DNA of 64,000 bases from a virus, in IMG/VR virus record IMGVR_UViG_3300042905_004067; one strand, 5' to 3'. Positions within the stretch are counted from its first letter, which is position 1, and every line of letters begins with the position of its first letter. A program made the translations under genes and the position numbers. A model generated the notes under the pieces. It ran no database searches, was not told where the DNA came from, and saw only the letters and a program-made list of their open reading frames with translations. Below are positions 1-64,000 of the stretch, one piece after another.

Positions 1-411
1 ATGCGCGCCAGACTTGCAAAAGATCCATCAAAAAAATCGGGAGATGAGGAAGATCAACAGCAAGGATCAGATGGAGAAGAAACCGCAAATGTATACGGGT
101 TTCAATATCAAAATTTAGCACAAGCACAAGCAGCAGTAGCGGCAGATCCAATGCAAAGACTAGTTCGCGGATATATGTCAGAAGAAAAAGTAAAAGACTC
201 CTCTGCTAATACACTTAAAAAACACAAAAAGAAAATCTATAAAATTTCTTTCACCGAAAAGGGTGTAAGAAAAAGAGGAACAGCAGTTTCCCACAAGGGA
301 GTAATGCGTATCATCAGTGGAAAAGATAACTTTAGAATATTTGATGAAAAAAATAGAGATGTTACCTCTGAATTTTCTGGCAAAAACAAAAAGAAACACA
401 ATAAAAAATAA
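1..411 (+). CDS. Hypothetical Lys-rich phage protein, probably the C-terminal part of a gene starting upstream of the window
   Basis: ORF open from base 1. Composition resembles the neighbouring Lys-rich virion-associated ORFs; no recognisable family motif. Confidence 0.6.
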   Translation: MRARLAKDPSKKSGDEEDQQQGSDGEETANVYGFQYQNLAQAQAAVAADPMQRLVRGYMSEEKVKDSSANTLKKHKKKIYKISFTEKGVRKRGTAVSHKGVMRIISGKDNFRIFDEKNRDVTSEFSGKNKKKHNKK

Positions 412-439
412 TTGATTTTTGTGAAATATTGTTTATAAT
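412..439 (+). promoter_or_regulatory. Sigma70-like (early/middle) promoter
   Basis: TTGATT (412-417), 16-nt spacer, TATAAT (434-439), directly upstream of the exonuclease ORF. Same geometry as the promoters at 23013-23040 and 56607-56634. Confidence 0.55.
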
Positions 440-442
440 GTA

Positions 443-1111
443 ATGTTGCAAAAACAATTTGTACATATTCCACACGAATTCATTCCTCTTGAGTCAGTCG
501 AAGATCAAAATGGTCGAAGATATCTCTGTGAGGGTGAATATTATCCTTCTGTTACAACGGTGACTGGATGGGAAAAAAGAATATTCTTCGCAGAATGGCG
601 AAAAAACAATCAAGCAGAATCAAGACGGGTAACAAAAAGGGGAACAAACCTTCACTCCGTCATAGAAAAATACCTAGAAAACCAAGAACTCAATACGAAA
701 GAGATGTCGGTGGACATACTGGACTTATTCCTCCAGATAAAAACCACTATAGATCGAATTGATAATATTCATGGTTTAGAAGCACCTCTATTCAGTAAAA
801 CTTTAGGGTTGGCTGGTAGAGTAGATTGTGTTGGTGAATTTGATGGAAAACTATCCATCATAGACTTCAAAGGTAGCACAAAACCAAAACGTGAGCAAGA
901 TATTGATAATTACTTTACACAAACAACTGCATATTCTGTTATGTGGCAAGAACGATTTGGTGTTCCCGTAAAGAATATATGCATAATTATATCTTGCGAA
1001 AATGGAGATGTTCAAGTATTTCAACGGAATCCTATAAATTACGTTGTCAAATTAAAGAATGCAATAGATAATTTTAGGAGTTATTCAAATGAGCGTGAAA
1101 ACATTAATTAA
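443..1111 (+). CDS. PD-(D/E)xK (Cas4/RecB-like) exonuclease of T4-like phages
   Basis: Motifs YPSVTTV, RGTNLHSVIE, ExPLFS..LAGRVDC, IIDFK, Q..AY. Confidence 0.85.
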   Translation: MLQKQFVHIPHEFIPLESVEDQNGRRYLCEGEYYPSVTTVTGWEKRIFFAEWRKNNQAESRRVTKRGTNLHSVIEKYLENQELNTKEMSVDILDLFLQIKTTIDRIDNIHGLEAPLFSKTLGLAGRVDCVGEFDGKLSIIDFKGSTKPKREQDIDNYFTQTTAYSVMWQERFGVPVKNICIIISCENGDVQVFQRNPINYVVKLKNAIDNFRSYSNERENIN

Positions 1112-1430
1112 TAAAGTAAATAGTAGAGAATGGGTGAAAGCAAATGGAATGTCTAATTCCCACAAGTATAGAGATGCTTTTATTCAAAAATATGGTGGCG
1201 TGTTTGAGAAAAAAGGAAATGCATGGTTTTGGAATGAAATTCCCCCACAACAAGAAAAAGTTCCAAATAAATTGTGGTTATTCACAAAGAATGACGGCGT
1301 GGTGTTTTTGGTAGATAATTTTGTGGAATTCTGCCGTAATCACGATCTTTCCAAGTCTGCTATGTACGAACTCATGGCTGGTAAGAGAAAAAGCCATAAA
1401 GGTTTCGTCAAAGTAGAAAAACTTAAATAA
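1089..1430 (+). CDS. Small protein with a C-terminal NUMOD1/IENR1-like DNA-binding module
   Basis: C-terminus NFVEFCRNHDLSKSAMYELMAGKRKSHKGF resembles homing-endonuclease DNA-binding tails; no nuclease motif seen. Confidence 0.5.
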   Translation: MSVKTLINKVNSREWVKANGMSNSHKYRDAFIQKYGGVFEKKGNAWFWNEIPPQQEKVPNKLWLFTKNDGVVFLVDNFVEFCRNHDLSKSAMYELMAGKRKSHKGFVKVEKLK

Positions 1431-1461
1431 GTCACCCAAAATACTCTCCGGGTGTACTAAG

Positions 1462-1489
1462 AGCCGAGTAAAGACTCGGCTTTCTTTTT
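1462..1489 (+). terminator. Rho-independent terminator
   Basis: AGCCGAGT-aaag-ACTCGGCT 8-bp stem followed by TTCTTTTT, downstream of the 1089-1430 stop codon. Confidence 0.8.
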
Positions 1490-1528
1490 CTACATATCTT
1501 ATCGGGATTTGTTGAATGGAAAGACTAA

Positions 1529-4500
1529 ATGAATACATTAAATGAAGCAAAACAAGTAGGCTCTGCGTTTTTGGTGACAGGTGCATTTAACCCATACACC
1601 AGAGGACACGAGGAAGTTGCAAAACTTGCAGCGCAACACGCACACGGTGCTGGTTACAGTCATTTTTATCATGGATTGGGAGCATCTGAAAACAGACAAG
1701 ATGCACCTCTTTCTTTTAAACAAAAAGAACAAATAGTTCGTGGTTCCCATGAATATATTAAAAAAGGGATGCCAAAGACAAGAATGACATTCGGGATCGT
1801 TCCCCAACAGTCATCTATTTCTCCATTACATCAAATTGTTCATTTGATCGAAAAGGGTGGCCACAAGCACATTACGGTTGCTTTAGGACCTGATCAAATG
1901 ACAGGAGATAAAAGTCTAAGAGCAGCAATTGAAAAACACATAACAACTCATGGTGGTATTTTAGGATCAAATCAAAAAACTGTTCATAGAGTAAAAGTTG
2001 ATTTTCACTCACTTGCAGAAAAACGAAGTGAAGAGGAATTGTCGTTACCACAATTAAAATCATTAGTAAAAGATGGTAGGATTCCAGTAGAACACGCAAA
2101 GGCTGGAAGACTAAGAAAAGCAATACTTGCTGGTGATACTGAATTGGCTCATGCATTTATGCCAGACTCAATTCATGCGGCAAAAAAACAAAAACATTAT
2201 GCAGATATGATTTCTAAACAATTTAAAGATGTAGTACCGGCAGCAGAAGAAAAAGCAAGACTAGAGAGAAACAAAAAAGCAAGAGAGCGAGCAGCAACAA
2301 AAAGAAAGAAAAAACTAACAGAAATGTTCTCTGTTGCTAAAATTGAAGAATTTATGAATATGCTTGCTGAAGCACAAATAGTTCAAGCAACAATACAAAA
2401 AAGAAAAAATACACTGAATACTGCATTGTATAGACAACATCAAGCAGCAATTGTAAACAGAGAATCACCACGACAAAGAGCAGCAAGAGTAGCAAGAACT
2501 CGTTTTCATGTAAGAACTCGTTTCGCCAGAGAAATTATTGGAGCAAAGCAAAAAGAAGCAGCACTAGGTCTTGATAAACCGCCAAGAAGAGTTGGTACTG
2601 TCAAACAACCAAAAAGAGGAACTATGTTAGAGAACATTTTATTTGAAGCAAAAAGAAAAGCAATCGACTCTCCTTCTAGGACTCTTTCAAAAACAAGAGC
2701 AGAATCTAGACCTGCAAGAAATAAAACAGAAAAAGATAAACATCGAAAAAGAGAAGAACGACGACATGCAAAAAGAAAACCAAATTTTGCTGTAGTTATT
2801 GGTGCTGATAAAAAAATAAGAATCGTAAAGAAAGAAGACATTGGCAAGTCAAAAGTTGTTGTATCTCCCGAAAAGTTTAGTAGAGGTCAGGCAAAAAAGT
2901 ATCTTCAAGATCCTAAATTTGAAATAACTGATTCTTCAAAGAAACTATTCCCAGAGTTCTCAAGAGCAAAACCAAAGGGAAAGACAAAATCTGCAAAAAA
3001 GAATGAGAAAAGTAAAACAAAGAAAAAGACTCAACAAAAGTCTACATTAACAAAAAAACCACCAAAAGAAGTTCTTCAAAAGCAATTTCCTCTTCCAAAA
3101 GTACCACCAAGAGGGAAAAAAGTAACATCACCAAAGTCACAATATGACGATTGGGATCATAGTGCTACTGAGTTAGAGGAAGCAATTCCTTTTATGTTAA
3201 ATCAGATGTTAAAAGCAAAAACTGATACTGATGTAAAAGGTATAACCGAAAAAATAGGAAAAAGTCAAACGTTGGCTGCTGCTGCACAACGAGCAGTCGA
3301 TCAAATAATAAAACAAGTTGGTCCTGTTGTTGCGATACACATGGGTAAAAACAACGGAAAACTAACCAAGCAATGGTTGAGTGCTGGTGGTGTAAACGCC
3401 ACATCAAAATCTGATGTCGTTCTTGTTCCTGCCGATGTATGGAAAGCCTCCGGAGGTAAACTAGAAAATATTGATCCTAAAAAATGCATAAGAGCAAGCA
3501 TGAAGTGTGGTGCAGCCAGAATATTGAATGGAGAGTCTGGAGAAGCAATTGCCACAGTAGAGGCTGCTAATCGTTATGCTGGAAACATAGTAGCAAAAAG
3601 TCCAAAAGTTGCAAAACTATTTAAACAAGCAAAGGATATGATTTCTCAGTTTGCAAAATCAGCCGAATTGGGCGAATACGAAATTGGAGAAATTAAAAAA
3701 ATAGCAGCATCAGGTGAACTACCAAAAGATAAAGAATTTGCAAAATATAGAGCAATTGTTGAATCACAAGAAAAATTGGCAAGTCAAGTTGCTGCAAAAC
3801 TTCAAGAAATATTCGACGCCAGTGAAGAATTTAAAATGGGTCTAATATTAGAATCTTTCACAGGAAATGAAAAATTTGGAAGCGACACTCTACAGGCAGC
3901 AAACTACGTTCTAGGTGTAAACGCAGACGGAACTGGTGTAAAACTAGAGGCTATTTCTGAAAAAATGATTCAAAGAATTGTTCCAGATTTACAATTTAGA
4001 GGTGCTTTTAAAGGAAGATCTAGAAAAAGCGGAGGAAAGAAAATTAGAACTCTTTCCACCCTCTATAACATTGATTATAAACCATCACGACTAACCGAAC
4101 AGAGTGAACCTTTTTTGCAAACAAATTTTGCAAACAATGCAGCAATTGTAGAACAAGATTTACGAATGATTGGTGATGATGTTATGATGTTTATGGAATA
4201 CTGCGACTTAGAACCGGCAATGATTACATCAAATGAATTAGATGTAACTGATTACATGGAAGGTTCTGCGAGAAACTATAATATCATTACCATAGATGGA
4301 AAACAACAGGTAGCAATACCAGTTCAGGACTTCCAACAGTTTGAGGAATTACCACAACAACTTTCCGAAACATATGACTTTATTAATGATTTTATTGTAG
4401 AAAATTTAGAAAATAAAGAAGCACTTACTTTGATTTTGACCTCCGGTCTAGTCTCACCGGAAACAATAACAAAATCAATAGAAAAAATAGATGCTGGTTC

Positions 4501-4918
4501 TATATTAAATGAAATGTGGGAGACTAGTTTAATTAAACCAGAACTGTATGAATCGTTTGTTATAGAAGCAAGAAACTACAAAAAAGAATACAAAAATTAT
4601 CATGGTAAACCTGAACAAAGAGCAAATAGATCTAAACGGGTTTTGGCTCGCAGAAAAATGATGAAAAAAGGAAAAGTGAAGAAAGGTGATGGAAAAGATG
4701 TTCACCACGAAGATGGAAATCCACAAAACAATGGAGATTCCAATCTTAGAGTTCTTTCAAAAAGTAAAAACAGATCAATGAATGAAGAACATGGAGCCGG
4801 CGAAGAAGGAACCGACGAATTAAGAAAGAAATTTCTTTCAGTTACACCATATTCAGTAGATCCAATTAAAAAAATAATAAAGGGAGTAGTTAAACATGGC
4901 ATCAAGCACAACAAGTAA
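1529..4918 (+). CDS. 1129-aa multidomain virion-associated protein: N-terminal cytidylyltransferase-like (HIGH) domain, basic linkers, central PD-(D/E)xK-like domain, C-terminal HNH-like domain
   Basis: GAFNPYTRGH (T/HxGH nucleotidyltransferase motif); TSKSDV...RASMK; KDVHHEDGNPQNNGDSNLRVLSKSKNRS (HNH). Many (L/I/M)xE sites lie at domain junctions. Confidence 0.7.
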   Translation: MNTLNEAKQVGSAFLVTGAFNPYTRGHEEVAKLAAQHAHGAGYSHFYHGLGASENRQDAPLSFKQKEQIVRGSHEYIKKGMPKTRMTFGIVPQQSSISPLHQIVHLIEKGGHKHITVALGPDQMTGDKSLRAAIEKHITTHGGILGSNQKTVHRVKVDFHSLAEKRSEEELSLPQLKSLVKDGRIPVEHAKAGRLRKAILAGDTELAHAFMPDSIHAAKKQKHYADMISKQFKDVVPAAEEKARLERNKKARERAATKRKKKLTEMFSVAKIEEFMNMLAEAQIVQATIQKRKNTLNTALYRQHQAAIVNRESPRQRAARVARTRFHVRTRFAREIIGAKQKEAALGLDKPPRRVGTVKQPKRGTMLENILFEAKRKAIDSPSRTLSKTRAESRPARNKTEKDKHRKREERRHAKRKPNFAVVIGADKKIRIVKKEDIGKSKVVVSPEKFSRGQAKKYLQDPKFEITDSSKKLFPEFSRAKPKGKTKSAKKNEKSKTKKKTQQKSTLTKKPPKEVLQKQFPLPKVPPRGKKVTSPKSQYDDWDHSATELEEAIPFMLNQMLKAKTDTDVKGITEKIGKSQTLAAAAQRAVDQIIKQVGPVVAIHMGKNNGKLTKQWLSAGGVNATSKSDVVLVPADVWKASGGKLENIDPKKCIRASMKCGAARILNGESGEAIATVEAANRYAGNIVAKSPKVAKLFKQAKDMISQFAKSAELGEYEIGEIKKIAASGELPKDKEFAKYRAIVESQEKLASQVAAKLQEIFDASEEFKMGLILESFTGNEKFGSDTLQAANYVLGVNADGTGVKLEAISEKMIQRIVPDLQFRGAFKGRSRKSGGKKIRTLSTLYNIDYKPSRLTEQSEPFLQTNFANNAAIVEQDLRMIGDDVMMFMEYCDLEPAMITSNELDVTDYMEGSARNYNIITIDGKQQVAIPVQDFQQFEELPQQLSETYDFINDFIVENLENKEALTLILTSGLVSPETITKSIEKIDAGSILNEMWETSLIKPELYESFVIEARNYKKEYKNYHGKPEQRANRSKRVLARRKMMKKGKVKKGDGKDVHHEDGNPQNNGDSNLRVLSKSKNRSMNEEHGAGEEGTDELRKKFLSVTPYSVDPIKKIIKGVVKHGIKHNK

Positions 4919-5525
4919 TTTATTTTCATGGTTTGAAGCAACAGGAATTGTAACTGCTGTTGTGTTTGGTGCTATAGTGAGTTTTATTAAATTGTTTGGT
5001 AAAAAGAAAGACTCCGAGCAAGAAAATAAAAGTTTTATAGATGTTCATACTCAAATTCACGAAACTTTAACCGAATTAAGAGTAAAAACAAATGGTGCTC
5101 GGGCACAAGTTATACAATTTCATAATGGGGAATATTTTATGGACGGAGTTTCCATGCGTAAATTTTCCGTAACACATGAATCTGTTGAGGTAGGACTTAC
5201 AACTGATTCTGAACGAATAAAAGGATTGTTGTGTTCAATGTTTTTGCCATTATTAAATTTGGTTTTAGAAAATAATGCAAAAATTATTTCAATATACGAC
5301 ATACCATATTCGTTCTGTCGTCAATTTTTTGAAGAAAATAACGTAACAGGTTTTTCAGTTTTACCACTTAAAGTAAAAAATCAAATCACTGGTTTTATAT
5401 TGCTTCAATGGTGTAGTGACTCACATTTAGACAAAGCAGAACCGACTCTTGTTAAATATGAAATGGAACAAGCAAAAAGTTCCATAGAAGTTCAATTGGC
5501 TTCTCAGAAAAAAGGTAGTATATGA
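4896..5525 (+). CDS. Single-TM membrane protein with a GAF-like soluble domain (T4 holin T-like architecture)
   Basis: N-terminal TM (ATGIVTAVVFGAIVSFIKLF), then ARAQVIQFHNG...S.THE and FSVLPLK...ITGFILLQW, typical of GAF folds. Confidence 0.55.
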   Translation: MASSTTSNLFSWFEATGIVTAVVFGAIVSFIKLFGKKKDSEQENKSFIDVHTQIHETLTELRVKTNGARAQVIQFHNGEYFMDGVSMRKFSVTHESVEVGLTTDSERIKGLLCSMFLPLLNLVLENNAKIISIYDIPYSFCRQFFEENNVTGFSVLPLKVKNQITGFILLQWCSDSHLDKAEPTLVKYEMEQAKSSIEVQLASQKKGSI

Positions 5526-6595
5526 TTAACGAAGATTTAAGAAGATGGTTTAGAGAAAAATGGGTTGATATTTCCCGTAAAACCAAAAGTGGAAAACATC
5601 CTCCATGTGGTAGAGAAAAAGCAACTGACTCTAAATATCCAAAGTGCAGACCATCTGTTCGAGTGTCCTCTAAAACACCAGAAACATCAGGTGAGATGTC
5701 AAAGGAAGAAAAAAAAGGTGCTGTGAGACAAAAAAGATCAGCAGAATCAAAAGTTAGTACAACGCAACAAGGAAGAAAACCTGTCATGACTTCACACAAA
5801 AACATAAAAGAATCATTCATTAAACAAATAACAGATTTTGTAAAAAGTAAAAACACAAAATTAATTGAAGAAAACTTTCAATATTCTTTTGATAAAATTA
5901 TATTAAATAATCTTGATTCCTCCTTTTTAAACAAAACTGTAATGATTCAATTTTTAGATGAAAATAATGAATTTAAAACTAAAAAAGGATTTTTAAAAAT
6001 AGCATCAAATGAAATTATCAAAGAAGGAAAAGAATTTGAACTTTTAACAAATACAGAAACTGTTGGAGTTTCATACGATGATATTCTTTCAATAAAAACA
6101 ATAAACAATGGTGATATAGTTGAATATAGTGTGTTAAACGAAGGAAAAAACAAACCAACAAATCCAAAACTTTGGGCAAAAGCAAAAGCATTAGCAAAAA
6201 GAAAATTTAAAGTTTATCCAAGCGCATACGCAAATGGATGGGCATCAAAATGGTATAAAAAACATGGTGGTGGATGGAAATCAGTAAATGAAGAAATAGA
6301 AAACAAAAACGAACCACTAACAGAGGAGTTAAAAAAAAGAGCATCAGTTTTATTTGATAAATTATTTCAAGTAAATGAAGAAATTGTAAATGCAAAACAC
6401 GCAGGAACAATGACAAAGAAAGAAATAAAGAGTAGAGATAAAATTGCAAAAAGAGTAAAAGCAAAACCAATAAAGGGAAAAGACACAGAAGAAAATGCCA
6501 AATATAGATTGGCAACCTATATTGAACTTAGAAAACGCGGACAAGAACCAAAAGGTAAAAAGAAAACAGTAAAAAAGAAAAAAGGCAAAAAATGA
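5522..6595 (+). CDS. Basic multidomain virion-associated protein (DUF5872-like modules)
   Basis: Modules EDLRRWFREKWVD...PCGR...YPKCRP and NKPTNPKLWAKAK...YPSAYANGWASKWYKKHGGGW, separated by xxE sites. Confidence 0.6.
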   Translation: MINEDLRRWFREKWVDISRKTKSGKHPPCGREKATDSKYPKCRPSVRVSSKTPETSGEMSKEEKKGAVRQKRSAESKVSTTQQGRKPVMTSHKNIKESFIKQITDFVKSKNTKLIEENFQYSFDKIILNNLDSSFLNKTVMIQFLDENNEFKTKKGFLKIASNEIIKEGKEFELLTNTETVGVSYDDILSIKTINNGDIVEYSVLNEGKNKPTNPKLWAKAKALAKRKFKVYPSAYANGWASKWYKKHGGGWKSVNEEIENKNEPLTEELKKRASVLFDKLFQVNEEIVNAKHAGTMTKKEIKSRDKIAKRVKAKPIKGKDTEENAKYRLATYIELRKRGQEPKGKKKTVKKKKGKK

Positions 6596-7149
6596 AGTCG
6601 TTTATTTGGTTTTTAAATGAAGAGAGAAAAGTTAGAGTTTTTGATTTTGATGACACGCTAGTAAAAAAAACTAAATCAAAGGTTATTGTTAGACATAAAA
6701 AAACAGGAGAAACAAGAGAATTAAGTTCTGGTGAATTTGCCAGTTTTAAACCCGAAGACGATCACGAACTTGATTTCTCTGGATTTGCCCATGTTGGAGA
6801 TGCAGAACCATTAAACCCTGCTGATAAAATAGCAAGAAGAACTTCTAGAAAGAAAAAAGAAGTAGTAATTTTAACAGCAAGACCACCGGAAGCAGAGACA
6901 AATATTAGAAAATACTTGAAAAAAAGAGGCATAAAGGGGAAAAAACTGACTGTTTTGGCTGTTGGTTCCTCTGATCCAAATGCAAAAAGAACTGCTCTCA
7001 AGTCTTATATTGAAAGAAAATCAAAAAAACCAGTATCCCATGTTGAATTCATGGATGATCACCAAGCAAATGTAGAAGCAGTTGGATCTCTAAAGAAAGA
7101 AATGCCACATATCAAATTCAGGCTCAGAGTTGTAAAACCACATAAATAA
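6592..7149 (+). CDS. HAD-superfamily phosphatase (PNKP / RNA-repair-like) with a capsid-targeting-like N-terminus
   Basis: DFDDT motif I, LTAR motif II, FMDDH motif IV. The N-terminus MKSFIWFLNEE resembles the T4 internal-protein targeting peptide. Confidence 0.75.
   Translation: MKSFIWFLNEERKVRVFDFDDTLVKKTKSKVIVRHKKTGETRELSSGEFASFKPEDDHELDFSGFAHVGDAEPLNPADKIARRTSRKKKEVVILTARPPEAETNIRKYLKKRGIKGKKLTVLAVGSSDPNAKRTALKSYIERKSKKPVSHVEFMDDHQANVEAVGSLKKEMPHIKFRLRVVKPHK
7142..7148 (+). promoter_or_regulatory. T4-type late promoter (ATAAATA)
   Basis: ATAAATA 16 nt upstream of ATG 7165, with an AGAGGA SD in between; gp55 is encoded in the window. Confidence 0.55.
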
Positions 7150-7164
7150 ACAAAAGAGGACTCT

Positions 7165-7659
7165 ATGAAACGATTTAAAGAACTACGATCCGAAATGTTA
7201 GACATTAACGAAGAACAAACCTCCGAGGGAGGCGGAATGGGATTTGATCCTGTTCTAAAGTCTAAGGGCAGATCAGCAAACGACGAGGTAAAACCCGTCA
7301 ATTATGACGATCCACATGATATGCACAAGATGAATGCGTTTATTACAGCATTCTGCTCTAAATCATATGTTGATCCTCGATCTGCCATTTATGTTCTTCG
7401 TGCAAAGATGAACTTGGCTGGTGTTGATTTTGATTTCAACCGTGCAACTGCCTTAGAACCAGAGACTGAATATAGATTCCCACTCAAGAGATTTGGTGGT
7501 ACATTCGGTACATCTCCAACCCATGATTTATCAAAAGGATTTGAGACAACTAACGGTTTCGACGGAAGAAACTATGTTTTAAAAATGAAGATTGCAAAAC
7601 CGGAGGGTGGAGATAAAGCCGGTCTTTATATGATTAATGCAATAATCGAAGAAGCCTGA
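7165..7659 (+). CDS. Hypothetical virion-associated protein
   Basis: SD AGAGGA; N-terminus MKRFKELRSEMLDINEE is targeting-peptide-like. Confidence 0.65.
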   Translation: MKRFKELRSEMLDINEEQTSEGGGMGFDPVLKSKGRSANDEVKPVNYDDPHDMHKMNAFITAFCSKSYVDPRSAIYVLRAKMNLAGVDFDFNRATALEPETEYRFPLKRFGGTFGTSPTHDLSKGFETTNGFDGRNYVLKMKIAKPEGGDKAGLYMINAIIEEA

Positions 7660-7666
7660 ATACAAA

Positions 7667-8047
7667 ATGAAGTTTGAGTTTCTTAATGATGAAAATTTTA
7701 TGATTTATGCCATGCAGGCGTATGACAATCCGTTCTGCAAAGGTATAAACGAATTTAATGATGATTTAATGAAAATAAAATACATTAAGAGACTATTAAA
7801 CAGATTTGATAAAACAAAAGATTTAAAAGAAAGACTGATCTTAAATCATATTATATTACTAAACAATGTTTTTGGAAACGAAGCCTGTTGTAGAATACTA
7901 TTTTTTAAGATCTGTCCAAAATTTCATCCGTACTTGAAGGCTTTTTTAGAATATTTACAGATACTTCCAAAAAGAATACCTGAGATTGATTTAACAAAAA
8001 TACCAAGTGATCATAGAATAACATTAATTCTTCAAAAACTAAAATGA
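7667..8047 (+). CDS. Conserved hypothetical protein of T4-like phages
   Basis: Pattern NFMIYAMQAYDNP...EF.DDL..IKYIKRL...LKERLILNHII.L.NVFG, recognised from T4-like phage hypothetical proteins. Confidence 0.7.
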   Translation: MKFEFLNDENFMIYAMQAYDNPFCKGINEFNDDLMKIKYIKRLLNRFDKTKDLKERLILNHIILLNNVFGNEACCRILFFKICPKFHPYLKAFLEYLQILPKRIPEIDLTKIPSDHRITLILQKLK

Positions 8048-9663
8048 GTCTATCTTATTCACAAATCGTAACAAGTTTCACTATTTGGGATTTTCTTTCT
8101 GAATTGACAAAATCGTTCACTCAAATGGACATTTACAAAGCAGGAATAATTGACAGTCAAGGTAGATTTTTAAAACAACCACAAGAGTACAAAACAGAAA
8201 ATGAAAGAAGAGCAGGAAATTCTTTTTATCGTCTTATTGTTGTTTTAAAACGGGCATTACTCACAAGTTCAGATCCAAAAATTCGTTTTTCAATGAACAA
8301 TCCAATGGCAGCATTGGGTGCTTTATCTGAAGAAGTAGAAAGTTTAGGGGGAGATGGTCAAGCATTTATCGATTCGGTTTATCCGCTCATTGAAGAAATG
8401 TCTGTTGGTGCAGGAGGAATTGTTGGCGTTGGTGTGCCAGCTGACAAACCAGAAGATGTTGTAGTCACCCCATCTGCTGCTGCAAAGCACAAAAAGAGAG
8501 CAAAAAAACAAGCAGTTGGAAGAAAAATATTTGAACAACTGATGTTAGAAGCAAAACGTGTCGTAGAAACTACAGGACATATGACACATCTTGGTGATTT
8601 TTTGTATCATGGTAGTCCAGAAACAGCAATACAACACTTAGAATCTACACATGGTAGATTTAGAGGAAAAACAACTCCTAATCATTCAATGTCCTTAAAG
8701 GCAGACGGTGGCATGAGCGTTGTTTTAAAGAGACATGCTTCAGGTGAACCAGCAGTAGCGTATAAATCGGGTGCTGAAGAATTTAAAACAGAAGATCAAA
8801 TAAGAGCAAGTGGAAAGGAACACTTTGTTCGGGAATTAATTCCAGCATTACATTTGGCAAGAAAAATAAATTTAAAACCGGGAACAGCGGTACAAGGAGA
8901 TCTTCTTTTTTCCTCAAAACACAGTGGTACTGTTCAACCAAATACAATAACATATCAAGCACCACACGGTGCTGAAATTGGTTTTGCTGCACACTCTGCA
9001 TACAAAACTGATGGTTTAAATTTAAGAAAAACATCAAGTCAACCAGAACAACTTTCGGCGGAAGGTGCTTTTATACCGCATTTGGCAATAACACCAAAAA
9101 CAAAACTTTCTCTTTCTTCAGAGAGACATAAAAAAATAACAGCAGCAATTACCTCTGCAAAGAAAATACTTGCAGATAAAAAGGTAAATTCATTTCTTCG
9201 TGGTTTACCATCAAACAAAAAATTTCACAGAATGCTTCAAGAATACTCAAATCATGCTGCAAGAACAACAGGACATAGAACTGTTGAAGGATTGCAAAAA
9301 TTTATTGATGTTCATATGGCAAAAGCATCTCAAAGAAATCTATCAGAAAAAACAAAAAAATCTATGGTAGATTCCTTTCATGGGACAATAAACACCAACA
9401 AAAGAGAACTCGCAGCAGCATTTACAGCACACTCTCACATCAATGATGCAAAACATCATTTGTTGGATCAGTTTAAAGAACACCATGATCAGTTTGAACT
9501 AAAAACACATGGAGGCGAGGAACATGAAGGATTTGTTTCTGCTCTTGGTAAACCCGGAGTATCAGAAACACAAGCCAAATTTGTTCGTGAGGGTGAAGGT
9601 GGGTTCCCCGCAAAGAACACAGAAAATGCCATTAGACGATTTGGCAAACCAGCAGACGCATAA
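8044..9663 (+). CDS. Fusion protein: conserved N-terminal phage domain plus a DUF6267-like ATP-dependent ligase/nucleotidyltransferase-fold domain
   Basis: N-terminal YKAGIIDSQGRFLK. After LMLE: HMTHLGD, SLKADGG (KxDG motif I), VQGDLLF, HEGFV (motif IV-like), AKFV (motif V-like). Confidence 0.6.
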   Translation: MSLSYSQIVTSFTIWDFLSELTKSFTQMDIYKAGIIDSQGRFLKQPQEYKTENERRAGNSFYRLIVVLKRALLTSSDPKIRFSMNNPMAALGALSEEVESLGGDGQAFIDSVYPLIEEMSVGAGGIVGVGVPADKPEDVVVTPSAAAKHKKRAKKQAVGRKIFEQLMLEAKRVVETTGHMTHLGDFLYHGSPETAIQHLESTHGRFRGKTTPNHSMSLKADGGMSVVLKRHASGEPAVAYKSGAEEFKTEDQIRASGKEHFVRELIPALHLARKINLKPGTAVQGDLLFSSKHSGTVQPNTITYQAPHGAEIGFAAHSAYKTDGLNLRKTSSQPEQLSAEGAFIPHLAITPKTKLSLSSERHKKITAAITSAKKILADKKVNSFLRGLPSNKKFHRMLQEYSNHAARTTGHRTVEGLQKFIDVHMAKASQRNLSEKTKKSMVDSFHGTINTNKRELAAAFTAHSHINDAKHHLLDQFKEHHDQFELKTHGGEEHEGFVSALGKPGVSETQAKFVREGEGGFPAKNTENAIRRFGKPADA

Positions 9664-9666
9664 ATA
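9660..9666 (+). promoter_or_regulatory. T4-type late promoter (ATAAATA)
   Basis: ATAAATA followed by a GGAGG SD and ATG 9685. Confidence 0.55.
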
Positions 9667-9684
9667 CAGTAACGGAGGTACAGT

Positions 9685-10122
9685 ATGATTCCAACAGAAT
9701 TGATTTCCATGCTTGGTGGTGGAGTCACTGGGTTTCTTTTTAGATATTGGGCGCAAAGAGCACAGGATCAAAAAGAAATGTTCCAGATGGCAATGGAAGC
9801 AAACAAGCAAACTACAGAGAATCAAGATAAAGCAGTAAAAAGAGTCCCAATTGATGTTGGGCGTGGTGTTCGACAACTCATAGTATTAACAGTACTATTT
9901 GCTACTCTTGCTGCACCTTTTATTCTTCCATTCTTCGGTGTTCCAACTTTTGTAGAAATTGATGCAAAAAATCCAGAAGGGTTGTTTGGATTGATTCCAG
10001 AAACCACAAGAAAATTCTTTGTTCAAATAAATGGGTTTTTGTATACATCTGAGAATAGACAAATTCTTCTCAGCATAGTTGGTTTTTACTTTGGTTCAGC
10101 AACAGCATCAAACAAGTCATAA
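9685..10122 (+). CDS. Multi-TM membrane protein, holin-like
   Basis: Hydrophobic segments at the N-terminus, middle (LIVLTVLFATLAAPFILPFFGV) and C-terminus (ILLSIVGFYFGS, as in 3TM holin-like families); strong GGAGG SD. Confidence 0.55.
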   Translation: MIPTELISMLGGGVTGFLFRYWAQRAQDQKEMFQMAMEANKQTTENQDKAVKRVPIDVGRGVRQLIVLTVLFATLAAPFILPFFGVPTFVEIDAKNPEGLFGLIPETTRKFFVQINGFLYTSENRQILLSIVGFYFGSATASNKS

Positions 10123-10131
10123 GGAACAAAA

Positions 10132-10428
10132 ATGAGAATTATTATTCCATTACTTTCTACACTCTTGGTGGCTTGTGACACAACTCCAAGAATAATACCA
10201 GATACAACTCCAGATAATCCAATCATACTTAGTATGAAGGATAGAATTAATGAGCCTGGTTTTGCTCAACCACAATCATATAATTGGATTTTTTGGTATG
10301 CTCCTATTTTAATTATATCTTTACTTTGGGCATACCGAGAATTTATTCGTAACCCCCTTTTGTGTGATGATGGAGAGCAAAAAGACGAACCAAATGAAAC
10401 AAAAAACACACCAAAAGAAAGTGTGTAA
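10132..10428 (+). CDS. Lipoprotein with a C-terminal TM segment (unimolecular spanin-like)
   Basis: Signal peptide with lipobox LLVA-C15; C-terminal TM WIFWYAPILIISLLWAY; directly follows the holin-like gene. Confidence 0.55.
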   Translation: MRIIIPLLSTLLVACDTTPRIIPDTTPDNPIILSMKDRINEPGFAQPQSYNWIFWYAPILIISLLWAYREFIRNPLLCDDGEQKDEPNETKNTPKESV

Positions 10429-10431
10429 TTT

Positions 10432-10620
10432 GCTCCAACGGGTTTGAATGCAACAGTGGGCTAATGCGAAAAAGGAATTAGTATGGTTTTACCGAAGCAC
10501 CCTCACCGTGTAATTCTCCAAAGGGGACCCCTATTTAAAGGAGGTGATCCAGCCGAGACACTTTGGGAAAATCCTCAAATGAGAGGCGTTGATAAGGTTA
10601 ACCCTACTTCAACTGTTGGT
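10432..10620 (-). ncRNA. Candidate structured ncRNA carrying an exact copy of the 16S rRNA 3' terminus (anti-Shine-Dalgarno)
   Basis: ORF-free, GC-richer intergenic block. The - strand at 10555-10537 reads CGGCTGGATCACCTCCTTT. Multiple nested stems with G-U pairs on the - strand, a cUUCGg tetraloop, and a TATAAATA promoter immediately upstream. Confidence 0.65.
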
Positions 10621-10624
10621 AGAG

Positions 10625-10632
10625 TATTTATA
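10625..10632 (-). promoter_or_regulatory. Perfect T4 late promoter TATAAATA driving the intergenic ncRNA candidate
   Basis: + strand TATTTATA at 10625-10632. No ORF lies downstream on the - strand before the convergent gene at 10428. Confidence 0.7.
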
Positions 10633-10662
10633 CGCTACACAGTTTTGAAGAAATAAATCATA

Positions 10663-11223
10663 CTATTCTTCGGCAGATATTTTCTGCCAAAGGCTTTTGC
10701 AAATATAGTAAGAGTCAACGATGTCGGAAACAGGGTTTCCGACATCTTTTTTTAACGGAGTAATTATGTCTTTAAGGAATACGCCAGTTTCCGAGATGAA
10801 AGCCTGATACATTGCTTCCTTGTCCGAGTTGCCCTTTCCCGTCGCATTTTTCTTCACTACTGTTGGTGGTATTGTTTCGATTGGAATACTCTGCTGAAAG
10901 AGTTTGTACTTGAGAATACCCGTATTCTCCGCTATGTGGAATACTCTTCCCTTTGCCGCGAAGGCATAATCTTCTAGGCCAACCATTGTGCAACCTATTA
11001 AATACTGTATTGCCCAATCTGATATTGTATCGTATCTCTGACATTCTGTATTATACTCCTCAAATGCCTCTCCACGGACATTTCCTAAAAAAACGGTGTG
11101 CATTTTCTTAACATCTGATAAAAAATAAACCATGCAACGGTCAAATCGGAAAGAACCCGATGCCGTATTGTATATGCATATGCTTGGAGAAGTAAGGCTA
11201 TAATCTATACCAGCAATCACCAT
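10663..11223 (-). CDS. RuvC-like Holliday junction resolvase
   Basis: IAGIDYSLTSP, GLEDY, PPTVVKKNATGKGNSDK, DIVDS catalytic pattern. Confidence 0.8.
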   Translation of the reverse strand: MVIAGIDYSLTSPSICIYNTASGSFRFDRCMVYFLSDVKKMHTVFLGNVRGEAFEEYNTECQRYDTISDWAIQYLIGCTMVGLEDYAFAAKGRVFHIAENTGILKYKLFQQSIPIETIPPTVVKKNATGKGNSDKEAMYQAFISETGVFLKDIITPLKKDVGNPVSDIVDSYYICKSLWQKISAEE

Positions 11224-11227
11224 AAAA

Positions 11228-11995
11228 TTATTTATGGGAGTTTACAATGTTCATAATCCAATCATGGTATATAAAAACATGAGTTGCTGAGTTTTCAAAT
11301 ATTGAGCCGTCTTTAAAACCAAGAGAAGATATAATTCCTGCTAATTTACCTCCATCTTCAAATAAAGCACCACCCGAATCACCAAACCAAACTGATCCTT
11401 TTAATGGTAAAAACTTTATGTAACAGGGTTCTTCTAAAATTGTTCCATAGTAAAAAAATGTGCCTGGATCACTTATTTTTTTTGTTGAATAACTATATCC
11501 AACTGTTGTAAGTTCTTCGGTTCGACTTAGTTCGTTTAATTCTTTTAACAAAGTTGCAGGAACGTTATCACATGGTGTTTCTAATATAAAAGCACCAATA
11601 TCTCCTAAACTGGTGTCTTGAATATAAGTTTCATGAATAAGACATTGAGTTATTTTAAATCGTTTGCAATCATTCGTTTCAAACCAATATGCATTAGTAT
11701 CTTTAATACAGTGTGCAGCAGTCAAAACCACTGTTGGTGAAACAAGAACAGCACTTCCCACTAAAGTCCCATCCTCTTGTAAAACCTTCCCCACACAACC
11801 AAAAGGATCGGGTTGTCCTTCCTTTATAATCGTAAATCCGTTTGTAACAAACGATGGTAATTCCGTTGAACAATCCTCAACCGCTTCGGGTTGAACTTCT
11901 TTTGGTTGTGTGGGGTTTGTGTTGGTAGGAACACCTTTGCAGGCGTAAATCGTCGCAAGGGAGGTAACTAGGATGGCTACTAGTAACCTTTGCAT
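11228..11995 (-). CDS. Trypsin-like (S1) serine protease, predicted lipoprotein
   Basis: LTAAHC (His), GDIG (Asp), GDSGG (Ser); signal peptide ending IYA-C. Confidence 0.85.
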   Translation of the reverse strand: MQRLLVAILVTSLATIYACKGVPTNTNPTQPKEVQPEAVEDCSTELPSFVTNGFTIIKEGQPDPFGCVGKVLQEDGTLVGSAVLVSPTVVLTAAHCIKDTNAYWFETNDCKRFKITQCLIHETYIQDTSLGDIGAFILETPCDNVPATLLKELNELSRTEELTTVGYSYSTKKISDPGTFFYYGTILEEPCYIKFLPLKGSVWFGDSGGALFEDGGKLAGIISSLGFKDGSIFENSATHVFIYHDWIMNIVNSHK

Positions 11996-12000
11996 GTAAA

Positions 12001-12007
12001 TATTTAT
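12001..12007 (-). promoter_or_regulatory. Late promoter ATAAATA positioned for a leaderless transcript
   Basis: Motif ends 5 nt before ATG 11995. Identical geometry at 11229-11235 before ATG 11223. Confidence 0.5.
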
Positions 12008-12023
12008 CTGCCTAATTTAAAAT

Positions 12024-12956
12024 TTAGGCATTTTCTTTTATATTTTTTGCCACCCACTCAGCGACATTTACAGTAACTGCATTTCCCATTTGATTATATC
12101 TTGCACTATCTGATAATCCTTCTGTCCAATTGTCTGGGAACCCTTGAAGCCTTTCGCATTCAACAGGAGTCAAATAACGAGTTCTGTTTTCGCTTTCAAT
12201 TACTAGCACACTTGATCGTTGACGGACATCGAACAAATTTAAAGTATTTGCATAGTTTGTTTGAATCCATGTTTCATAATCTTTATTTGTTTGTGCTTTT
12301 CTTGATTTTCTTATGGTTTGTGGGTATTCGTTATCATATTCGTCAAACAAGTTGCTAAAGGAGGATACAGAGTTTTTCCGTTCCGATTCCCTCTTTCTAA
12401 TATCCCCTCGCAGGTCTGTGTGTAAATTGAGTATTTTTGAGGCACGTTCTCCTGCAAGATCTGCAACAATGAAGACTCGTTCTCTTCTTTGGGGAACACC
12501 GAAGAATCTGCTGTCCAATGTTCTCCATGCGATAGATTTAGGACACCACTGTTTAACCATTTCGTAGAGAACGACGGCGAAATCCCTTCCGTTATTGCTT
12601 GTGAGCATTCCGGGGACATTTTCAACCACCACGAAGGATGGTTTTGTTGGCATGTCTCTGACGATTCGAATAAATTCATAGAATAGACCTGATCTTTCTC
12701 CTGCTAATCCCTTTTTCTTTCCGGCAACCGACAAATCTTGACAAGGAAATCCTCCTATTACAATATCCACTTGTTCTACTTTGGTTGGATCTAAAGTACA
12801 AACATCATCATATATTTTTGTATTAGGAAATTGTTTTGATAAAATTCTTCTACAAGTTTTTTCTTTATCACACGCCCATGAAATGGAAAAACCTTGACGC
12901 TCAAAACCGAGATCAAGGCCTCCCACTCCAGAAAACAAAGAACCAACTTTCATCAT
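12024..12956 (-). CDS. dcm: DNA (cytosine-5) methyltransferase
   Basis: LFSGVGG (motif I), GFPCQ (IV), ENV (VI), QRRER (VIII), RYNQMGNAV (X). Confidence 0.92.
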   Translation of the reverse strand: MMKVGSLFSGVGGLDLGFERQGFSISWACDKEKTCRRILSKQFPNTKIYDDVCTLDPTKVEQVDIVIGGFPCQDLSVAGKKKGLAGERSGLFYEFIRIVRDMPTKPSFVVVENVPGMLTSNNGRDFAVVLYEMVKQWCPKSIAWRTLDSRFFGVPQRRERVFIVADLAGERASKILNLHTDLRGDIRKRESERKNSVSSFSNLFDEYDNEYPQTIRKSRKAQTNKDYETWIQTNYANTLNLFDVRQRSSVLVIESENRTRYLTPVECERLQGFPDNWTEGLSDSARYNQMGNAVTVNVAEWVAKNIKENA

Positions 12957-14875
12957 GAAGTAATATCAACTACCTCGCATTTATCACCGCTGCAAGCAAA
13001 GGTTTGAGTACCTGAAGTTTTATCTTCTTTTTCGTATTTTACAAGATTGCTCCAATCAACATTTGTTGGCATTTTTGCAACTAATGCCTCGTACTCTTCT
13101 TTGGTGCATTCTTGATATGGTGCTTGACGATAGGTATGATCACTGTGTGGTAAGAATGAAATACCACTGATTTCGTCAAAGTGTTTGTACACCCAAGATC
13201 CAACCTCCATCCATTCATTTTCGCGAACAGTCACGGTTATGCTTGGCTTATGTTCACACCAAAACCGTTGATAAGTTAACCAAAGTTGTAGGTGTTCAAT
13301 GGCACCCAAATCATTACGAGTCATGCAGCCATCAGGTGACTTGGTTGGAAACGAGAATACCATAACTGAATCTGGTTTCATTACGCACTTTTCATGTGGG
13401 AACCCCATGTCTATCATCATTTTGCACAAAGGATCTTTTTGATCTGCTCGCACTGTTCTGATGTAATATTGTGAATGTCTTGGGTGAATACCAGAAGCGG
13501 CGTCAACAAGTTGAGATACAGTACCAGATGGTTTTACGCAAGTAATTGCGGCCGCAGGCTCAATGCCAATTTTGTCAGCATATTCCTTGTTTACCTGTAT
13601 GGCAATATTCTTCAGTTTGACAAGACCTCTTTCCAAAGCAACAACATCGTTTGCCAAATTTTCATTGTCCAAAATACCAGTTAGAGAAACACCAAGTAAT
13701 GCTTCTTCTTCACAGTTTTTCTTCCATTCACTGGAAAGGTATGGGAAGTTCGTCAGGGACGCTTGGAATGTACCTAGAATCGTCGCTAAACGGACTTTAC
13801 GAGCAAGATCGTCTGCGGTGTCAGTAGAACGAACAACTACTTCTGTTAGATTACAGAACTCTCTATCACGAAGAATAATCTCTGAGCATGGATTTGTGCC
13901 AAATTCATAATTTGGATCTCTACGATCTCCTAATTTCGCAACAGTCTTTTTGCAAGCGTCGCGATTAAAGATACCACGTTCGCCGCTTTTGCTCTTATAA
14001 AGAGATAACCATTCTTCCATGAAAATGCCCATGTCTGGTTTTTCTTTATAGGCAACTGAGTTGTTTGCAAGTGCGCGTTGGGGATGTTCATTCCACCACG
14101 CACCAGATTTTGCATCTCGCATCCTCTCATCAGTGAGATTACTGAGTGAAATAAGTGCGGATCGGCGCACACCTCCAACCACGACAACTTCTGCAATTTT
14201 ACAAACGATATCGTGACATTCAATGGACGTAAGTTTTCGCCCCGCACCTCTTTTAAAAGTTTCAGTAGTGAACTTAAAGAGGTCTTCGAGTGGCCCCGGA
14301 CCAGATGCTCTTCCACCAAATGTTTTGAGTCTTGCGCCAGCAGGACGAACTTTTGACACATCCCATTTTGGTATTTGACCACCAATAAGTAGGGATACAA
14401 GTTCCCTATATGCTTTAGCCCAACCAGCTTTGCTATCTTGCACAACAATAGTGGTTTCACTGTTTGTGAACTCCTCTGCAATAGTTGGTAATTTCTCAAC
14501 ATATTGTCTTTCGACGGAGAAGCCCACGCCTGTTCCACACATGAGTATGTATAGAATTTCATCAAATGCTCTGACTCGGTTGACTGCGACATATGAACAA
14601 TTATAACCAGCAGTGTTGTCTCTGTCTAGTGCTTCACCCGCAGTCATAAGGGCTCGCATTGATGGCATCACTTCAAGTTTAATTACTGCCGTTTCAAGTT
14701 CACTTCTTAATTCAGGAGTTAACTTAAAATTATTTTCTTCCTTCAACTTATTTTCAAAAAAGTTAAAGTACCTTTTGACGGTTTCTTCCCACGATTCACG
14801 CCGATTTTCACTTTCAATCCATCTTGAGTAACGTGAAAGGTGAATGAAATCCTGATAGAGGCTTGGTAGACTCAT
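12953..14875 (-). CDS. nrdJ: Class II (adenosylcobalamin-dependent) ribonucleotide reductase
   Basis: MPSMRAL, YNCSY, GTGVGFS, VVVGGVRRSA, TNPCSEI, CVKPSGTVSQL, C-terminal CSGDKC; no beta subunit gene nearby. Confidence 0.92.
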   Translation of the reverse strand: MSLPSLYQDFIHLSRYSRWIESENRRESWEETVKRYFNFFENKLKEENNFKLTPELRSELETAVIKLEVMPSMRALMTAGEALDRDNTAGYNCSYVAVNRVRAFDEILYILMCGTGVGFSVERQYVEKLPTIAEEFTNSETTIVVQDSKAGWAKAYRELVSLLIGGQIPKWDVSKVRPAGARLKTFGGRASGPGPLEDLFKFTTETFKRGAGRKLTSIECHDIVCKIAEVVVVGGVRRSALISLSNLTDERMRDAKSGAWWNEHPQRALANNSVAYKEKPDMGIFMEEWLSLYKSKSGERGIFNRDACKKTVAKLGDRRDPNYEFGTNPCSEIILRDREFCNLTEVVVRSTDTADDLARKVRLATILGTFQASLTNFPYLSSEWKKNCEEEALLGVSLTGILDNENLANDVVALERGLVKLKNIAIQVNKEYADKIGIEPAAAITCVKPSGTVSQLVDAASGIHPRHSQYYIRTVRADQKDPLCKMMIDMGFPHEKCVMKPDSVMVFSFPTKSPDGCMTRNDLGAIEHLQLWLTYQRFWCEHKPSITVTVRENEWMEVGSWVYKHFDEISGISFLPHSDHTYRQAPYQECTKEEYEALVAKMPTNVDWSNLVKYEKEDKTSGTQTFACSGDKCEVVDITS

Positions 14876-14911
14876 GCTTTATCTCCTGATTGAGTTGGTG
14901 TTTTATATAGT

Positions 14912-15619
14912 TTAGTTTGTTGTCAAAACTTTCCAAGAAATTGGAAATAATTGGTCTATAACTTGACCAATTGCATTTGCATATTGTTGACATTCCCACT
15001 GTGCGTGTGAATCTGATCTTTGTTTATAAACGCGAGAGAAAGCAGACAATGATCCAGTCCACCACCACTCTGTGTATGTTGACTGAGGAAGAACAGAACG
15101 AGCCTGTTCTGGTGCTACTCCGCGTTCTAATAATTCATTATAAGTTTGAACTGCTTCTCGCACAGTCATTTCGTAATGACGATTTACAGTATTATATTTT
15201 TCATCAATTGGCATAAAGTCTTCAGACCCTTGTTTTGCTCCGTTTGTTGGTTTTCCTCTCCAACGTGGTAAATAAAATTGAGGAGCATCGCTGACATAAC
15301 GACGAGAAACTTCGTTTTCTACAAAACCAACTTTATGCTTAAATAGTTGTGTTCGAATAAAAATTGGAGCCTTGATGCGTAGAGTAATTTGAGGATGTGC
15401 AAATGGAGTCCAGTGATTATGTTTTGCAAGGTACTTTATTAGTTTTTCATCTCGACTTGACAGAACTCCATGTCCCTCATGATCGTATTCTTCCCAAATA
15501 CTTTCTTTATTAAAAGAAACTCTAGCAGCATTTACTACTGTTAGATCATCTCCCATATGCATAACATACTCAACATGACCCTTATCAAGAACCTGAATCT
15601 TCATTGTTTCCGTCATCAT
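14912..15619 (-). CDS. thyX: Flavin-dependent thymidylate synthase
   Basis: VNAARVSF, HWTPF, RTQLFKHK...NEVSRRY, EQARSVLPQS, HAQWE. The start may be ATG 15604. Confidence 0.93.
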   Translation of the reverse strand: MMTETMKIQVLDKGHVEYVMHMGDDLTVVNAARVSFNKESIWEEYDHEGHGVLSSRDEKLIKYLAKHNHWTPFAHPQITLRIKAPIFIRTQLFKHKVGFVENEVSRRYVSDAPQFYLPRWRGKPTNGAKQGSEDFMPIDEKYNTVNRHYEMTVREAVQTYNELLERGVAPEQARSVLPQSTYTEWWWTGSLSAFSRVYKQRSDSHAQWECQQYANAIGQVIDQLFPISWKVLTTN

Positions 15620-16025
15620 TTTTTTTGTCCTCGTCTTCTGTGAAATAAAAACTTACTCTACCAGAACCACCATAGTCGGCTGAATATTCTACTGCCTTTT
15701 TCCATAAAACTGGATCAAGTTCTTTTAGTTTTTCTGAAAATTTCAAATGTATTTTTAAAACCAAATAAAAGAAGGTTTCATCATCCATTGATTCATTTTT
15801 TCTTTTATATGCAAAAAACTTTTCACCGTCTTCTTCCTCAATTGAAACTTCAATATCCATATTTGTTGCAAATGAATTTGCAAAGTCCATTGCCTTGTCG
15901 TGAACTTCAATATTCATTTCCATCGCATATTGTTTTAAATGTATGAAAAAATTGAAGAAAGCATCTGTCATTTCTTCGCCATATTCTTCATAAAATTCTT
16001 CGTCAAACGCTTCTTCTTCGTTCAT
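15585..16025 (-). CDS. Acidic hypothetical protein with an internal duplication
   Basis: ATG 16025 overlaps the primase stop; two similar FF...HLK...KA(M/V)(D/E)(F/Y) segments. Confidence 0.6.
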   Translation of the reverse strand: MNEEEAFDEEFYEEYGEEMTDAFFNFFIHLKQYAMEMNIEVHDKAMDFANSFATNMDIEVSIEEEDGEKFFAYKRKNESMDDETFFYLVLKIHLKFSEKLKELDPVLWKKAVEYSADYGGSGRVSFYFTEDEDKKNDDGNNEDSGS

Positions 16026-17038
16026 GCTTTTTTCCATTCATTGAACTTTAATTGTGCTTCTAATCCATTGTAGGTATTTTGTTTTATTATTTCAACAATT
16101 TGTTTTGTAGTTTTTCCAGATAGAATCATATCATTAATATCTTTTTCTTTGATCCTATTTGGCCAAATCACAACATTAAATTTGTTTTGAATAAGTTGTC
16201 CTATGATCTTAACAACTGTTTTGTTTCGTGGCTCGTTGTCTATTACAAAAATTATTTCCTTGTTTTGTATTACTTCTGGCAAAATTACAGAACCATCTAA
16301 ACCAAGCATTGCAACACCATTTGGGAGAAACAAAGAATCCAAAGGACCTTCAACAACAAAAACTGGTTCGTTTTGAATTCTATTCAAACCAAACCACAAA
16401 CGATCTACATTTACTTTTTTAATTGTAATATAACGAATTGCTTTAGGATTATTTCCTAGATATCTTCCCTGAACACCTACTAAATTGTTGTCTTCATCAT
16501 AAATTGGTATCACCAATCGTTGTTCTTTTATTAAATCTATTTTAGATGGATCTAATGTTTTTGCAACTAAACTAAAATCTTCAGTGTAAAATAAATTACT
16601 GAACGAAAATTCTGGCAATTTTCGTGTCTTTACATATTGTTTGCAGATATGATCATCTGGTAAAGAGTCAACAGAAACACAACCAACTAATGATTGTTTA
16701 TTTTCAAATTTTGGTTTTTCAAATTTAATTACTGGTTTTTTATAATTAGATTTTCCATTTTCACCATTTTTCCATCGTTCAATTGAATACTCTTTGCAAA
16801 TGGATGGAGCAATCTGTTCTAAAAAATTATACAAGTTACTACTGTAATTACAGTTATGACATTTATAGAAAAAGTCATTTCCTTTTTGAAAGAAGAATCC
16901 TCTTGCTCTATTTTTGTTTTTCTTTGAATCTCCGCAGATGGGACAACGGCAATTTGCAAGAGTTTCTTTTTTCCAAGCAAACTTTTCAAGTTTGGGTGAA
17001 ATTATATTGATAAACTTTTTGTCAATATAGGTGGACAT
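16022..17038 (-). CDS. gp61: T4-like DNA primase (gp61)
   Basis: Zn ribbon CRCPICGDS...CHNC; TOPRIM VVEGPLDSLF, DNEPRN, KDINDM. Confidence 0.93.
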   Translation of the reverse strand: MSTYIDKKFINIISPKLEKFAWKKETLANCRCPICGDSKKNKNRARGFFFQKGNDFFYKCHNCNYSSNLYNFLEQIAPSICKEYSIERWKNGENGKSNYKKPVIKFEKPKFENKQSLVGCVSVDSLPDDHICKQYVKTRKLPEFSFSNLFYTEDFSLVAKTLDPSKIDLIKEQRLVIPIYDEDNNLVGVQGRYLGNNPKAIRYITIKKVNVDRLWFGLNRIQNEPVFVVEGPLDSLFLPNGVAMLGLDGSVILPEVIQNKEIIFVIDNEPRNKTVVKIIGQLIQNKFNVVIWPNRIKEKDINDMILSGKTTKQIVEIIKQNTYNGLEAQLKFNEWKKA

Positions 17039-18447
17039 TAAAACTTCCAGTCTCCGGTTTTTGTAGTTTTCATTTTAGAAAACTTATCTCTAAGATCATA
17101 ACCATTTCCTGCTTCTTGTTCGTCTGTTGTGTTTGCAGAAACAAGAGTTGGTTGATTAAGCGTTGGAACATCGGAAAGTTTCATTTTAGCACGATTTAAT
17201 CCGACAACAAACTTTCGGTTGGACATTGCATTGTTGTACCGATTTTTTAGTTGTTTTACCATAATTTGATTTGCTTCTTCAAGTTCTTCAGTAGAAATCA
17301 AAGCAATCATAAAATCGCTTGTTGCAGGCAACCCAAACGACTCTGATGTGTTTTCTAAACCAACATCTGTATTAGAGAATCCCTCTCTGTTTGTTTGAGT
17401 TGCAGTCCAAATTGGCAAATCGTATTCAACGGCCAATGCTCTCAGTTCTTCAGCAATTGCCTTGATGAGAGTATAAGAATTAATTGCACCTGTGTTTCTC
17501 ATTCTAGATGAAGAACAAATATTCAAATAATCAATAAAAACTATATCAGGTTTAAATCCCTTTTTAATTTTTAGTTCTTCAATCAATGCTCTAAAATGAA
17601 CAGCACTTGCACTTGATGTCGGATATTCTTTAATGATTAGTTTTGATGTAATATTTCCACAAACATTATCAATCTTTTTCTTATACACAGAGTGCGGCAT
17701 ATCTTTGAGATCGTCCATAGTTACATCAAGAAGATTTGCATCAATTCTCTCCGCAATCCTTTCTTCAGACATTTCACAGGTGATGTACAGCACATTCAAA
17801 TTTTGAACTAAACAATTTGCTGCGTGGTGACATAAAAATAATGATTTACCAACACCAGTTCCAGCCATAACAACATTCAATGTTTTAGTTGGAGTACCAC
17901 CAGAGGTAATTGTGTTTAAGTACTCAATATCAAATGCAATTTTCTTTTCTTTTAGATGATAAAATTCAAATCGTTTATCGGCATCTTCTGCGTAATCGTG
18001 TCCGATATGAGCATCAAAAGAAACAGACAATGCTTTGCTTAAAAGATCAGGAATTGCAGTTTTTGTTCTATTCTTATCTTTTCCATCAATAATTTGGATA
18101 GATTCCATGATAGAGTTGTAAATTGCTTTATCTTTGCAGAAATTTTCTGTTTCATTTACAACCCACTCTGTGTTTACAACTTCACTAAAATCAAACTTTT
18201 GTACAATCTCTGTACAATCTGCAAAATCTTTTTCTGATAGATTTTTTAATTTTTCCAAAGATATAACCACCGCTTCCTTGGATGGAATGGTGTTATATTT
18301 GGTAAAAAATTCTTGAATGTTTTCAAAGATCAATCTTTCTGATTGATCATGGAAATACTCACTCTTGAGGAATGGGATCACCTTGCGACAATAATCTTCG
18401 CTCGTCATCAGGGTTCGTAAAATTGTCTGCTCTATCCTCTGATTCAT
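17038..18447 (-). CDS. gp41: T4-like replicative DNA helicase (gp41)
   Basis: Walker A AGTGVGKS, EMSEE, IDYLNIC, TATQTNR, SESFGLPAT. Confidence 0.95.
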   Translation of the reverse strand: MNQRIEQTILRTLMTSEDYCRKVIPFLKSEYFHDQSERLIFENIQEFFTKYNTIPSKEAVVISLEKLKNLSEKDFADCTEIVQKFDFSEVVNTEWVVNETENFCKDKAIYNSIMESIQIIDGKDKNRTKTAIPDLLSKALSVSFDAHIGHDYAEDADKRFEFYHLKEKKIAFDIEYLNTITSGGTPTKTLNVVMAGTGVGKSLFLCHHAANCLVQNLNVLYITCEMSEERIAERIDANLLDVTMDDLKDMPHSVYKKKIDNVCGNITSKLIIKEYPTSSASAVHFRALIEELKIKKGFKPDIVFIDYLNICSSSRMRNTGAINSYTLIKAIAEELRALAVEYDLPIWTATQTNREGFSNTDVGLENTSESFGLPATSDFMIALISTEELEEANQIMVKQLKNRYNNAMSNRKFVVGLNRAKMKLSDVPTLNQPTLVSANTTDEQEAGNGYDLRDKFSKMKTTKTGDWKF

Positions 18448-18721
18448 TTTCGGTTTCCTCTATCCATTTTTCTAGCAAGTCAATTACTACATCTCCTGCT
18501 AGTTTAAAAAACTCATCATCAAGTATAACGTTATTTGGATTTTTTACAATAATTGGATTAAAAATTAATTTGGCGTGTTTTTTGTCTTCTGTTTCCTCAA
18601 CACCAATTTTTTCGTAAGTATATTCGACGCCTTCAAAGTTACCACTTTTAATCCGAATAACAACAAACCCATTATGAGTTTCTTCCGTTGCTTCATAAAT
18701 TTTAACTATCGAGTTTTCCAT
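18359..18721 (-). CDS. Small protein at the syntenic position of T4 gp40 (head vertex assembly chaperone-like)
   Basis: Lies between uvsX and gp41. Probable start ATG 18721; the C-terminal tail overlaps the gp41 start. Confidence 0.5.
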   Translation of the reverse strand: MENSIVKIYEATEETHNGFVVIRIKSGNFEGVEYTYEKIGVEETEDKKHAKLIFNPIIVKNPNNVILDDEFFKLAGDVVIDLLEKWIEETENESEDRADNFTNPDDERRLLSQGDPIPQE

Positions 18722-19712
18722 ATCTAAACTCCTTTTGAATGCGTTCATCAAGTTGCTTCAAAATGTCATCCGTAAAATATTTTTCAGGCTCTTCATTGAT
18801 GTTCTTCATGAATACCTTTGAACCATCCGGCAATTCAATACGAGTAGAAACACTCTTAAAGATTCCATATTCGACAGCAAGATCTGCCAATCCATGATAA
18901 CGATTTAGACCTGTTTCATAATTCAAACGAGTCTCAACTTCCATATTTTCTTTTGCAAAACGATTCTTGTAGTTTTTGCAAGTAATAAAATTGCCAATTA
19001 CTCCGTCATCAGTTTTATCTTTCTTTTTGCTTAGGAATAAAATCGTACTTGCTGCATACTTAACACCGCTACCACCAGAAAGATCTTTCGTTGGTACATA
19101 GGCACCAACCACTTGATAAGTGTGATTTGTGATAAGCAAAGGAATTTCTGCCTTTCCAAGTTTGGCAGTAAGAACACGGAAAGCACCTTTCACCAATTGC
19201 GCTTTAGTCATATCTCTTACATTTTTTCCCTCTGCGGTGTCATTCATCTCCTTTTCTGTAGAAAGCATCCCAAGCGAATCTAGCACCATTAGAATGGGTT
19301 TACGCTTGTCCTTCTCCTCTTCCAAATAAGCATTGACGATCTTCAACGCCTGGGTTTTGAACTCCTCAATCGTCAATACTGGCACAATGGCTAAACGAGA
19401 AGAATCAATTCCACGCCCTTCAACCATATCATTATTAATAGCATTTTCTGTGTCAAAATAAAGAACCATTGAATCTGGGTTTGAATCCAAAAAGTTTTTG
19501 CAAATGCCAAGTGCAAAAAATGTCTTTCCAGTTGCTTGTTCACCAGCCAAACAAGTAATACGATTATTTGGTAGCCCTCCGTGAATACTACCACTCAAAA
19601 GAGCGTTGAGTGCATAAGAGCCAGTATCAATAAAGATAGTGGTATCTTCACTCTCTGCTGCTACAAATGCGTCTTCGTTTCCAGTTGCTTTCAACAATGA
19701 TTTAATGTTCAT
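18702..19712 (-). CDS. uvsX: RecA-like recombinase UvsX
   Basis: DTGSYALNALLSG, AGEQATGKT, LDSLGML, NHTY, GGSGVKYAAS. Confidence 0.93.
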   Translation of the reverse strand: MNIKSLLKATGNEDAFVAAESEDTTIFIDTGSYALNALLSGSIHGGLPNNRITCLAGEQATGKTFFALGICKNFLDSNPDSMVLYFDTENAINNDMVEGRGIDSSRLAIVPVLTIEEFKTQALKIVNAYLEEEKDKRKPILMVLDSLGMLSTEKEMNDTAEGKNVRDMTKAQLVKGAFRVLTAKLGKAEIPLLITNHTYQVVGAYVPTKDLSGGSGVKYAASTILFLSKKKDKTDDGVIGNFITCKNYKNRFAKENMEVETRLNYETGLNRYHGLADLAVEYGIFKSVSTRIELPDGSKVFMKNINEEPEKYFTDDILKQLDERIQKEFRYGKLDS

Positions 19713-22261
19713 ATAAAATAATCCTCAAGGGTGTTTTGTTTTTCTACAGACCAACCAATCACTTCAAGAATGTTCTTGAGTGGATCTAAAAATGTCTTTT
19801 CAAACTGCATATCATAGTCAATGTATCTATTCAGTTCAAGTTCAATTGGAAGAGAATTTAAGAAAGTAATTACCTGATCTTTTCCGCTTGGACCACATAC
19901 TGGATTTGGCGCCTTTAGGTATACAAATTTAATTTTGTCACCATCTGTAATAAGTCTATATTTCTTCTCAAGTTTTAACTTGCGAATATGATGATTATGA
20001 AGTAATGCTCCTTTTACGGCAATTGGAGTAGACTTACGATAAATTGTAGTAGGATCGTGATAATCTTTCATACCATTGACACTGCGAGGAAATGCTACAT
20101 CTTCTGCTGGCAGAGTTACAAATGTTTTTTTGAACTCAGAGACAAAATCAATCAACTTTTCCTGATCACCATCCATGATAATATCAATTGCTTTTTTAAG
20201 TTTATCACGAACTACTTGTGGAGTAGAACTGCGTGTTGTTTCTATTCCCTTAATTTTTAGTTTTACAGACTTATAGCGAACTCCCTCACTATCCCACACA
20301 TTCAGCATGTAGCGTTTCTTTGCTGTCCATATTCCCTTGCTAGCAATAACCTCACGCTTCATGTGCATGAAGTTTGCTGTGCAATTCATTAATTGAGCCA
20401 ATTCTGAATATTTCTGTTCAATAAATGGTTCAATTACTTTATTGACAGACTTATCAAGAAATCCCACAATTTTATCAGTATCTTTTTCATCTCCTAGTAC
20501 TTTCTTTACAAGAGAATCCAAACAAATGTAGATTGAGTCCGTGTCACTCGCAATAATGTAATCAGTATCAACTGATTTAAGAGTCTCATTAAGATATTTA
20601 TTAAGTGCTCGTTCAATCCAACGAATATTCAATTGACCAGAAACAGTAACGGCTTCGGCCAAGTCTGTGTCATAGTATCTAAAATATTCATTTCCAACAG
20701 CACCATAAGCAGAATTCAATTGAATCTTACGAACCAGTTGAAAATTGTGGTATTTAGAAATGTCATACTCTAATTTTTTGCGTTCTTCCGAATTTGTACA
20801 ACTTTCTAATTTCTTTTCCGCATCCAACATTAAAGTTTTATAATGTTTTCTCTCTTTGTACATTTTTTCCATGAGGTAGGGGAAAACCCCTTGTTTATTT
20901 TTTACAAATCGAACCCCATTTGCTGCAACAACACAATTTGTTTCTTTACATTCCTTGAAAATTTCCAAAGGATCAAAGAAAGTTTTAATTGGTTTTCCGT
21001 CTTCTCTGTCAAATATTGAATCTGGGGACAAATCACCGGCTTTACCAAAATCAAGTTTGGTTTCTGGTGAAATGTTGTATTGCATTATTAAATGCGGATA
21101 TAGACTGTTCAAATCCAAAGACACAACCCAATCATACAGACCTGGTTTTGGTTCTTTTACATAAGCACCAGCGTACTGTCTATCTTTGTTATTGCGTTTC
21201 TTTGGTGGAACAACGATACCTTTTGAATGCAATTCATGAAAAACGATTGCGTCCCAAGTCCGAACTTGACTAAAAATATCCATCAAATTTACTTTGGCTG
21301 AATATGCCAGCGCAACCGCAAGTTCCATGAGTCGCAACTTCTCCTCTAATTTTTTAATTAGAGTAACATCGTGAACATTGTATTCAATGAACTTTTGAAA
21401 ATCCTTTTTGTAAAATTCATGAATACTTTCATACTCCGAATATGAAAGTTTTCCCTCACCCAACTCAATGTTAGCAATGTTGTCTAGACGATACGATTCT
21501 TGGTTAGTATATGTAAATGTAAGATACAATTCATAATAATCTAGAGTAGCAATTCCTGCAAGATCGTAAACATTATGATCTTTGTTCTTACGATTTACTA
21601 TTTTTTGATTTACAATATTCCAAAAAGAAAGACGTTTTGCTTCCTTTTCTCCCAACACTGTCGATATGCGAGAAAAAAGATATGGAATATCGAAAAACCG
21701 AACGTTCCAACCAGTGACAATATCAGGTGCAAGAGATTGCCAAAAGTTAAGAAAGTCCGTGAGCATCTGTCCCTCATCATCATAACATTTAACATGATGA
21801 TCTGGTAAGACACCCTTAAACGAATTTAATCCAAAAGTAAAATACTTTTCATCACAATAAATTGTGATTGCGTTCACCCGCTCCACTGGATTTTCACTGT
21901 TTGGAAATCCAGACTCGCATTCAGTCTCAATATCAATAATTGCTACTCTTAGTTTAGAATAATCATAGTCAATCACACCGGGATATCGTTCTGCCAAAAA
22001 CGGATAAACAAAATCCATGTTTCCATAGATTTCAAAATTTGACACATCCTCATACTCTTTTGAAAAGTTTCTTGCTTCTGACATAGAATCAAATTCCATC
22101 TCAGAAACAGGAATTCCCGTTAGAGTTGTGTGTGTTGAATTTTTGCCCTTGATGTAAAGTTTAGGACGATAAGAAACTTTTTCAGAGTTTCTTTTTCCAT
22201 TGATCACTTCACGGACAAGAACAGAATTTCCGTAGACAAATGCGTTTGTATAAAAATTCAT
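19709..22261 (-). CDS. gp43: Family B DNA polymerase (gp43)
   Basis: Exonuclease DIET, GWNVRFFD, YNVHDV; polymerase DLNSLYPH, KIQLNSAYG, SDTDS. Confidence 0.96.
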   Translation of the reverse strand: MNFYTNAFVYGNSVLVREVINGKRNSEKVSYRPKLYIKGKNSTHTTLTGIPVSEMEFDSMSEARNFSKEYEDVSNFEIYGNMDFVYPFLAERYPGVIDYDYSKLRVAIIDIETECESGFPNSENPVERVNAITIYCDEKYFTFGLNSFKGVLPDHHVKCYDDEGQMLTDFLNFWQSLAPDIVTGWNVRFFDIPYLFSRISTVLGEKEAKRLSFWNIVNQKIVNRKNKDHNVYDLAGIATLDYYELYLTFTYTNQESYRLDNIANIELGEGKLSYSEYESIHEFYKKDFQKFIEYNVHDVTLIKKLEEKLRLMELAVALAYSAKVNLMDIFSQVRTWDAIVFHELHSKGIVVPPKKRNNKDRQYAGAYVKEPKPGLYDWVVSLDLNSLYPHLIMQYNISPETKLDFGKAGDLSPDSIFDREDGKPIKTFFDPLEIFKECKETNCVVAANGVRFVKNKQGVFPYLMEKMYKERKHYKTLMLDAEKKLESCTNSEERKKLEYDISKYHNFQLVRKIQLNSAYGAVGNEYFRYYDTDLAEAVTVSGQLNIRWIERALNKYLNETLKSVDTDYIIASDTDSIYICLDSLVKKVLGDEKDTDKIVGFLDKSVNKVIEPFIEQKYSELAQLMNCTANFMHMKREVIASKGIWTAKKRYMLNVWDSEGVRYKSVKLKIKGIETTRSSTPQVVRDKLKKAIDIIMDGDQEKLIDFVSEFKKTFVTLPAEDVAFPRSVNGMKDYHDPTTIYRKSTPIAVKGALLHNHHIRKLKLEKKYRLITDGDKIKFVYLKAPNPVCGPSGKDQVITFLNSLPIELELNRYIDYDMQFEKTFLDPLKNILEVIGWSVEKQNTLEDYFI

Positions 22262-22575
22262 TCAGACTTTGATTTTACATATGCTGAGAACAAAACGCAA
22301 TAATTAATTATATCAAGAATGGCATCATTATAGCCTTCATTGTCAACAACTAATTTTCCATCTTTTGCAAATGTACTTAGCCTAGAAACTTTATCAACAA
22401 TTCTCACCAAAAAACCTTGTTCAGTAGAACAAATTCCCATTGCTTCACATCTTTCAAAATTTGCAAATGGAGTTTTGCCACTATTTCCTGCATAGTCATG
22501 GTTTTTCTTCACCATAATTGACAAAGCAGTTTTACACAACTCTTCGTGGTGATAAAAAAGATCTTCACGCTTCAT
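22258..22575 (-). CDS. Nucleotide-modification-associated domain protein (DUF1599/NMAD1-like)
   Basis: KKNHDYAG...PFANF, RIVDKVSRL, DAILDIINY. ATG 22575 overlaps the dUTPase stop. Confidence 0.7.
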   Translation of the reverse strand: MKREDLFYHHEELCKTALSIMVKKNHDYAGNSGKTPFANFERCEAMGICSTEQGFLVRIVDKVSRLSTFAKDGKLVVDNEGYNDAILDIINYCVLFSAYVKSKSE

Positions 22576-23006
22576 GTAGATACTCCTGTAGAGCCAAACC
22601 CACCAATACGGTCGGTTTTCTTTGTAGGAGCAGTATAGCATTCTTCTATGGTATAGTCAAGAGTTTTTACTAATTCTCCTTGAGCAATACGATCACCATG
22701 ATGTACAAAAAAATCAATATCGGATGTATTATAAAGGAGAACTTTAAGTTCATCTGTGTAATCAGAATCTATAACTCCTTCGGCGTTTAATAGAGTAACT
22801 CCTTTCTTAAACGCCAATCCTGATCGGGGATGAATACGAATTGAATACCCTTTTGGGATGTCAAAAATCAATCCGGTTTCAACTAGCACAGAATGATGCG
22901 CTGGAATTACCCAATTATTAAAGGCCGAAATATCAAAACACGCGGATTGTTCTGTTGCAAATTTAGGGAGAATTGTTGTTTCATGAATTTTGTATATTTT
23001 GAGCAT
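22572..23006 (-). CDS. dut: Trimeric dUTPase
   Basis: SACFDI, PRSGLA, GVIDSDY, GDRIAQ, RIGGFGSTG. Confidence 0.93.
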   Translation of the reverse strand: MLKIYKIHETTILPKFATEQSACFDISAFNNWVIPAHHSVLVETGLIFDIPKGYSIRIHPRSGLAFKKGVTLLNAEGVIDSDYTDELKVLLYNTSDIDFFVHHGDRIAQGELVKTLDYTIEECYTAPTKKTDRIGGFGSTGVST

Positions 23007-23012
23007 ATGCAA

Positions 23013-23040
23013 ATTATACAAAAAATTATTTAAAAGTCAA
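23013..23040 (-). promoter_or_regulatory. Sigma70-like promoter, probably giving a leaderless dut mRNA
   Basis: TTGACT, 16 nt, TATAAT, 6 nt, ATG(23006); no SD. Confidence 0.65.
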
Positions 23041-23239
23041 CTTTATTTACTTCTTCAAATAAAGTAGAAACCAAATAAGGCATAATTCTTCCAGAACTTA
23101 AACTTTGAACTATGCATCTAGAATCATCTTGGGCTATGAGTCCTAAGTAAACAAACCTTTCGTTTGCTGGAAAATCAAACATTTTTGCTTCTTGGCACTC
23201 GGGGTCCGTAAATTTTACTATTGAAAGAAATCTGGGCAT
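23030..23239 (-). CDS. Small hypothetical protein
   Basis: 69-aa ORF with an AGGA SD, co-oriented with its neighbours. Confidence 0.6.
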   Translation of the reverse strand: MPRFLSIVKFTDPECQEAKMFDFPANERFVYLGLIAQDDSRCIVQSLSSGRIMPYLVSTLFEEVNKVDF

Positions 23240-23247
23240 GTTTTTCC

Positions 23248-24132
23248 TTAACTAAAAAGTAATATTTCTCTGGTTAATGGTCTTCTTATTCTTGAACCAA
23301 TATAGTCCATTACAAATGTGGGATTCAATCCATCATCATTTATTCCATTTCCTATGCTGCTGTTTATCCAAGACGGCTTCATATAATCGGTTATTGCTGA
23401 TGGATAGTGTGTATTAGAAGATGGCGATGCAGTACCGGACGCAATTATTCCATCGGTTTTATTAACAACCTTATATGTTGTAGTAAAATTACCTGAAGAA
23501 TCTACTTCTATTCCCAAATAAAGTTGATATATTTTATCTGAAGATACTGTTATTCCTGTATCAAAAGTGCTTGAGTTGCCATCTTTTATCCAACTTATAT
23601 TCCAAGTGGTATCCAATGGAGTATCATTTACATAATATCCATCCAGCGGATCGAAAATTCCATTGACCCAAAACTGAAAAAAAACTCCGTCAGTGGGATT
23701 TGTTGCGGTATTCATAAATCCAAATCTAACATAGCCATATGATTCTTCTGGAGTGTATATATTTTGAAAAAGAAAAGATGTTTCGCATTCATATTTTGTA
23801 ATTAACCCAGATGAAGGAGCAGTTAATCCTGGTACTGATGCGGAATTCAATTCTAAAACCGCTAATCCTGAAGTAAGAGCAGTAGTAGCTATATTGATAA
23901 GCCCATGGCCTGCCGTTATTCCATAAGCGGTTGATTGAGCAGAACTTCTATTAATCGTGGTGCTTACAGTCGTGAAAGAAAACGGAGAACCGTCTGTTCC
24001 CGGCCCCACGCTTGTCGGGCTCGCCTGTTGAACAAAATCGCAAAAATAAATTGCATCTAACTGATTTGGATTTTCATTTTGATTATTGTTGAACAAAACA
24101 TAATCGTTTACACTTTGCGCTGAATATGCCAT
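23248..24132 (-). CDS. Ser/Thr-rich beta-sandwich-like virion protein, paralogue of 24135-24995
   Basis: Start MAYSAQSVNDY; shares RFGF...DGVFF, DTTWNI, SGTASPS, DY.G.RIRR with the neighbour. Confidence 0.65.
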   Translation of the reverse strand: MAYSAQSVNDYVLFNNNQNENPNQLDAIYFCDFVQQASPTSVGPGTDGSPFSFTTVSTTINRSSAQSTAYGITAGHGLINIATTALTSGLAVLELNSASVPGLTAPSSGLITKYECETSFLFQNIYTPEESYGYVRFGFMNTATNPTDGVFFQFWVNGIFDPLDGYYVNDTPLDTTWNISWIKDGNSSTFDTGITVSSDKIYQLYLGIEVDSSGNFTTTYKVVNKTDGIIASGTASPSSNTHYPSAITDYMKPSWINSSIGNGINDDGLNPTFVMDYIGSRIRRPLTREILLFS

Positions 24133-24134
24133 AA

Positions 24135-24995
24135 TTATGAATATAACAGAATTTCTCTGTTTAACTCCCTTCTTATTCTGCAACCCATGTAATCCACAAA
24201 AATTAATCTTGCTGTTGTAGAAGTAGTTGTAATTTTTGAATTTGTGAGCACTAATCCCATGAAATCAGCAGTGCCTGTTGGATAATGAGAACTAAGAGAA
24301 GGTGATGCAGTTCCCGATGCACCGCTTGAATCCGTTACATTCCGTACATTGTAAGTTGTTGTTAAAGTTCCTGATGAATTTACTTCAATGCATAAATAAA
24401 GTCTATAAGTTTTACTTGCTGATACTGTTACTGTTGTGTCTGCTCTTGATTGAACGTTATCTTTTCTAAAAACTATATTCCATGTAGTGTCGGTTGTTGT
24501 GCCATCACACAAAAATTCAAAATACACTCCATCTGCTGGAGTTGTCGATGCTGCATTTGCAAATCCAAATCTGTAAAATCCTCTGTTTGTGGTGGGCGAA
24601 TTTCCGTGTATTGTAGAATCGGTTCTTAATAATACTTCTGCCTCATATTTTGAAATTTTACCTGAACTTGGTGTTTGAAATCCGGGTATGGTAAAAGTTG
24701 ATATTAATTGGGCAGCAAATCCAGTTGCATTGCTTGTAGTTCCGGTAGAAAGAGAAATGACACCCGAACAAGCAGTAATACCAAACGCCTCTATGTGCGC
24801 TTGAGTATTATTTGTTATTGCCCCACCGTTTCCCGTACTACTGTAAATAACACCACCTTGCGAGGGAACTGTGGCAGATGGCGTAGATCCTTGGTGAAAA
24901 TCACAAAAAATTATAGTATCTAATTGTGAAGAATTTTCGCTTTGTGCAACTGCCGGTAAAACATAATCATTAATGCTTTGCGAACTATATGCCAT
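24135..24995 (-). CDS. Ser/Thr-rich beta-sandwich-like virion protein, paralogue of 23248-24132
   Basis: Start MAYSSQSINDY; colinear similarity to the downstream gene. Confidence 0.65.
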   Translation of the reverse strand: MAYSSQSINDYVLPAVAQSENSSQLDTIIFCDFHQGSTPSATVPSQGGVIYSSTGNGGAITNNTQAHIEAFGITACSGVISLSTGTTSNATGFAAQLISTFTIPGFQTPSSGKISKYEAEVLLRTDSTIHGNSPTTNRGFYRFGFANAASTTPADGVYFEFLCDGTTTDTTWNIVFRKDNVQSRADTTVTVSASKTYRLYLCIEVNSSGTLTTTYNVRNVTDSSGASGTASPSLSSHYPTGTADFMGLVLTNSKITTTSTTARLIFVDYMGCRIRRELNREILLYS

Positions 24996-25004
24996 AATTA
25001 TTCC

Positions 25005-28000
25005 TTATACTACTACCCAGTTTGAATTATCGCTCAATAGATCAATTGCTTGAAATTGTTTTGAAAGACTATAGCCTGTTACTCCATCAATGGTTTGTGA
25101 TGACGTAGTGAGGACTGTGAGTATACCTATGTTTGAATTCTTTACAGTATATCTATTTGCATTGCTGACGGCTGTTGGTAGAGTAAGATTTATATTTCCT
25201 GAAGTATTTCCTATGTAAACGTAATCTACGTTTGAAGTTGCCCCAGCGGTGGTGGATGTTGTAATAACATTTATTGACCGCGAAAAACCTGCACCAGCAG
25301 CAATCGTCAAAGTCAATCCCGATGGAGTGATGGTTATATTTGATCCTGCTGCTAAGTTTACTGCACCAGTAATACCATTTATCGAGTTTACTACATTTCC
25401 TGTTATGTTACCACGAACAGAAAGTGTTGCCCCGGACGGAATTGTAGTCAGTGAAGATAGAGTTGCACCAGCCGCAGAGATTCCTGCACTCGCAGTCAAC
25501 AATCCGCCAACAGAAACTGTATTTGTGAATGAAGCGAAACCAAAATTTGCAATACTACTTCCGTTACCGTTCAGTTCTCCTGCCGCTGCTTCATACGAAA
25601 TATACGCCCCCGTGTCTATACCAAACGGGTCTCCAATGTTTATAAGACCATATGGATTTGAAATATCAAGAATGCTAGTTGCATCTCTTAAAAATAAGTA
25701 GGTACTATTGGCGGCTGCATCATAATCACCAATAGCAACTCTACTATTTGATGTGTTTGCAATATCTAATTGATTTTTTCCCCCTGCACTTTGAATCGTA
25801 GAAGCAATTAAAGTGTTTGCAGAATTTATCGTAACATTACTGTTGAAAGTTATTCCACCAGCCGCAGAGATTCCTGCATTGAATCTTGCAAGTGAACTGA
25901 ATGTTGCACCAGAAGCACTTAAACCACCACTTGAAGTCAACAATCCAGAAAAAGATGCTGTAGTTCCAACTATTGGTAAATTTGCAAAATTTGCCTGACT
26001 GTCTATTAATAAACTTGAAGTGGGAGCACTATAAAATTGAATTCCCGCTGCTGGGGCGCTTAATACAATGTCACCATTATCATCATTTACTACAAAGTAA
26101 GTACTTAGATTATTATTACTATAATCACCAATAAAAGATTGAGAACCACCAATATCATTAATATAAAGTGGATACGCAGGAAGTAAATCGGAACTTCTTA
26201 AATAATTGGTTGCGACCGAAGCAAAAGTGCTACCAGCAGCACTTATGCCATTTGTAAAACTTTGAACTGGTCCAAATGTATTTGAAGATCCCGTGGTTAC
26301 TCCTGTAACAGCACCTGTTAGTCCATTGAAACTCAAAACACCTGTGTTGCTAAAGGTCATGGTCTGACCAGACACGCTCAAACCGATTCCGCTTCCGTTG
26401 GTGATTCCCACGGCACCAGTAAGACCACGAACACTGTTTACGATATTTGGAGCACTTATATTACCACTAAATGTTGCACCAGCCGCAGAGATTCCTGCAT
26501 TGAATCTTGCAAGTGAACTGAATGTTGCACCAGCAGCACTAATACCACCGGGAAAGTTTGTAAGAGTATTAAATGTGTTTGTGCCAGTAAATGTTTGTGT
26601 TCCTGCAAGTCCTGCAAGAGTTGTTGTATAATTTGGAAGAGATACAGTTATCGTGCTTGCTGTTGCAATAGTTGGTTGAAGGTATACTTCTCCACTAGAA
26701 ATGTCATTATAAAAGTACAACCTGTTAAATTCTCCCTGAAATGATACTTCGTTTAAGGAAGACGAATCCACAATTGCCAGAGCAGCATTTGCTGTGCTTA
26801 TTGTTTGACTTGCGCTAAAAATATTATCTACATTTGTCCTAGCAACATTCGTAATCGCACCAGTACCACCATCAATACTCAAAACACCTGTGTTGCTAAA
26901 GGTCATGGTCTGACCAGAAACACTTAGACCGATTCCGCTTCCGTTGGTGATTCCAACAGCACCAGTAAGACCACGAACACTGTTAACACCAATAATAGCA
27001 CCAGTCAAGCCATTAAACGAACTTACGACATTCTTTGTAAGTGCAACAGTTCCAGTATCATCCGGAAGAGTTATTGTTTGATCGACTGTGCTTGATGCAG
27101 TTAGTCTTGTGGTGTTGTTGCTCGGAAATCCTAGTTGCAGAAGTTTAATTGAACCAGAATCAAAAATTACATCACCACCACCCGATCCTTGGATTGATGG
27201 AGTTCTGACAAATGATGCACTCAAGCCAGCATTAAATCTTGTCAAATTACCGAATGTGCCTCCCGCTGAACTGATACCATTTGTAAAACTTTGAAGTGGT
27301 TCAAATATATTTGCAACGCTTGTAGTAACACCAGTGACAGCACCAGTCAAGCCATTGAAACTCAAAACTCCTGTATTTGAAATTGTAATAGAACCAGTAG
27401 AACCAGAAACACTGATACCAGTTCCACCGAAAGCAGCAGAAACTCCCTGAACAGCACCAGTTCGACCATTAAAACTAGAAACAACCTGAATTGCACCAGT
27501 AGATCCATTTACGGAGCTTACAACATTTTTTGTGAGTGCTATTGTTCCTGAATCGTTTGGAAAAGTTAAAGTTCTATCTGCGGACAAATTTCCGGGAACA
27601 GTAAGTATTCCGTAGTGTATTCCTCCAAATAATTGGTTTTCTTCAAGGTACAAGGAAGATTTCCAATCTCCCATTGCTTGAACTCCACCGTCTTCATATT
27701 CACCTTTTCTAATATAAACATTTCCATTGAAAGGAATCAAATCAATAGAAGCAGTAGTTCCATCCTTTTCATTACTGTTAATAACAATTCTTGATGCGTA
27801 TCCTGTGGTTGCACCCTGAAGAACTAAACCAGGCACACCGTTCAACAAATTTACACTAGAACCAACAAAAGTAATGGGTCTTTTGTTTATTTCTAAAGTT
27901 CCATCGAGGGTTATTCCAGTTGCAGAAAGACCAGCGTTGAATGTTTGCAGTGCGGTAAATGTATTTGCAACGCTTGTAGTAACACCAGTGACAGCACCAG

Positions 28001-29336
28001 TAAGACCATTAAATGTGGTTACATAGTTTCCTATGGAACTTGTAAGACCAGAATTTATCCAAAATCCGCTCTCATATTTCAACACTTGATTATTTGATGC
28101 AGATGTTATCACAACATCAGTCAAGTCATCAAGACCGGCAACAGCAACTCCGCCACCACCAATGTTTGATAAATTTCTAAAAATACCAGATGAAATAAAC
28201 TTAGCATCAGCAGAATTATTTAAGGCGGTTGTATTTGCCTTTACTATTAAATAACCACCAAAAACACCTAAAGATGCAGTTGAGTCGTCTTCACTAAAAG
28301 ATTCAAACTGAATATTTGCTTGTGCTGTTTCTATTGAATTGTATATTTCTCTTCCATAATATGCAGCAAGTACTGTTGGTGTTCCGGGCAAGAAAAACAA
28401 TCTTTGTGTTGTGTATTTTCCGGAAGGAGCAGTTGCAAGTGTTCCGCTTCCATCGTCATATTTTGTTGGATCTATAAAAGCACTTGTCGTGCTTATAAAA
28501 TCACCAGACACATCACGATAGTAATGATATATCGTAGAAATAGGAGTTGCATTTGTATCTGTTACGACATTTGCATAATTGGGATCGGTTGTATAATTTC
28601 TTCCAAGTAAAAATGCAGTTCCACTACTTTTATTTACTCGCAAATTTGCACCATTTGCGCTTATTTCGTGACCAGATAATTTTAGTGGACCAAAAGCACG
28701 CATGAACGGATCGACTTGCGTGGCATTTCCATAAGATAATTTTGGAATATCTACTGCTAAATTTATAGTAGTATGATTTGGATGAATAAGGACACCAATC
28801 GGTATTCTTGATTCATATTGTTGATCTGACCATTTTGTTTCTTGTTGAATTATATTTCCAGAAGAGTCAATTGACAACCAAGTTTCGTGATGGGTTGCAA
28901 TGTATTGAGCAGTTAACCCTGTTCTAGATGGCCAAGTTACAAGTGAAACAGTTGGATTTGGATAATTTGATAAGGTGGCACCAAAATTAACAATTATTCC
29001 TGCACCAGCACTTAAATCAAAATAAGCAGTATTTCCTGCATTTACTGCTAAGGTTGCACCATATAGTAATCCAGACTGAAGATGTTCTAAAAATCTTGAA
29101 CCAGAAACACCATGTATGAGATCCGAGTCTAGGTCGCTTCCTTTGCCCTCTATGACATTTACTTGAAATGTTGCTCCGTTAAACCCCTCTGCATAATTTA
29201 TTAAAATTTGATTTCCACCACAAATTCCCGGATGGTTGTCAATTTTATCCCATGCAACTCCATTGTATATCCATCGGTTTATGCCGTAGGAATATGTTTG
29301 TCCTGCTGAGGGGTTGTTTGGAAAATCAATGGGCAT
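25005..29336 (-). CDS. Long repetitive tail-fibre-like protein (1443 aa)
   Basis: N-terminus MPIDFPNNPSAGQTY...W.YNGVAW; many [11 protein letters not shown] and GISAAGATF repeats; Gly/Ser/Thr-rich. Confidence 0.75.
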   Translation of the reverse strand: MPIDFPNNPSAGQTYSYGINRWIYNGVAWDKIDNHPGICGGNQILINYAEGFNGATFQVNVIEGKGSDLDSDLIHGVSGSRFLEHLQSGLLYGATLAVNAGNTAYFDLSAGAGIIVNFGATLSNYPNPTVSLVTWPSRTGLTAQYIATHHETWLSIDSSGNIIQQETKWSDQQYESRIPIGVLIHPNHTTINLAVDIPKLSYGNATQVDPFMRAFGPLKLSGHEISANGANLRVNKSSGTAFLLGRNYTTDPNYANVVTDTNATPISTIYHYYRDVSGDFISTTSAFIDPTKYDDGSGTLATAPSGKYTTQRLFFLPGTPTVLAAYYGREIYNSIETAQANIQFESFSEDDSTASLGVFGGYLIVKANTTALNNSADAKFISSGIFRNLSNIGGGGVAVAGLDDLTDVVITSASNNQVLKYESGFWINSGLTSSIGNYVTTFNGLTGAVTGVTTSVANTFTALQTFNAGLSATGITLDGTLEINKRPITFVGSSVNLLNGVPGLVLQGATTGYASRIVINSNEKDGTTASIDLIPFNGNVYIRKGEYEDGGVQAMGDWKSSLYLEENQLFGGIHYGILTVPGNLSADRTLTFPNDSGTIALTKNVVSSVNGSTGAIQVVSSFNGRTGAVQGVSAAFGGTGISVSGSTGSITISNTGVLSFNGLTGAVTGVTTSVANIFEPLQSFTNGISSAGGTFGNLTRFNAGLSASFVRTPSIQGSGGGDVIFDSGSIKLLQLGFPSNNTTRLTASSTVDQTITLPDDTGTVALTKNVVSSFNGLTGAIIGVNSVRGLTGAVGITNGSGIGLSVSGQTMTFSNTGVLSIDGGTGAITNVARTNVDNIFSASQTISTANAALAIVDSSSLNEVSFQGEFNRLYFYNDISSGEVYLQPTIATASTITVSLPNYTTTLAGLAGTQTFTGTNTFNTLTNFPGGISAAGATFSSLARFNAGISAAGATFSGNISAPNIVNSVRGLTGAVGITNGSGIGLSVSGQTMTFSNTGVLSFNGLTGAVTGVTTGSSNTFGPVQSFTNGISAAGSTFASVATNYLRSSDLLPAYPLYINDIGGSQSFIGDYSNNNLSTYFVVNDDNGDIVLSAPAAGIQFYSAPTSSLLIDSQANFANLPIVGTTASFSGLLTSSGGLSASGATFSSLARFNAGISAAGGITFNSNVTINSANTLIASTIQSAGGKNQLDIANTSNSRVAIGDYDAAANSTYLFLRDATSILDISNPYGLINIGDPFGIDTGAYISYEAAAGELNGNGSSIANFGFASFTNTVSVGGLLTASAGISAAGATLSSLTTIPSGATLSVRGNITGNVVNSINGITGAVNLAAGSNITITPSGLTLTIAAGAGFSRSINVITTSTTAGATSNVDYVYIGNTSGNINLTLPTAVSNANRYTVKNSNIGILTVLTTSSQTIDGVTGYSLSKQFQAIDLLSDNSNWVVV
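25856..26533. repeat. 57-bp identical direct repeat (25856-25912 and 26477-26533) inside the fibre gene
   Basis: CACCAGCCGCAGAGATTCCTGCATTGAATCTTGCAAGTGAACTGAATGTTGCACCAG occurs twice. Confidence 0.85.
26331..26984. repeat. ~108-bp near-identical direct repeat (26331-26438 and 26877-26984)
   Basis: Both copies encode NSVRGLTGAVGITNGSGIGLSVSGQTMTFSNTGVLS, with few synonymous differences. Confidence 0.85.
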
Positions 29337-29342
29337 AAATTA

Positions 29343-32222
29343 TTACCAGAATTTGAGTGTTCTCCACATTTCAAATCCAGAGTGGCGCATGATGTAGATG
29401 TACGACAGGTCATCCGCAGTCTTTACTATTTCAAACTTGTTGCTCAAGGTTGCGGTTCCGTGTGCGTATGGGATGGAGCCTGCAATGTCAACCTTGAACT
29501 TCGCCACGTCAAGCACATAGATGCGGTTGGTGTTATCCTTTGTGAAGTAATACGAGTCCGCACCATCGTAAACATACATGGAACCCGTTGTCAGAGTTGT
29601 TGCGATGGGTGTGATAAATGGCGTTATTTCCCAAGTTGATGTTGGTATATCAAATATATCAAAAATATTTGAAGCACCACCGCGAGGTGAAATCAACCAC
29701 CGTCCCTTCTTTGCAGCATCAGACAGTCCAAACAACCACTTGATGTCCGTTCCTGTGCTTCTTGCAGGGATTTCGTAAACGCAGTATATGGTGTCTGTGG
29801 CGTTTGTTCCTATGGTTGATGGGATGGTTATGGCGGTGGCAGTGTTTGATGTGATTGAACCCTCGCCACCAACTGCCGTTCCACCAACATAACGAACTCT
29901 CTTGCCCGCCAAATAGTTTACAGGGAAGTTTTTGTTTGCATCTGTGAGCGTTGTTGTACCAGCACCAGTGGTGATGATTCCATATGAGTCCATGATTTCG
30001 TATTTGGAAGTGGAATCCGGTGTTGCAACTCCCCACGACGCAACCGTGAGCGTGGTTGCACTGTTGGCTGTGATAACAGCATCATTGCCTTCACCAGTTC
30101 CTGCCACCACACGAACACGGCAGTTCAAGTATTGGTTGTTTCTCCAGTTCTTGGTACTGTCAACCAAAGTAGTTGCAGTTCCTGAAGTTGCCCATCCGTT
30201 GGGTGAACGCTCCGCAACCTTGTCCACGCACATCGCACCAAATGGTCGCATTTCTTGAATAATATACCGTGACTGTCCGTTGGTCATGGCATTGATTGCA
30301 CTTGCAAGCGTTAGAGTGGTGGCAGTGTTCGCGGTAATTCTCCTTGATCCAAGGCTTGTTGGCGTTGCACCCGCTGTTTGCACATGAACCACACGACCAA
30401 CATGCTCGTTTGTGGTCCAGTTTTGTGATGCGTCTACAATTAGAGATGTGGTTAGCGAACTTGCAGCGGTCGGGCTGGCTGCGGCAGAAGCGTTTGCAGC
30501 AATGCTGAATGTGGTCAGAGATGCTGTGCCTATGATTTGGAAAGTGGCATTAAATGTGGTTTCGGTGGCACATCCTGCAATGGTTGCATACTCGCCATGA
30601 CGGAAATCGTGGTTTACTGCGGTTACCACATTTCCGACCTTTCCAACTGTCAGGGTTATGGTAAGACCAGAACCGCTGCCGCCTGTGGTGTTGGACGATC
30701 CGTTAGAGTAGCCGCTGCCTGATGCTGCAAGTTGAAGCCCTGTTACTGCACCTGTTGAACTAACAGAAGTAACATATGCTTGACCCCCCGAACCTGTGGT
30801 GGAACAGGTCACCAAATCACCAACCACATAGTTTGTGCCACCAGCATTTACTGCAACAGTCAAAATTCCGCTTGCAGAATAGGTAATGCTTGTGATTGCG
30901 TACCCTTCATGGGGAGGACCATACGAACCCGTGTTTCCCGCAGCGGGAGTGGCGGATATCTGACGAGCAACGCCCGAATCAACTACAGGTGCGGTTGCCC
31001 ACAAATCTTTTTCTACGGAATACTGAAGCAGGGCAGCAGAACCGTTGCCTGCCACCCACGTCTTGTCCGTATCTCCGTATATGGCGTAACCTGATGTGTT
31101 GTCTGGGGTGATGTCCCACTTATGTTCAATATAGAATGTGTCTGCCGTGTGTGCAGCAATGCGTCTGCGTTGACCTGTGCCTGTGCCCGATACTATTCGT
31201 ATCTGGTGGTTGGCGTATCGGTCGTATTCGTAGGTTGCTCCACTATGCACCAATGTTTTTGCAGTAGCCGAAGAAGCGGTAACACCGCTAACAAACACAC
31301 CACCCGCTTCGCCTGTACGATCAATGGCAAAATCTGTGCCGAGTGCAGCGGTAATGTGAGCAGGACCAATCGGAGTCTTGGTGAACCATGTGTCCAACAG
31401 AATATCGTAGAACTGCCAAGACGCAAAAGGCGTTGCGGATGCTGCTGAAAGCAGCCATATTCCACCTGTCATAATCTGGTAGACGGAACTTGCATCGGGT
31501 GTGACATCCCAAGAGGTGTTTACAGTAAGTTCGGTAGATTCAATCACAAAATGGGTCTGTGAACCAGAAGATGTAGAAGGAACCGCAAACGGAGCCACCG
31601 CAGAGAAGCCTGTGTTGTTGAAATGGTCAACCGCTTGATGGTTGGTGTCTGAAAGATATAGTGTAGTTGTGTCGTTGTATAGAATTCTGCGTATCTGTGA
31701 CTGACCATTGTTGTAGATAAGTCGCACATTGTATCCGTCCCACTGGTTTACTCTCCACTTTTTCGTTGAGTCACCAATACTTGTTGCACCTCCTGTGGTT
31801 GCCAAGCCGTTATCGTGGATGACTCCATCTGATACAGCCGTGATGGTTCGCTCTTGTCCTGCTCCTGTGCCTGCAATTATACGAATTTTGCTGCCAATAC
31901 AAATGTTACCAAGCCTACCAAGACCACCAACTGTAATGGTGGTGGAGGTTGCACTAATGGTGTGTCCTCTACTGCCCGAATACGCTGCGTATTTTGCTGC
32001 GACAGCCGTGACGGGCGCGATGTTTGGGGGAGCACACTCCTGCCACGAATCGCTGTAGGTATCGTAACGCCACATGGCTTGGGCGTTGATGTAGTACATG
32101 TATCGTGCTTTTTCGTCCGAAGACACCAAAGCAGAAGTGCTGACTGTTGCGACTGGCGCAAAACGCATCCACTCAAATACTGGAAGATCAACTTGTGGTT
32201 TTAATAAATTTTGAAGTGCCAT
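29343..32222 (-). CDS. Large repeat-containing tail/receptor-binding-like protein (959 aa)
   Basis: About 6 copies of a T(L/I).D..KNW..NQ....VR...GTG.GQ.R.I..NT.TTL motif; propeller-like N/C-terminal segments; visibly higher GC than the flanks. Confidence 0.65.
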   Translation of the reverse strand: MALQNLLKPQVDLPVFEWMRFAPVATVSTSALVSSDEKARYMYYINAQAMWRYDTYSDSWQECAPPNIAPVTAVAAKYAAYSGSRGHTISATSTTITVGGLGRLGNICIGSKIRIIAGTGAGQERTITAVSDGVIHDNGLATTGGATSIGDSTKKWRVNQWDGYNVRLIYNNGQSQIRRILYNDTTTLYLSDTNHQAVDHFNNTGFSAVAPFAVPSTSSGSQTHFVIESTELTVNTSWDVTPDASSVYQIMTGGIWLLSAASATPFASWQFYDILLDTWFTKTPIGPAHITAALGTDFAIDRTGEAGGVFVSGVTASSATAKTLVHSGATYEYDRYANHQIRIVSGTGTGQRRRIAAHTADTFYIEHKWDITPDNTSGYAIYGDTDKTWVAGNGSAALLQYSVEKDLWATAPVVDSGVARQISATPAAGNTGSYGPPHEGYAITSITYSASGILTVAVNAGGTNYVVGDLVTCSTTGSGGQAYVTSVSSTGAVTGLQLAASGSGYSNGSSNTTGGSGSGLTITLTVGKVGNVVTAVNHDFRHGEYATIAGCATETTFNATFQIIGTASLTTFSIAANASAAASPTAASSLTTSLIVDASQNWTTNEHVGRVVHVQTAGATPTSLGSRRITANTATTLTLASAINAMTNGQSRYIIQEMRPFGAMCVDKVAERSPNGWATSGTATTLVDSTKNWRNNQYLNCRVRVVAGTGEGNDAVITANSATTLTVASWGVATPDSTSKYEIMDSYGIITTGAGTTTLTDANKNFPVNYLAGKRVRYVGGTAVGGEGSITSNTATAITIPSTIGTNATDTIYCVYEIPARSTGTDIKWLFGLSDAAKKGRWLISPRGGASNIFDIFDIPTSTWEITPFITPIATTLTTGSMYVYDGADSYYFTKDNTNRIYVLDVAKFKVDIAGSIPYAHGTATLSNKFEIVKTADDLSYIYIMRHSGFEMWRTLKFW

Positions 32223-32236
32223 ATATTAATTTCCTA

Positions 32237-32884
32237 TTATGTAAATATCAAATTTCTACGAATTGCGGTTCCATATGAAGTTCGTGCTTCTTCAATAATG
32301 CGCCAACGCTCGTCTACAAGACCACTTACTACATGAAGAAGTGTGGTATTCGATTTTGTTGCGTATGGGCTTACTTGGTTCGACTGCACATACTGAAGGT
32401 CACTGGCTCCAATAGAAAGAGTCGTTGCGCCAGAGACAGAGGCAGTAACAGTTCCAGATACAGGAATGGTTGTGGTTACTTCGGTGGGGCTCTGACCAGC
32501 CGTGCTGTTGCCTATTGCGTCAATGGTGATTCTCTGGCGCAAACGATTGTCAACAACTGCATTGCTCTCAAGGAGTTTGTTCATTCTACGAAGAAGAGTT
32601 TGCAGACTTTCTTCATATGATTCGACATCCACATAAATTTGCAAAACATCAGAGGCATTCATGGATGTTGTATTATAATCCAAAGTCAGAACATTGTTAT
32701 TAAAACTTACAGCACCCGTCGTTGGATCTGCAAAATTGTAAATTATTGTATTTGCTGTAGTATTGGTTATTAACAAAATATTGGCTAAAGTCAAAGATTG
32801 AGCCAAATTTGAAAAGGTCACCGTTTTTGCAGTGGGGTCGAAGGTATAAGAACCTACTGTATCTGTACCTAAAAGTTTTTTCAT
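32237..32884 (-). CDS. Hypothetical virion (tail-associated) protein
   Basis: YTFDPTAKTVTF...LLITNTT...IIYNFADP pattern; preceded by the ATAAATA late motif at 32895-32901. Confidence 0.6.
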   Translation of the reverse strand: MKKLLGTDTVGSYTFDPTAKTVTFSNLAQSLTLANILLITNTTANTIIYNFADPTTGAVSFNNNVLTLDYNTTSMNASDVLQIYVDVESYEESLQTLLRRMNKLLESNAVVDNRLRQRITIDAIGNSTAGQSPTEVTTTIPVSGTVTASVSGATTLSIGASDLQYVQSNQVSPYATKSNTTLLHVVSGLVDERWRIIEEARTSYGTAIRRNLIFT

Positions 32885-32903
32885 ATATCTATCCTATTTA
32901 TCC

Positions 32904-35234
32904 TCATAATGCAACTGACATTGCTATAATAAAGGGTTTTAAATCTACGGCACCTGTCATGCCATTTACTGAATTTACGATATTTGGCGCACTTATATTT
33001 CCTGTAAATGATGCACCACTATTCCCAACAAGAGCCCCATTTATATGTACTGGTGTTCCTATCAGTCGCAGAGGACCGATATCCGGTGCTTGGAGGGTTG
33101 CTCCTGTATATGAATTATTATCTATTACAAGTTTTCCATAACCAATCACATCATCTATATCACCTAAACCTACAATACCACTTTCTGAATATATTGTAAA
33201 ATTACCACTACTGCTTGTTATTGTACCTGTATCTGTTATTTCTACATAATTTCCACCAACAGCCGTTGTTGAAACCCTGAAAACAGGTGCGGTAAGTTGT
33301 CCAGTGCTTGGAATTATTGAAACTCTTGGAGAAGTTGTGTCTGCTCGAACTACAGTACTTGAAGTTGATGAACAAAGCAATGGAAATAATTCAGTGGTAG
33401 CAGCAGAAGAATTTATAATTACTCCGCTGGCATTTCCGCTCAATCCCCCAATAAAAGTAGTTCCTGTCACGGTTCCAGTAAATACCGCACTTGTGCCATT
33501 TATTGGACCACTAAATGATGATCCGGATGCGCTTATTCCACTTGAAAAGTTTTGAAGAACTATAAATGTATTTGTTGTTCCGGTTGTAACACCAGTAACA
33601 GCACCAGTCAAACCATTGAAACTTATTACATAATCAGTTGGTGTCGCACCAGTGGCACCAGTATTTCCTTGTGGTCCCTGTGCTCCAGTAGCGCCGGTTG
33701 CACCAGTTATTCCCGGTATTAGAGAAGCAATTGTTGAAGTAAACGTACTATACTCTACTCTTTTTGTAGTATTATCATCTCCGTCTGCTACAAGAATGCT
33801 GGTACTTGATTTAAAATTTACCGTAGATGCTTGGTTGTTGAAATAGTTCAACATATTATCCATAGTAACCAAATACATTTCATTGGCTTTGGGGTTTGCA
33901 ATCAAACTTCTATCTTGCAAAAGTACCACATCACTTTTATCAATATCAGCTGAAGTTCTTATCGGAAATGTTGCGCCACCTCTTGAATAATCAATTCCAA
34001 AAGAATGCGTATTTCCCGCTATTGTGTAAGTTATTCCACGTTGTGCTCTTAAATTAACTATACCAGTAGAACCACTTATTGAAATAACATATGGCCCAGA
34101 AATTCCACCAACTACCCCGCCTCCAGTTCCTCCAGAAATATTAACTTCTACATTTTTTCCTTTACGAGTTACAGTAACACCAGAACCCGTAAAATTAATA
34201 TCATTTACAGATTTAATAATCTGTGCTTTGTTGAACTGTATTCCAACAGCACCACCACCAAGAGATGTTAAATCAAAAGTTCCTTTATTTGAAGAAAGTG
34301 AACTTATTAATTTTTCTATTTTAGTAGAATCAAATGATAAATGTTTTTTCTTTAAATCATATACTAAAGGATATGAGACACTTACTACTCCAGAATCACC
34401 AGAATCTCCTTTATCTCCTTTGTCACCCTTTACTCCTTTGAGTCCGGGTTTTCCATTTTTTCCTGCTGGTCCTTGTTCTCCTTTTTCGCCTCTATCTCCT
34501 TTATCGCCCTTCTCTCCTTGCTTTCCGGTCGCGCCAGTGGGGCCAGGTTTTCCTTCAGGTCCTGGTTCACCACGATCACCTTTGAGTCCTGTTGACCCAG
34601 GCTTTCCATCTTTACCATTTACACCGGGTAATCCCTGTTCACCACGATCACCCTTATCTCCCTTGTCTCCCCGTTCTCCTTTGTCTCCTTTATCTCCCTT
34701 AAGACCTTGAATGCCTTGTTCACCCTTTTCTCCTCCGGGTATTCCTGGCTCTCCTCTGTCTCCTTTATCTCCCTTGTCTCCTTTATCTCCCTTGTCTCCT
34801 TTATCTCCCTTGTCTCCCTTATCACCAACAGGACCCATTGGACCACGAGAACCAACTTCACCTCGTTGACCGGGGATTCCTTGTTCTACTATTTTTTGTT
34901 GTACTGTTTTATTTACAACAATTATTTTTGGTTCTTCTTTTTCTTTTATAGGCTCAACATATTGATTAAATAATTCCTGAATTAATTTTGTAGAACCTTT
35001 TAAAGTTATAATTCCATTTTCTGTTTTTAAATTAACAGAGGAAAGACCAAACCCAATTTTATATTCTGTTCCCGCTTCTTCTGAAATTTCAACAATAGAA
35101 CCAGCAGTTAAATTAAATTGATTATTTACTAAAACAAATTTATCACCGGGATTTGGTTTTCCAGTAATAATTTTAGAAGAACCTTTTGGTTCTTCTGGTA
35201 ATTCATTTTTAGAATAATCAAAAAAACTTTTCAT
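32904..35234 (-). CDS. Collagen-like triple-helix fibre protein
   Basis: Long Gly-X-Y run (GIPGQRGEV...GDSGDSG), a second short G-X-Y run, and SFNGLTGAV repeats shared with the 1443-aa fibre. Confidence 0.85.
34389..34880 (-). repeat. Collagen Gly-X-Y coding repeat, including tandem (GDK)n units
   Basis: Tandem 9/18-bp units such as tctcctttatctcccttg around 34670-34820. Confidence 0.85.
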
Positions 35235-35356
35235 TAAGAATGATAAATTTTCTTCTTAGATTTTTTCTGAACAGTCAATGACATTATTTTTTTGCCATTA
35301 ACATAAACTAATTTATTTGTTAAAGTCTTAAACTTCTCAGTTATTTCTAGTTTCAT
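35234..35356 (-). CDS. 40-aa basic protein missed by the ORF track ([40 protein letters not shown])
   Basis: ATGA overlap with the upstream stop and TAATG overlap with the downstream start; fills the gap exactly. Confidence 0.65.
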
Positions 35357-35757
35357 CTGGTAACTCTTGGAGAAGAATCAAATCTTCCTTCAATCAAACG
35401 AACTACACTTCCACCAGTTATGCTAGAAAGTTGAAGATCATAAACAAATTTACCAATAGGCATATTTGCCATTCCAGATCCTTTTACTTCCAACAAAACA
35501 CCACCAGTATAACCAGTAGCACCAGCCAATGAACAGTTCAAAGTTATTCCACCATAACTTCCTGTAAGTCCTACCGTTGCACCAAATGGTGAAGAGGTAA
35601 ACACTGCAAGAACACCATCCATTTCATATGAACGACGAACTTGCATTTTTGCGGTTTGGTTTGAAAGATCTACAGCGGTTCCGTTTTCTTCCAAATAACG
35701 AATATGGAGATTAAAGTCTGAACCCTGTTCGGCTGATATATCGTAATTGGCAGACAT
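35353..35757 (-). CDS. Ig-like (BppU-N-like) virion adaptor protein
   Basis: YDISAEQGSDF...VDLSNQTAKMQVR...YDLQL...RLIEG pattern; AGGAG SD and an ATAAATA late motif at 35778-35784. Confidence 0.6.
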   Translation of the reverse strand: MSANYDISAEQGSDFNLHIRYLEENGTAVDLSNQTAKMQVRRSYEMDGVLAVFTSSPFGATVGLTGSYGGITLNCSLAGATGYTGGVLLEVKGSGMANMPIGKFVYDLQLSSITGGSVVRLIEGRFDSSPRVTR

Positions 35758-35785
35758 AGATTAGCTCCTAACTAATCTATTTATC

Positions 35786-36991
35786 TCATCTACTAACTCG
35801 TTCTTTTTTCTTTTTTGGGGTTACTTTTTTTTGTTCGTTTTTTTCTATTCGTTTTTCTACTTGTTTTTCAACAATCTGGGAACGCAATTGAATTATTATT
35901 TTTTCATATTCCGCCAAATTGGTTTTAACTCTTTCCAACTCTGCATCAGGAATAAGTTTTCTGTCGATAAGTGCTTTACACGCATTATAACCAACCTCAA
36001 CCTTACCCGCATAGTAGGCTGTGCTGCCAATTTCATCTAAAATACCATAACGATACACATCATTATCAATGAATAAAATGTCATCTTTTGGATATGGTAT
36101 CTCTGCTGCCATTTTTGCAAAAGTGTATCCAAGGGCAGGCTTTCCTTGAATTCTGTATACTCTTGCAATTTGATATAATGGTTCTGCTCTTGATGGTCTT
36201 GCGTTATATGCATCCAAGAATGCTTGTTGTATTTCAACCCAAGGTTTATTCTGCATAGCCCTGCATATTCCTATTCTATAAATTGAATAGTATATTTCTT
36301 CAGGCCAACCACCCATTTCAATTCTCTTGACATATGCTGCTTCTGCCTTTTCCCATTGTTGAGAATCGAAGTAACTTTGTGCCAAATAAAATTGATAACG
36401 AACGTTTTGTGGTTCATCAATCAATGCTTTTTCTAAAAGTTCAGCATCTTTTTTGTACTTTTCTACTGGTTCAATATCTTTATTTCTAGCACCTAAAGTT
36501 CGTGCAACAACTCTATAGTTTCCTTCAAGACGTTGAATATTTGGAATTCTCCCATCTTCAACAGTTGGATATTCGTGTAGAACTCCAACATATCTCCAGT
36601 TATCATTTGCTTTAAATATTTGAGTTCTCCACCAAGAGAAATCCATTCTACCCATTAAAACTGCATAACCATCAGCATCCTTAATTTGATCTCTTGGTAG
36701 TTTTCCCTCAACAAAGTCATCAGCGTCAATCATGAAAATATAATCTGTTTTTCCGTTGCAGAGTTCAAGTGCTTCGGTTCTGTTGTGTCCGAAAGAAACC
36801 CACGGGCGTTCATGTAGTTCGCCTGGTATTCCTTTTTCTGCAAAATAGGTTTTAATTAATTCTTGAGTTCCATCTGTTGAACCAGTGTCAACAATCACCC
36901 AATAATCAATTTGATCATAAATGGTATCAAAGCACTCTTTGATAATATGCGATTCATTCTTTACGATCATCGACAGACATAATTTATTCAT
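35786..36991 (-). CDS. GT2 glycosyltransferase with C-terminal TPR repeats
   Basis: LSMIVKNE, VDTGSTDGT, F..NR..AL, MIDADD, GVLHE; TPR RYQFYLAQSY. Confidence 0.88.
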   Translation of the reverse strand: MNKLCLSMIVKNESHIIKECFDTIYDQIDYWVIVDTGSTDGTQELIKTYFAEKGIPGELHERPWVSFGHNRTEALELCNGKTDYIFMIDADDFVEGKLPRDQIKDADGYAVLMGRMDFSWWRTQIFKANDNWRYVGVLHEYPTVEDGRIPNIQRLEGNYRVVARTLGARNKDIEPVEKYKKDAELLEKALIDEPQNVRYQFYLAQSYFDSQQWEKAEAAYVKRIEMGGWPEEIYYSIYRIGICRAMQNKPWVEIQQAFLDAYNARPSRAEPLYQIARVYRIQGKPALGYTFAKMAAEIPYPKDDILFIDNDVYRYGILDEIGSTAYYAGKVEVGYNACKALIDRKLIPDAELERVKTNLAEYEKIIIQLRSQIVEKQVEKRIEKNEQKKVTPKKKKERVSR

Positions 36992-37766
36992 GATAAGCCT
37001 TTAATAATTTTAAATAAGTTTCCTTGATACCATCGAATATTCCAACTGGTTTAATTGGCAGTTCTGAATCTCCGCAGTAAAAACTCAAATTGTTTTTATT
37101 TTCAATTAATACTGGAACTTCATAATCACCAAGATTATTTATAATGTTTACAATATGTTTTAAAGAATATTTTTCTGTGTAGGAACAGTTTATTTCTTTT
37201 TCTAAATTATCTTTTTTAATATAGTATTCTACTAAAGAAATTAAATCAGGCATATAGAAGAAATCCATAATTTTATTAGAATGAATTATCATTGGTTCTC
37301 GTCTAATATATCGAATTATATTCGATTTTATGAATCGAGTTTCCAATTCATTGTAATCAAATACTCCAAATATTCTTAAATTATAAAAATTAGGCAAATC
37401 TAAAATTTGTTTTGCTATTTCTCTTTTGCTGCTTGCATATGGTGTATCACCATGAAATATTTCAGCACCAGAACCAAAAGAAATTAATTTAGAGAAACAG
37501 TTTTTGTTTGCTAATAAATTAGTAAACATTGACATGTTATTGTTAAATACAATTTCATTATCATGTCTGAGTCTGCTACCACCACTTATGGCTGTATGAA
37601 TAACAGAATCAAACCTTTTTCCTTCAAACCAAGAACAAGTTTTAGAATAATCCGTTAAATCAAAGTCATTTCTAGTAATAGAAGTAACCCGATATTGAGT
37701 AGATAAAGAAGAATGTAAACTTTTGGCAATATAACCATTACCACCAGTTATTAACACAGATTTCAT
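36984..37766 (-). CDS. NAD-dependent epimerase/dehydratase (extended SDR)
   Basis: ITGGNGYIA, GSGAE, YASSK (YxxxK). Confidence 0.85.
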   Translation of the reverse strand: MKSVLITGGNGYIAKSLHSSLSTQYRVTSITRNDFDLTDYSKTCSWFEGKRFDSVIHTAISGGSRLRHDNEIVFNNNMSMFTNLLANKNCFSKLISFGSGAEIFHGDTPYASSKREIAKQILDLPNFYNLRIFGVFDYNELETRFIKSNIIRYIRREPMIIHSNKIMDFFYMPDLISLVEYYIKKDNLEKEINCSYTEKYSLKHIVNIINNLGDYEVPVLIENKNNLSFYCGDSELPIKPVGIFDGIKETYLKLLKAYHE

Positions 37767-38866
37767 GACAAAATTAACTCATTGAAAGTATAAATTTTAA
37801 ATATACCTTTGTTTTTTAATTCTTGCTTTAATCGATCCGTTGCACTTTTTGTTAGCAACACAACAATATCAATTTCATGAAATGGTACATCTTCTTGTTT
37901 GTATAGTTTTTTACCATATACTTCATCAACATAACCACAGAGATAATCATCAATTAAATATTTGATATTATCTGGATTAAACTTTGCATGTTTTACTAAT
38001 GCATCATATATTTTAGATGCACCTATTATAGCCACTCTGTTCTTAGAAGATAGTTGCTCAATTTGCTTAGATACTGAATCTATTTTTTTATGGTTTTGTT
38101 TTAATATATTTGAGTATTTTTCAATTGTTTTTTTGTTTGTTATCGATCTATTTTTCTTTTGGCACAATATGACTATATTATGCATGTCGTCTTTGCAATC
38201 AATAACAATCAATCCAAGAGACAATATTTTTTTACACAAAACAGATATAGAAAAATGATAGGTGTGTTTATCTATAAAAAATTCTTGAACATTAGTTTCA
38301 TCATCCAGCACAGAAGCACTAGGAACATCAATGTATAGATATCCATCATCTTTTAATAAAGATGATGCTTGAATAAGCATTTCATTGGCGGAATTTGCAT
38401 GTTCTAGTGTATGACAACAGTAGATAAAATCAAATTTATCACTATTGTTATAATTTTCAAATCTCGTGTTATGTATTTTTACTTTGTCGCTTTGAATGTA
38501 TTCGTCTAATATTTTACCATCTGGTTCCACTGCAACAATACTACAAGTGGGATTAATCTTTGCCAAATAATTTACAAAATGACCACGATTTGATCCTATA
38601 TCAAGAACCGAATGTACTTCTGATAAATTAATAAAAGTTTGAATAAAATCTAACGATGATTGAAGTCGTATTTTTTTACCGTGTCTTATGTTTCCCCAAT
38701 CAGCATCAGAACTAATTGATTTATTTGTGTGTTTGTTTTCTTTATTAGAATATACAGTTTGTAGTAATCCGCAATCATTACACGAATAAACAACTGCTCC
38801 AATTCTAGAAGTTGGAACAACATAGACTTTACTGAGACACTTACATTTACAAAAATCACACTGCAT
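37763..38866 (-). CDS. SAM-dependent methyltransferase (NDP-sugar C-methyltransferase-like, with an N-terminal Zn-finger)
   Basis: CDFC...CNDCGLLQ, VLDIGSNRG, HTLEH, IDVP, C-terminal AIIGAS Rossmann-like domain. Confidence 0.75.
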   Translation of the reverse strand: MQCDFCKCKCLSKVYVVPTSRIGAVVYSCNDCGLLQTVYSNKENKHTNKSISSDADWGNIRHGKKIRLQSSLDFIQTFINLSEVHSVLDIGSNRGHFVNYLAKINPTCSIVAVEPDGKILDEYIQSDKVKIHNTRFENYNNSDKFDFIYCCHTLEHANSANEMLIQASSLLKDDGYLYIDVPSASVLDDETNVQEFFIDKHTYHFSISVLCKKILSLGLIVIDCKDDMHNIVILCQKKNRSITNKKTIEKYSNILKQNHKKIDSVSKQIEQLSSKNRVAIIGASKIYDALVKHAKFNPDNIKYLIDDYLCGYVDEVYGKKLYKQEDVPFHEIDIVVLLTKSATDRLKQELKNKGIFKIYTFNELILS

Positions 38867-39521
38867 AATTTTGATATTGTTTTTTGATTATAGTGTTGTC
38901 AACATTTGATTGCAAGAAATCGTTTAAAGAATGTACATCATTATTTATGATATCCTCGTAAGAAATAACAACATGTGGACATCGACGCATCTGCCAATCT
39001 ATGCAGTTATTAATGTGAGAATAATATTGATCAAATTCTATTCTTTTAACCATATGTGGTCCTTGCACAATATTATGTTCAAACAAATTACCATAATGAT
39101 TAATCATTGATAATTTTACTGAATTTTTATTCCGTATAACTTTTATAACATGCAAATTAGCAAAATTATACTGATTGAGTGTGAATGCCAATCTTGAGTC
39201 TTTAATAAACCAACCAGTATATGAATTCAATTCAGAATTAAGATTAATCATATCTAAATTGTTGCTATTGTGATTTTGTATCTCGTTTAATGTTGGTGGA
39301 TTTAAAAAACTATATTGATCATTTATTTCTTTTATTAGAGCATCATTAGTTTTAACTACATCAATTCTTTCAAAATAACCATCTGGATTAAACTTACTAT
39401 TTGGTTTCATCAGTTTTTTAGTACCATTCATGTCGGCGTCAAAGCCAGCACTCTTTACTAAATTGGCAACTAATGAAGTTCCACTTCGAGGGCAACCTAG
39501 AATTACTATATTTTTATTCAT
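38856..39521 (-). CDS. Sulfotransferase-family protein
   Basis: ILGCPRSGTSLV (5'-PSB loop), NPDGYFE, IKDSR, IR, SYEDI. Confidence 0.8.
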   Translation of the reverse strand: MNKNIVILGCPRSGTSLVANLVKSAGFDADMNGTKKLMKPNSKFNPDGYFERIDVVKTNDALIKEINDQYSFLNPPTLNEIQNHNSNNLDMINLNSELNSYTGWFIKDSRLAFTLNQYNFANLHVIKVIRNKNSVKLSMINHYGNLFEHNIVQGPHMVKRIEFDQYYSHINNCIDWQMRRCPHVVISYEDIINNDVHSLNDFLQSNVDNTIIKKQYQNYAV

Positions 39522-41286
39522 AAGATATTGGTTTTACTAAAAGATTACTATTAAATTCATCACGATCTAAAAACGGAAAAAGATCTTCCATTGGTCTTGT
39601 AGAAAAACTACCATCGGATTTTTTGTAAACTGAGGCCTTTGGTAAAGTCTTATGGTTTTGATCTACAATTAATTCACAGATGACAGGTCCAGAACGCAAA
39701 AGAACATCAGACAACTGGGTTTTCAAATTTACTTGATTTGTAATCTTTACATAGGGTATCTTGTATGCCAGTGCATTCAATTCAATTGAAGGCAGACTTA
39801 ATCCACTTGATGGATCACTTACAACCAAATTACCACCAAAATGAGTATTTTGAGTTGTTTTTATAGATCCATATCCATTATTGTTTAACACAAACAGTTT
39901 GATTGGTAACTGATAGCGATATATCAATTCTAATTCTTGTATATTCATAAACAATCCACCATCACCATCGATACAGATAGTTTCTTTATTGCTGGCCAAT
40001 GCAGCAGCAATTGCTGCTGGTATTCCAAATCCCATAGAACCCAATCCTTCACTATTATAAACTCTTGTGTTCTTTTTGATTTGAAACGCCTGCATTGTAA
40101 CTTCACTACACGCACCGGAACTGCCTGGAACTAATAAAGATCCTTCTGGTAATAAATCAGACAGATGTTTTATAAAAGCATAATTATTGATATTCGGTTT
40201 GTTTGGCTCTAAGTATTCTTCTAGAATTACCGGATATTTTTCATACATCATCTTACAGGTGTTCAACCAATCAGAAGGAATCGTATTAGAAATTTTGCTA
40301 TTTGTTTCTCGGAGAAATACTTTGGCGTCGGCAACAATTGGATAATGAACATGAATTCCTAATTTATTGATTTCGTTCTCATCTATGTCAACAATACAAC
40401 GAACGGCCTCTCTGGCAAAATATTGAGGTTGATATGCTAACTGCCCATGATCTAATCTAGCACCAATTACTAATATAAAATCCGAATTCTGTTGATTAAA
40501 ATTTGCACCTCGTTGACCAACACCACCAGGTCTTCCAACATACTGAGGATGAGTTTCTTCAAGAAAATCCATTGCTTTCCATGTAGTTAATACTGGTATC
40601 TTTGTCTTATCAATGAACTCATAGAATTCTTGCATGGCACCAGATAATCTAACACCATTTCCAACTAAAACAATTGGTCGTTTTGCTGAATGCAACTCAT
40701 CAATCAAACATTGAATATTTTGTAAATTGTATGTTACGTTTTCTGGTTGAAATCCAACAAGAGAATCTTCGTCAATATCCGCAGCCTGAATATCAAGAGG
40801 AATATCTAATAGAACAGGACCTGGTCTGCCATTTTTCGCTAACCAAATTGCCTTTTCAAAATGATAACGAACTGTTTTTGGATCTGTTATCGTGACTGCA
40901 TATTTAACAATAGGTTTATAAATGGATACAGTATCAATCTCTTGAAATCCACATTGTCGTACTCCAAGATTACCAACTCTGTCTTTGTTCTGGACTTGCC
41001 CGGTTATCAAAAGAACAGGAATAGAATCTAACCAAGCAGAAGCAATTCCCGTCAATGCATTTGTTGATCCAGGTCCAGTAGTAACTAAAGCAACTCCAAT
41101 ATTGTTTGTATATTGGGAATAAGATTCGGCACATATCGAAGATGCTTGTTCGTGTAGATTTGGTATTAATTTAATGTTACTCCTGCTCAATGAATCTACT
41201 AAATGAATACAACCTCCACCAGAAACAAGAAAAACATGTTTAGTATACTCTTCTAATTGCTTAATTATGTAATCTGATAATTTCAT
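39514..41286 (-). CDS. Thiamine-diphosphate-dependent enzyme (acetolactate-synthase-like; YerE-type sugar C-C ligase by context)
   Basis: HEQASS, TTGPGSTN, GRPGPVLLDIP, GSMGFGIPAA, GDGG...NN ThDP motif; lies within a sugar cluster. Confidence 0.85.
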   Translation of the reverse strand: MKLSDYIIKQLEEYTKHVFLVSGGGCIHLVDSLSRSNIKLIPNLHEQASSICAESYSQYTNNIGVALVTTGPGSTNALTGIASAWLDSIPVLLITGQVQNKDRVGNLGVRQCGFQEIDTVSIYKPIVKYAVTITDPKTVRYHFEKAIWLAKNGRPGPVLLDIPLDIQAADIDEDSLVGFQPENVTYNLQNIQCLIDELHSAKRPIVLVGNGVRLSGAMQEFYEFIDKTKIPVLTTWKAMDFLEETHPQYVGRPGGVGQRGANFNQQNSDFILVIGARLDHGQLAYQPQYFAREAVRCIVDIDENEINKLGIHVHYPIVADAKVFLRETNSKISNTIPSDWLNTCKMMYEKYPVILEEYLEPNKPNINNYAFIKHLSDLLPEGSLLVPGSSGACSEVTMQAFQIKKNTRVYNSEGLGSMGFGIPAAIAAALASNKETICIDGDGGLFMNIQELELIYRYQLPIKLFVLNNNGYGSIKTTQNTHFGGNLVVSDPSSGLSLPSIELNALAYKIPYVKITNQVNLKTQLSDVLLRSGPVICELIVDQNHKTLPKASVYKKSDGSFSTRPMEDLFPFLDRDEFNSNLLVKPISYE

Positions 41287-42779
41287 AGCCAGTATGTTAC
41301 AAAAGTCTTGCGGTCTTTATTTTTTGCTATTGATTCATCGGTATAATACGAATCATTTAAATAATGCGTTGAAGATACCTCTTCGATTATACATCCAGTT
41401 TTAGTTGTAAATTGATGTCTAACTTCTTTTTCAATTGTCACAACATCACCCTTCTTTAGAATTTGAGTTGTGCCATCAAGAGAAAGTTCAACTTCTCCAT
41501 GCAATACAACAAAAGTTTCTTCCTTTTGTTTATGATATTGTTCTGGGTGTGTTTGATTTGGCAACACAATAATAAGTTTTTTGCAATACTCACGATTTAC
41601 TACTGTGATCATGGTAATTCCAGTTCTATGGAACTGATCAATACCATAATGATGTGATATTTCTAAATCTGCTTTGCCTGGATAAACTACTCCAGAATTG
41701 TTTAAAAATGTTTTAACTTCTTGAACAATTTTCCATATTTGTTCTCTTGTATTTTTCACTTGAACATTTTGTTTCAACATTGGTTTGTTTGCGGAAATTG
41801 ATTCGATAGCAATGTATTGATTATATTTGGATATATCATTTGCCAATACTTGATTTTCAATATTAGGCCAAGCATAATAAATGTCATTTTTTGTAATCAA
41901 AGTACCGGGTTCAACATCAATCTTTAAATAAACGCCACGCTTAAATTGAAGAAGGTCTTTTTGTTCTTTATCTGAAATTGGAGAACGCTGATTATGAACT
42001 CCGCACATATCAACGGCAGAAGAAGCAGCAAATAACCAACTGTCGAATTGTTCTGGTGTGACAGAATATGCGTTTGGAATGTATTTGTCTGTGCATACTG
42101 CTACATGTTTTTCTGCTAATTTTATTCCTTTACCTATGGCAATTTTAATAGCATCACACTGACTTGGTTCTTCGTGCGTAGAATAACCAATAGGAATGTT
42201 TGGGTATCTCTGTTGCAATACATCTATTTGGTTTAATTGAAGGTGATTAGACTCTGTTGGATATTCTCCAACACAATGCATCAATGAAATGTCTTTGTTT
42301 CTGTGTTCCATGAAACTAACAACACTGTCTAATTGTTCCAAAGAAGCCCCAGCTGTAGATATAATAATAGGTTTATTTACTGTTTGTAATTTATTAAGAA
42401 GAGGCCAATCATTAAAAGAACAACTAGCGACTTTAACAATGTCAAAGTTCATATTTAGTATCAAATCAACAGAATTTTCATCAAATGCCGTACACATAGA
42501 AATAAATCCATGTTCTTTGGCGCACTTTTGTAATTCAGTAAAATCTTCAATTCCCAACATGGTTTCTGTAAATCTCTTTACATATTTGTGTTCCATATTA
42601 CTTTTATACTCTTGATGAATATAAGTAGAGAAATCTCGGAACTGAAACTTCCATGCAAATCTAAACTTGTCGGAATATTTTTTACATACAGATCCAAACG
42701 ATTGAATCATCAATTTACCGTGATTCACATCACCCATATGGTTATTTGCCATTTCACATATTATTAATGGTTTGTTCAT
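41283..42779 (-). CDS. N-acetylneuraminate synthase (NeuB) family protein with a SAF domain and C-terminal cupin
   Basis: EMANNHMGD, KFQ, KVAS, ISTAG, MHCVGEYPT, GYSTHE, EKH; C-terminal HPEQYHKQKEETF...RHQF cupin. Confidence 0.85.
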   Translation of the reverse strand: MNKPLIICEMANNHMGDVNHGKLMIQSFGSVCKKYSDKFRFAWKFQFRDFSTYIHQEYKSNMEHKYVKRFTETMLGIEDFTELQKCAKEHGFISMCTAFDENSVDLILNMNFDIVKVASCSFNDWPLLNKLQTVNKPIIISTAGASLEQLDSVVSFMEHRNKDISLMHCVGEYPTESNHLQLNQIDVLQQRYPNIPIGYSTHEEPSQCDAIKIAIGKGIKLAEKHVAVCTDKYIPNAYSVTPEQFDSWLFAASSAVDMCGVHNQRSPISDKEQKDLLQFKRGVYLKIDVEPGTLITKNDIYYAWPNIENQVLANDISKYNQYIAIESISANKPMLKQNVQVKNTREQIWKIVQEVKTFLNNSGVVYPGKADLEISHHYGIDQFHRTGITMITVVNREYCKKLIIVLPNQTHPEQYHKQKEETFVVLHGEVELSLDGTTQILKKGDVVTIEKEVRHQFTTKTGCIIEEVSSTHYLNDSYYTDESIAKNKDRKTFVTYWL

Positions 42780-43075
42780 ATTATGTTCCAATCCTTTGTG
42801 TTCATATTTTTATCATCGATGAAGAGATCATAATTTGGTTTTCCAAATTTTAAATCATGATATTTAACTCCCCATTCTTTTAATTGTAGTTTAGTTACTT
42901 GGCTCCAGTCAATTCCAGTTGCAGTTCCTCTTGCAGTCCAATATACAATTAAATGTCCATCATCATATAGTTTATTTGCTTTGTTAATATTTTCAACAAT
43001 AGGATAGCAAACTGTATAGTCCGGTTTGTTTGGACTGTCACATATTGTATCATCTATATCAATATAAATCACCAT
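42776..43075 (-). CDS. Minimal HAD phosphatase (capsule-biosynthesis type)
   Basis: DIDDT, WTARG, GKP, IDDK. Confidence 0.8.
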   Translation of the reverse strand: MVIYIDIDDTICDSPNKPDYTVCYPIVENINKANKLYDDGHLIVYWTARGTATGIDWSQVTKLQLKEWGVKYHDLKFGKPNYDLFIDDKNMNTKDWNII

Positions 43076-44016
43076 ATAAATTTATTTTTGTAATATTCTA
43101 CAATTGAACTAAGTTCTTCATCAAATACTTTTTGTGGTTCCCATCCCAGTGCCCGCAACTTAGAATCATCTAATGCATATCTTACATCTTGTCCGGGTCT
43201 GTTGCAAGAAAAATCAATGTAATCTTCGTGTGGTTTATTTAAACCATAAACAGTGAGTAACTTCGTAACAGTTTCAAGATTGCTTTGTTCGTAACCACCG
43301 CATATATTGTAAATTTGATTTGTAACACCAGTTTCTATTAGTTTAATTGTAGCACTAGCAGTATCTTCTGCATGTAGCCAATTTCTAATAGGTGTCCCAT
43401 TATTGTGAAGAGGAATTTTTCTTCCTAATTTTAAATACTTACAAGCCTTTGGTATGAGTTTTTCAATATACTGACCAACTCCATAATTATTAGTCGGACG
43501 AACAATCACATATGGAATTTTATATGTTCTAGCCCAAGCAAGAATTAACATGTCAGCAGCAGCCTTTGTTGCTGAATATGGATTTGACGGTTTTAACACA
43601 TCTGTTTCTGTGTGCGAACCAGTTTCAATATCACCGTACACTTCATCAGTACTAAAATGTAGTAAGATTGGCATCGAACCACCTTCCTGTCTGTAGTTCT
43701 TCATTAATTCTAAAATATGGTGAACACCATTGATGTTAGAATGAACAAAATCGTCACTATTGGCAATCGAATTACCAACATGAGTTTCGGCTGCCGTATT
43801 GATTATATAATCACAATCATATAGAAATTTTAAATCATTTATGTCACAATGAACAAAGGAAAAATTGCTGTACTGTTTAAATTCCTCTAGTAATTGTTTA
43901 TTGGCAGCATATGTCATCTTGTCAACACCCTTAACATGCCATCCGCGTTTTAAGCAGTGACGAGTAACATAAGAACCAATGAAACCCAAACAACCAGTGA
44001 TGTATACGACTTTCAT
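43069..44016 (-). CDS. rmlB: dTDP-glucose 4,6-dehydratase
   Basis: ITGCLGFIGS, DKMTYA, AAETHV, STDEVYG, PSNPYSATK, NNYG, EKLIP, RPGQDVRYA. Confidence 0.88.
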   Translation of the reverse strand: MKVVYITGCLGFIGSYVTRHCLKRGWHVKGVDKMTYAANKQLLEEFKQYSNFSFVHCDINDLKFLYDCDYIINTAAETHVGNSIANSDDFVHSNINGVHHILELMKNYRQEGGSMPILLHFSTDEVYGDIETGSHTETDVLKPSNPYSATKAAADMLILAWARTYKIPYVIVRPTNNYGVGQYIEKLIPKACKYLKLGRKIPLHNNGTPIRNWLHAEDTASATIKLIETGVTNQIYNICGGYEQSNLETVTKLLTVYGLNKPHEDYIDFSCNRPGQDVRYALDDSKLRALGWEPQKVFDEELSSIVEYYKNKFIW

Positions 44017-44019
44017 TAT

Positions 44020-44868
44020 TTACTTTCCTTTTTTATAGAAGTTCACTAGCATTTCGATTGTGGTATCAATGCTGTATTTTTGTTTAAACCCATACGACAC
44101 TAGTTTTGCAGTGTCAAGATAGGAATGCCGTACTTGAACAATATCATGAAAAGTAGTCGGTTGTATGTGTATTATTTTTGATGTTGAGCCAGAGTACTCA
44201 ATGGCTTTGTTTATCATATCCAAAAACTTATAAGGTTTACCACTACCAATATTTATTATCTGATTTGGTGGTGATTTATCCATGCATAGTTTAAGAGCAG
44301 CACAAACATCTTCTACATGAATATAATCTCGTAGAACCTCGCCGCCATAATAAAGGGGAACATCTCTGTTATTAACGATTTCCCTAATCAAAAATTGTAA
44401 AGCATTTTTCTTCTTGGAGATCTTCTTATCTCCTTCACCGATTACATTGGCTAATCTGAATATTCTATATTTAATATTATAAGTTTGACAAAAAGAAATT
44501 AGTAGTTGTTCCGCACAATGTTTTGTAATTGAGTAGAATCCAGATGGATTACATCTAGAATGATCTTCTCTAAAAGGCATCTCATAATTTTTTCCATAGA
44601 CAAACCAAGAACTTATAAAATTAAAAGTAGTATCACTATTTTTTGAAACATTCTCTAAAACTTTCATAAGAACATTTAAATTAGTATCAATATCTATACG
44701 AAGATCAGTATGAACATTATAGTTATCAACTGTACTAATAAAATACAAAATATTATTTGTTTTTGGTTTATAATCATTTCTGTCTATCCGTATAACAGAA
44801 TCTGAATATAGTTCACAAAATTTAGATCCTATGAACCCCGTAGAACCAAAAACAGATATATCATTCAT
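44020..44868 (-). CDS. NAD-dependent epimerase/reductase (extended SDR)
   Basis: GSTGFIGS, SSWFVYG, YSITK, RDYIHVEDV. Confidence 0.85.
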   Translation of the reverse strand: MNDISVFGSTGFIGSKFCELYSDSVIRIDRNDYKPKTNNILYFISTVDNYNVHTDLRIDIDTNLNVLMKVLENVSKNSDTTFNFISSWFVYGKNYEMPFREDHSRCNPSGFYSITKHCAEQLLISFCQTYNIKYRIFRLANVIGEGDKKISKKKNALQFLIREIVNNRDVPLYYGGEVLRDYIHVEDVCAALKLCMDKSPPNQIINIGSGKPYKFLDMINKAIEYSGSTSKIIHIQPTTFHDIVQVRHSYLDTAKLVSYGFKQKYSIDTTIEMLVNFYKKGK

Positions 44869-45637
44869 CGAATATAACCTTTTCGAATTTTGCTATATTG
44901 TGTTTATTGTTTTTAATAAACATTTCATATGGATACTGCTGAATATCTGAAACTATTTTCTTAATTGGAAATGGACACATAAGAGTAGGATATCCATCGA
45001 TCTCATTTTTTTCATACAATAGTTCTATTAATTTTCTATTAAAAAGAGGCTTATTATCTTCGTGTGTTTCTATTTTTTCGTTTTTTAAAGTATATGCACC
45101 AATGTTATAGATTCCACCAACCATTAATTTTGGTATAGAATAGCCAACCTTAGTCATATGTCTCCAGTGCATATCTGCATCTTCTTCACCAAATCCACAA
45201 AGTCTTTCATCAAAATAACCAATTTTATGTAAAATGGATTTAGTACACACAAAATGAGAGAATCCGTGATTGATTGTAAAAAATTCTTGCCTAGTTGTGT
45301 TAATATGATTTACAATTTCATTGTATATGTTGGGATTTGCCCATGCAACATCATCACATACTATAAAGTTATATTCTGTCTTGCTAAAAATGACCAAATT
45401 ATTCCAAAGTTTACTTAGTCCCTTAAACTCTGGACAAAATATAGGATAAATGTTTTTATACTGCTTTGCCAAATCTAACATTTCAATTCTATAACTATCT
45501 GGCATTTCTTCTTCATTATTGCCATTTATGGCTAATAAAATGTCAACAGTTTCTGGAACTGTTAAACGGATTCTTCGAATTAGTTCTGCTACTAATTCTT
45601 TTCTTTGTCTAAATGTAACTATTCCTATACTTAACAT
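44861..45637 (-). CDS. GT2-like glycosyltransferase
   Basis: SIGIVTF, LSKLWN, CDD, GYFDERLCGFGEEDAD. Confidence 0.8.
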   Translation of the reverse strand: MLSIGIVTFRQRKELVAELIRRIRLTVPETVDILLAINGNNEEEMPDSYRIEMLDLAKQYKNIYPIFCPEFKGLSKLWNNLVIFSKTEYNFIVCDDVAWANPNIYNEIVNHINTTRQEFFTINHGFSHFVCTKSILHKIGYFDERLCGFGEEDADMHWRHMTKVGYSIPKLMVGGIYNIGAYTLKNEKIETHEDNKPLFNRKLIELLYEKNEIDGYPTLMCPFPIKKIVSDIQQYPYEMFIKNNKHNIAKFEKVIFDE

Positions 45638-45650
45638 TTCATATCACTCC

Positions 45651-46343
45651 TCAAAGATATTCACTAAAATAATCATTTAAAATTTTAACTCTATTGTTAT
45701 TAGACACACCAGTAAGATGTGCTAGAAAACATTTTTTATCCCAAGGAGCATAAATTGGTCTGCGACCAGTCCAACAGGTTGTATCCATGATTGGTGCAGG
45801 AACAGCATTTAAAAAATTATGTTCTAGTACTTTTATTACACTATTTGGTAAAGATCCACGATGAATGGCATTTAATGCATCTTGTTCTGTTGGAAATTGT
45901 TTTGCACAATTGTAAAACACATTTAAAAATGTATCTGTGTGTTGGGTGCGTTGTATAATAAAATTTCCAGTACTAAATGACCATTTACCAATCCAATCAT
46001 AAGATGCATAAAATGTATTATGTTCATCTAATTCAAATTTTTCTATAGAATAATTATCATCAGTTATGATGGAATCTGCATCTACCCACATAACAATATC
46101 ATAATATTCTAGCATTTCAAATGTACGAACTGCACGCAAAAAACCAATATCAGTATCTTTAAATCCGTACTTTTTATCAGTTCCAAAAGTTCGTAAAGTC
46201 ATCAAATCATAACCATGTTTTTTTGCGTACCTCTGTTTAGATGGCAGAGTTAATTCAAAAACTTCATTCATTGTCTTGTCAGTTTCTAATGGATTACGAA
46301 TAATTTCCGATGATCCTGTTAATATTAGAACTCTTTTATTCAT
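45651..46343 (-). CDS. GT34 (GMA12/MNN10-like) glycosyltransferase
   Basis: KQRYAKKHGYD, MWVDADS, STGNFII, EQDAL, FLAHLTG. Confidence 0.75.
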   Translation of the reverse strand: MNKRVLILTGSSEIIRNPLETDKTMNEVFELTLPSKQRYAKKHGYDLMTLRTFGTDKKYGFKDTDIGFLRAVRTFEMLEYYDIVMWVDADSIITDDNYSIEKFELDEHNTFYASYDWIGKWSFSTGNFIIQRTQHTDTFLNVFYNCAKQFPTEQDALNAIHRGSLPNSVIKVLEHNFLNAVPAPIMDTTCWTGRRPIYAPWDKKCFLAHLTGVSNNNRVKILNDYFSEYL

Positions 46344-46344
46344 A

Positions 46345-47655
46345 TTATATTCCTGCAAAAAAATTTGTAGTGATTTGTTCGATATAGTCCAGTTGCTCAT
46401 TAGTAATTACTGGACTAGTTCCCAAAAAGAAAGTATCAGTAGTAACCTTTCTAGCATTTGGAAAATTGTTTATTACATCATCTTGATTCATTATACCAGT
46501 ATAAGCGGGCTGTAGCATCACATTTCCAGCAAAGTACGGTCTAGTTTGAATCTTATTATCTTCAAAATAGTTTACAATGTCCTTACGCTTGAATGGCGCA
46601 CCATCTTTGATTGTCAAGGCAAAAGCAAACCAACTTGGATTTGCATGTTCTGTTGCTTTTGGAAGAATAAAGAATTCTTCATACTTAGCAAAGATATCAC
46701 TTAGTCTTTTGTGATTATGATTTCTCTTTTGAGTGATTGTTGGTAATTTCTTTAGTTGAGCAAGTCCGATAGCAGCCTGTAATTCAATTGGCTTTAGATT
46801 GAAACCAATCTCATCATAAACATACTTGTGATCAAATACCTCATCAGGCAAAGAAGGAAGCCAATTAGAGAATCTTGTCTTACACATACCATTCTTTAAC
46901 ATATTGGCTTTCTTGCCAACACAATAGCAACCTCTTCCCCACTCTCGGAAACTTCGAACTACGATCTCTTGCTGTTGTGTATTACAAGCAACGAATCCAC
47001 CCTCACCCATAGTAATATGATGGGCTGGATAGAAAGAACAACTAGCGAAGTCACCGAAAGATCCTAGTGGTTTACCATTGTAAGTAGAATCTAATGCATC
47101 ACAGCAATCCTCAAGAAATATTAAACCATACTGATTGACAATATCCATGAGTCTGTTCATGTTTGGTGGATTACCCAACACATGTGCAAAAGTAATTACC
47201 TTGCAGCCTTCTTTTGCTTTTTGTTCTACTTGATCTAGGTTGAGATTGAGAGTGTCGATATCAATATCAACAAACTCAGGAACAAATCCAACTTGGAAAA
47301 TAGGATTGATTGTGGTGGGGAATCCAGCGATAGGAGTGATTACCTTTGTTCCCTTTTGAAAGTTTGTCAGTCTTTTGGATGTAAGAGCAGACATCATAAG
47401 CAGATTAGAACTGCTGCCACTATTAGTCAGGATACCAAAATCCTTCCCAACATACTTTGGAAACTGATGTTCAAAACGAATACCGTTCTCACCCAATACA
47501 AGCCATCCATTTAGTAAGGCTCGTATTGCTTCAACATATTCTTCTGTTCCAAAGTATGGACCTGCATATTGAACAACATCTTGTCCTGCAATCCACTTCT
47601 TTGATTCGTTCTTTTTGGTTATGAACTCTTCTACTGCTTTTAAAATTTCTTCCAT
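46345..47655 (-). CDS. rfbH: NDP-4-keto-6-deoxyglucose 3-dehydrase (RfbH/DdhC, E1)
   Basis: NSGSSSNLL, HVLGNP, EDCCDA, SFYPAHHITMGEGG (His in place of the PLP Lys), WGRGCYC Fe-S motif, DHKYVY. Confidence 0.88.
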   Translation of the reverse strand: MEEILKAVEEFITKKNESKKWIAGQDVVQYAGPYFGTEEYVEAIRALLNGWLVLGENGIRFEHQFPKYVGKDFGILTNSGSSSNLLMMSALTSKRLTNFQKGTKVITPIAGFPTTINPIFQVGFVPEFVDIDIDTLNLNLDQVEQKAKEGCKVITFAHVLGNPPNMNRLMDIVNQYGLIFLEDCCDALDSTYNGKPLGSFGDFASCSFYPAHHITMGEGGFVACNTQQQEIVVRSFREWGRGCYCVGKKANMLKNGMCKTRFSNWLPSLPDEVFDHKYVYDEIGFNLKPIELQAAIGLAQLKKLPTITQKRNHNHKRLSDIFAKYEEFFILPKATEHANPSWFAFALTIKDGAPFKRKDIVNYFEDNKIQTRPYFAGNVMLQPAYTGIMNQDDVINNFPNARKVTTDTFFLGTSPVITNEQLDYIEQITTNFFAGI

Positions 47656-47657
47656 AA

Positions 47658-48494
47658 TTAATGAATACCCATTCCCCAATCATTCAAGTTTGGAATGTTA
47701 TATCTTTTAACATTTTCTTTTATAGATTTATACTTAAAACTTTCTTCAATGTTATGATTTTCATAAACATTATATGGAACTTTCAATAAAAAATCAAACA
47801 ATTTAATGTCCCAATTAAAATTATTTACAGAAGAATCGTATTCTTTTGCCTGTGTGGTTTTAACACCAAACTTAAGTTGAGCAACATAATCAGTGACTTT
47901 CCAATAATACTGTTTAACTGCAACTGTTTTTTTATCCAGCCATTGTATGTGTGCAACAAATAACATTGGATGATTTATCTTAATCGCTCTGCCAGGATGT
48001 GGAAGATGCTCAGAATGTCGTTGTGCATCTTTAAATGTGGCTCTAGAAGAGTAAGAACCAATTCTATCTGCTATATGATCTCTCCATTTTCCATCTACTC
48101 GTATTTTATTGTAATCTGTATATTGTATCCAATCCATATAAATTAAAGTATCTTTATATGTTTCTAAAATTTGTTCTAATTGCTCTTTAGTCAAATTACC
48201 ATCTAGATATTCATCTGTATCCAAACAAATAATTTTACCAGAATATTTAAATGCTTCATCATATAGCAATTGCCTATTATTAGATTCAATGGCACATTTA
48301 TTTTCTATATGTGTATCTGTTCGTAATATATTCAAAATATTGTATTTATCTTTGTTTTCTAACAAATATTCATATGTGCCATCAGTTGAACTGTCATCCA
48401 TGAAAATAAAAGCATCGGCATATTTTTTCCAATGAGGAAGCATTTCCTTTAAGATAAACAATTCATTTTTCGTAAGTGTAATTTGTATTATCAT
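47658..48494 (-). CDS. GT2 glycosyltransferase
   Basis: KNE, DDSSTDGT, CLDTDE. Confidence 0.8.
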   Translation of the reverse strand: MIIQITLTKNELFILKEMLPHWKKYADAFIFMDDSSTDGTYEYLLENKDKYNILNILRTDTHIENKCAIESNNRQLLYDEAFKYSGKIICLDTDEYLDGNLTKEQLEQILETYKDTLIYMDWIQYTDYNKIRVDGKWRDHIADRIGSYSSRATFKDAQRHSEHLPHPGRAIKINHPMLFVAHIQWLDKKTVAVKQYYWKVTDYVAQLKFGVKTTQAKEYDSSVNNFNWDIKLFDFLLKVPYNVYENHNIEESFKYKSIKENVKRYNIPNLNDWGMGIH

Positions 48495-49195
48495 TTTTGT
48501 GTTATTATTGGAAATCCAGAAGACTTTCGATTCATATACATCTGTTTATCATAATTAGAACCAATTTGCATATTTCTTGCCATTAGACTATCTTGATTTT
48601 CAAACCATTTATGAATAATTGGTCTTCGTTTTATGTGTTTCAGAACTCCTAATGATTCAAAAACTTCTGTCTGTTCATTGTCACACCATTCAGATTTGTA
48701 ATCAGGATGATACACATATCCAAATAAATTGTACAGTGTTCTTCCAATAATAGGAAGAGTAATTAAAGTTTTATATCCTTCTGGACCTTTATGATCAAGC
48801 CGAGGATCTGTATCATAGTTTAAACTACCCTTTAAATCGGGAAAGAAAGAAAACATATCATTAACTATGATATCGTCCCAATTATTTTCAACTGGTTCCA
48901 TATCATCTGCCGTAGAAATTAAAATATCCCAAGAACTATCGGGAATATCTCTATTTATTGCATGTATTTTTCCTCTACTTTCCCCATAAAAGAAACTAAT
49001 AGTTACATTATCTGTATTTTTAGATTCTAGGAATTGACGAATATGTTCATTGTTCAATAGAACATCATCTGTGTCCATGCTAATGATTACTGTTATTTTA
49101 TGTTTACCAGAAGCCTTATTTAAATAAGAATTCAAATTTGACATAAATTTTTCAGGTCGTTGTCTTGTCGGATATTTTAATAAAATGTGTTTCAT
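48491..49195 (-). CDS. GT-A fold glycosyltransferase
   Basis: KYPTRQRP, KIHAIN, TADDM, YKSEWCDNE, IIHKW. Confidence 0.7.
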   Translation of the reverse strand: MKHILLKYPTRQRPEKFMSNLNSYLNKASGKHKITVIISMDTDDVLLNNEHIRQFLESKNTDNVTISFFYGESRGKIHAINRDIPDSSWDILISTADDMEPVENNWDDIIVNDMFSFFPDLKGSLNYDTDPRLDHKGPEGYKTLITLPIIGRTLYNLFGYVYHPDYKSEWCDNEQTEVFESLGVLKHIKRRPIIHKWFENQDSLMARNMQIGSNYDKQMYMNRKSSGFPIITQK

Positions 49196-49205
49196 AGTAA
49201 AAATC

Positions 49206-49331
49206 TCATAGTACAAAAATCATATTTTCCCATCTATTTTCTATTAATCTATAACCTAATTTTGTAAATTTCTCAAATAATGCAGTATGCATATTATCAT
49301 TCTCTACGCAAATTATATATTTTTTTGTCAT
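49206..49331 (-). pseudogene. 41-codon ORF resembling the C-terminus of an FkbM-family methyltransferase (remnant)
   Basis: Translates to MTKKYIICVENDNMHTALFEKFTKLGYRLIENRWENMIFVL; the IICVE...LGY...N.IF pattern matches FkbM C-termini, and the SAM-binding part is absent. Confidence 0.45.
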
Positions 49332-49334
49332 ATA

Positions 49335-50048
49335 TTATCTCATTTCGTGGGTATCGACCAGATTACGATCAGGTAAATAACCATCTAATTCATAAACATC
49401 TTTCTCATTGTTTACAATTATTTGTTGACCAACAAAATAAACACCGCCATTATTAACTCCACGGTGTGTTCCGGGTGGAAATGGTTTTTTAGAAAAAAAT
49501 GGATCGTGTTCAATATAACTGAATTTATTATTTTTTATTTTGTGAGTTAAATATGCAGACATAAAATTCTGATCTTGTGTTTTTTCTAAAGACGGATTAT
49601 AGCGTTTAATGGCATTAAACATTTCACCTTTAAATTTATCACACTTAAGTCCAAACATTCCTGCTTGTATAAACCAAGCATGATATGGATGATCTCGCAT
49701 TATATGAATATCTGCATCTGATTTAATCCATTCATCTACTGCTAGTTTTTCTCTAAAAGACACTCTAGAGTCGGCATCTCTAAAAATTGCGCGTTCAACA
49801 TCCACAAAATCAACAGCCAAAAATCTATTCATTGCCGATCTATTATCACCAATAGATTCTATCTGTATTACATTTGTATTTTTTCTAGTTTTAAGTTCTT
49901 TGATTATTTCTTCGGGAACACAGGAATTGCAGAAATAATAACAAACCCATCCCGGATAAACATCTAATGCTAAATCTGCATTATTTATTGCTCCTCTCGT
50001 ATAGAGAGGATTATTGCCCCATAAACTAAAAGAAATCACATTTTTCAT
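49335..50048 (-). CDS. Putative glycosyltransferase (GT-A-like)
   Basis: ISFSLWG...Y..GAI.N, RFLA, RDADSR...RE..AV.EW, MRDHP.H, AGMFG, DQ.F. Confidence 0.65.
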   Translation of the reverse strand: MKNVISFSLWGNNPLYTRGAINNADLALDVYPGWVCYYFCNSCVPEEIIKELKTRKNTNVIQIESIGDNRSAMNRFLAVDFVDVERAIFRDADSRVSFREKLAVDEWIKSDADIHIMRDHPYHAWFIQAGMFGLKCDKFKGEMFNAIKRYNPSLEKTQDQNFMSAYLTHKIKNNKFSYIEHDPFFSKKPFPPGTHRGVNNGGVYFVGQQIIVNNEKDVYELDGYLPDRNLVDTHEMR

Positions 50049-50051
50049 TTT

Positions 50052-50654
50052 TTATTTTTTCATAAATTGTATCGATTCAGATGTTCTATCATCATATCGA
50101 TACAAATGTAGTATCTTATTTATGTGTGTTTCTGATTTTACTTTGGGATACATCAAAAGACACCAAGCAAAATCTTCACCATATGAAGATGCTTCAAGTT
50201 TTGCTTGTTTTGCTATTTCTGATTTCCAGAAACACATATGAAATGGTGGGCGTTTTACATGAGTCATTCCCGGAATATATCTCTCATTCGGATTGTTCAT
50301 GTTAAAATTAACTATAAATTGATTTCCATTTACTATGCAGTGCTGATCAAAACTTATAACATCGGCTGGTTTTTCTTTTATAGTATTAATAATAGTTGAC
50401 ATATAATCATCAGTAATATCATCGTCATCATCCATGAAAGCAATCCATTTACCTCTAGCAGAGTCTAAGAGTGCTTGCCGTTTTTCGCCAATAGTCATAC
50501 TTTTATTATCAATCAGGCAAAGAATTTCAACCTCTGGATAGTTTTTTGTTTGCTCTAACATTTTATTGTATAGGGGTATTAGATATTTTTCAATTCTAGA
50601 TGGTATTGAAAGTATAAGTATACTGACTAAAACGCTGTCTTTATCAGTTGGCAT
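50052..50654 (-). CDS. GT2 glycosyltransferase
   Basis: SILILSIPSR, IGEKR..L...ARGKWIAFMDDDD, GEDFAW. Confidence 0.82.
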   Translation of the reverse strand: MPTDKDSVLVSILILSIPSRIEKYLIPLYNKMLEQTKNYPEVEILCLIDNKSMTIGEKRQALLDSARGKWIAFMDDDDDITDDYMSTIINTIKEKPADVISFDQHCIVNGNQFIVNFNMNNPNERYIPGMTHVKRPPFHMCFWKSEIAKQAKLEASSYGEDFAWCLLMYPKVKSETHINKILHLYRYDDRTSESIQFMKK

Positions 50655-51501
50655 ATTTTATTTCTCCTGCTGCTTTAATAATTCTGTCTACAAAATTCAC
50701 ACAATATTGTTTTGCTTTTTCAAAGTTATAATTAATCTTATCAATATTTTCTTTGTAATATTTTTCTGTATATTCTGTTGTGAGAATTCGTTGAGGATTA
50801 ATCCAATAACTCGTATCAAAAAAATCTGAAATATTTGGACATCCCCAATAAATTGGGATTGTTTTAGTTATTAAACAATCAATTAATTTTTCAGAAAAGT
50901 AATTTAGTTCGTTTGAACTTTCAATTACAACAGAATACATTGAATTAAACAGATGAATTTTGTCATCATTTGGTAATAGTGATTCGCCTGGTATGGGAAA
51001 CCGTGTAGATGAATAAAAATTTAATTTGGCTGGTATGTGTTTTCGGTTATTCCAAATTGTGTGTCTTATTCCGTATCCCAATTTTCCAGATAAAGCCCCA
51101 CATATCATACTAATAGAATTTTCTTTTTGTATTTTTCCAAGATCTTCTGTAAATGTCCCATGTGAATCTGGATGGTGTTTGGATTTGTTAAGCCATGTTG
51201 TACCATATGGAACTAACACTGCATTTTTGCAATTATCTAATATCTTTGGATGTGTTGTTGCAATTTTTGTATAGTGATGTTGATTTGCAATTACATGATC
51301 TGCCTGTTCCACCCAAGCAGAAGTAGTTGGTTCATTACAATTTACAAAAATTTTATGTTTTGAGTCTGAAAAAAAATGAACATCCCCACCGGGTCTTTGA
51401 TTTTTACCAAATCTAGTAAAATGTATTTCGCATGACTCTTTTAGATCAGGTATCTGATCTTCAGAAAACATATAGTCTGCATTAAGAATAATTGGTTTCA
51501 T
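50644..51501 (-). CDS. GT10 (alpha-1,3-fucosyltransferase-like) glycosyltransferase
   Basis: YSVVIES...NYFSEKLIDCLITKTIPIYWG. Confidence 0.8.
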   Translation of the reverse strand: MKPIILNADYMFSEDQIPDLKESCEIHFTRFGKNQRPGGDVHFFSDSKHKIFVNCNEPTTSAWVEQADHVIANQHHYTKIATTHPKILDNCKNAVLVPYGTTWLNKSKHHPDSHGTFTEDLGKIQKENSISMICGALSGKLGYGIRHTIWNNRKHIPAKLNFYSSTRFPIPGESLLPNDDKIHLFNSMYSVVIESSNELNYFSEKLIDCLITKTIPIYWGCPNISDFFDTSYWINPQRILTTEYTEKYYKENIDKINYNFEKAKQYCVNFVDRIIKAAGEIKYAN

Positions 51502-52342
51502 TTATTTTATTCCAAAGATAATCATCACTTGATTGTAATTTTTTTATTTTGTCAAAGTTTTCTTCAACGGCATCTAGTTTAGAATAATAAAGTTCTGGTG
51601 TCAATGATTTAATATCAAAAGTTTCATTTAATAAAATTATTCCATTAATGTTAAACAACTCACCAATAGCAGGATTCCCAAGATAAACTGGAATAGTTCC
51701 TGTGGCAAAACAGTCTGTCAGTTTTTCCGTATAATAACCATCATAGAAATCATTCTCCACTACTATATGAAACATATAATCCTTCAACCCAAACATTTTG
51801 CTTTTCCATGGCTGAGTTGGATCTGTTTCAGGAAGTTTAGGAGAACCACAGGCACCACCAAACAAATCTAAATTATCTTTAAATCTATTTGCATATCCAT
51901 GACGAATCATGTGTCCTTTTGTGTATTGTTTATGAGATGCAACCATACTAACTAACTTTATTTTGTCGTATATTGCATATTCCGACTCAGGAATCCACGG
52001 CAAATTACTTCCTGCCGGACAATATTTAAATACTTTAGAAAAAGATACTAAATTTTTATCTGATACAAAAATTGTTTTGAATCGTTTTTCTAGTTTATCA
52101 TAGTTCCAAGATAAAAACTGAGAAAGATTATTTACTACGGATCTGGACTCGCACACCCATCCATATATTTCAGTTATTCCGGGTGGAAGTTGCTCATACT
52201 GCATAATTGTATTATCAATTAATACAAGTTTATCTATATTAGAATACTTAGGTAAAGACCATTCAAAGTTTTTAGGTTTTCTATTTGAACACGATGAACT
52301 ATTCACATCAAAAGGAAATCCATAACCAAAAAGTTTATTCAT
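51482..52342 (-). CDS. GT10 (alpha-1,3-fucosyltransferase-like) glycosyltransferase
   Basis: YMFHIVVEND...YYTEKLTDCFATGTIPVYLG. Confidence 0.82.
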   Translation of the reverse strand: MNKLFGYGFPFDVNSSSCSNRKPKNFEWSLPKYSNIDKLVLIDNTIMQYEQLPPGITEIYGWVCESRSVVNNLSQFLSWNYDKLEKRFKTIFVSDKNLVSFSKVFKYCPAGSNLPWIPESEYAIYDKIKLVSMVASHKQYTKGHMIRHGYANRFKDNLDLFGGACGSPKLPETDPTQPWKSKMFGLKDYMFHIVVENDFYDGYYTEKLTDCFATGTIPVYLGNPAIGELFNINGIILLNETFDIKSLTPELYYSKLDAVEENFDKIKKLQSSDDYLWNKINETNYS

Positions 52343-53004
52343 GTTTTAACTTCCATAAATGAATTGCCTGGTGATTGCCATTCAACCAATTCGTCGTTAT
52401 AACCCATTTTTTTAAGTGCTTCCTTCTTAGAAGGTGCGTCGGAAAGACCCATCATCAATACTGTAGAAGCAGTTGCTTTGCCAGGCCAAGCACAATATTC
52501 TTCTCCTAATATTGCAACTTTTTTCTTTTGTTCAATTAAATACTTATGAGCACAACCAATAAACGTTTCGTGGTCAAACAAATTTCCTTTTGTTCTTTTA
52601 ACAAATTCACACTGATTTATCCATGTTTTAACAAACTCCAAACTTTCATTATTAAAATTAAACCACAGTGGAGATGCTTTAATCTTTACTAAATTATTTG
52701 GTTCGGTCGAAGCAGCACCAAGACTTACTCCAAGATTGGCAAACCCATCAAATGCATTTGGTTGTTTTAATATAAATGTATCAATATCCAACCAAAGGAT
52801 TGGTCTTTTATGTTCCGTGAGTTTTGAGTATATAAATTTTGGTTTTACTAAACAATTATCTTGATAACTGCCTAAAGATTGTATTTGAGTAATTTCAGCA
52901 GGAATTTGTAATCGTTCGCACTCCTCACGAAAACGTGCGGCATGATCGCTATAATAGGTGCTACCATCTACATCACAAAAATAACTTATCACAAGTGTTT
53001 GCAT
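52339..53004 (-). CDS. Nucleotide-diphospho-sugar transferase (GT-A)
   Basis: KPKFI...LWLDID (DxD), ASPLWF, DHE. Confidence 0.65.
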   Translation of the reverse strand: MQTLVISYFCDVDGSTYYSDHAARFREECERLQIPAEITQIQSLGSYQDNCLVKPKFIYSKLTEHKRPILWLDIDTFILKQPNAFDGFANLGVSLGAASTEPNNLVKIKASPLWFNFNNESLEFVKTWINQCEFVKRTKGNLFDHETFIGCAHKYLIEQKKKVAILGEEYCAWPGKATASTVLMMGLSDAPSKKEALKKMGYNDELVEWQSPGNSFMEVKT

Positions 53005-53005
53005 A

Positions 53006-53407
53006 TTATTTACCTATATGATATTTAGGAATAAGGTCCCATTCTTTCTTTTCTTTGAAAGGAATAATTTTTAGTTGTGCGATACTCAATTGATTTTCTT
53101 TGTACTTATCGTCTAGTGGTGTTAGAAGTTCCCATTCAGTTAATAGTTTAACAATTGTATTTCTTCTTGCGATATCACTTTCGCTTGTGTCAGTTTCTAA
53201 ACCATCTAGTGCCAAAAGTTCTTTAAAGTGAAGAATTGCATATCTTCCTCGTTTATGAAGTATATGACAACTTTGATACAATTTTTTTTCTTTACGGGAT
53301 GAAACACCAATTCGGGTAAGGGTTTCTTTTACTTTGAGAAAATCGTCTTCATGCTTAAGTCGAATTTCCACTCCGTACCCTTCAAATATATCTTCCGTGT
53401 TTTTCAT
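53006..53407 (-). CDS. regA: Translational repressor RegA
   Basis: DDFLKVKETLTRIGVSSRKEKKLYQSCHILHKRGRYAILHFKEL...RRNTI...KYHIG. Confidence 0.95.
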   Translation of the reverse strand: MKNTEDIFEGYGVEIRLKHEDDFLKVKETLTRIGVSSRKEKKLYQSCHILHKRGRYAILHFKELLALDGLETDTSESDIARRNTIVKLLTEWELLTPLDDKYKENQLSIAQLKIIPFKEKKEWDLIPKYHIGK

Positions 53408-53462
53408 ACTAAACCATTTCTATTAATATTATATGCCATATCATTGATGGCACAGATATTTA

Positions 53463-53876
53463 TTATTTGGCTAGTTTTGACGAGTCTTTGGAAGATCCCC
53501 CCTTGTATGTTTCTTCTTTTAGTTTCTTTATATCCTCTTCTGTTAACAAAGATAATACTTCTTTTGCCCGTTTATATGAATAACCATAAACTTCCTTTAA
53601 AATATCCATGAGTTCATATGTTTCATATTCATCTTTTAGCCATTTACTGTATCGCTTTCTTTGCCTTACGGATAAACGTAGATAGTCAAAATGCATTTTT
53701 TTATTTACAGATGGAAACATATTCATCTGGTTTGATTGCATTATTGTATCTGGAAAGTAGGATAAAGAATGGTTTACAATATATGGTGCATAATCTTTTT
53801 CATTTGGATTGTTTTCACCATCTAAAATAGACTCTTTTGAGTAGTTAATTGCTGTTAAAAAGTCTCCAAGTTTCAT
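53463..53876 (-). CDS. gp62: Clamp loader small subunit (gp62)
   Basis: Y.PYIVNHSLSYFPDT...N.MN, RKRYSKWLK, YGYS; syntenic gp45-gp44-gp62-regA. Confidence 0.9.
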   Translation of the reverse strand: MKLGDFLTAINYSKESILDGENNPNEKDYAPYIVNHSLSYFPDTIMQSNQMNMFPSVNKKMHFDYLRLSVRQRKRYSKWLKDEYETYELMDILKEVYGYSYKRAKEVLSLLTEEDIKKLKEETYKGGSSKDSSKLAK

Positions 53877-54811
53877 TTAAATTCACACCCCATCATAAGT
53901 TCAACGAGACAAGCAACAAGATTAATTTCTTGATCTGCAACAAAAGCCGATTTATATTGATACTCTGCTAGAGTAAGAATAGCAGTAGGAATAGAACCGC
54001 TCTTTAGATGCTCATATAACCCATCGTAGAGTTTTCTAAAGACATACTGAGGATCATTGTCGATATTAGAAACTACCCATTGGCGAACCGATGCAAATTC
54101 TTTGTTTTGCATGTGCTTCATAAGTTCTTTAATTTTGAGTTCTCCGACTTCACTCAAAATGCCAATATCAATAGTTCCTGCTGAAGAATACCGTTGCAGT
54201 TCGTTTAGTGTCCTACGAAAATCAGGAAAATGTTTTATGATTAATTGAGATAGTACTTTCTTATCATAAGTAATCTTTTCTTGATCCAAAACATATTCAC
54301 ACCGCTTTAAAAATTGTTTTGCTAGTTCTGGTTTTTCTTTTACAGGAATACTAAAATCAATGCAAGTACAACGGGAGTGAATAGGCTCAATAATTCGATT
54401 TTTGTAATTACAAGTAAGAATAAATCGGCAATTCTTTGCAAATTCTTCAATAGCACCGCGCAAAGCCGGTTGAATTGATTGTGCATTTGAGTAATCAAAC
54501 TCATCAAGAATTACAATTTTTCGAGTATCGGACAGGGAAATAGTAGAAGCAAATTGACGAATCTTAGTTCTAAGCGTGTCAATATTACCGTCCTCTGAGC
54601 AATTGATTATAATCCAATCTGCACCAAGTTCATTACAGAGTGCTCTAGCAACGCTTGTTTTACCAGTTCCTGCTTTTCCAGATAGTAAAAGATTTGGACA
54701 CTCTCCTGCCTCAACGATATCAGTAAATGTTTTCTTCAGAGAGTCTGGAAGAATACACTCATTAATTGTTTTTGGTCGATATTTTTCAACAAATAGATTA
54801 ATTTCATTCAT
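53873..54811 (-). CDS. gp44: Clamp loader large subunit (gp44)
   Basis: VEKYRP, GKAGTGKT, ILDEFD, SRC, DFRR, DQEIN. Confidence 0.95.
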   Translation of the reverse strand: MNEINLFVEKYRPKTINECILPDSLKKTFTDIVEAGECPNLLLSGKAGTGKTSVARALCNELGADWIIINCSEDGNIDTLRTKIRQFASTISLSDTRKIVILDEFDYSNAQSIQPALRGAIEEFAKNCRFILTCNYKNRIIEPIHSRCTCIDFSIPVKEKPELAKQFLKRCEYVLDQEKITYDKKVLSQLIIKHFPDFRRTLNELQRYSSAGTIDIGILSEVGELKIKELMKHMQNKEFASVRQWVVSNIDNDPQYVFRKLYDGLYEHLKSGSIPTAILTLAEYQYKSAFVADQEINLVACLVELMMGCEFK

Positions 54812-54824
54812 ATTATACTCCAAT

Positions 54825-54857
54825 AAAAAAGACGACTGGAAACCCAATCGTCTTTTT
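54825..54857 (-). terminator. Intrinsic terminator/hairpin between gp45 and gp44
   Basis: - strand AAAAAGACGATTGG-GTTT-CCAGTCGTCTTTTTT; A/T tails on both sides. Confidence 0.75.
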
Positions 54858-54876
54858 AAAACTCAAGGTTTCTCAC

Positions 54877-55566
54877 TCACTTATTGTAGTGACTTGTCGA
54901 TTCAAGTGCAACCCAATACTTGAGAGAAAGATCCTTATGGCTAAATTGACTAATCACAGACTTTGCAATCTTGACTTCGTATTCGCCAGGCAAGAACTTC
55001 AAGTTTTCAATTCTAAAATCAAACGAGAAAGATGAATCATCAGTCTTGTCCGCCAATTCAACAACATATTTGTTGCAAGTTGGATCGTTCTTATCACAAA
55101 CAACACCCACAATTTTATCTCCTTCAGTTGTAACAGAAAGGTGTGGAAGTTGAAGAACTGAGGAAGAACGAACGATTTCATCAAACAATGTTTCTGTCAA
55201 ATCAAATGTTACAACTGCTTCTGGCATGTTGATTGACTTCGTTGGAACTGTTAGCAATTTTGGTTCTGAATAGTAGTAAGTAACACTAGAACCATTATTG
55301 CCAGAAATAATTACGGACTTTTCACCAAACTCAAAGTCTGGATCTTTGAAGAGAGACACGGTTCCTAGAAACTTGTTCATGTCCCAAATACCAAACTCAG
55401 TATCAAACTTTTCATCTACCTTTACTTCTGCCATAACATTCTTAGCAGGAGCAACTGTGGAAATCTTAGTTCCTGGCTTTACCAGCAGATTTGAGTTAAT
55501 TGAAGTAAAATTCTTTAAAATTGTTAGTGTTTGTTTAGAAATTTTCATAGATGTAGATGTAGTCAT
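54877..55566 (-). CDS. gp45: Sliding clamp (gp45)
   Basis: MKISKQTLTILKNFTSIN, FGIWDMNKFL, ENLKFLPGEY, YWVALE. Confidence 0.93.
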   Translation of the reverse strand: MTTSTSMKISKQTLTILKNFTSINSNLLVKPGTKISTVAPAKNVMAEVKVDEKFDTEFGIWDMNKFLGTVSLFKDPDFEFGEKSVIISGNNGSSVTYYYSEPKLLTVPTKSINMPEAVVTFDLTETLFDEIVRSSSVLQLPHLSVTTEGDKIVGVVCDKNDPTCNKYVVELADKTDDSSFSFDFRIENLKFLPGEYEVKIAKSVISQFSHKDLSLKYWVALESTSHYNK

Positions 55567-55748
55567 TGGTAATCCTCGTCTTCCATTTTATCAGCAATGT
55601 CGTCAAAGTCAATATTTCCGTGCTTAATATCATCCATAATACGTCTAGTATCGTGGCGATTTCCTCGGTTCTTTTTAACGCGAGTCTTCTTTACGGTGCG
55701 TTTAAAATCACGATTATCAGGTTCTCTTCCTTTATAGTATTCTGACAT
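55563..55748 (-). CDS. Small hypothetical protein (basic N-half, acidic tail)
   Basis: 61-aa ORF abutting both neighbours, with a GAGG SD. Confidence 0.65.
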   Translation of the reverse strand: MSEYYKGREPDNRDFKRTVKKTRVKKNRGNRHDTRRIMDDIKHGNIDFDDIADKMEDEDYQ

Positions 55749-56588
55749 TTAAAAATCCTCGATATTTTCCATTAAATTTTTAAGTTTATTTTGAATCATG
55801 TATGACATAACTTTTGTTTTTGAACCATTAATTGGTTTCTCAAACTCTTTAAGGATATTGTTCTCCAAATCAACAGGGATAGAAGATAGATCAATAATAG
55901 ACTTGTTTCTGTCATAGAATGGTAACTCCTGAATACGGTTATTCACGATGTCATCCATAACTTTAGACATAACCTTTGTTGTAAGTCTCTTTTGAGATTT
56001 ATTTTCATTTACGAACGTATCATCATCCGAAAAAATATTTGGAACTCCATCAGAAGCATCGCCGCGAACGATGTGTTCCATCAAAAACATTTTTGGATTA
56101 TCACTCTTGATGTATGCTTTTTTTAGTGGACTGTATTGATATACATTTTCAAATACACCAAGTTGCATAAAATCTTTATCATTTGAAAGAATTAAAATTT
56201 TATCAGTCTTATGATAATGCTTGGTTAGAACAAAAATGATATCATCTGCTTCAGCAGTATCCATAGTTACGCTCTTATACGGAAAATTTTCCTTAATTTC
56301 AGAACGAATCTTATGGAGACTATTGTAAATAGCATCCCAATCCATGTCAGAATTTGCTTGATTCTTTTTACGATTTTGTTTGTATTGGGGAAAGATTTTC
56401 TTTCTCCAACAGTTACTAGAATCATTACAGATTACTAATTGACCATACTCAGACCTAAATTCTGAGTTATATTTGCGGTAGGTATTCAATACCATATGGC
56501 GAATATAATCTTCATTCAGTTCTGGATAATCCTTCATTGTTTGAAAAATACTTGCCAAAATTATTTGATTGTTATCAAGGAGTATAAT
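55749..56588 (-). CDS. rnh: T4-type RNase H / 5'-3' flap exonuclease; probable ATT start
   Basis: WRKKIFPQYK.NR, EADDII, SNDKDFMQL, GDASDGVPN. The conserved N-terminal ILLD motif lies upstream of TTG 56558. Confidence 0.9.
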   Translation of the reverse strand: MILLDNNQIILASIFQTMKDYPELNEDYIRHMVLNTYRKYNSEFRSEYGQLVICNDSSNCWRKKIFPQYKQNRKKNQANSDMDWDAIYNSLHKIRSEIKENFPYKSVTMDTAEADDIIFVLTKHYHKTDKILILSNDKDFMQLGVFENVYQYSPLKKAYIKSDNPKMFLMEHIVRGDASDGVPNIFSDDDTFVNENKSQKRLTTKVMSKVMDDIVNNRIQELPFYDRNKSIIDLSSIPVDLENNILKEFEKPINGSKTKVMSYMIQNKLKNLMENIEDF

Positions 56589-56606
56589 GTTGCACCTCTT
56601 TGTTTT

Positions 56607-56634
56607 ATTATAAACAAAGATAATTAAAAGTCAA
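56607..56634 (-). promoter_or_regulatory. Sigma70-like promoter upstream of rnh-gp45-gp44-gp62
   Basis: TTGACT, 16 nt, TATAAT, followed by SD AAGAGGTG. Confidence 0.65.
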
Positions 56635-56957
56635 TAAATATTTACCCATTGCTCACTATTGCCATCGGTTATGTACTTATAAAGTTTTCCTGTTGTTGTA
56701 TCAAACCATTCATCTCCAATGTTTACTTGTAATGGAATTTTTTCGCCCCAATAAAACTGAATTGGGTTTGAACCACCACTTACAAGGCTCCAGCCACCAC
56801 GTTCGCCGTGAGCCGGTGATGTTTCTGTTATGGTTCTATTTGCAATATAAGTTTTGCCTTTATAAAGAACGACATCATTTTTCTGATATGTTATAACCAT
56901 ACCATTAGAATCAGTTGCCCTATATGTGCCTTTAAGATTTAAATTATCGAATGTCAT
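56631..56957 (-). CDS. Small protein with a CBM5/12-like carbohydrate-binding motif and a virion-type C-terminal motif
   Basis: YQKNDVVLYKGKTYIA...SP....W; GDEWFDTTTGKLYKY..DG.S.QWV. Confidence 0.6.
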   Translation of the reverse strand: MTFDNLNLKGTYRATDSNGMVITYQKNDVVLYKGKTYIANRTITETSPAHGERGGWSLVSGGSNPIQFYWGEKIPLQVNIGDEWFDTTTGKLYKYITDGNSEQWVNIY

Positions 56958-58081
56958 TTAATTGACCTAAGAATAAGAGTATGTGAATTAATTCTTCCCT
57001 TTGGAGTCGTTTCTTTGGTCTTTATGCTGCTCCAAAGATTATTTATAGCACGAACCCCATCTTTCTTAATAGACTTAATAAATTCATTTGGCTTTCTTAT
57101 TGTTTTCTCTTTTGATTGAACAATATCAAAACCAATAATTGATGATCCTTTTACAGTAATTCCACCATTAGAAGGATCAGTAATAAACATTGAAGCCTTT
57201 TTGGTTTTAACATTATAGGTATAAACAGTAGAAGCACCAATAATTTGTTCTGGAGAAATAGACTCGGCGCCAGTACTTGTATCCTTAACAAGATACTTAA
57301 GTTTTTTGACAATTTGTTCTGGCTTTTTCTTCTTCTTCTTTCTTGGTTTCCTATTCGTCTTCAAAATAGATTGACGCAACTTTAAGTAATCACAAATCAT
57401 CTTATTGAAGTCATAGAACTTTCTTAGTTTTGCTTTGGTAAAATAACTATACCCCTCCATGAGATCTTTATTTTCTCCAAGAAGGCAAAGCCTAAGTTCT
57501 TCTGTTCGTGATTCGAATGTTTGTAGCATAAATTCACAGTGCATTCCACTCGGCTGAACAGATGTAAGCCAATCTTCAATACTGAACTGTTTATAGTTTG
57601 GAACATTTCCACGAAGATATTCCATATACTCATCAATTGCTTCTTCAAGTTCTGATGCTAGTTCACAAGATTGATTTCTAACACGATCACGAACTGAGAT
57701 GGTTTCTTCTGGTTTTTCATCTACTGAGAGAAGTTTGCCGCGCTCAATTAAAGACCTAATTGCATCATCAACTTTTTGCTGAAACATTGGAGGAAGAACA
57801 CAGCCTTTATTTGCTGCTTGGCATTTACCGCCAATCATTCGAAACTCAAATGCATCAGTTCCGGCCTTTTTAATAAACTCCCTATCCTTGATCTTCAGCC
57901 GATCAGCATATTCACAAACTGCTTGCCTATAATCTCTGTCACTATAGCGAACATTATACCAATTTGCTGCAAGAGCAATAGACCATGCTACCTTTTCGAT
58001 ATCATCAAAGTCTTCTTTGGTCCAATTCTTCCAGTTCGGTTCTTTTCCGTAAAAAATGTCTTCGACGTTTTGCTTTATCAT
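56954..58081 (-). CDS. Conserved hypothetical protein of T4-like phages
   Basis: RKPRKKK...VKKLKY, SISP..IIGA, KGSSIIGFD, KTIRKP, GRIN..TLILR. ATG 58081 overlaps the upstream stop. Confidence 0.7.
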   Translation of the reverse strand: MIKQNVEDIFYGKEPNWKNWTKEDFDDIEKVAWSIALAANWYNVRYSDRDYRQAVCEYADRLKIKDREFIKKAGTDAFEFRMIGGKCQAANKGCVLPPMFQQKVDDAIRSLIERGKLLSVDEKPEETISVRDRVRNQSCELASELEEAIDEYMEYLRGNVPNYKQFSIEDWLTSVQPSGMHCEFMLQTFESRTEELRLCLLGENKDLMEGYSYFTKAKLRKFYDFNKMICDYLKLRQSILKTNRKPRKKKKKKPEQIVKKLKYLVKDTSTGAESISPEQIIGASTVYTYNVKTKKASMFITDPSNGGITVKGSSIIGFDIVQSKEKTIRKPNEFIKSIKKDGVRAINNLWSSIKTKETTPKGRINSHTLILRSIK

Positions 58082-59655
58082 GGTTTGTAGAATATAAAGA
58101 TCGGTTCGTATTTTACATAAGTACCGTCTACTTTGCAATAGTTTTTACACTTTGGAACACCATTTTCATCCAAACGATTCTGCCCAGGCATAGATTCTAG
58201 AGCCATTTTTAATACGCCCTTATATTCCATACCTAAACTCTCAAGAATAGTTTTTGAATCTTTTTCTAAAGGCAAATACTCATCTGCGATTAATAAATCT
58301 GCAATATTCCATAATAGATATCTGTCATTTTTTAAATACTCAACACAAGTTTCTAAAGTTGGCTTTAAGAAACCATCTCTCCACGATTCATATGTACTAA
58401 ACTTTTTGTAAGACTGCTCTGGATCTTCTGAATATGCCTCTCTATTAAAATAAGGAGGTGAGGTAAAAACCAAATCCAATTTACCCTTGTATTTTTGAAA
58501 ACTTGGATTGTGTTGTATTACTTCTGATCCTTCACAGAAAACTTCATATGTGTTTGTGTGGCTGAAGAATGGATTATTTCTGTACGTTTTCTTGTTAAAA
58601 AAGTCAGCCAATTTACTATATCTTGACCCCTCCGATAAATGATTATCGGTGTTAGGATCAGTACCAATATAGTGCAAAACACGATCATCCCTAACAGCCA
58701 TAGCACCCAAAATCCTACCTCCCCAACCACTCGAAGGATCATAAATGTGTAACGTTTCATTTGTTTTGACATGATTTGTAAATCTTTCATAAAGATACTT
58801 TGCGGTTAATGGAGGGAAGTTAACTGCGACTTGAATATAGCCAATACGAAATGAGGCAAATCCAGCAGGAAAAACTTTTTCTCCTTTTTTGTAAATACGA
58901 ATTGAATACACTCTGTCGTCTTTTAAATTTTCCGAATCAAATGTGGAATAGTGCCTATATGACATTTTTGGTTTCCATGTTTGAAACTGATCTTTTGTGA
59001 TCTGTAATATGTCACTCTGTTGTATTTGAAAATAACCACTATTCAATCCTTCACGGACTTTAACTTCCTCCAGCATAAAATCATATCCTTCAAAGATTGA
59101 AGGATTGCTAAAGAATGCATCCAACCACTCTTCACCAGTTTCAACATCTACAATTGCATATTTGGTGCTATGCTTTATGGCAGATAGTGCATGGCGATAA
59201 AAAGAGTCGCGGCGAAGATGCCGCATAGCACCACGGACAACACGATCTTGTAAAGTGTCATCCGCGAACAAGTCATAAATTGAATATCCATTATCTTTCT
59301 CCGTATAGTTAATTCTAGTTTTCATCATATTTGAAAACCATTGATCCGCCTCTCCACCAATTCTTGCTTTATTGATGATAACATCATCTATAGTTCCATC
59401 AGAATTCAATTGATCGGTGTGCGTAAACTGATTAACAGGATAATTAGTCATCTTGTTAAATTGATCAATTATATCTGATTCATTTTTACCAGTTCGTGGT
59501 GGGCAGCCATAAGTATCCCATGAATGTAATATTTCCTTACGCATGTCTTTAACCCAATCAGTAAACTCTGTTGGTGTCATGCTAAGTAATTCTTCAAAGA
59601 GCACATTTACTTTTGAATTAATTACATATTCATTTCGTTCATAAAACTCGTTCAT
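58078..59655 (-). CDS. Amino-DNA methyltransferase (N4-C/N6-A type) with a long N-terminal extension
   Basis: YDPSSGWGGR (SAM-binding), GTDPN, FTSPPYF catalytic motif. Confidence 0.8.
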   Translation of the reverse strand: MNEFYERNEYVINSKVNVLFEELLSMTPTEFTDWVKDMRKEILHSWDTYGCPPRTGKNESDIIDQFNKMTNYPVNQFTHTDQLNSDGTIDDVIINKARIGGEADQWFSNMMKTRINYTEKDNGYSIYDLFADDTLQDRVVRGAMRHLRRDSFYRHALSAIKHSTKYAIVDVETGEEWLDAFFSNPSIFEGYDFMLEEVKVREGLNSGYFQIQQSDILQITKDQFQTWKPKMSYRHYSTFDSENLKDDRVYSIRIYKKGEKVFPAGFASFRIGYIQVAVNFPPLTAKYLYERFTNHVKTNETLHIYDPSSGWGGRILGAMAVRDDRVLHYIGTDPNTDNHLSEGSRYSKLADFFNKKTYRNNPFFSHTNTYEVFCEGSEVIQHNPSFQKYKGKLDLVFTSPPYFNREAYSEDPEQSYKKFSTYESWRDGFLKPTLETCVEYLKNDRYLLWNIADLLIADEYLPLEKDSKTILESLGMEYKGVLKMALESMPGQNRLDENGVPKCKNYCKVDGTYVKYEPIFIFYKP

Positions 59656-60425
59656 GCGCCCACATTCCAAAACAGTGTAGTTTTATTTAAATTTGTGTTT
59701 TTATGTTTCATTATAAATTCCCATGCCTTTGCATCATATGTTGGTGCAGATGGAAATGGTGGTAAAATGTTTGTTGGTTTATTAAATGGTATATTGCAAT
59801 TATAAACCTTTGCTCTACCGTAGTTTCCTTTATGCCCAACACTTACCACATTAAAGTTTGCAGTTGGCCACGCAAGTTGTAGTCCTCTGGTTAGAGTCCC
59901 GCTAGATCCAACACTCCAAACTTCATCTGGAATCATGCCAATATTATAACGAGCAACTTTAACAATACAAGCCAAAACGTCAACATGATCTCCACCAATA
60001 GGAATTAAAACTCTATTAATAGGATCTTCTTTCACATAATCTTTTGCTCTTTTTTCTGTAACACTCAGCATTCCATTAGGAACCCACCGCATATCGGCAC
60101 CAGAAGCAATTGCTTCCTGTTGATAAGGATGTAATTTATTCATATCTCGTTGAGCCATAAAAATTACTGCCTTTTTTCCATATCTTGCGGCTGCTTTTGC
60201 AAAACTAATTTGTGCATAACCAGTTGCAGGGGAACTACCATAAACGAATTCTTTGTATGGCCAAGTTTTTATCATATAATCAATAAAACGCAGTTTGGAA
60301 CCACCCCCTAGAAGATCATCACGCACAACAAAAATATTATTGTGTTCAGTAATAATAGGAAGTGGGTTTGGATCTTCCCATTCTTCTACAATTTTTAAAA
60401 AATCTTCTGGTGTTGATAATATCAT
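59652..60425 (-). CDS. PLP-dependent fold-type II enzyme (ACC deaminase/TrpB-like; phage DNA-modification-associated type)
   Basis: VVRDDLLGGGSKLR (PLP Lys), GSSGTL phosphate loop, YDAKAW, LFWNVG. Confidence 0.75.
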   Translation of the reverse strand: MILSTPEDFLKIVEEWEDPNPLPIITEHNNIFVVRDDLLGGGSKLRFIDYMIKTWPYKEFVYGSSPATGYAQISFAKAAARYGKKAVIFMAQRDMNKLHPYQQEAIASGADMRWVPNGMLSVTEKRAKDYVKEDPINRVLIPIGGDHVDVLACIVKVARYNIGMIPDEVWSVGSSGTLTRGLQLAWPTANFNVVSVGHKGNYGRAKVYNCNIPFNKPTNILPPFPSAPTYDAKAWEFIMKHKNTNLNKTTLFWNVGA

Positions 60426-62143
60426 ACAAAGTTAAGTTTACTAAAATTTTTCTTCTTTTCAAGAGTAATAATAGTAGAGAACTTATCTGCCAAAGAATCT
60501 GCTCTATGTGAAATTACAAATATATTTGTTTTTGAATCAAGACCAGTCAATAGTTTCATAAATTCTTCTGCGCCAACAGAATCAAGAGAAGAATCAAATA
60601 CTTCATCTAGAATAAGCAAATTACAATTTGCACTATTCTTTACACGCGCTACTTCACGCCATGCCAATAGCAGAGACAAATCAATACGCATTTTTTCACC
60701 TTCGCTAAAACTCATGTAACTAAATGTGTCTCGGTTTCTGCTTTTAATAGTTTCGTTAAACTCTTCATCTAAATTAAATTGGGCAAAGAAATCCATAGCA
60801 GTTAAGAATTTATTCACCGTCTTGTTGATAATTGGTAAATAGTTTTTAATTATTTTTCCTTTAATACCAGAATCGCGTAATAAAATAGAACCAATTTCCA
60901 TACAACGAAGATTCTCTTGTAATTTAATTCGTTCTTCTTTAATTTTTTCTATTTTGTTTTCAAGTTGTTCTAAATCTTTTGTTTCCGCATCAATTTCAAT
61001 ATTATCACCGGAAGACTGCTCTAGTTCTTTAGTTAAAGACTTTAAATTACTCATTAAATTATCATGAGAGATATTTAATTGGGCAATAGAAAGTTTATAA
61101 TCTCCAATTTCATTTTGAATTTTTTCAAAAATTTCTAACTGGTTTTCGGATTCCGTTAATTTATTTTCAATTTCATTAACTGCTTTTGTGTATTCTTCAA
61201 TTTTTGTTGTCTTAGAACTAGTTTGTTCTTTCTTAAACTCATCAGTAATTTTTTGTTTACACACAGGACAATTATCATTGTCATGATAAAATTCAATTTC
61301 TTTATTGCAATTATCATGATTTTGTTGAATTTGAGTTTTAAGTTTTTCTAAAGTCTTTATTGAGTTTTCTATTTTAACTTTTGCCTTAATATCAAAAGAA
61401 ATAGAAGACAGTTTTAATTCTTGTTCTTTCTTTTTAACAACTATTGTTTCTATTGAAGAATTTAGTTCCTTTATTTTTTCTTTAATTTTGTCTTGTGATT
61501 CATTGCTTCTGTTCTTTAGACTTTGAATGAACTTTTTCTTTAGTTGTAATTTTTCGCTCTGAAGATTTAATTCTGAATCACAACCCTGCAAAATTGCCTT
61601 AGTTTCTGTTATTCTAGATTTCAACAAACTATTCATTGTTGTAAAAACATTAATATCAAGAATATCTTCAATTACTGCTCTCCTGTCAGCAGCAGGAAGT
61701 TGCATGAATGGAACAAAAGAAGAACTTCCAAGTATTACTACTTGTGTAAATGACTTGTAATTCATTCGAATGATCTGTTCTTCAAAGTATTGTTGATAAT
61801 CTTTATTTTTGGCGTCTTGATTCAACAAATCGCCATTTTTAAATATTTCAAAAATTTTTGGAGAAAGACCTCGACGGATCAGATATTTATCTGACCCTAT
61901 TTCAAAATCCAATTCAACCAAACAATCTTTTTTGTTAATGGTATTGACTAGTTGTGGTATGTTTATTTTTCTAAATGGTTTACCAAACAAAGCAAAGGTT
62001 ATAGAATCCAAAAAGGCAAATGATTTACCATTTCCGTTAGAACCAGATACTAATGTATTTTTTCTAGAATCTAAATGAAGTTCAGTAAATGTGTTCCCAA
62101 ATGATCCAAAATTTTTAAAACGAATCTTTTTGAATATGATCAT
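60422..62143 (-). CDS. gp46: Recombination endonuclease ATPase subunit (gp46, SbcC/Rad50-like)
   Basis: GSNGNGKS, CPVC zinc hook, FSEGEKMRIDL, ILDEVFDSSLD, ISH. Confidence 0.95.
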   Translation of the reverse strand: MIIFKKIRFKNFGSFGNTFTELHLDSRKNTLVSGSNGNGKSFAFLDSITFALFGKPFRKINIPQLVNTINKKDCLVELDFEIGSDKYLIRRGLSPKIFEIFKNGDLLNQDAKNKDYQQYFEEQIIRMNYKSFTQVVILGSSSFVPFMQLPAADRRAVIEDILDINVFTTMNSLLKSRITETKAILQGCDSELNLQSEKLQLKKKFIQSLKNRSNESQDKIKEKIKELNSSIETIVVKKKEQELKLSSISFDIKAKVKIENSIKTLEKLKTQIQQNHDNCNKEIEFYHDNDNCPVCKQKITDEFKKEQTSSKTTKIEEYTKAVNEIENKLTESENQLEIFEKIQNEIGDYKLSIAQLNISHDNLMSNLKSLTKELEQSSGDNIEIDAETKDLEQLENKIEKIKEERIKLQENLRCMEIGSILLRDSGIKGKIIKNYLPIINKTVNKFLTAMDFFAQFNLDEEFNETIKSRNRDTFSYMSFSEGEKMRIDLSLLLAWREVARVKNSANCNLLILDEVFDSSLDSVGAEEFMKLLTGLDSKTNIFVISHRADSLADKFSTIITLEKKKNFSKLNFV

Positions 62144-63186
62144 ACAGAAAGACTTTCAATATAAAGTTCATGAATTAGAGATTTAATTTTACCTTTATCT
62201 TCTGTTATTTCAAGTTTATCAATCTCTTCATTAATGATACTCATAGTGTCCTGAGCAACATCAACCGTGTCTGAGGATGTCTCTATCGCCTCTTCAACGA
62301 TGTTTAAATTTATAACACCACCATGCACCATTCTATCTACCCATTGATCAAACTTAACGGCATTTGTTTTCTTTGAAACAAGAACCTTCACATAAGAATT
62401 CTTATAGTAAGAAAAATCATCACCTAGTGGATCATTAGATAAGTTAGAATCATCATAAACAATGATATGATACATTCGCTCTGGGTTTTCAATGAATTCT
62501 AGTTCTCTAGTATCAGTATCAAACACATGAAACCCTTTAGTTAGTCTGGCATCAGAAAAAGTAATTTGATATTGAGTTCCTAGATAATGAACATTTTTCT
62601 TGGAATTCTTCCCGTGAAAATGCCCAGATAAAACCATATCGTAGCAGGACAAAATAGAATCATCCATTCCGCCTTCAAAATTTATACCTTGTATTACTTC
62701 ATATCCATTTAATTCAAAATGCCCGCAAATTATAGATGCAGGACAAGATTTAATAAATTTATGAAATATTTGTTCATTTTCTTTATTGATCCACGGGACT
62801 AATGCTATTTTTAATCCACCAAATTCCATAATAGTTGGTTCTTCATATAGATGAAGATATTTGTATTTGTTATGAAACAGTTCGCGGATAGAGTTTACAT
62901 GATTTGTATTTTTGTAAAAAGTATCGTGATTGCCTAAAATACAATGAAGTTCTACATTATTATTTTCAAACCACTCAATGAATCGTTTTCTAACTTCGGC
63001 TAATGTTTGAAAATTTACAAACTTCCGACGATCCATAAGGTCACCCAAATGGAGTACTTTTGTAATATTATTTTGTTTGCAATAAGGAAAGAATTGTTTC
63101 TCAAAAAATGACATAAAGTACTCTAGAAACAATGGTGAATCATTTCGAGCACCAAAATGAGTGTCATTTATAATCGCTATTTTCAT
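62140..63186 (-). CDS. gp47: Recombination endonuclease nuclease subunit (gp47, SbcD/Mre11-like)
   Basis: DTHFG, GDLMDRR, GNHD, GHFE, SGHFH. Confidence 0.95.
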   Translation of the reverse strand: MKIAIINDTHFGARNDSPLFLEYFMSFFEKQFFPYCKQNNITKVLHLGDLMDRRKFVNFQTLAEVRKRFIEWFENNNVELHCILGNHDTFYKNTNHVNSIRELFHNKYKYLHLYEEPTIMEFGGLKIALVPWINKENEQIFHKFIKSCPASIICGHFELNGYEVIQGINFEGGMDDSILSCYDMVLSGHFHGKNSKKNVHYLGTQYQITFSDARLTKGFHVFDTDTRELEFIENPERMYHIIVYDDSNLSNDPLGDDFSYYKNSYVKVLVSKKTNAVKFDQWVDRMVHGGVINLNIVEEAIETSSDTVDVAQDTMSIINEEIDKLEITEDKGKIKSLIHELYIESLSV

Positions 63187-63743
63187 TTTCGCTTTTTCTT
63201 TTTCTTTTTAGGTTCAAACTTCTTTATATCATTTTCTGATATTTGAAAATGTTCTGTTAATGCCTCTTGTACAGTATCTTTTTCAAAATAATTTTCTTTG
63301 AACCATTTATGAAATGAACCATCATCCATTAATTCTGTCATCTTTAATTTAATATAAGCCTGTTTTTTTTCTTTTTCTATTCGTCTTAAAAAAGCATAAT
63401 ATATGATTTGTGTAAAATACGAAAATGGATTTTTTGATTTTTCTGGATTGAAATTATGTGCATACATTAGGCAATTTTCAATACCATCAGATATCATTTC
63501 TTCTTTATAAGGGTAATTTACAAAGTTGCCTTTTCTTGCAAGATGTTCGGCAATGTTCATAAAACACATTCCTATGTACTCAGTTACCGGAGGACGTTTT
63601 TCGTCGGAGTTTTCTGCCTCCTCGCATAGTTGCTTCCATACAACCATTTCATTGTAGAACAACTTATTGTCTATGTAATGATCTTTTGTTTCTTCTATTA
63701 CTATAGACTCTTCTTTTTTCTTCTTCTTTTTCTTTTTAGCCAT
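63183..63743 (-). CDS. gp55: Late transcription sigma factor (gp55)
   Basis: HYIDNK, YIG.CF..IA, NF.NY.YKEEMISDGIENC, NPFSYFTQI.YYAFLRRI.KEK. Confidence 0.93.
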   Translation of the reverse strand: MAKKKKKKKKEESIVIEETKDHYIDNKLFYNEMVVWKQLCEEAENSDEKRPPVTEYIGMCFMNIAEHLARKGNFVNYPYKEEMISDGIENCLMYAHNFNPEKSKNPFSYFTQIIYYAFLRRIEKEKKQAYIKLKMTELMDDGSFHKWFKENYFEKDTVQEALTEHFQISENDIKKFEPKKKKKKRK

Positions 63744-63764
63744 TATGAAAACTCCTACGGAGAT

Positions 63765-63791
63765 ATTATATACAATTCAAAATAAAATCAA
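63765..63791 (-). promoter_or_regulatory. Sigma70-like promoter for gp55-gp47-gp46
   Basis: TTGATT, 15 nt, TATAAT, then an AGGAG SD before ATG 63743; the -35 overlaps an AAATCAAG/CTTGATTT inverted repeat. Confidence 0.45.
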
Positions 63792-63882
63792 GAAAAATCA
63801 CTTGATTTCTCTTGACAGAATCATTACACTTTCTGTGTCAGGTATGGGAAAAGGACTATAGTAATAATATAGTATATAAGTA

Positions 63883-64000
63883 TTACTTATACTCATCTGA
63901 ATCCGGATCAGGATTCCAATCAGTCCATTTATTTCCAAAATCTTTTCTTTCGGTTTCGTCCCCAGTGAATTTTTGATCATTAATAGATTCACGCTTATTT
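63883..64000 (-). CDS. C-terminal end of an upstream hypothetical gene (partial)
   Basis: Frame open from the window edge: NKRESINDQKFTGDETERKDFGNKWTDWNPDPDSDEYK, with TAA at 63883-63885. Confidence 0.6.
   Translation of the reverse strand, partial: NKRESINDQKFTGDETERKDFGNKWTDWNPDPDSDEYK

Follow-up and report, generated by a model that had tools for sequence, protein, structure and literature searches.

The sequences compared give good support to a real, conserved and structured non-coding RNA, read from the minus strand as a clade-specific sRNA gene in uncultured freshwater phages that are T4-like by their polymerase and helicase. This RNA carries an internal copy of the 3' terminus of bacterial 16S rRNA, and we propose, with a probability of about 0.45, that it is a mimic of the 16S tail which binds or titrates a factor that recognises the tail of the 30S subunit. 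The window, i.e. the whole stretch of DNA analysed, is the 64,000-nucleotide viral record IMGVR_UViG_3300042905_004067, in which the element occupies a 234-bp gap between convergent genes. Its features are the following.

10625-10632, minus strand: TATAAATA, promoter-like motif (T4 late-promoter consensus), about 30 nt past the stop codon of the RuvC-like gene
10397-10619, minus strand: predicted sRNA body of about 223 nt, from covariance model (CM) R1, non-coding by dN/dS
10612-10618, minus strand: P1 5' strand, CAACAGU, pairing with 10451-10457
10580-10585, minus strand: P2 5' strand, CUCUCA, pairing with UGAGRG at 10500-10505
10537-10555, minus strand: 19-nt copy of the 16S 3' terminus, CGGCUGGAUCACCUCCUUU, by sequence identity to SSU rRNA ends
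10540-10554, minus strand: family-invariant 15-nt core, GGCUGGAUCACCUCC, equal to E. coli 16S positions 1525-1539
10525-10535, minus strand: invariant SD-like segment AAUAGGGGUCC, second-longest invariant run, predicted partner of the core
10500-10505, minus strand: P2 3' strand, UGAGGG, with all P2 alignment cells paired
10451-10457, minus strand: P1 3' strand, ACUGUUG, with G-C to G-U changes in four alignment rows (A-C if read on the plus strand)
10434-10448, minus strand: P5 hairpin (UUCA ... UGGA) with a 4-bp stem, just 5' of an invariant GCAAA
10397-10426, minus strand: intrinsic terminator, an ACACACU...GGUGUGU stem (10406-10426) followed by a U-run, with compensatory changes
10483-10656, plus strand: 57-codon ORF antisense to the RNA, a shadow ORF judged non-coding

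The limits of the RNA are predicted from signals at its two ends, namely the spacing from the promoter motif for the 5' end and the U-run of the terminator for the 3' end. T4-type late promoters have such a motif about 6 nt before the start and are used by a gp55-type sigma factor. The perfect TATAAATA that a first-pass annotation of this DNA had located upstream of the RNA is present, and it is invariant in 14 of the 14 aligned variants while the bases on either side of it vary. Several genes have a shorter form, ATAAATA, immediately before their starts and in their own orientation, and neither motif is enriched overall in the window. The terminator shares sequence with the final codons of the convergent 98-aa gene; in the relatives it undergoes a compensatory C-G to U-A change and several G-U changes, and the U-run lies 3' of the stem on the minus strand only. 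In the block of plus-strand genes a terminator-like hairpin is found only at 10720-10746. A promoter motif and a terminator that are both conserved on the same strand point to an independent sRNA gene. The structured minus-strand RNA of the earlier annotation is retained, but not its extent of about 190 nt, which has to be prolonged through the terminator at 10426-10406 and the U-run to about 10397.

The element is found after the RuvC-like gene, at the same place, in 24 IMG/VR contigs derived from 24 different metagenome ids, and a scan of JGI metagenome contigs yielded ten further matches, three of which probably duplicate IMG/VR assemblies, with which they agree in length and match position. 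The family comprises about eight sequence lineages, of which 14 variants were aligned, and so narrow a family limits the power of covariation. CM R1 scores 242 bits at the window locus and 220-247 bits in 13 relatives, and it has no match in 60 distant RuvC loci, the locus of phage Mosig, six bacterial loci or four large distant relatives. Neither the gap nor the RNA is present in the distant relatives, and no match was obtained by DNA search among the INPHARED phages. Motif scans of viral contigs that did not make use of the core returned the identical 24 contigs, and no relatives devoid of the core. A tRNA/tmRNA scan found neither, and Rfam, searched at the gathering threshold for the whole window and at E<=10 for the locus, returned nothing but a snoRNA match attributable to chance, in agreement with the earlier opinion that the RNA belongs to no described family. 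The element is a well-defined new RNA family of abundant freshwater T4-like phages, even without a mechanism, and the covariance model that now exists for it can be used in wider searches. The 539-aa product of a neighbouring gene has no sequence relative in the PDB.

That the element is a structured RNA is argued by compensatory substitutions in P5 and in the terminator and by the maintenance of P1 with different sequences. In P5, two of the four pairs are changed on both sides (U-A/C-G, and C-G/A-U/U-A/G-C). The CAACAGU/ACUGUUG stem proposed earlier (10618-10612 with 10457-10451), which is P1, is supported by the relatives: an equivalent helix between the 5' end and the 3' variable region is kept with other sequences over 18 bp in lineage L004 and 10 bp in L005, and also in L008, and cognate strands are distinguished from non-cognate ones in a duplex permutation (p=0.023). 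P2 is paired in 100% of cells, its sole variation being U-G to U-A; it competes with the CCUC/GAGG and GAAUUA/UAAUUC stems of the first annotation, which are not conserved; the CCAAAG/CUUUGG stem is conserved only in part. Over the whole structure 96% of the cells assigned to helices are paired, versus 33-55% when the partners are slid, and changes on both sides occur in 13-15 cells versus 4-5 in shuffles, none of 500 shuffles reaching the observed value. G-U pairs occupy 39 of the 410 paired cells, and the same cells would be A-C on the plus strand, which fits the orientation previously deduced from such pairs. This support from covariation excludes the central domain, including the core hairpin, where there is no variation. 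The folding energy of the whole RNA is not better than that of shuffles (z of -0.36 for the minus strand and +0.26 for the plus strand), and a candidate P4 helix, in which the pre-core GUGUNNN would pair with the region after the hairpin, is not significant (p=0.11). An alternative P6 pairing, GAGGAUU/AAUCCUU, is compatible with all lineages, shows one-sided changes only and would cross P2.

The copy of the 16S tail had been the central observation of the first annotation, and it is confirmed: plus-strand positions 10537-10555 read AAAGGAGGTGATCCAGCCG, and the minus strand is identical to the 3'-terminal 19 nt of a bacterial 16S rRNA. This 19-mer has a single match in the window, even at three mismatches, and matched none of 100 shuffles. 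In a Bacillus-labelled genome the identical 19-mer ends the Rfam SSU_rRNA_bacteria match, of which it forms the last 19 nt, and Nostoc and two Fonsibacter MAG contigs are one base off it. To judge by the cultured relatives of the phage, freshwater Pelagibacterales and Methylophilaceae are conjectural candidate hosts. Only 17-20 nt are common to the RNA and to real 16S-ITS loci, and the rest is devoid of rRNA similarity, SSU rRNA (RF00177) giving no Rfam match at the gathering threshold or at E<=10; as had been stated, the flanks are not rRNA and the locus is not a captured rRNA gene. The full 19-mer is limited to this window, and the family keeps 15 nt. These constitute the longest invariant run of alignment A3, GGCUG-GAUCA-CCUCC, a segment predicted to be paired. 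Conservation ceases on the 3' side exactly at the equivalent of C1539, the bases after CCUCC being UUU, UUG, CGU or UCG according to the variant, and on the 5' side it reaches into GGCUG, 5' of which no helix-45-like stem was found. The RNA is under strong selection at the nucleotide level, and so is the identity to the 16S tail, the core being invariant while the synonymous sites of the flanking genes are saturated. In bacterial genome contigs scanned with GTGCNTCGGTAAAANCAT the matches are near the estimated chance number, the pattern being too short, and CM R1 gave nothing significant on six GTGCNTCGGTAAAANCAT loci, including the Fonsibacter match.

The segment AAUAGGGGUCC begins 4 nt downstream of the core, and together they can fold into a hairpin akin to a Shine-Dalgarno/anti-Shine-Dalgarno helix, in which GGAUCACCU is the predicted partner of AGGGGUCC. 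The predicted pairing engages either GGAUC-A-CCU with AGG-GGUCC or CCUCC with GGGG, and its probabilities are 0.4-0.9 in most lineages. The hairpin has an energy of -7.9 kcal/mol, not better than shuffles, and its pairs show no variation in any variant, so that its formation is a matter of prediction; the GGAUC-A-CCU/AGG-GGUCC stem noted earlier is present in the sequence, and its invariance leaves covariation silent on it. If the hairpin forms, the anti-SD is predicted to be largely sequestered: the tail, instead of being displayed in a loop as had been thought, would be mostly paired with the invariant SD-like G-tract.

In the model that we propose, the RNA would be read from the minus strand from about 10619, a few bases past the T4-late-type TATAAATA, and would end at the intrinsic terminator near 10397; it would also be contained in the 3' UTR of the RuvC-like gene. 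Its functional centre would be the invariant 15-nt copy, which combines the base of helix 45, GAUCA and CCUCC, followed 4 nt later by AAUAGGGGUCC. Whether presented as a free tail or folded into an intramolecular SD/anti-SD helix, this centre would make the RNA a mimic of the anti-SD region on the 30S platform. A factor whose usual target is that region would be bound and titrated by the RNA late in infection, the leading candidate being bS21, by analogy with the P6 element of OLE RNA, with Era, a tail-directed nuclease or a hibernation factor as alternatives. The outcome would be an altered initiation of translation by host ribosomes or an altered maturation of these ribosomes. The footprint of Era on 16S rRNA covers the helix 45 base, GAUCA and CCUCC (PMC10582724), and the conservation of the phage RNA, up to the C1539 equivalent and into GGCUG, fits this footprint better than it fits a seed for pairing with SDs. 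In OLE RNA, bS21 is bound by P6, where an anti-SD copy pairs with an SD-like strand (PMC12054373). A bS21 gene (58.6 bits) is present in the Pelagibacter phage Mosig, the closest of the cultured phages when RuvC is compared, so tampering with this ribosomal site is already a theme in the phage group; bS21 (PF01165) is absent from five RNA-bearing fragments and four distant relatives, all of them incomplete.

Several known systems resemble the phage RNA in one respect or another. Phages carry tRNAs, tmRNA and even the ribosomal protein bS21, and phage-encoded bS21 has reportedly been described for aquatic phages. Like the RNA proposed here, the bS21 of Mosig would give a phage, here one from a related T4-like group, a tool that acts on the host 30S subunit in its anti-SD/platform region; it is a protein and not an RNA, and a bS21 gene was not found in the RNA-bearing contig fragments. 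Among RNAs that titrate by mimicry, 6S RNA mimics open promoter DNA, CsrB and RsmZ show SD-like GGA motifs, and ribosomal-protein mRNAs carry rRNA-mimic operators. The logic that we propose is the same, a copied recognition site sequestering the partner of an abundant cellular machine, but the phage RNA has no sequence or structural homology to any of these RNAs and presents a single copy of its motif, not repeats. A close precedent is P6 of OLE RNA, another non-coding RNA with an exact copy of the 16S anti-SD, where the copy is likewise predicted to be paired with an SD-like strand and is among the most conserved parts (PMC12054373). The copy has 6 nt in OLE (CCUCCU) and 15-19 nt in the phage RNA, where it includes GAUCA and the helix 45 base, and the binding of bS21, established for P6, may be extended to the phage RNA by analogy only. 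The phage RNA is not an OLE RNA: the latter is a Bacillota RNA of about 600 nt with a P1-P15 architecture, and the phage RNA, of about 220 nt, gives no match with the Rfam OLE model. The 3' minor domain tail of 16S rRNA, i.e. the Era site (PMC10582724), is identical to the phage RNA over E. coli positions 1525-1539 family-wide and over 1524-1542 in the window. In contrast to that tail, the phage RNA has neither helix 45 nor any other rRNA similarity, and its copy is internal instead of at the 3' end and is followed by a complementary G-tract.

The factor-titrating mimic has to be weighed against readings in which the core serves another end. The CCUCC core could open and pair with the SDs of host or early phage mRNAs, thereby blocking their translation late in infection. 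C-rich seeds directed at SDs are a known mode of sRNA action, S. aureus RNAIII and RsaE/RoxS exposing short UCCC or CCCC seeds in unpaired loops; these share with the phage RNA a CCUCC-type sequence complementary to SDs, but in the phage RNA the identity to 16S extends over 15 nt and pairing of the motif is predicted. In favour of a seed, strong SD sequences have a perfect complement in the core, GGAG, GAGG or AGGA precedes many phage genes of the window, and the promoter motif is of the late type. Nevertheless, conservation reaches 5' into GGCUGGAUCA, which SDs rarely pair with, and does not include the UU, the partner of the AA in AAGGAGG; most of the core is predicted to pair in cis, the unpaired probabilities of the seed being mostly 0.05-0.6; no translation-initiation region of the window pairs with the core or the conserved blocks better than shuffled controls, and no other site of the window is complementary to the core within three mismatches. 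We regard such a seed as distinctly improbable. A more serious contender, which we still hold to be unlikely, is a structured sRNA of unrelated function, such as a cis-antisense regulator of the convergent plus-strand operon, a protein scaffold or an anti-defence decoy; the 15-mer would then be conserved for its structure or for some other binding, the rRNA likeness being incidental. Other invariant blocks are indeed without rRNA likeness (UGAGRGUGCWUCGGUAAAAYCAU, UCCUUUUUCG and GAGCAAA), and any transcript reading through the plus-strand block would be antisense to the RNA over its full length. A scan of viral contigs for the 15-mer CTGGATCACCTCCTT gave about 110 unrelated matches, mostly in coding sequence and none in rRNA, against a chance expectation that we estimate at about 110 by assuming some 6e10 bases in the collection; at this chance level there is no sign of the same trick in other phages. 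Against coincidence, we calculate a chance of about 2e-7 for a specific 15-mer in a 220-nt RNA, and this 15-mer is the single most conserved run of the family, faces an SD-like partner and stops exactly at the anti-SD boundary. For the factor-titrating mimic, a further claim is made more tentatively, the odds lying somewhat against it: that the RNA would rank as the first mimic of the ribosomal 16S 3' tail to be encoded by a virus, a late sRNA capturing a host factor (bS21, Era, a hibernation factor or a tail-cutting nuclease). Neither Rfam nor the literature searched yielded a description of a phage RNA copying the mRNA-selecting 16S tail. Were such a capture true, translation initiation or 30S biogenesis would be reprogrammed, or a ribosome-targeting defence disarmed. 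If the mimicry is functional, it would represent a new RNA-based viral interference with Shine-Dalgarno recognition, 30S maturation or ribosome-directed defence, and the factors that bind the 16S tail could be probed with a compact natural ligand of about 30 nt.

An idea of the first annotation, that the RNA is a donor for rRNA repair, finds no support: the RNA is same-sense to 16S and therefore cannot splint it, and the neighbouring ligase-like gene is kept in relatives without the RNA. The region could also act from the plus strand, where, contrary to what had been stated, an ORF does exist. It would then encode a 57-aa protein (MVLPKH...GGDPA...) or be a 'super-SD', a 30S-binding site in the 3' UTR of the plus-strand operon. 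The ORF is open in all variants, the plus strand reads as a perfect SD of 15-19 nt, and a conserved AAAAAGGA is followed by a spacer of 6-7 nt varying at three positions and then by an invariant ATG. The ORF fails the coding tests, for which the RuvC and p145 genes of the same loci served as positive controls: the variable fraction by codon position is 0.40/0.46/0.48 in the ORF, without the third-position excess of RuvC (0.24/0.12/0.73) and p145 (0.38/0.23/0.89), and dN is about equal to dS (0.14/0.15 and 0.23/0.23), the latter being 5-10 times below that of RuvC or p145 (1.2-3.6). The absence of codon periodicity, together with these dN and dS values, indicates that the ORF is non-coding. In L005 its C-terminus is frameshifted though the nucleotides are conserved, and it has no Pfam or PHROG match; no start codon lies 5-13 nt after GGAGG, and the promoter, the terminator U-run and the G-U pairs all favour the minus strand, so that we give very little credence to a plus-strand element. 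There remains an artefact, either an assembly chimera with host rRNA or the carry-over of a universal 16S reverse primer, AAGGAGGTGATCCAGCC, the plus strand containing what we take to be the classic rD1/1541R primer sequence. The motif is internal to long contigs, its flanks are not rRNA, and in 24 viral contigs it occupies the same position, surrounded by conserved sequence other than rRNA; their independent origin from 24 metagenome ids excludes the chimera envisaged in the first annotation and effectively refutes the artefact as a whole.

The 234-bp gap at 10429-10662 is filled by an RNA element, predicted to be read from the - strand, whose reality as a gene is well supported and which is a new phage sRNA family. 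The T4-type DNA polymerase of the window (49% identical to cyanomyophage gp43), together with its DnaB-like helicase, ribonucleotide reductase and tail fibres, indicates phage DNA. The features of the locus are:

8044-9663, + strand: DUF6267 protein of 539 aa with a KADG motif, kept beside the RNA
up to 10428, + strand: 98-aa ORF, last gene of the + block and one flank of the gap
10426-10406, - strand: terminator stem ACACACU/GGUGUGU, then a U-run (on the - strand only)
10483-10656, + strand: ORF57, 57 codons, open in all lineages, with conserved AAAAAGGA then ATG at its 5' side
10535-10525, - strand: G-tract AATAGGGGTCC, 11 nt, second of the two longest invariant runs, 4 nt downstream of the core
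10554-10540, - strand: core GGCTGGATCACCTCC, 15 nt, the longest invariant run
10625-10632, - strand: promoter-like TATAAATA, invariant in relatives, with variable flanks
10663-11223, - strand: RuvC-like resolvase, last gene of the - block (PHROG 159, E=2e-28)

The + strand at 10537-10555 reads AAAGGAGGTGATCCAGCCG, a site that is unique in the window even at ≤3 mismatches and has 0 matches among shuffles. Among five bacterial genomes reached via other loci and searched for this 19-mer, the Bacillus-labelled one carries it exactly, Nostoc carries it five times with one mismatch each, a Fonsibacter MAG carries it with one mismatch on each of two contigs, and Sphingobacterium has the Bacteroidota GGAAUA variant of the 16S tail. 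In these bacterial loci the match forms the final residues of Rfam SSU_rRNA_bacteria. Since the similarity of the window RNA to them is limited to 17-20 nt, and the Rfam search of the RNA locus returned no rRNA and no other family, the first-pass annotation was right to see an exact copy of the 16S 3' end within sequence that is otherwise not rRNA. The two 16S 3' ends of the Fonsibacter-labelled MAG (L235 and L239) differ in helix-45 sequence and in tail (CCTCCTTA, CCTCCTTT), which suggests a mixed bin.

The RuvC-like protein, used as query, gave 80 viral loci. All 20 loci whose RuvC is at least 82% identical carry GGATCACCTCC about 115 nt past the RuvC stop. In the 14-sequence family alignment the 15-nt core is invariant, and the full 19-mer is confined to this window, because the flanking bases vary: C or U precedes the core, and UUU, UUG, CGU or UCG follows CCUCC. 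The core corresponds to E. coli 16S 1525-1539, that is, the last five bases of the helix 45 3' strand, GAUCA and CCUCC; the equivalents of 1540-1542 are variable.

Gene order is constant among the RNA-bearing loci: p164, p126, the 539-aa DUF6267 protein, p145 and p98 on one strand, followed by the RNA and, on the opposite strand, RuvC. No PDB entry is related in sequence to the DUF6267 protein, and a similar-sized ORF occupies its position in relatives without the RNA. Viral contigs were scanned with three motifs, of which two omitted the core, and each scan returned the identical 24 contigs, with 24 different metagenome ids; this recurrence with fixed synteny rules out a chimeric assembly or carried-over primer sequence. 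Scanning metagenome contigs brought 10 further matches and one new variant (L107); three of the 10 are probably the same assemblies as IMG/VR contigs, given equal lengths and match positions. The family comprises about eight sequence lineages. The RNA is an innovation of one narrow clade, because in relatives with RuvC 52-62% identical the gap is absent, RuvC adjoining or overlapping a convergent p98-like gene, and because the family covariance model R1 finds no match in 60 of their loci, in the locus of Pelagibacter phage Mosig (Kyanoviridae; the nearest cultured RuvC, 46% identity) or in four large, 52-83% complete relatives (positive control, 228 bits). The tail 15-mer CTGGATCACCTCCTT occurs about 110 additional times in viral contigs, mostly in coding sequence and never in rRNA, roughly the number expected by chance on our own rough estimate, with no sign among these matches of convergent use. 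In six unrelated viral contigs (L243, L257, L258, L263, L290, L294) it lies in a conserved GC-rich, apparently coding context, ...GGCAGATG-CTGGATCACCTCCTT-CCGCTGGAGCC..., probably one protein family containing the motif incidentally.

The openness of ORF57 in all lineages, with its AAAAAGGA and ATG, called for a coding test, in which RuvC and p145 of the same loci served as controls.

Table. Variable fraction at codon positions 1/2/3 and substitution rates.
RuvC: 0.24/0.12/0.73; dN about 0.11; dS 1.2-3.6
p145: 0.38/0.23/0.89; dN 0.04-0.22; dS 1.0-3.4, some pairs saturated
ORF57: 0.40/0.46/0.48; dN/dS values 0.14/0.15, 0.23/0.23, 0.19/0.18 (about equal)

The equality of dN and dS, the codon-position pattern, a dS 5-10 times below that of the neighbour genes and a frame change in lineage L005, where the last 17 codons are in another frame with the nucleotides still conserved, rule out ORF57 as a protein gene. 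This is what selection acting on nucleotides, rather than on a protein, leaves behind.

The shorter motif ATAAATA is depleted in the window (20 copies vs 29 expected); 17 of the 20 are co-oriented with local genes and several stand 10-55 nt upstream of start codons (copies at 7142, 9660, 11229, 12001, 32895, 35778, 53457 and others). Orientation and placement fit a late-promoter role, inferred from the T4 consensus, and the copies seem to make up this phage's set of late promoters. All lineages retain the terminator stem, in which C-G to U-A replacements and G-U changes are seen, and 39 of the 410 paired cells of the structural model are G-U pairs, which would read A-C on the + strand. No terminator separates RuvC from the RNA, so the element doubles as the 3' UTR of the RuvC mRNA. 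Within the 3' coding part of the RuvC-like gene, a strong terminator-like hairpin on the + strand (10720-10746; 12-bp stem GATGTCGGAAAC/GTTTCCGACATC then T7) would stop read-through from the + block only after antisense crossing of the whole sRNA locus.

The single-sequence folding energy of the RNA is ordinary (z -0.36 and +0.26). Its closing helix, P1, is formed by the 5' end and a variable 3' segment:

Window, L001, L107: CAACAGU/ACUGUUG
L002, L014: CAACAGU/AUUGUUG, one G-U pair
L004: 18-bp duplex, AUCAGUUGGAG.GGAGUUA with UGGCUCC.CUCUAAUUGAU
L005: CAGUUGAAGU/ACUUUAACUG

Cognate P1 strands pair better than non-cognate ones (mean -12.9 vs -10.2 kcal/mol; permutation p=0.023), and the CAACAGU/ACUGUUG stem first drawn from the window persists in relatives with altered sequences; two other stems of that fold, CCUC/GAGG and GAAUUA/UAAUUC, are not conserved in them. 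P5, a 4-bp hairpin directly 5' of the invariant GCAAA, has one position occupied by four different Watson-Crick pairs and a second that alternates between U-A and C-G. In the five-helix model 96.5% of cells are paired, vs 33-55% with partners slid, and two-sided changes occur in 13 cells vs 4.0 in shuffles, the observed value being reached by 0 of 500 shuffles; the statistics are similar on the covariance-model alignment. P2 (CUCUCA/UGAGRG) is 100% paired, with one-sided variation only. A second SD-like/anti-SD-like pair, GAGGAUU with AAU(U)CCU(U) (10570-10576 and 10473-10479, - strand), is compatible with all lineages, again with one-sided changes only, and would make a pseudoknot with P2. 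In most lineages the partition function predicts pairing of the core to the G-tract, using either of two registers, GGAUC-A-CCU with AGG-GGUCC or CCUCC with GGGG. This hairpin is plausible but unproven, because its pairs never vary in the family and its isolated energy (-7.9 kcal/mol) is no better than that of shuffles.

The conservation of the core looks more like the footprint of a protein than like a seed for SD pairing, because it reaches into GGCUGGAUCA, rarely reached by Shine-Dalgarno sequences, and ends at C1539, the U residues opposite the AA of AAGGAGG being variable. Era recognises exactly the h45 base, GAUCA and CCUCC (PMC10582724). As modelled, the core and its invariant SD-like strand look like an intramolecular SD/anti-SD helix; in a 2025 study, P6 of OLE RNA is an SD/anti-SD mimic, CCUCCU paired to AGUAGG, to which bS21 binds in dependence on those nucleotides (PMC12054373). 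Mosig (MT647606.1) encodes a bS21 homologue (9983-10132, - strand; PF01165, 58.6 bits), so that this ribosomal site is already a target within the broad phage group; bS21 was not found in the RNA-bearing fragments or distant relatives, all incomplete. On the footprint-like conservation, the OLE P6-like pairing and the bS21 of the phage group, we favour a mimic or decoy that would titrate a tail- or platform-binding factor, the candidates being, in order, bS21, Era, then nucleases or hibernation factors.

The core could instead be the seed of a sponge pairing with Shine-Dalgarno regions, a weaker explanation because folding predictions place that seed in a helix and none of the window's initiation regions pairs with it above background. 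Possibly the function has nothing to do with the rRNA likeness, since the other invariant blocks resemble nothing known. We consider it probable, at about 0.55 to 0.6, that the function depends on the 16S-tail likeness. The RNA bears a conceptual likeness to OLE P6 and to the mimic RNAs 6S and CsrB; its identification as an rRNA fragment, as OLE, as any Rfam family or as a protein gene was rejected in each case. As a mechanism, such a decoy would represent a new form of SD/anti-SD mimicry, one used by a virus.

Elsewhere in the window, a 1129-aa protein (1529-4918, + strand) has a C-terminal HNH endonuclease domain (PF13392; PHROG 4590), the remainder being unannotated, and a 61-aa, very K/R-rich small ORF (MSEYYKGREPDNRDFKRTVKK..., 55563-55748, - strand) spans precisely one of the few gaps between genes. 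The GC content reaches 0.50 at 30001-32000, within a 959-aa gene (29343-32222), vs 0.30-0.40 elsewhere.
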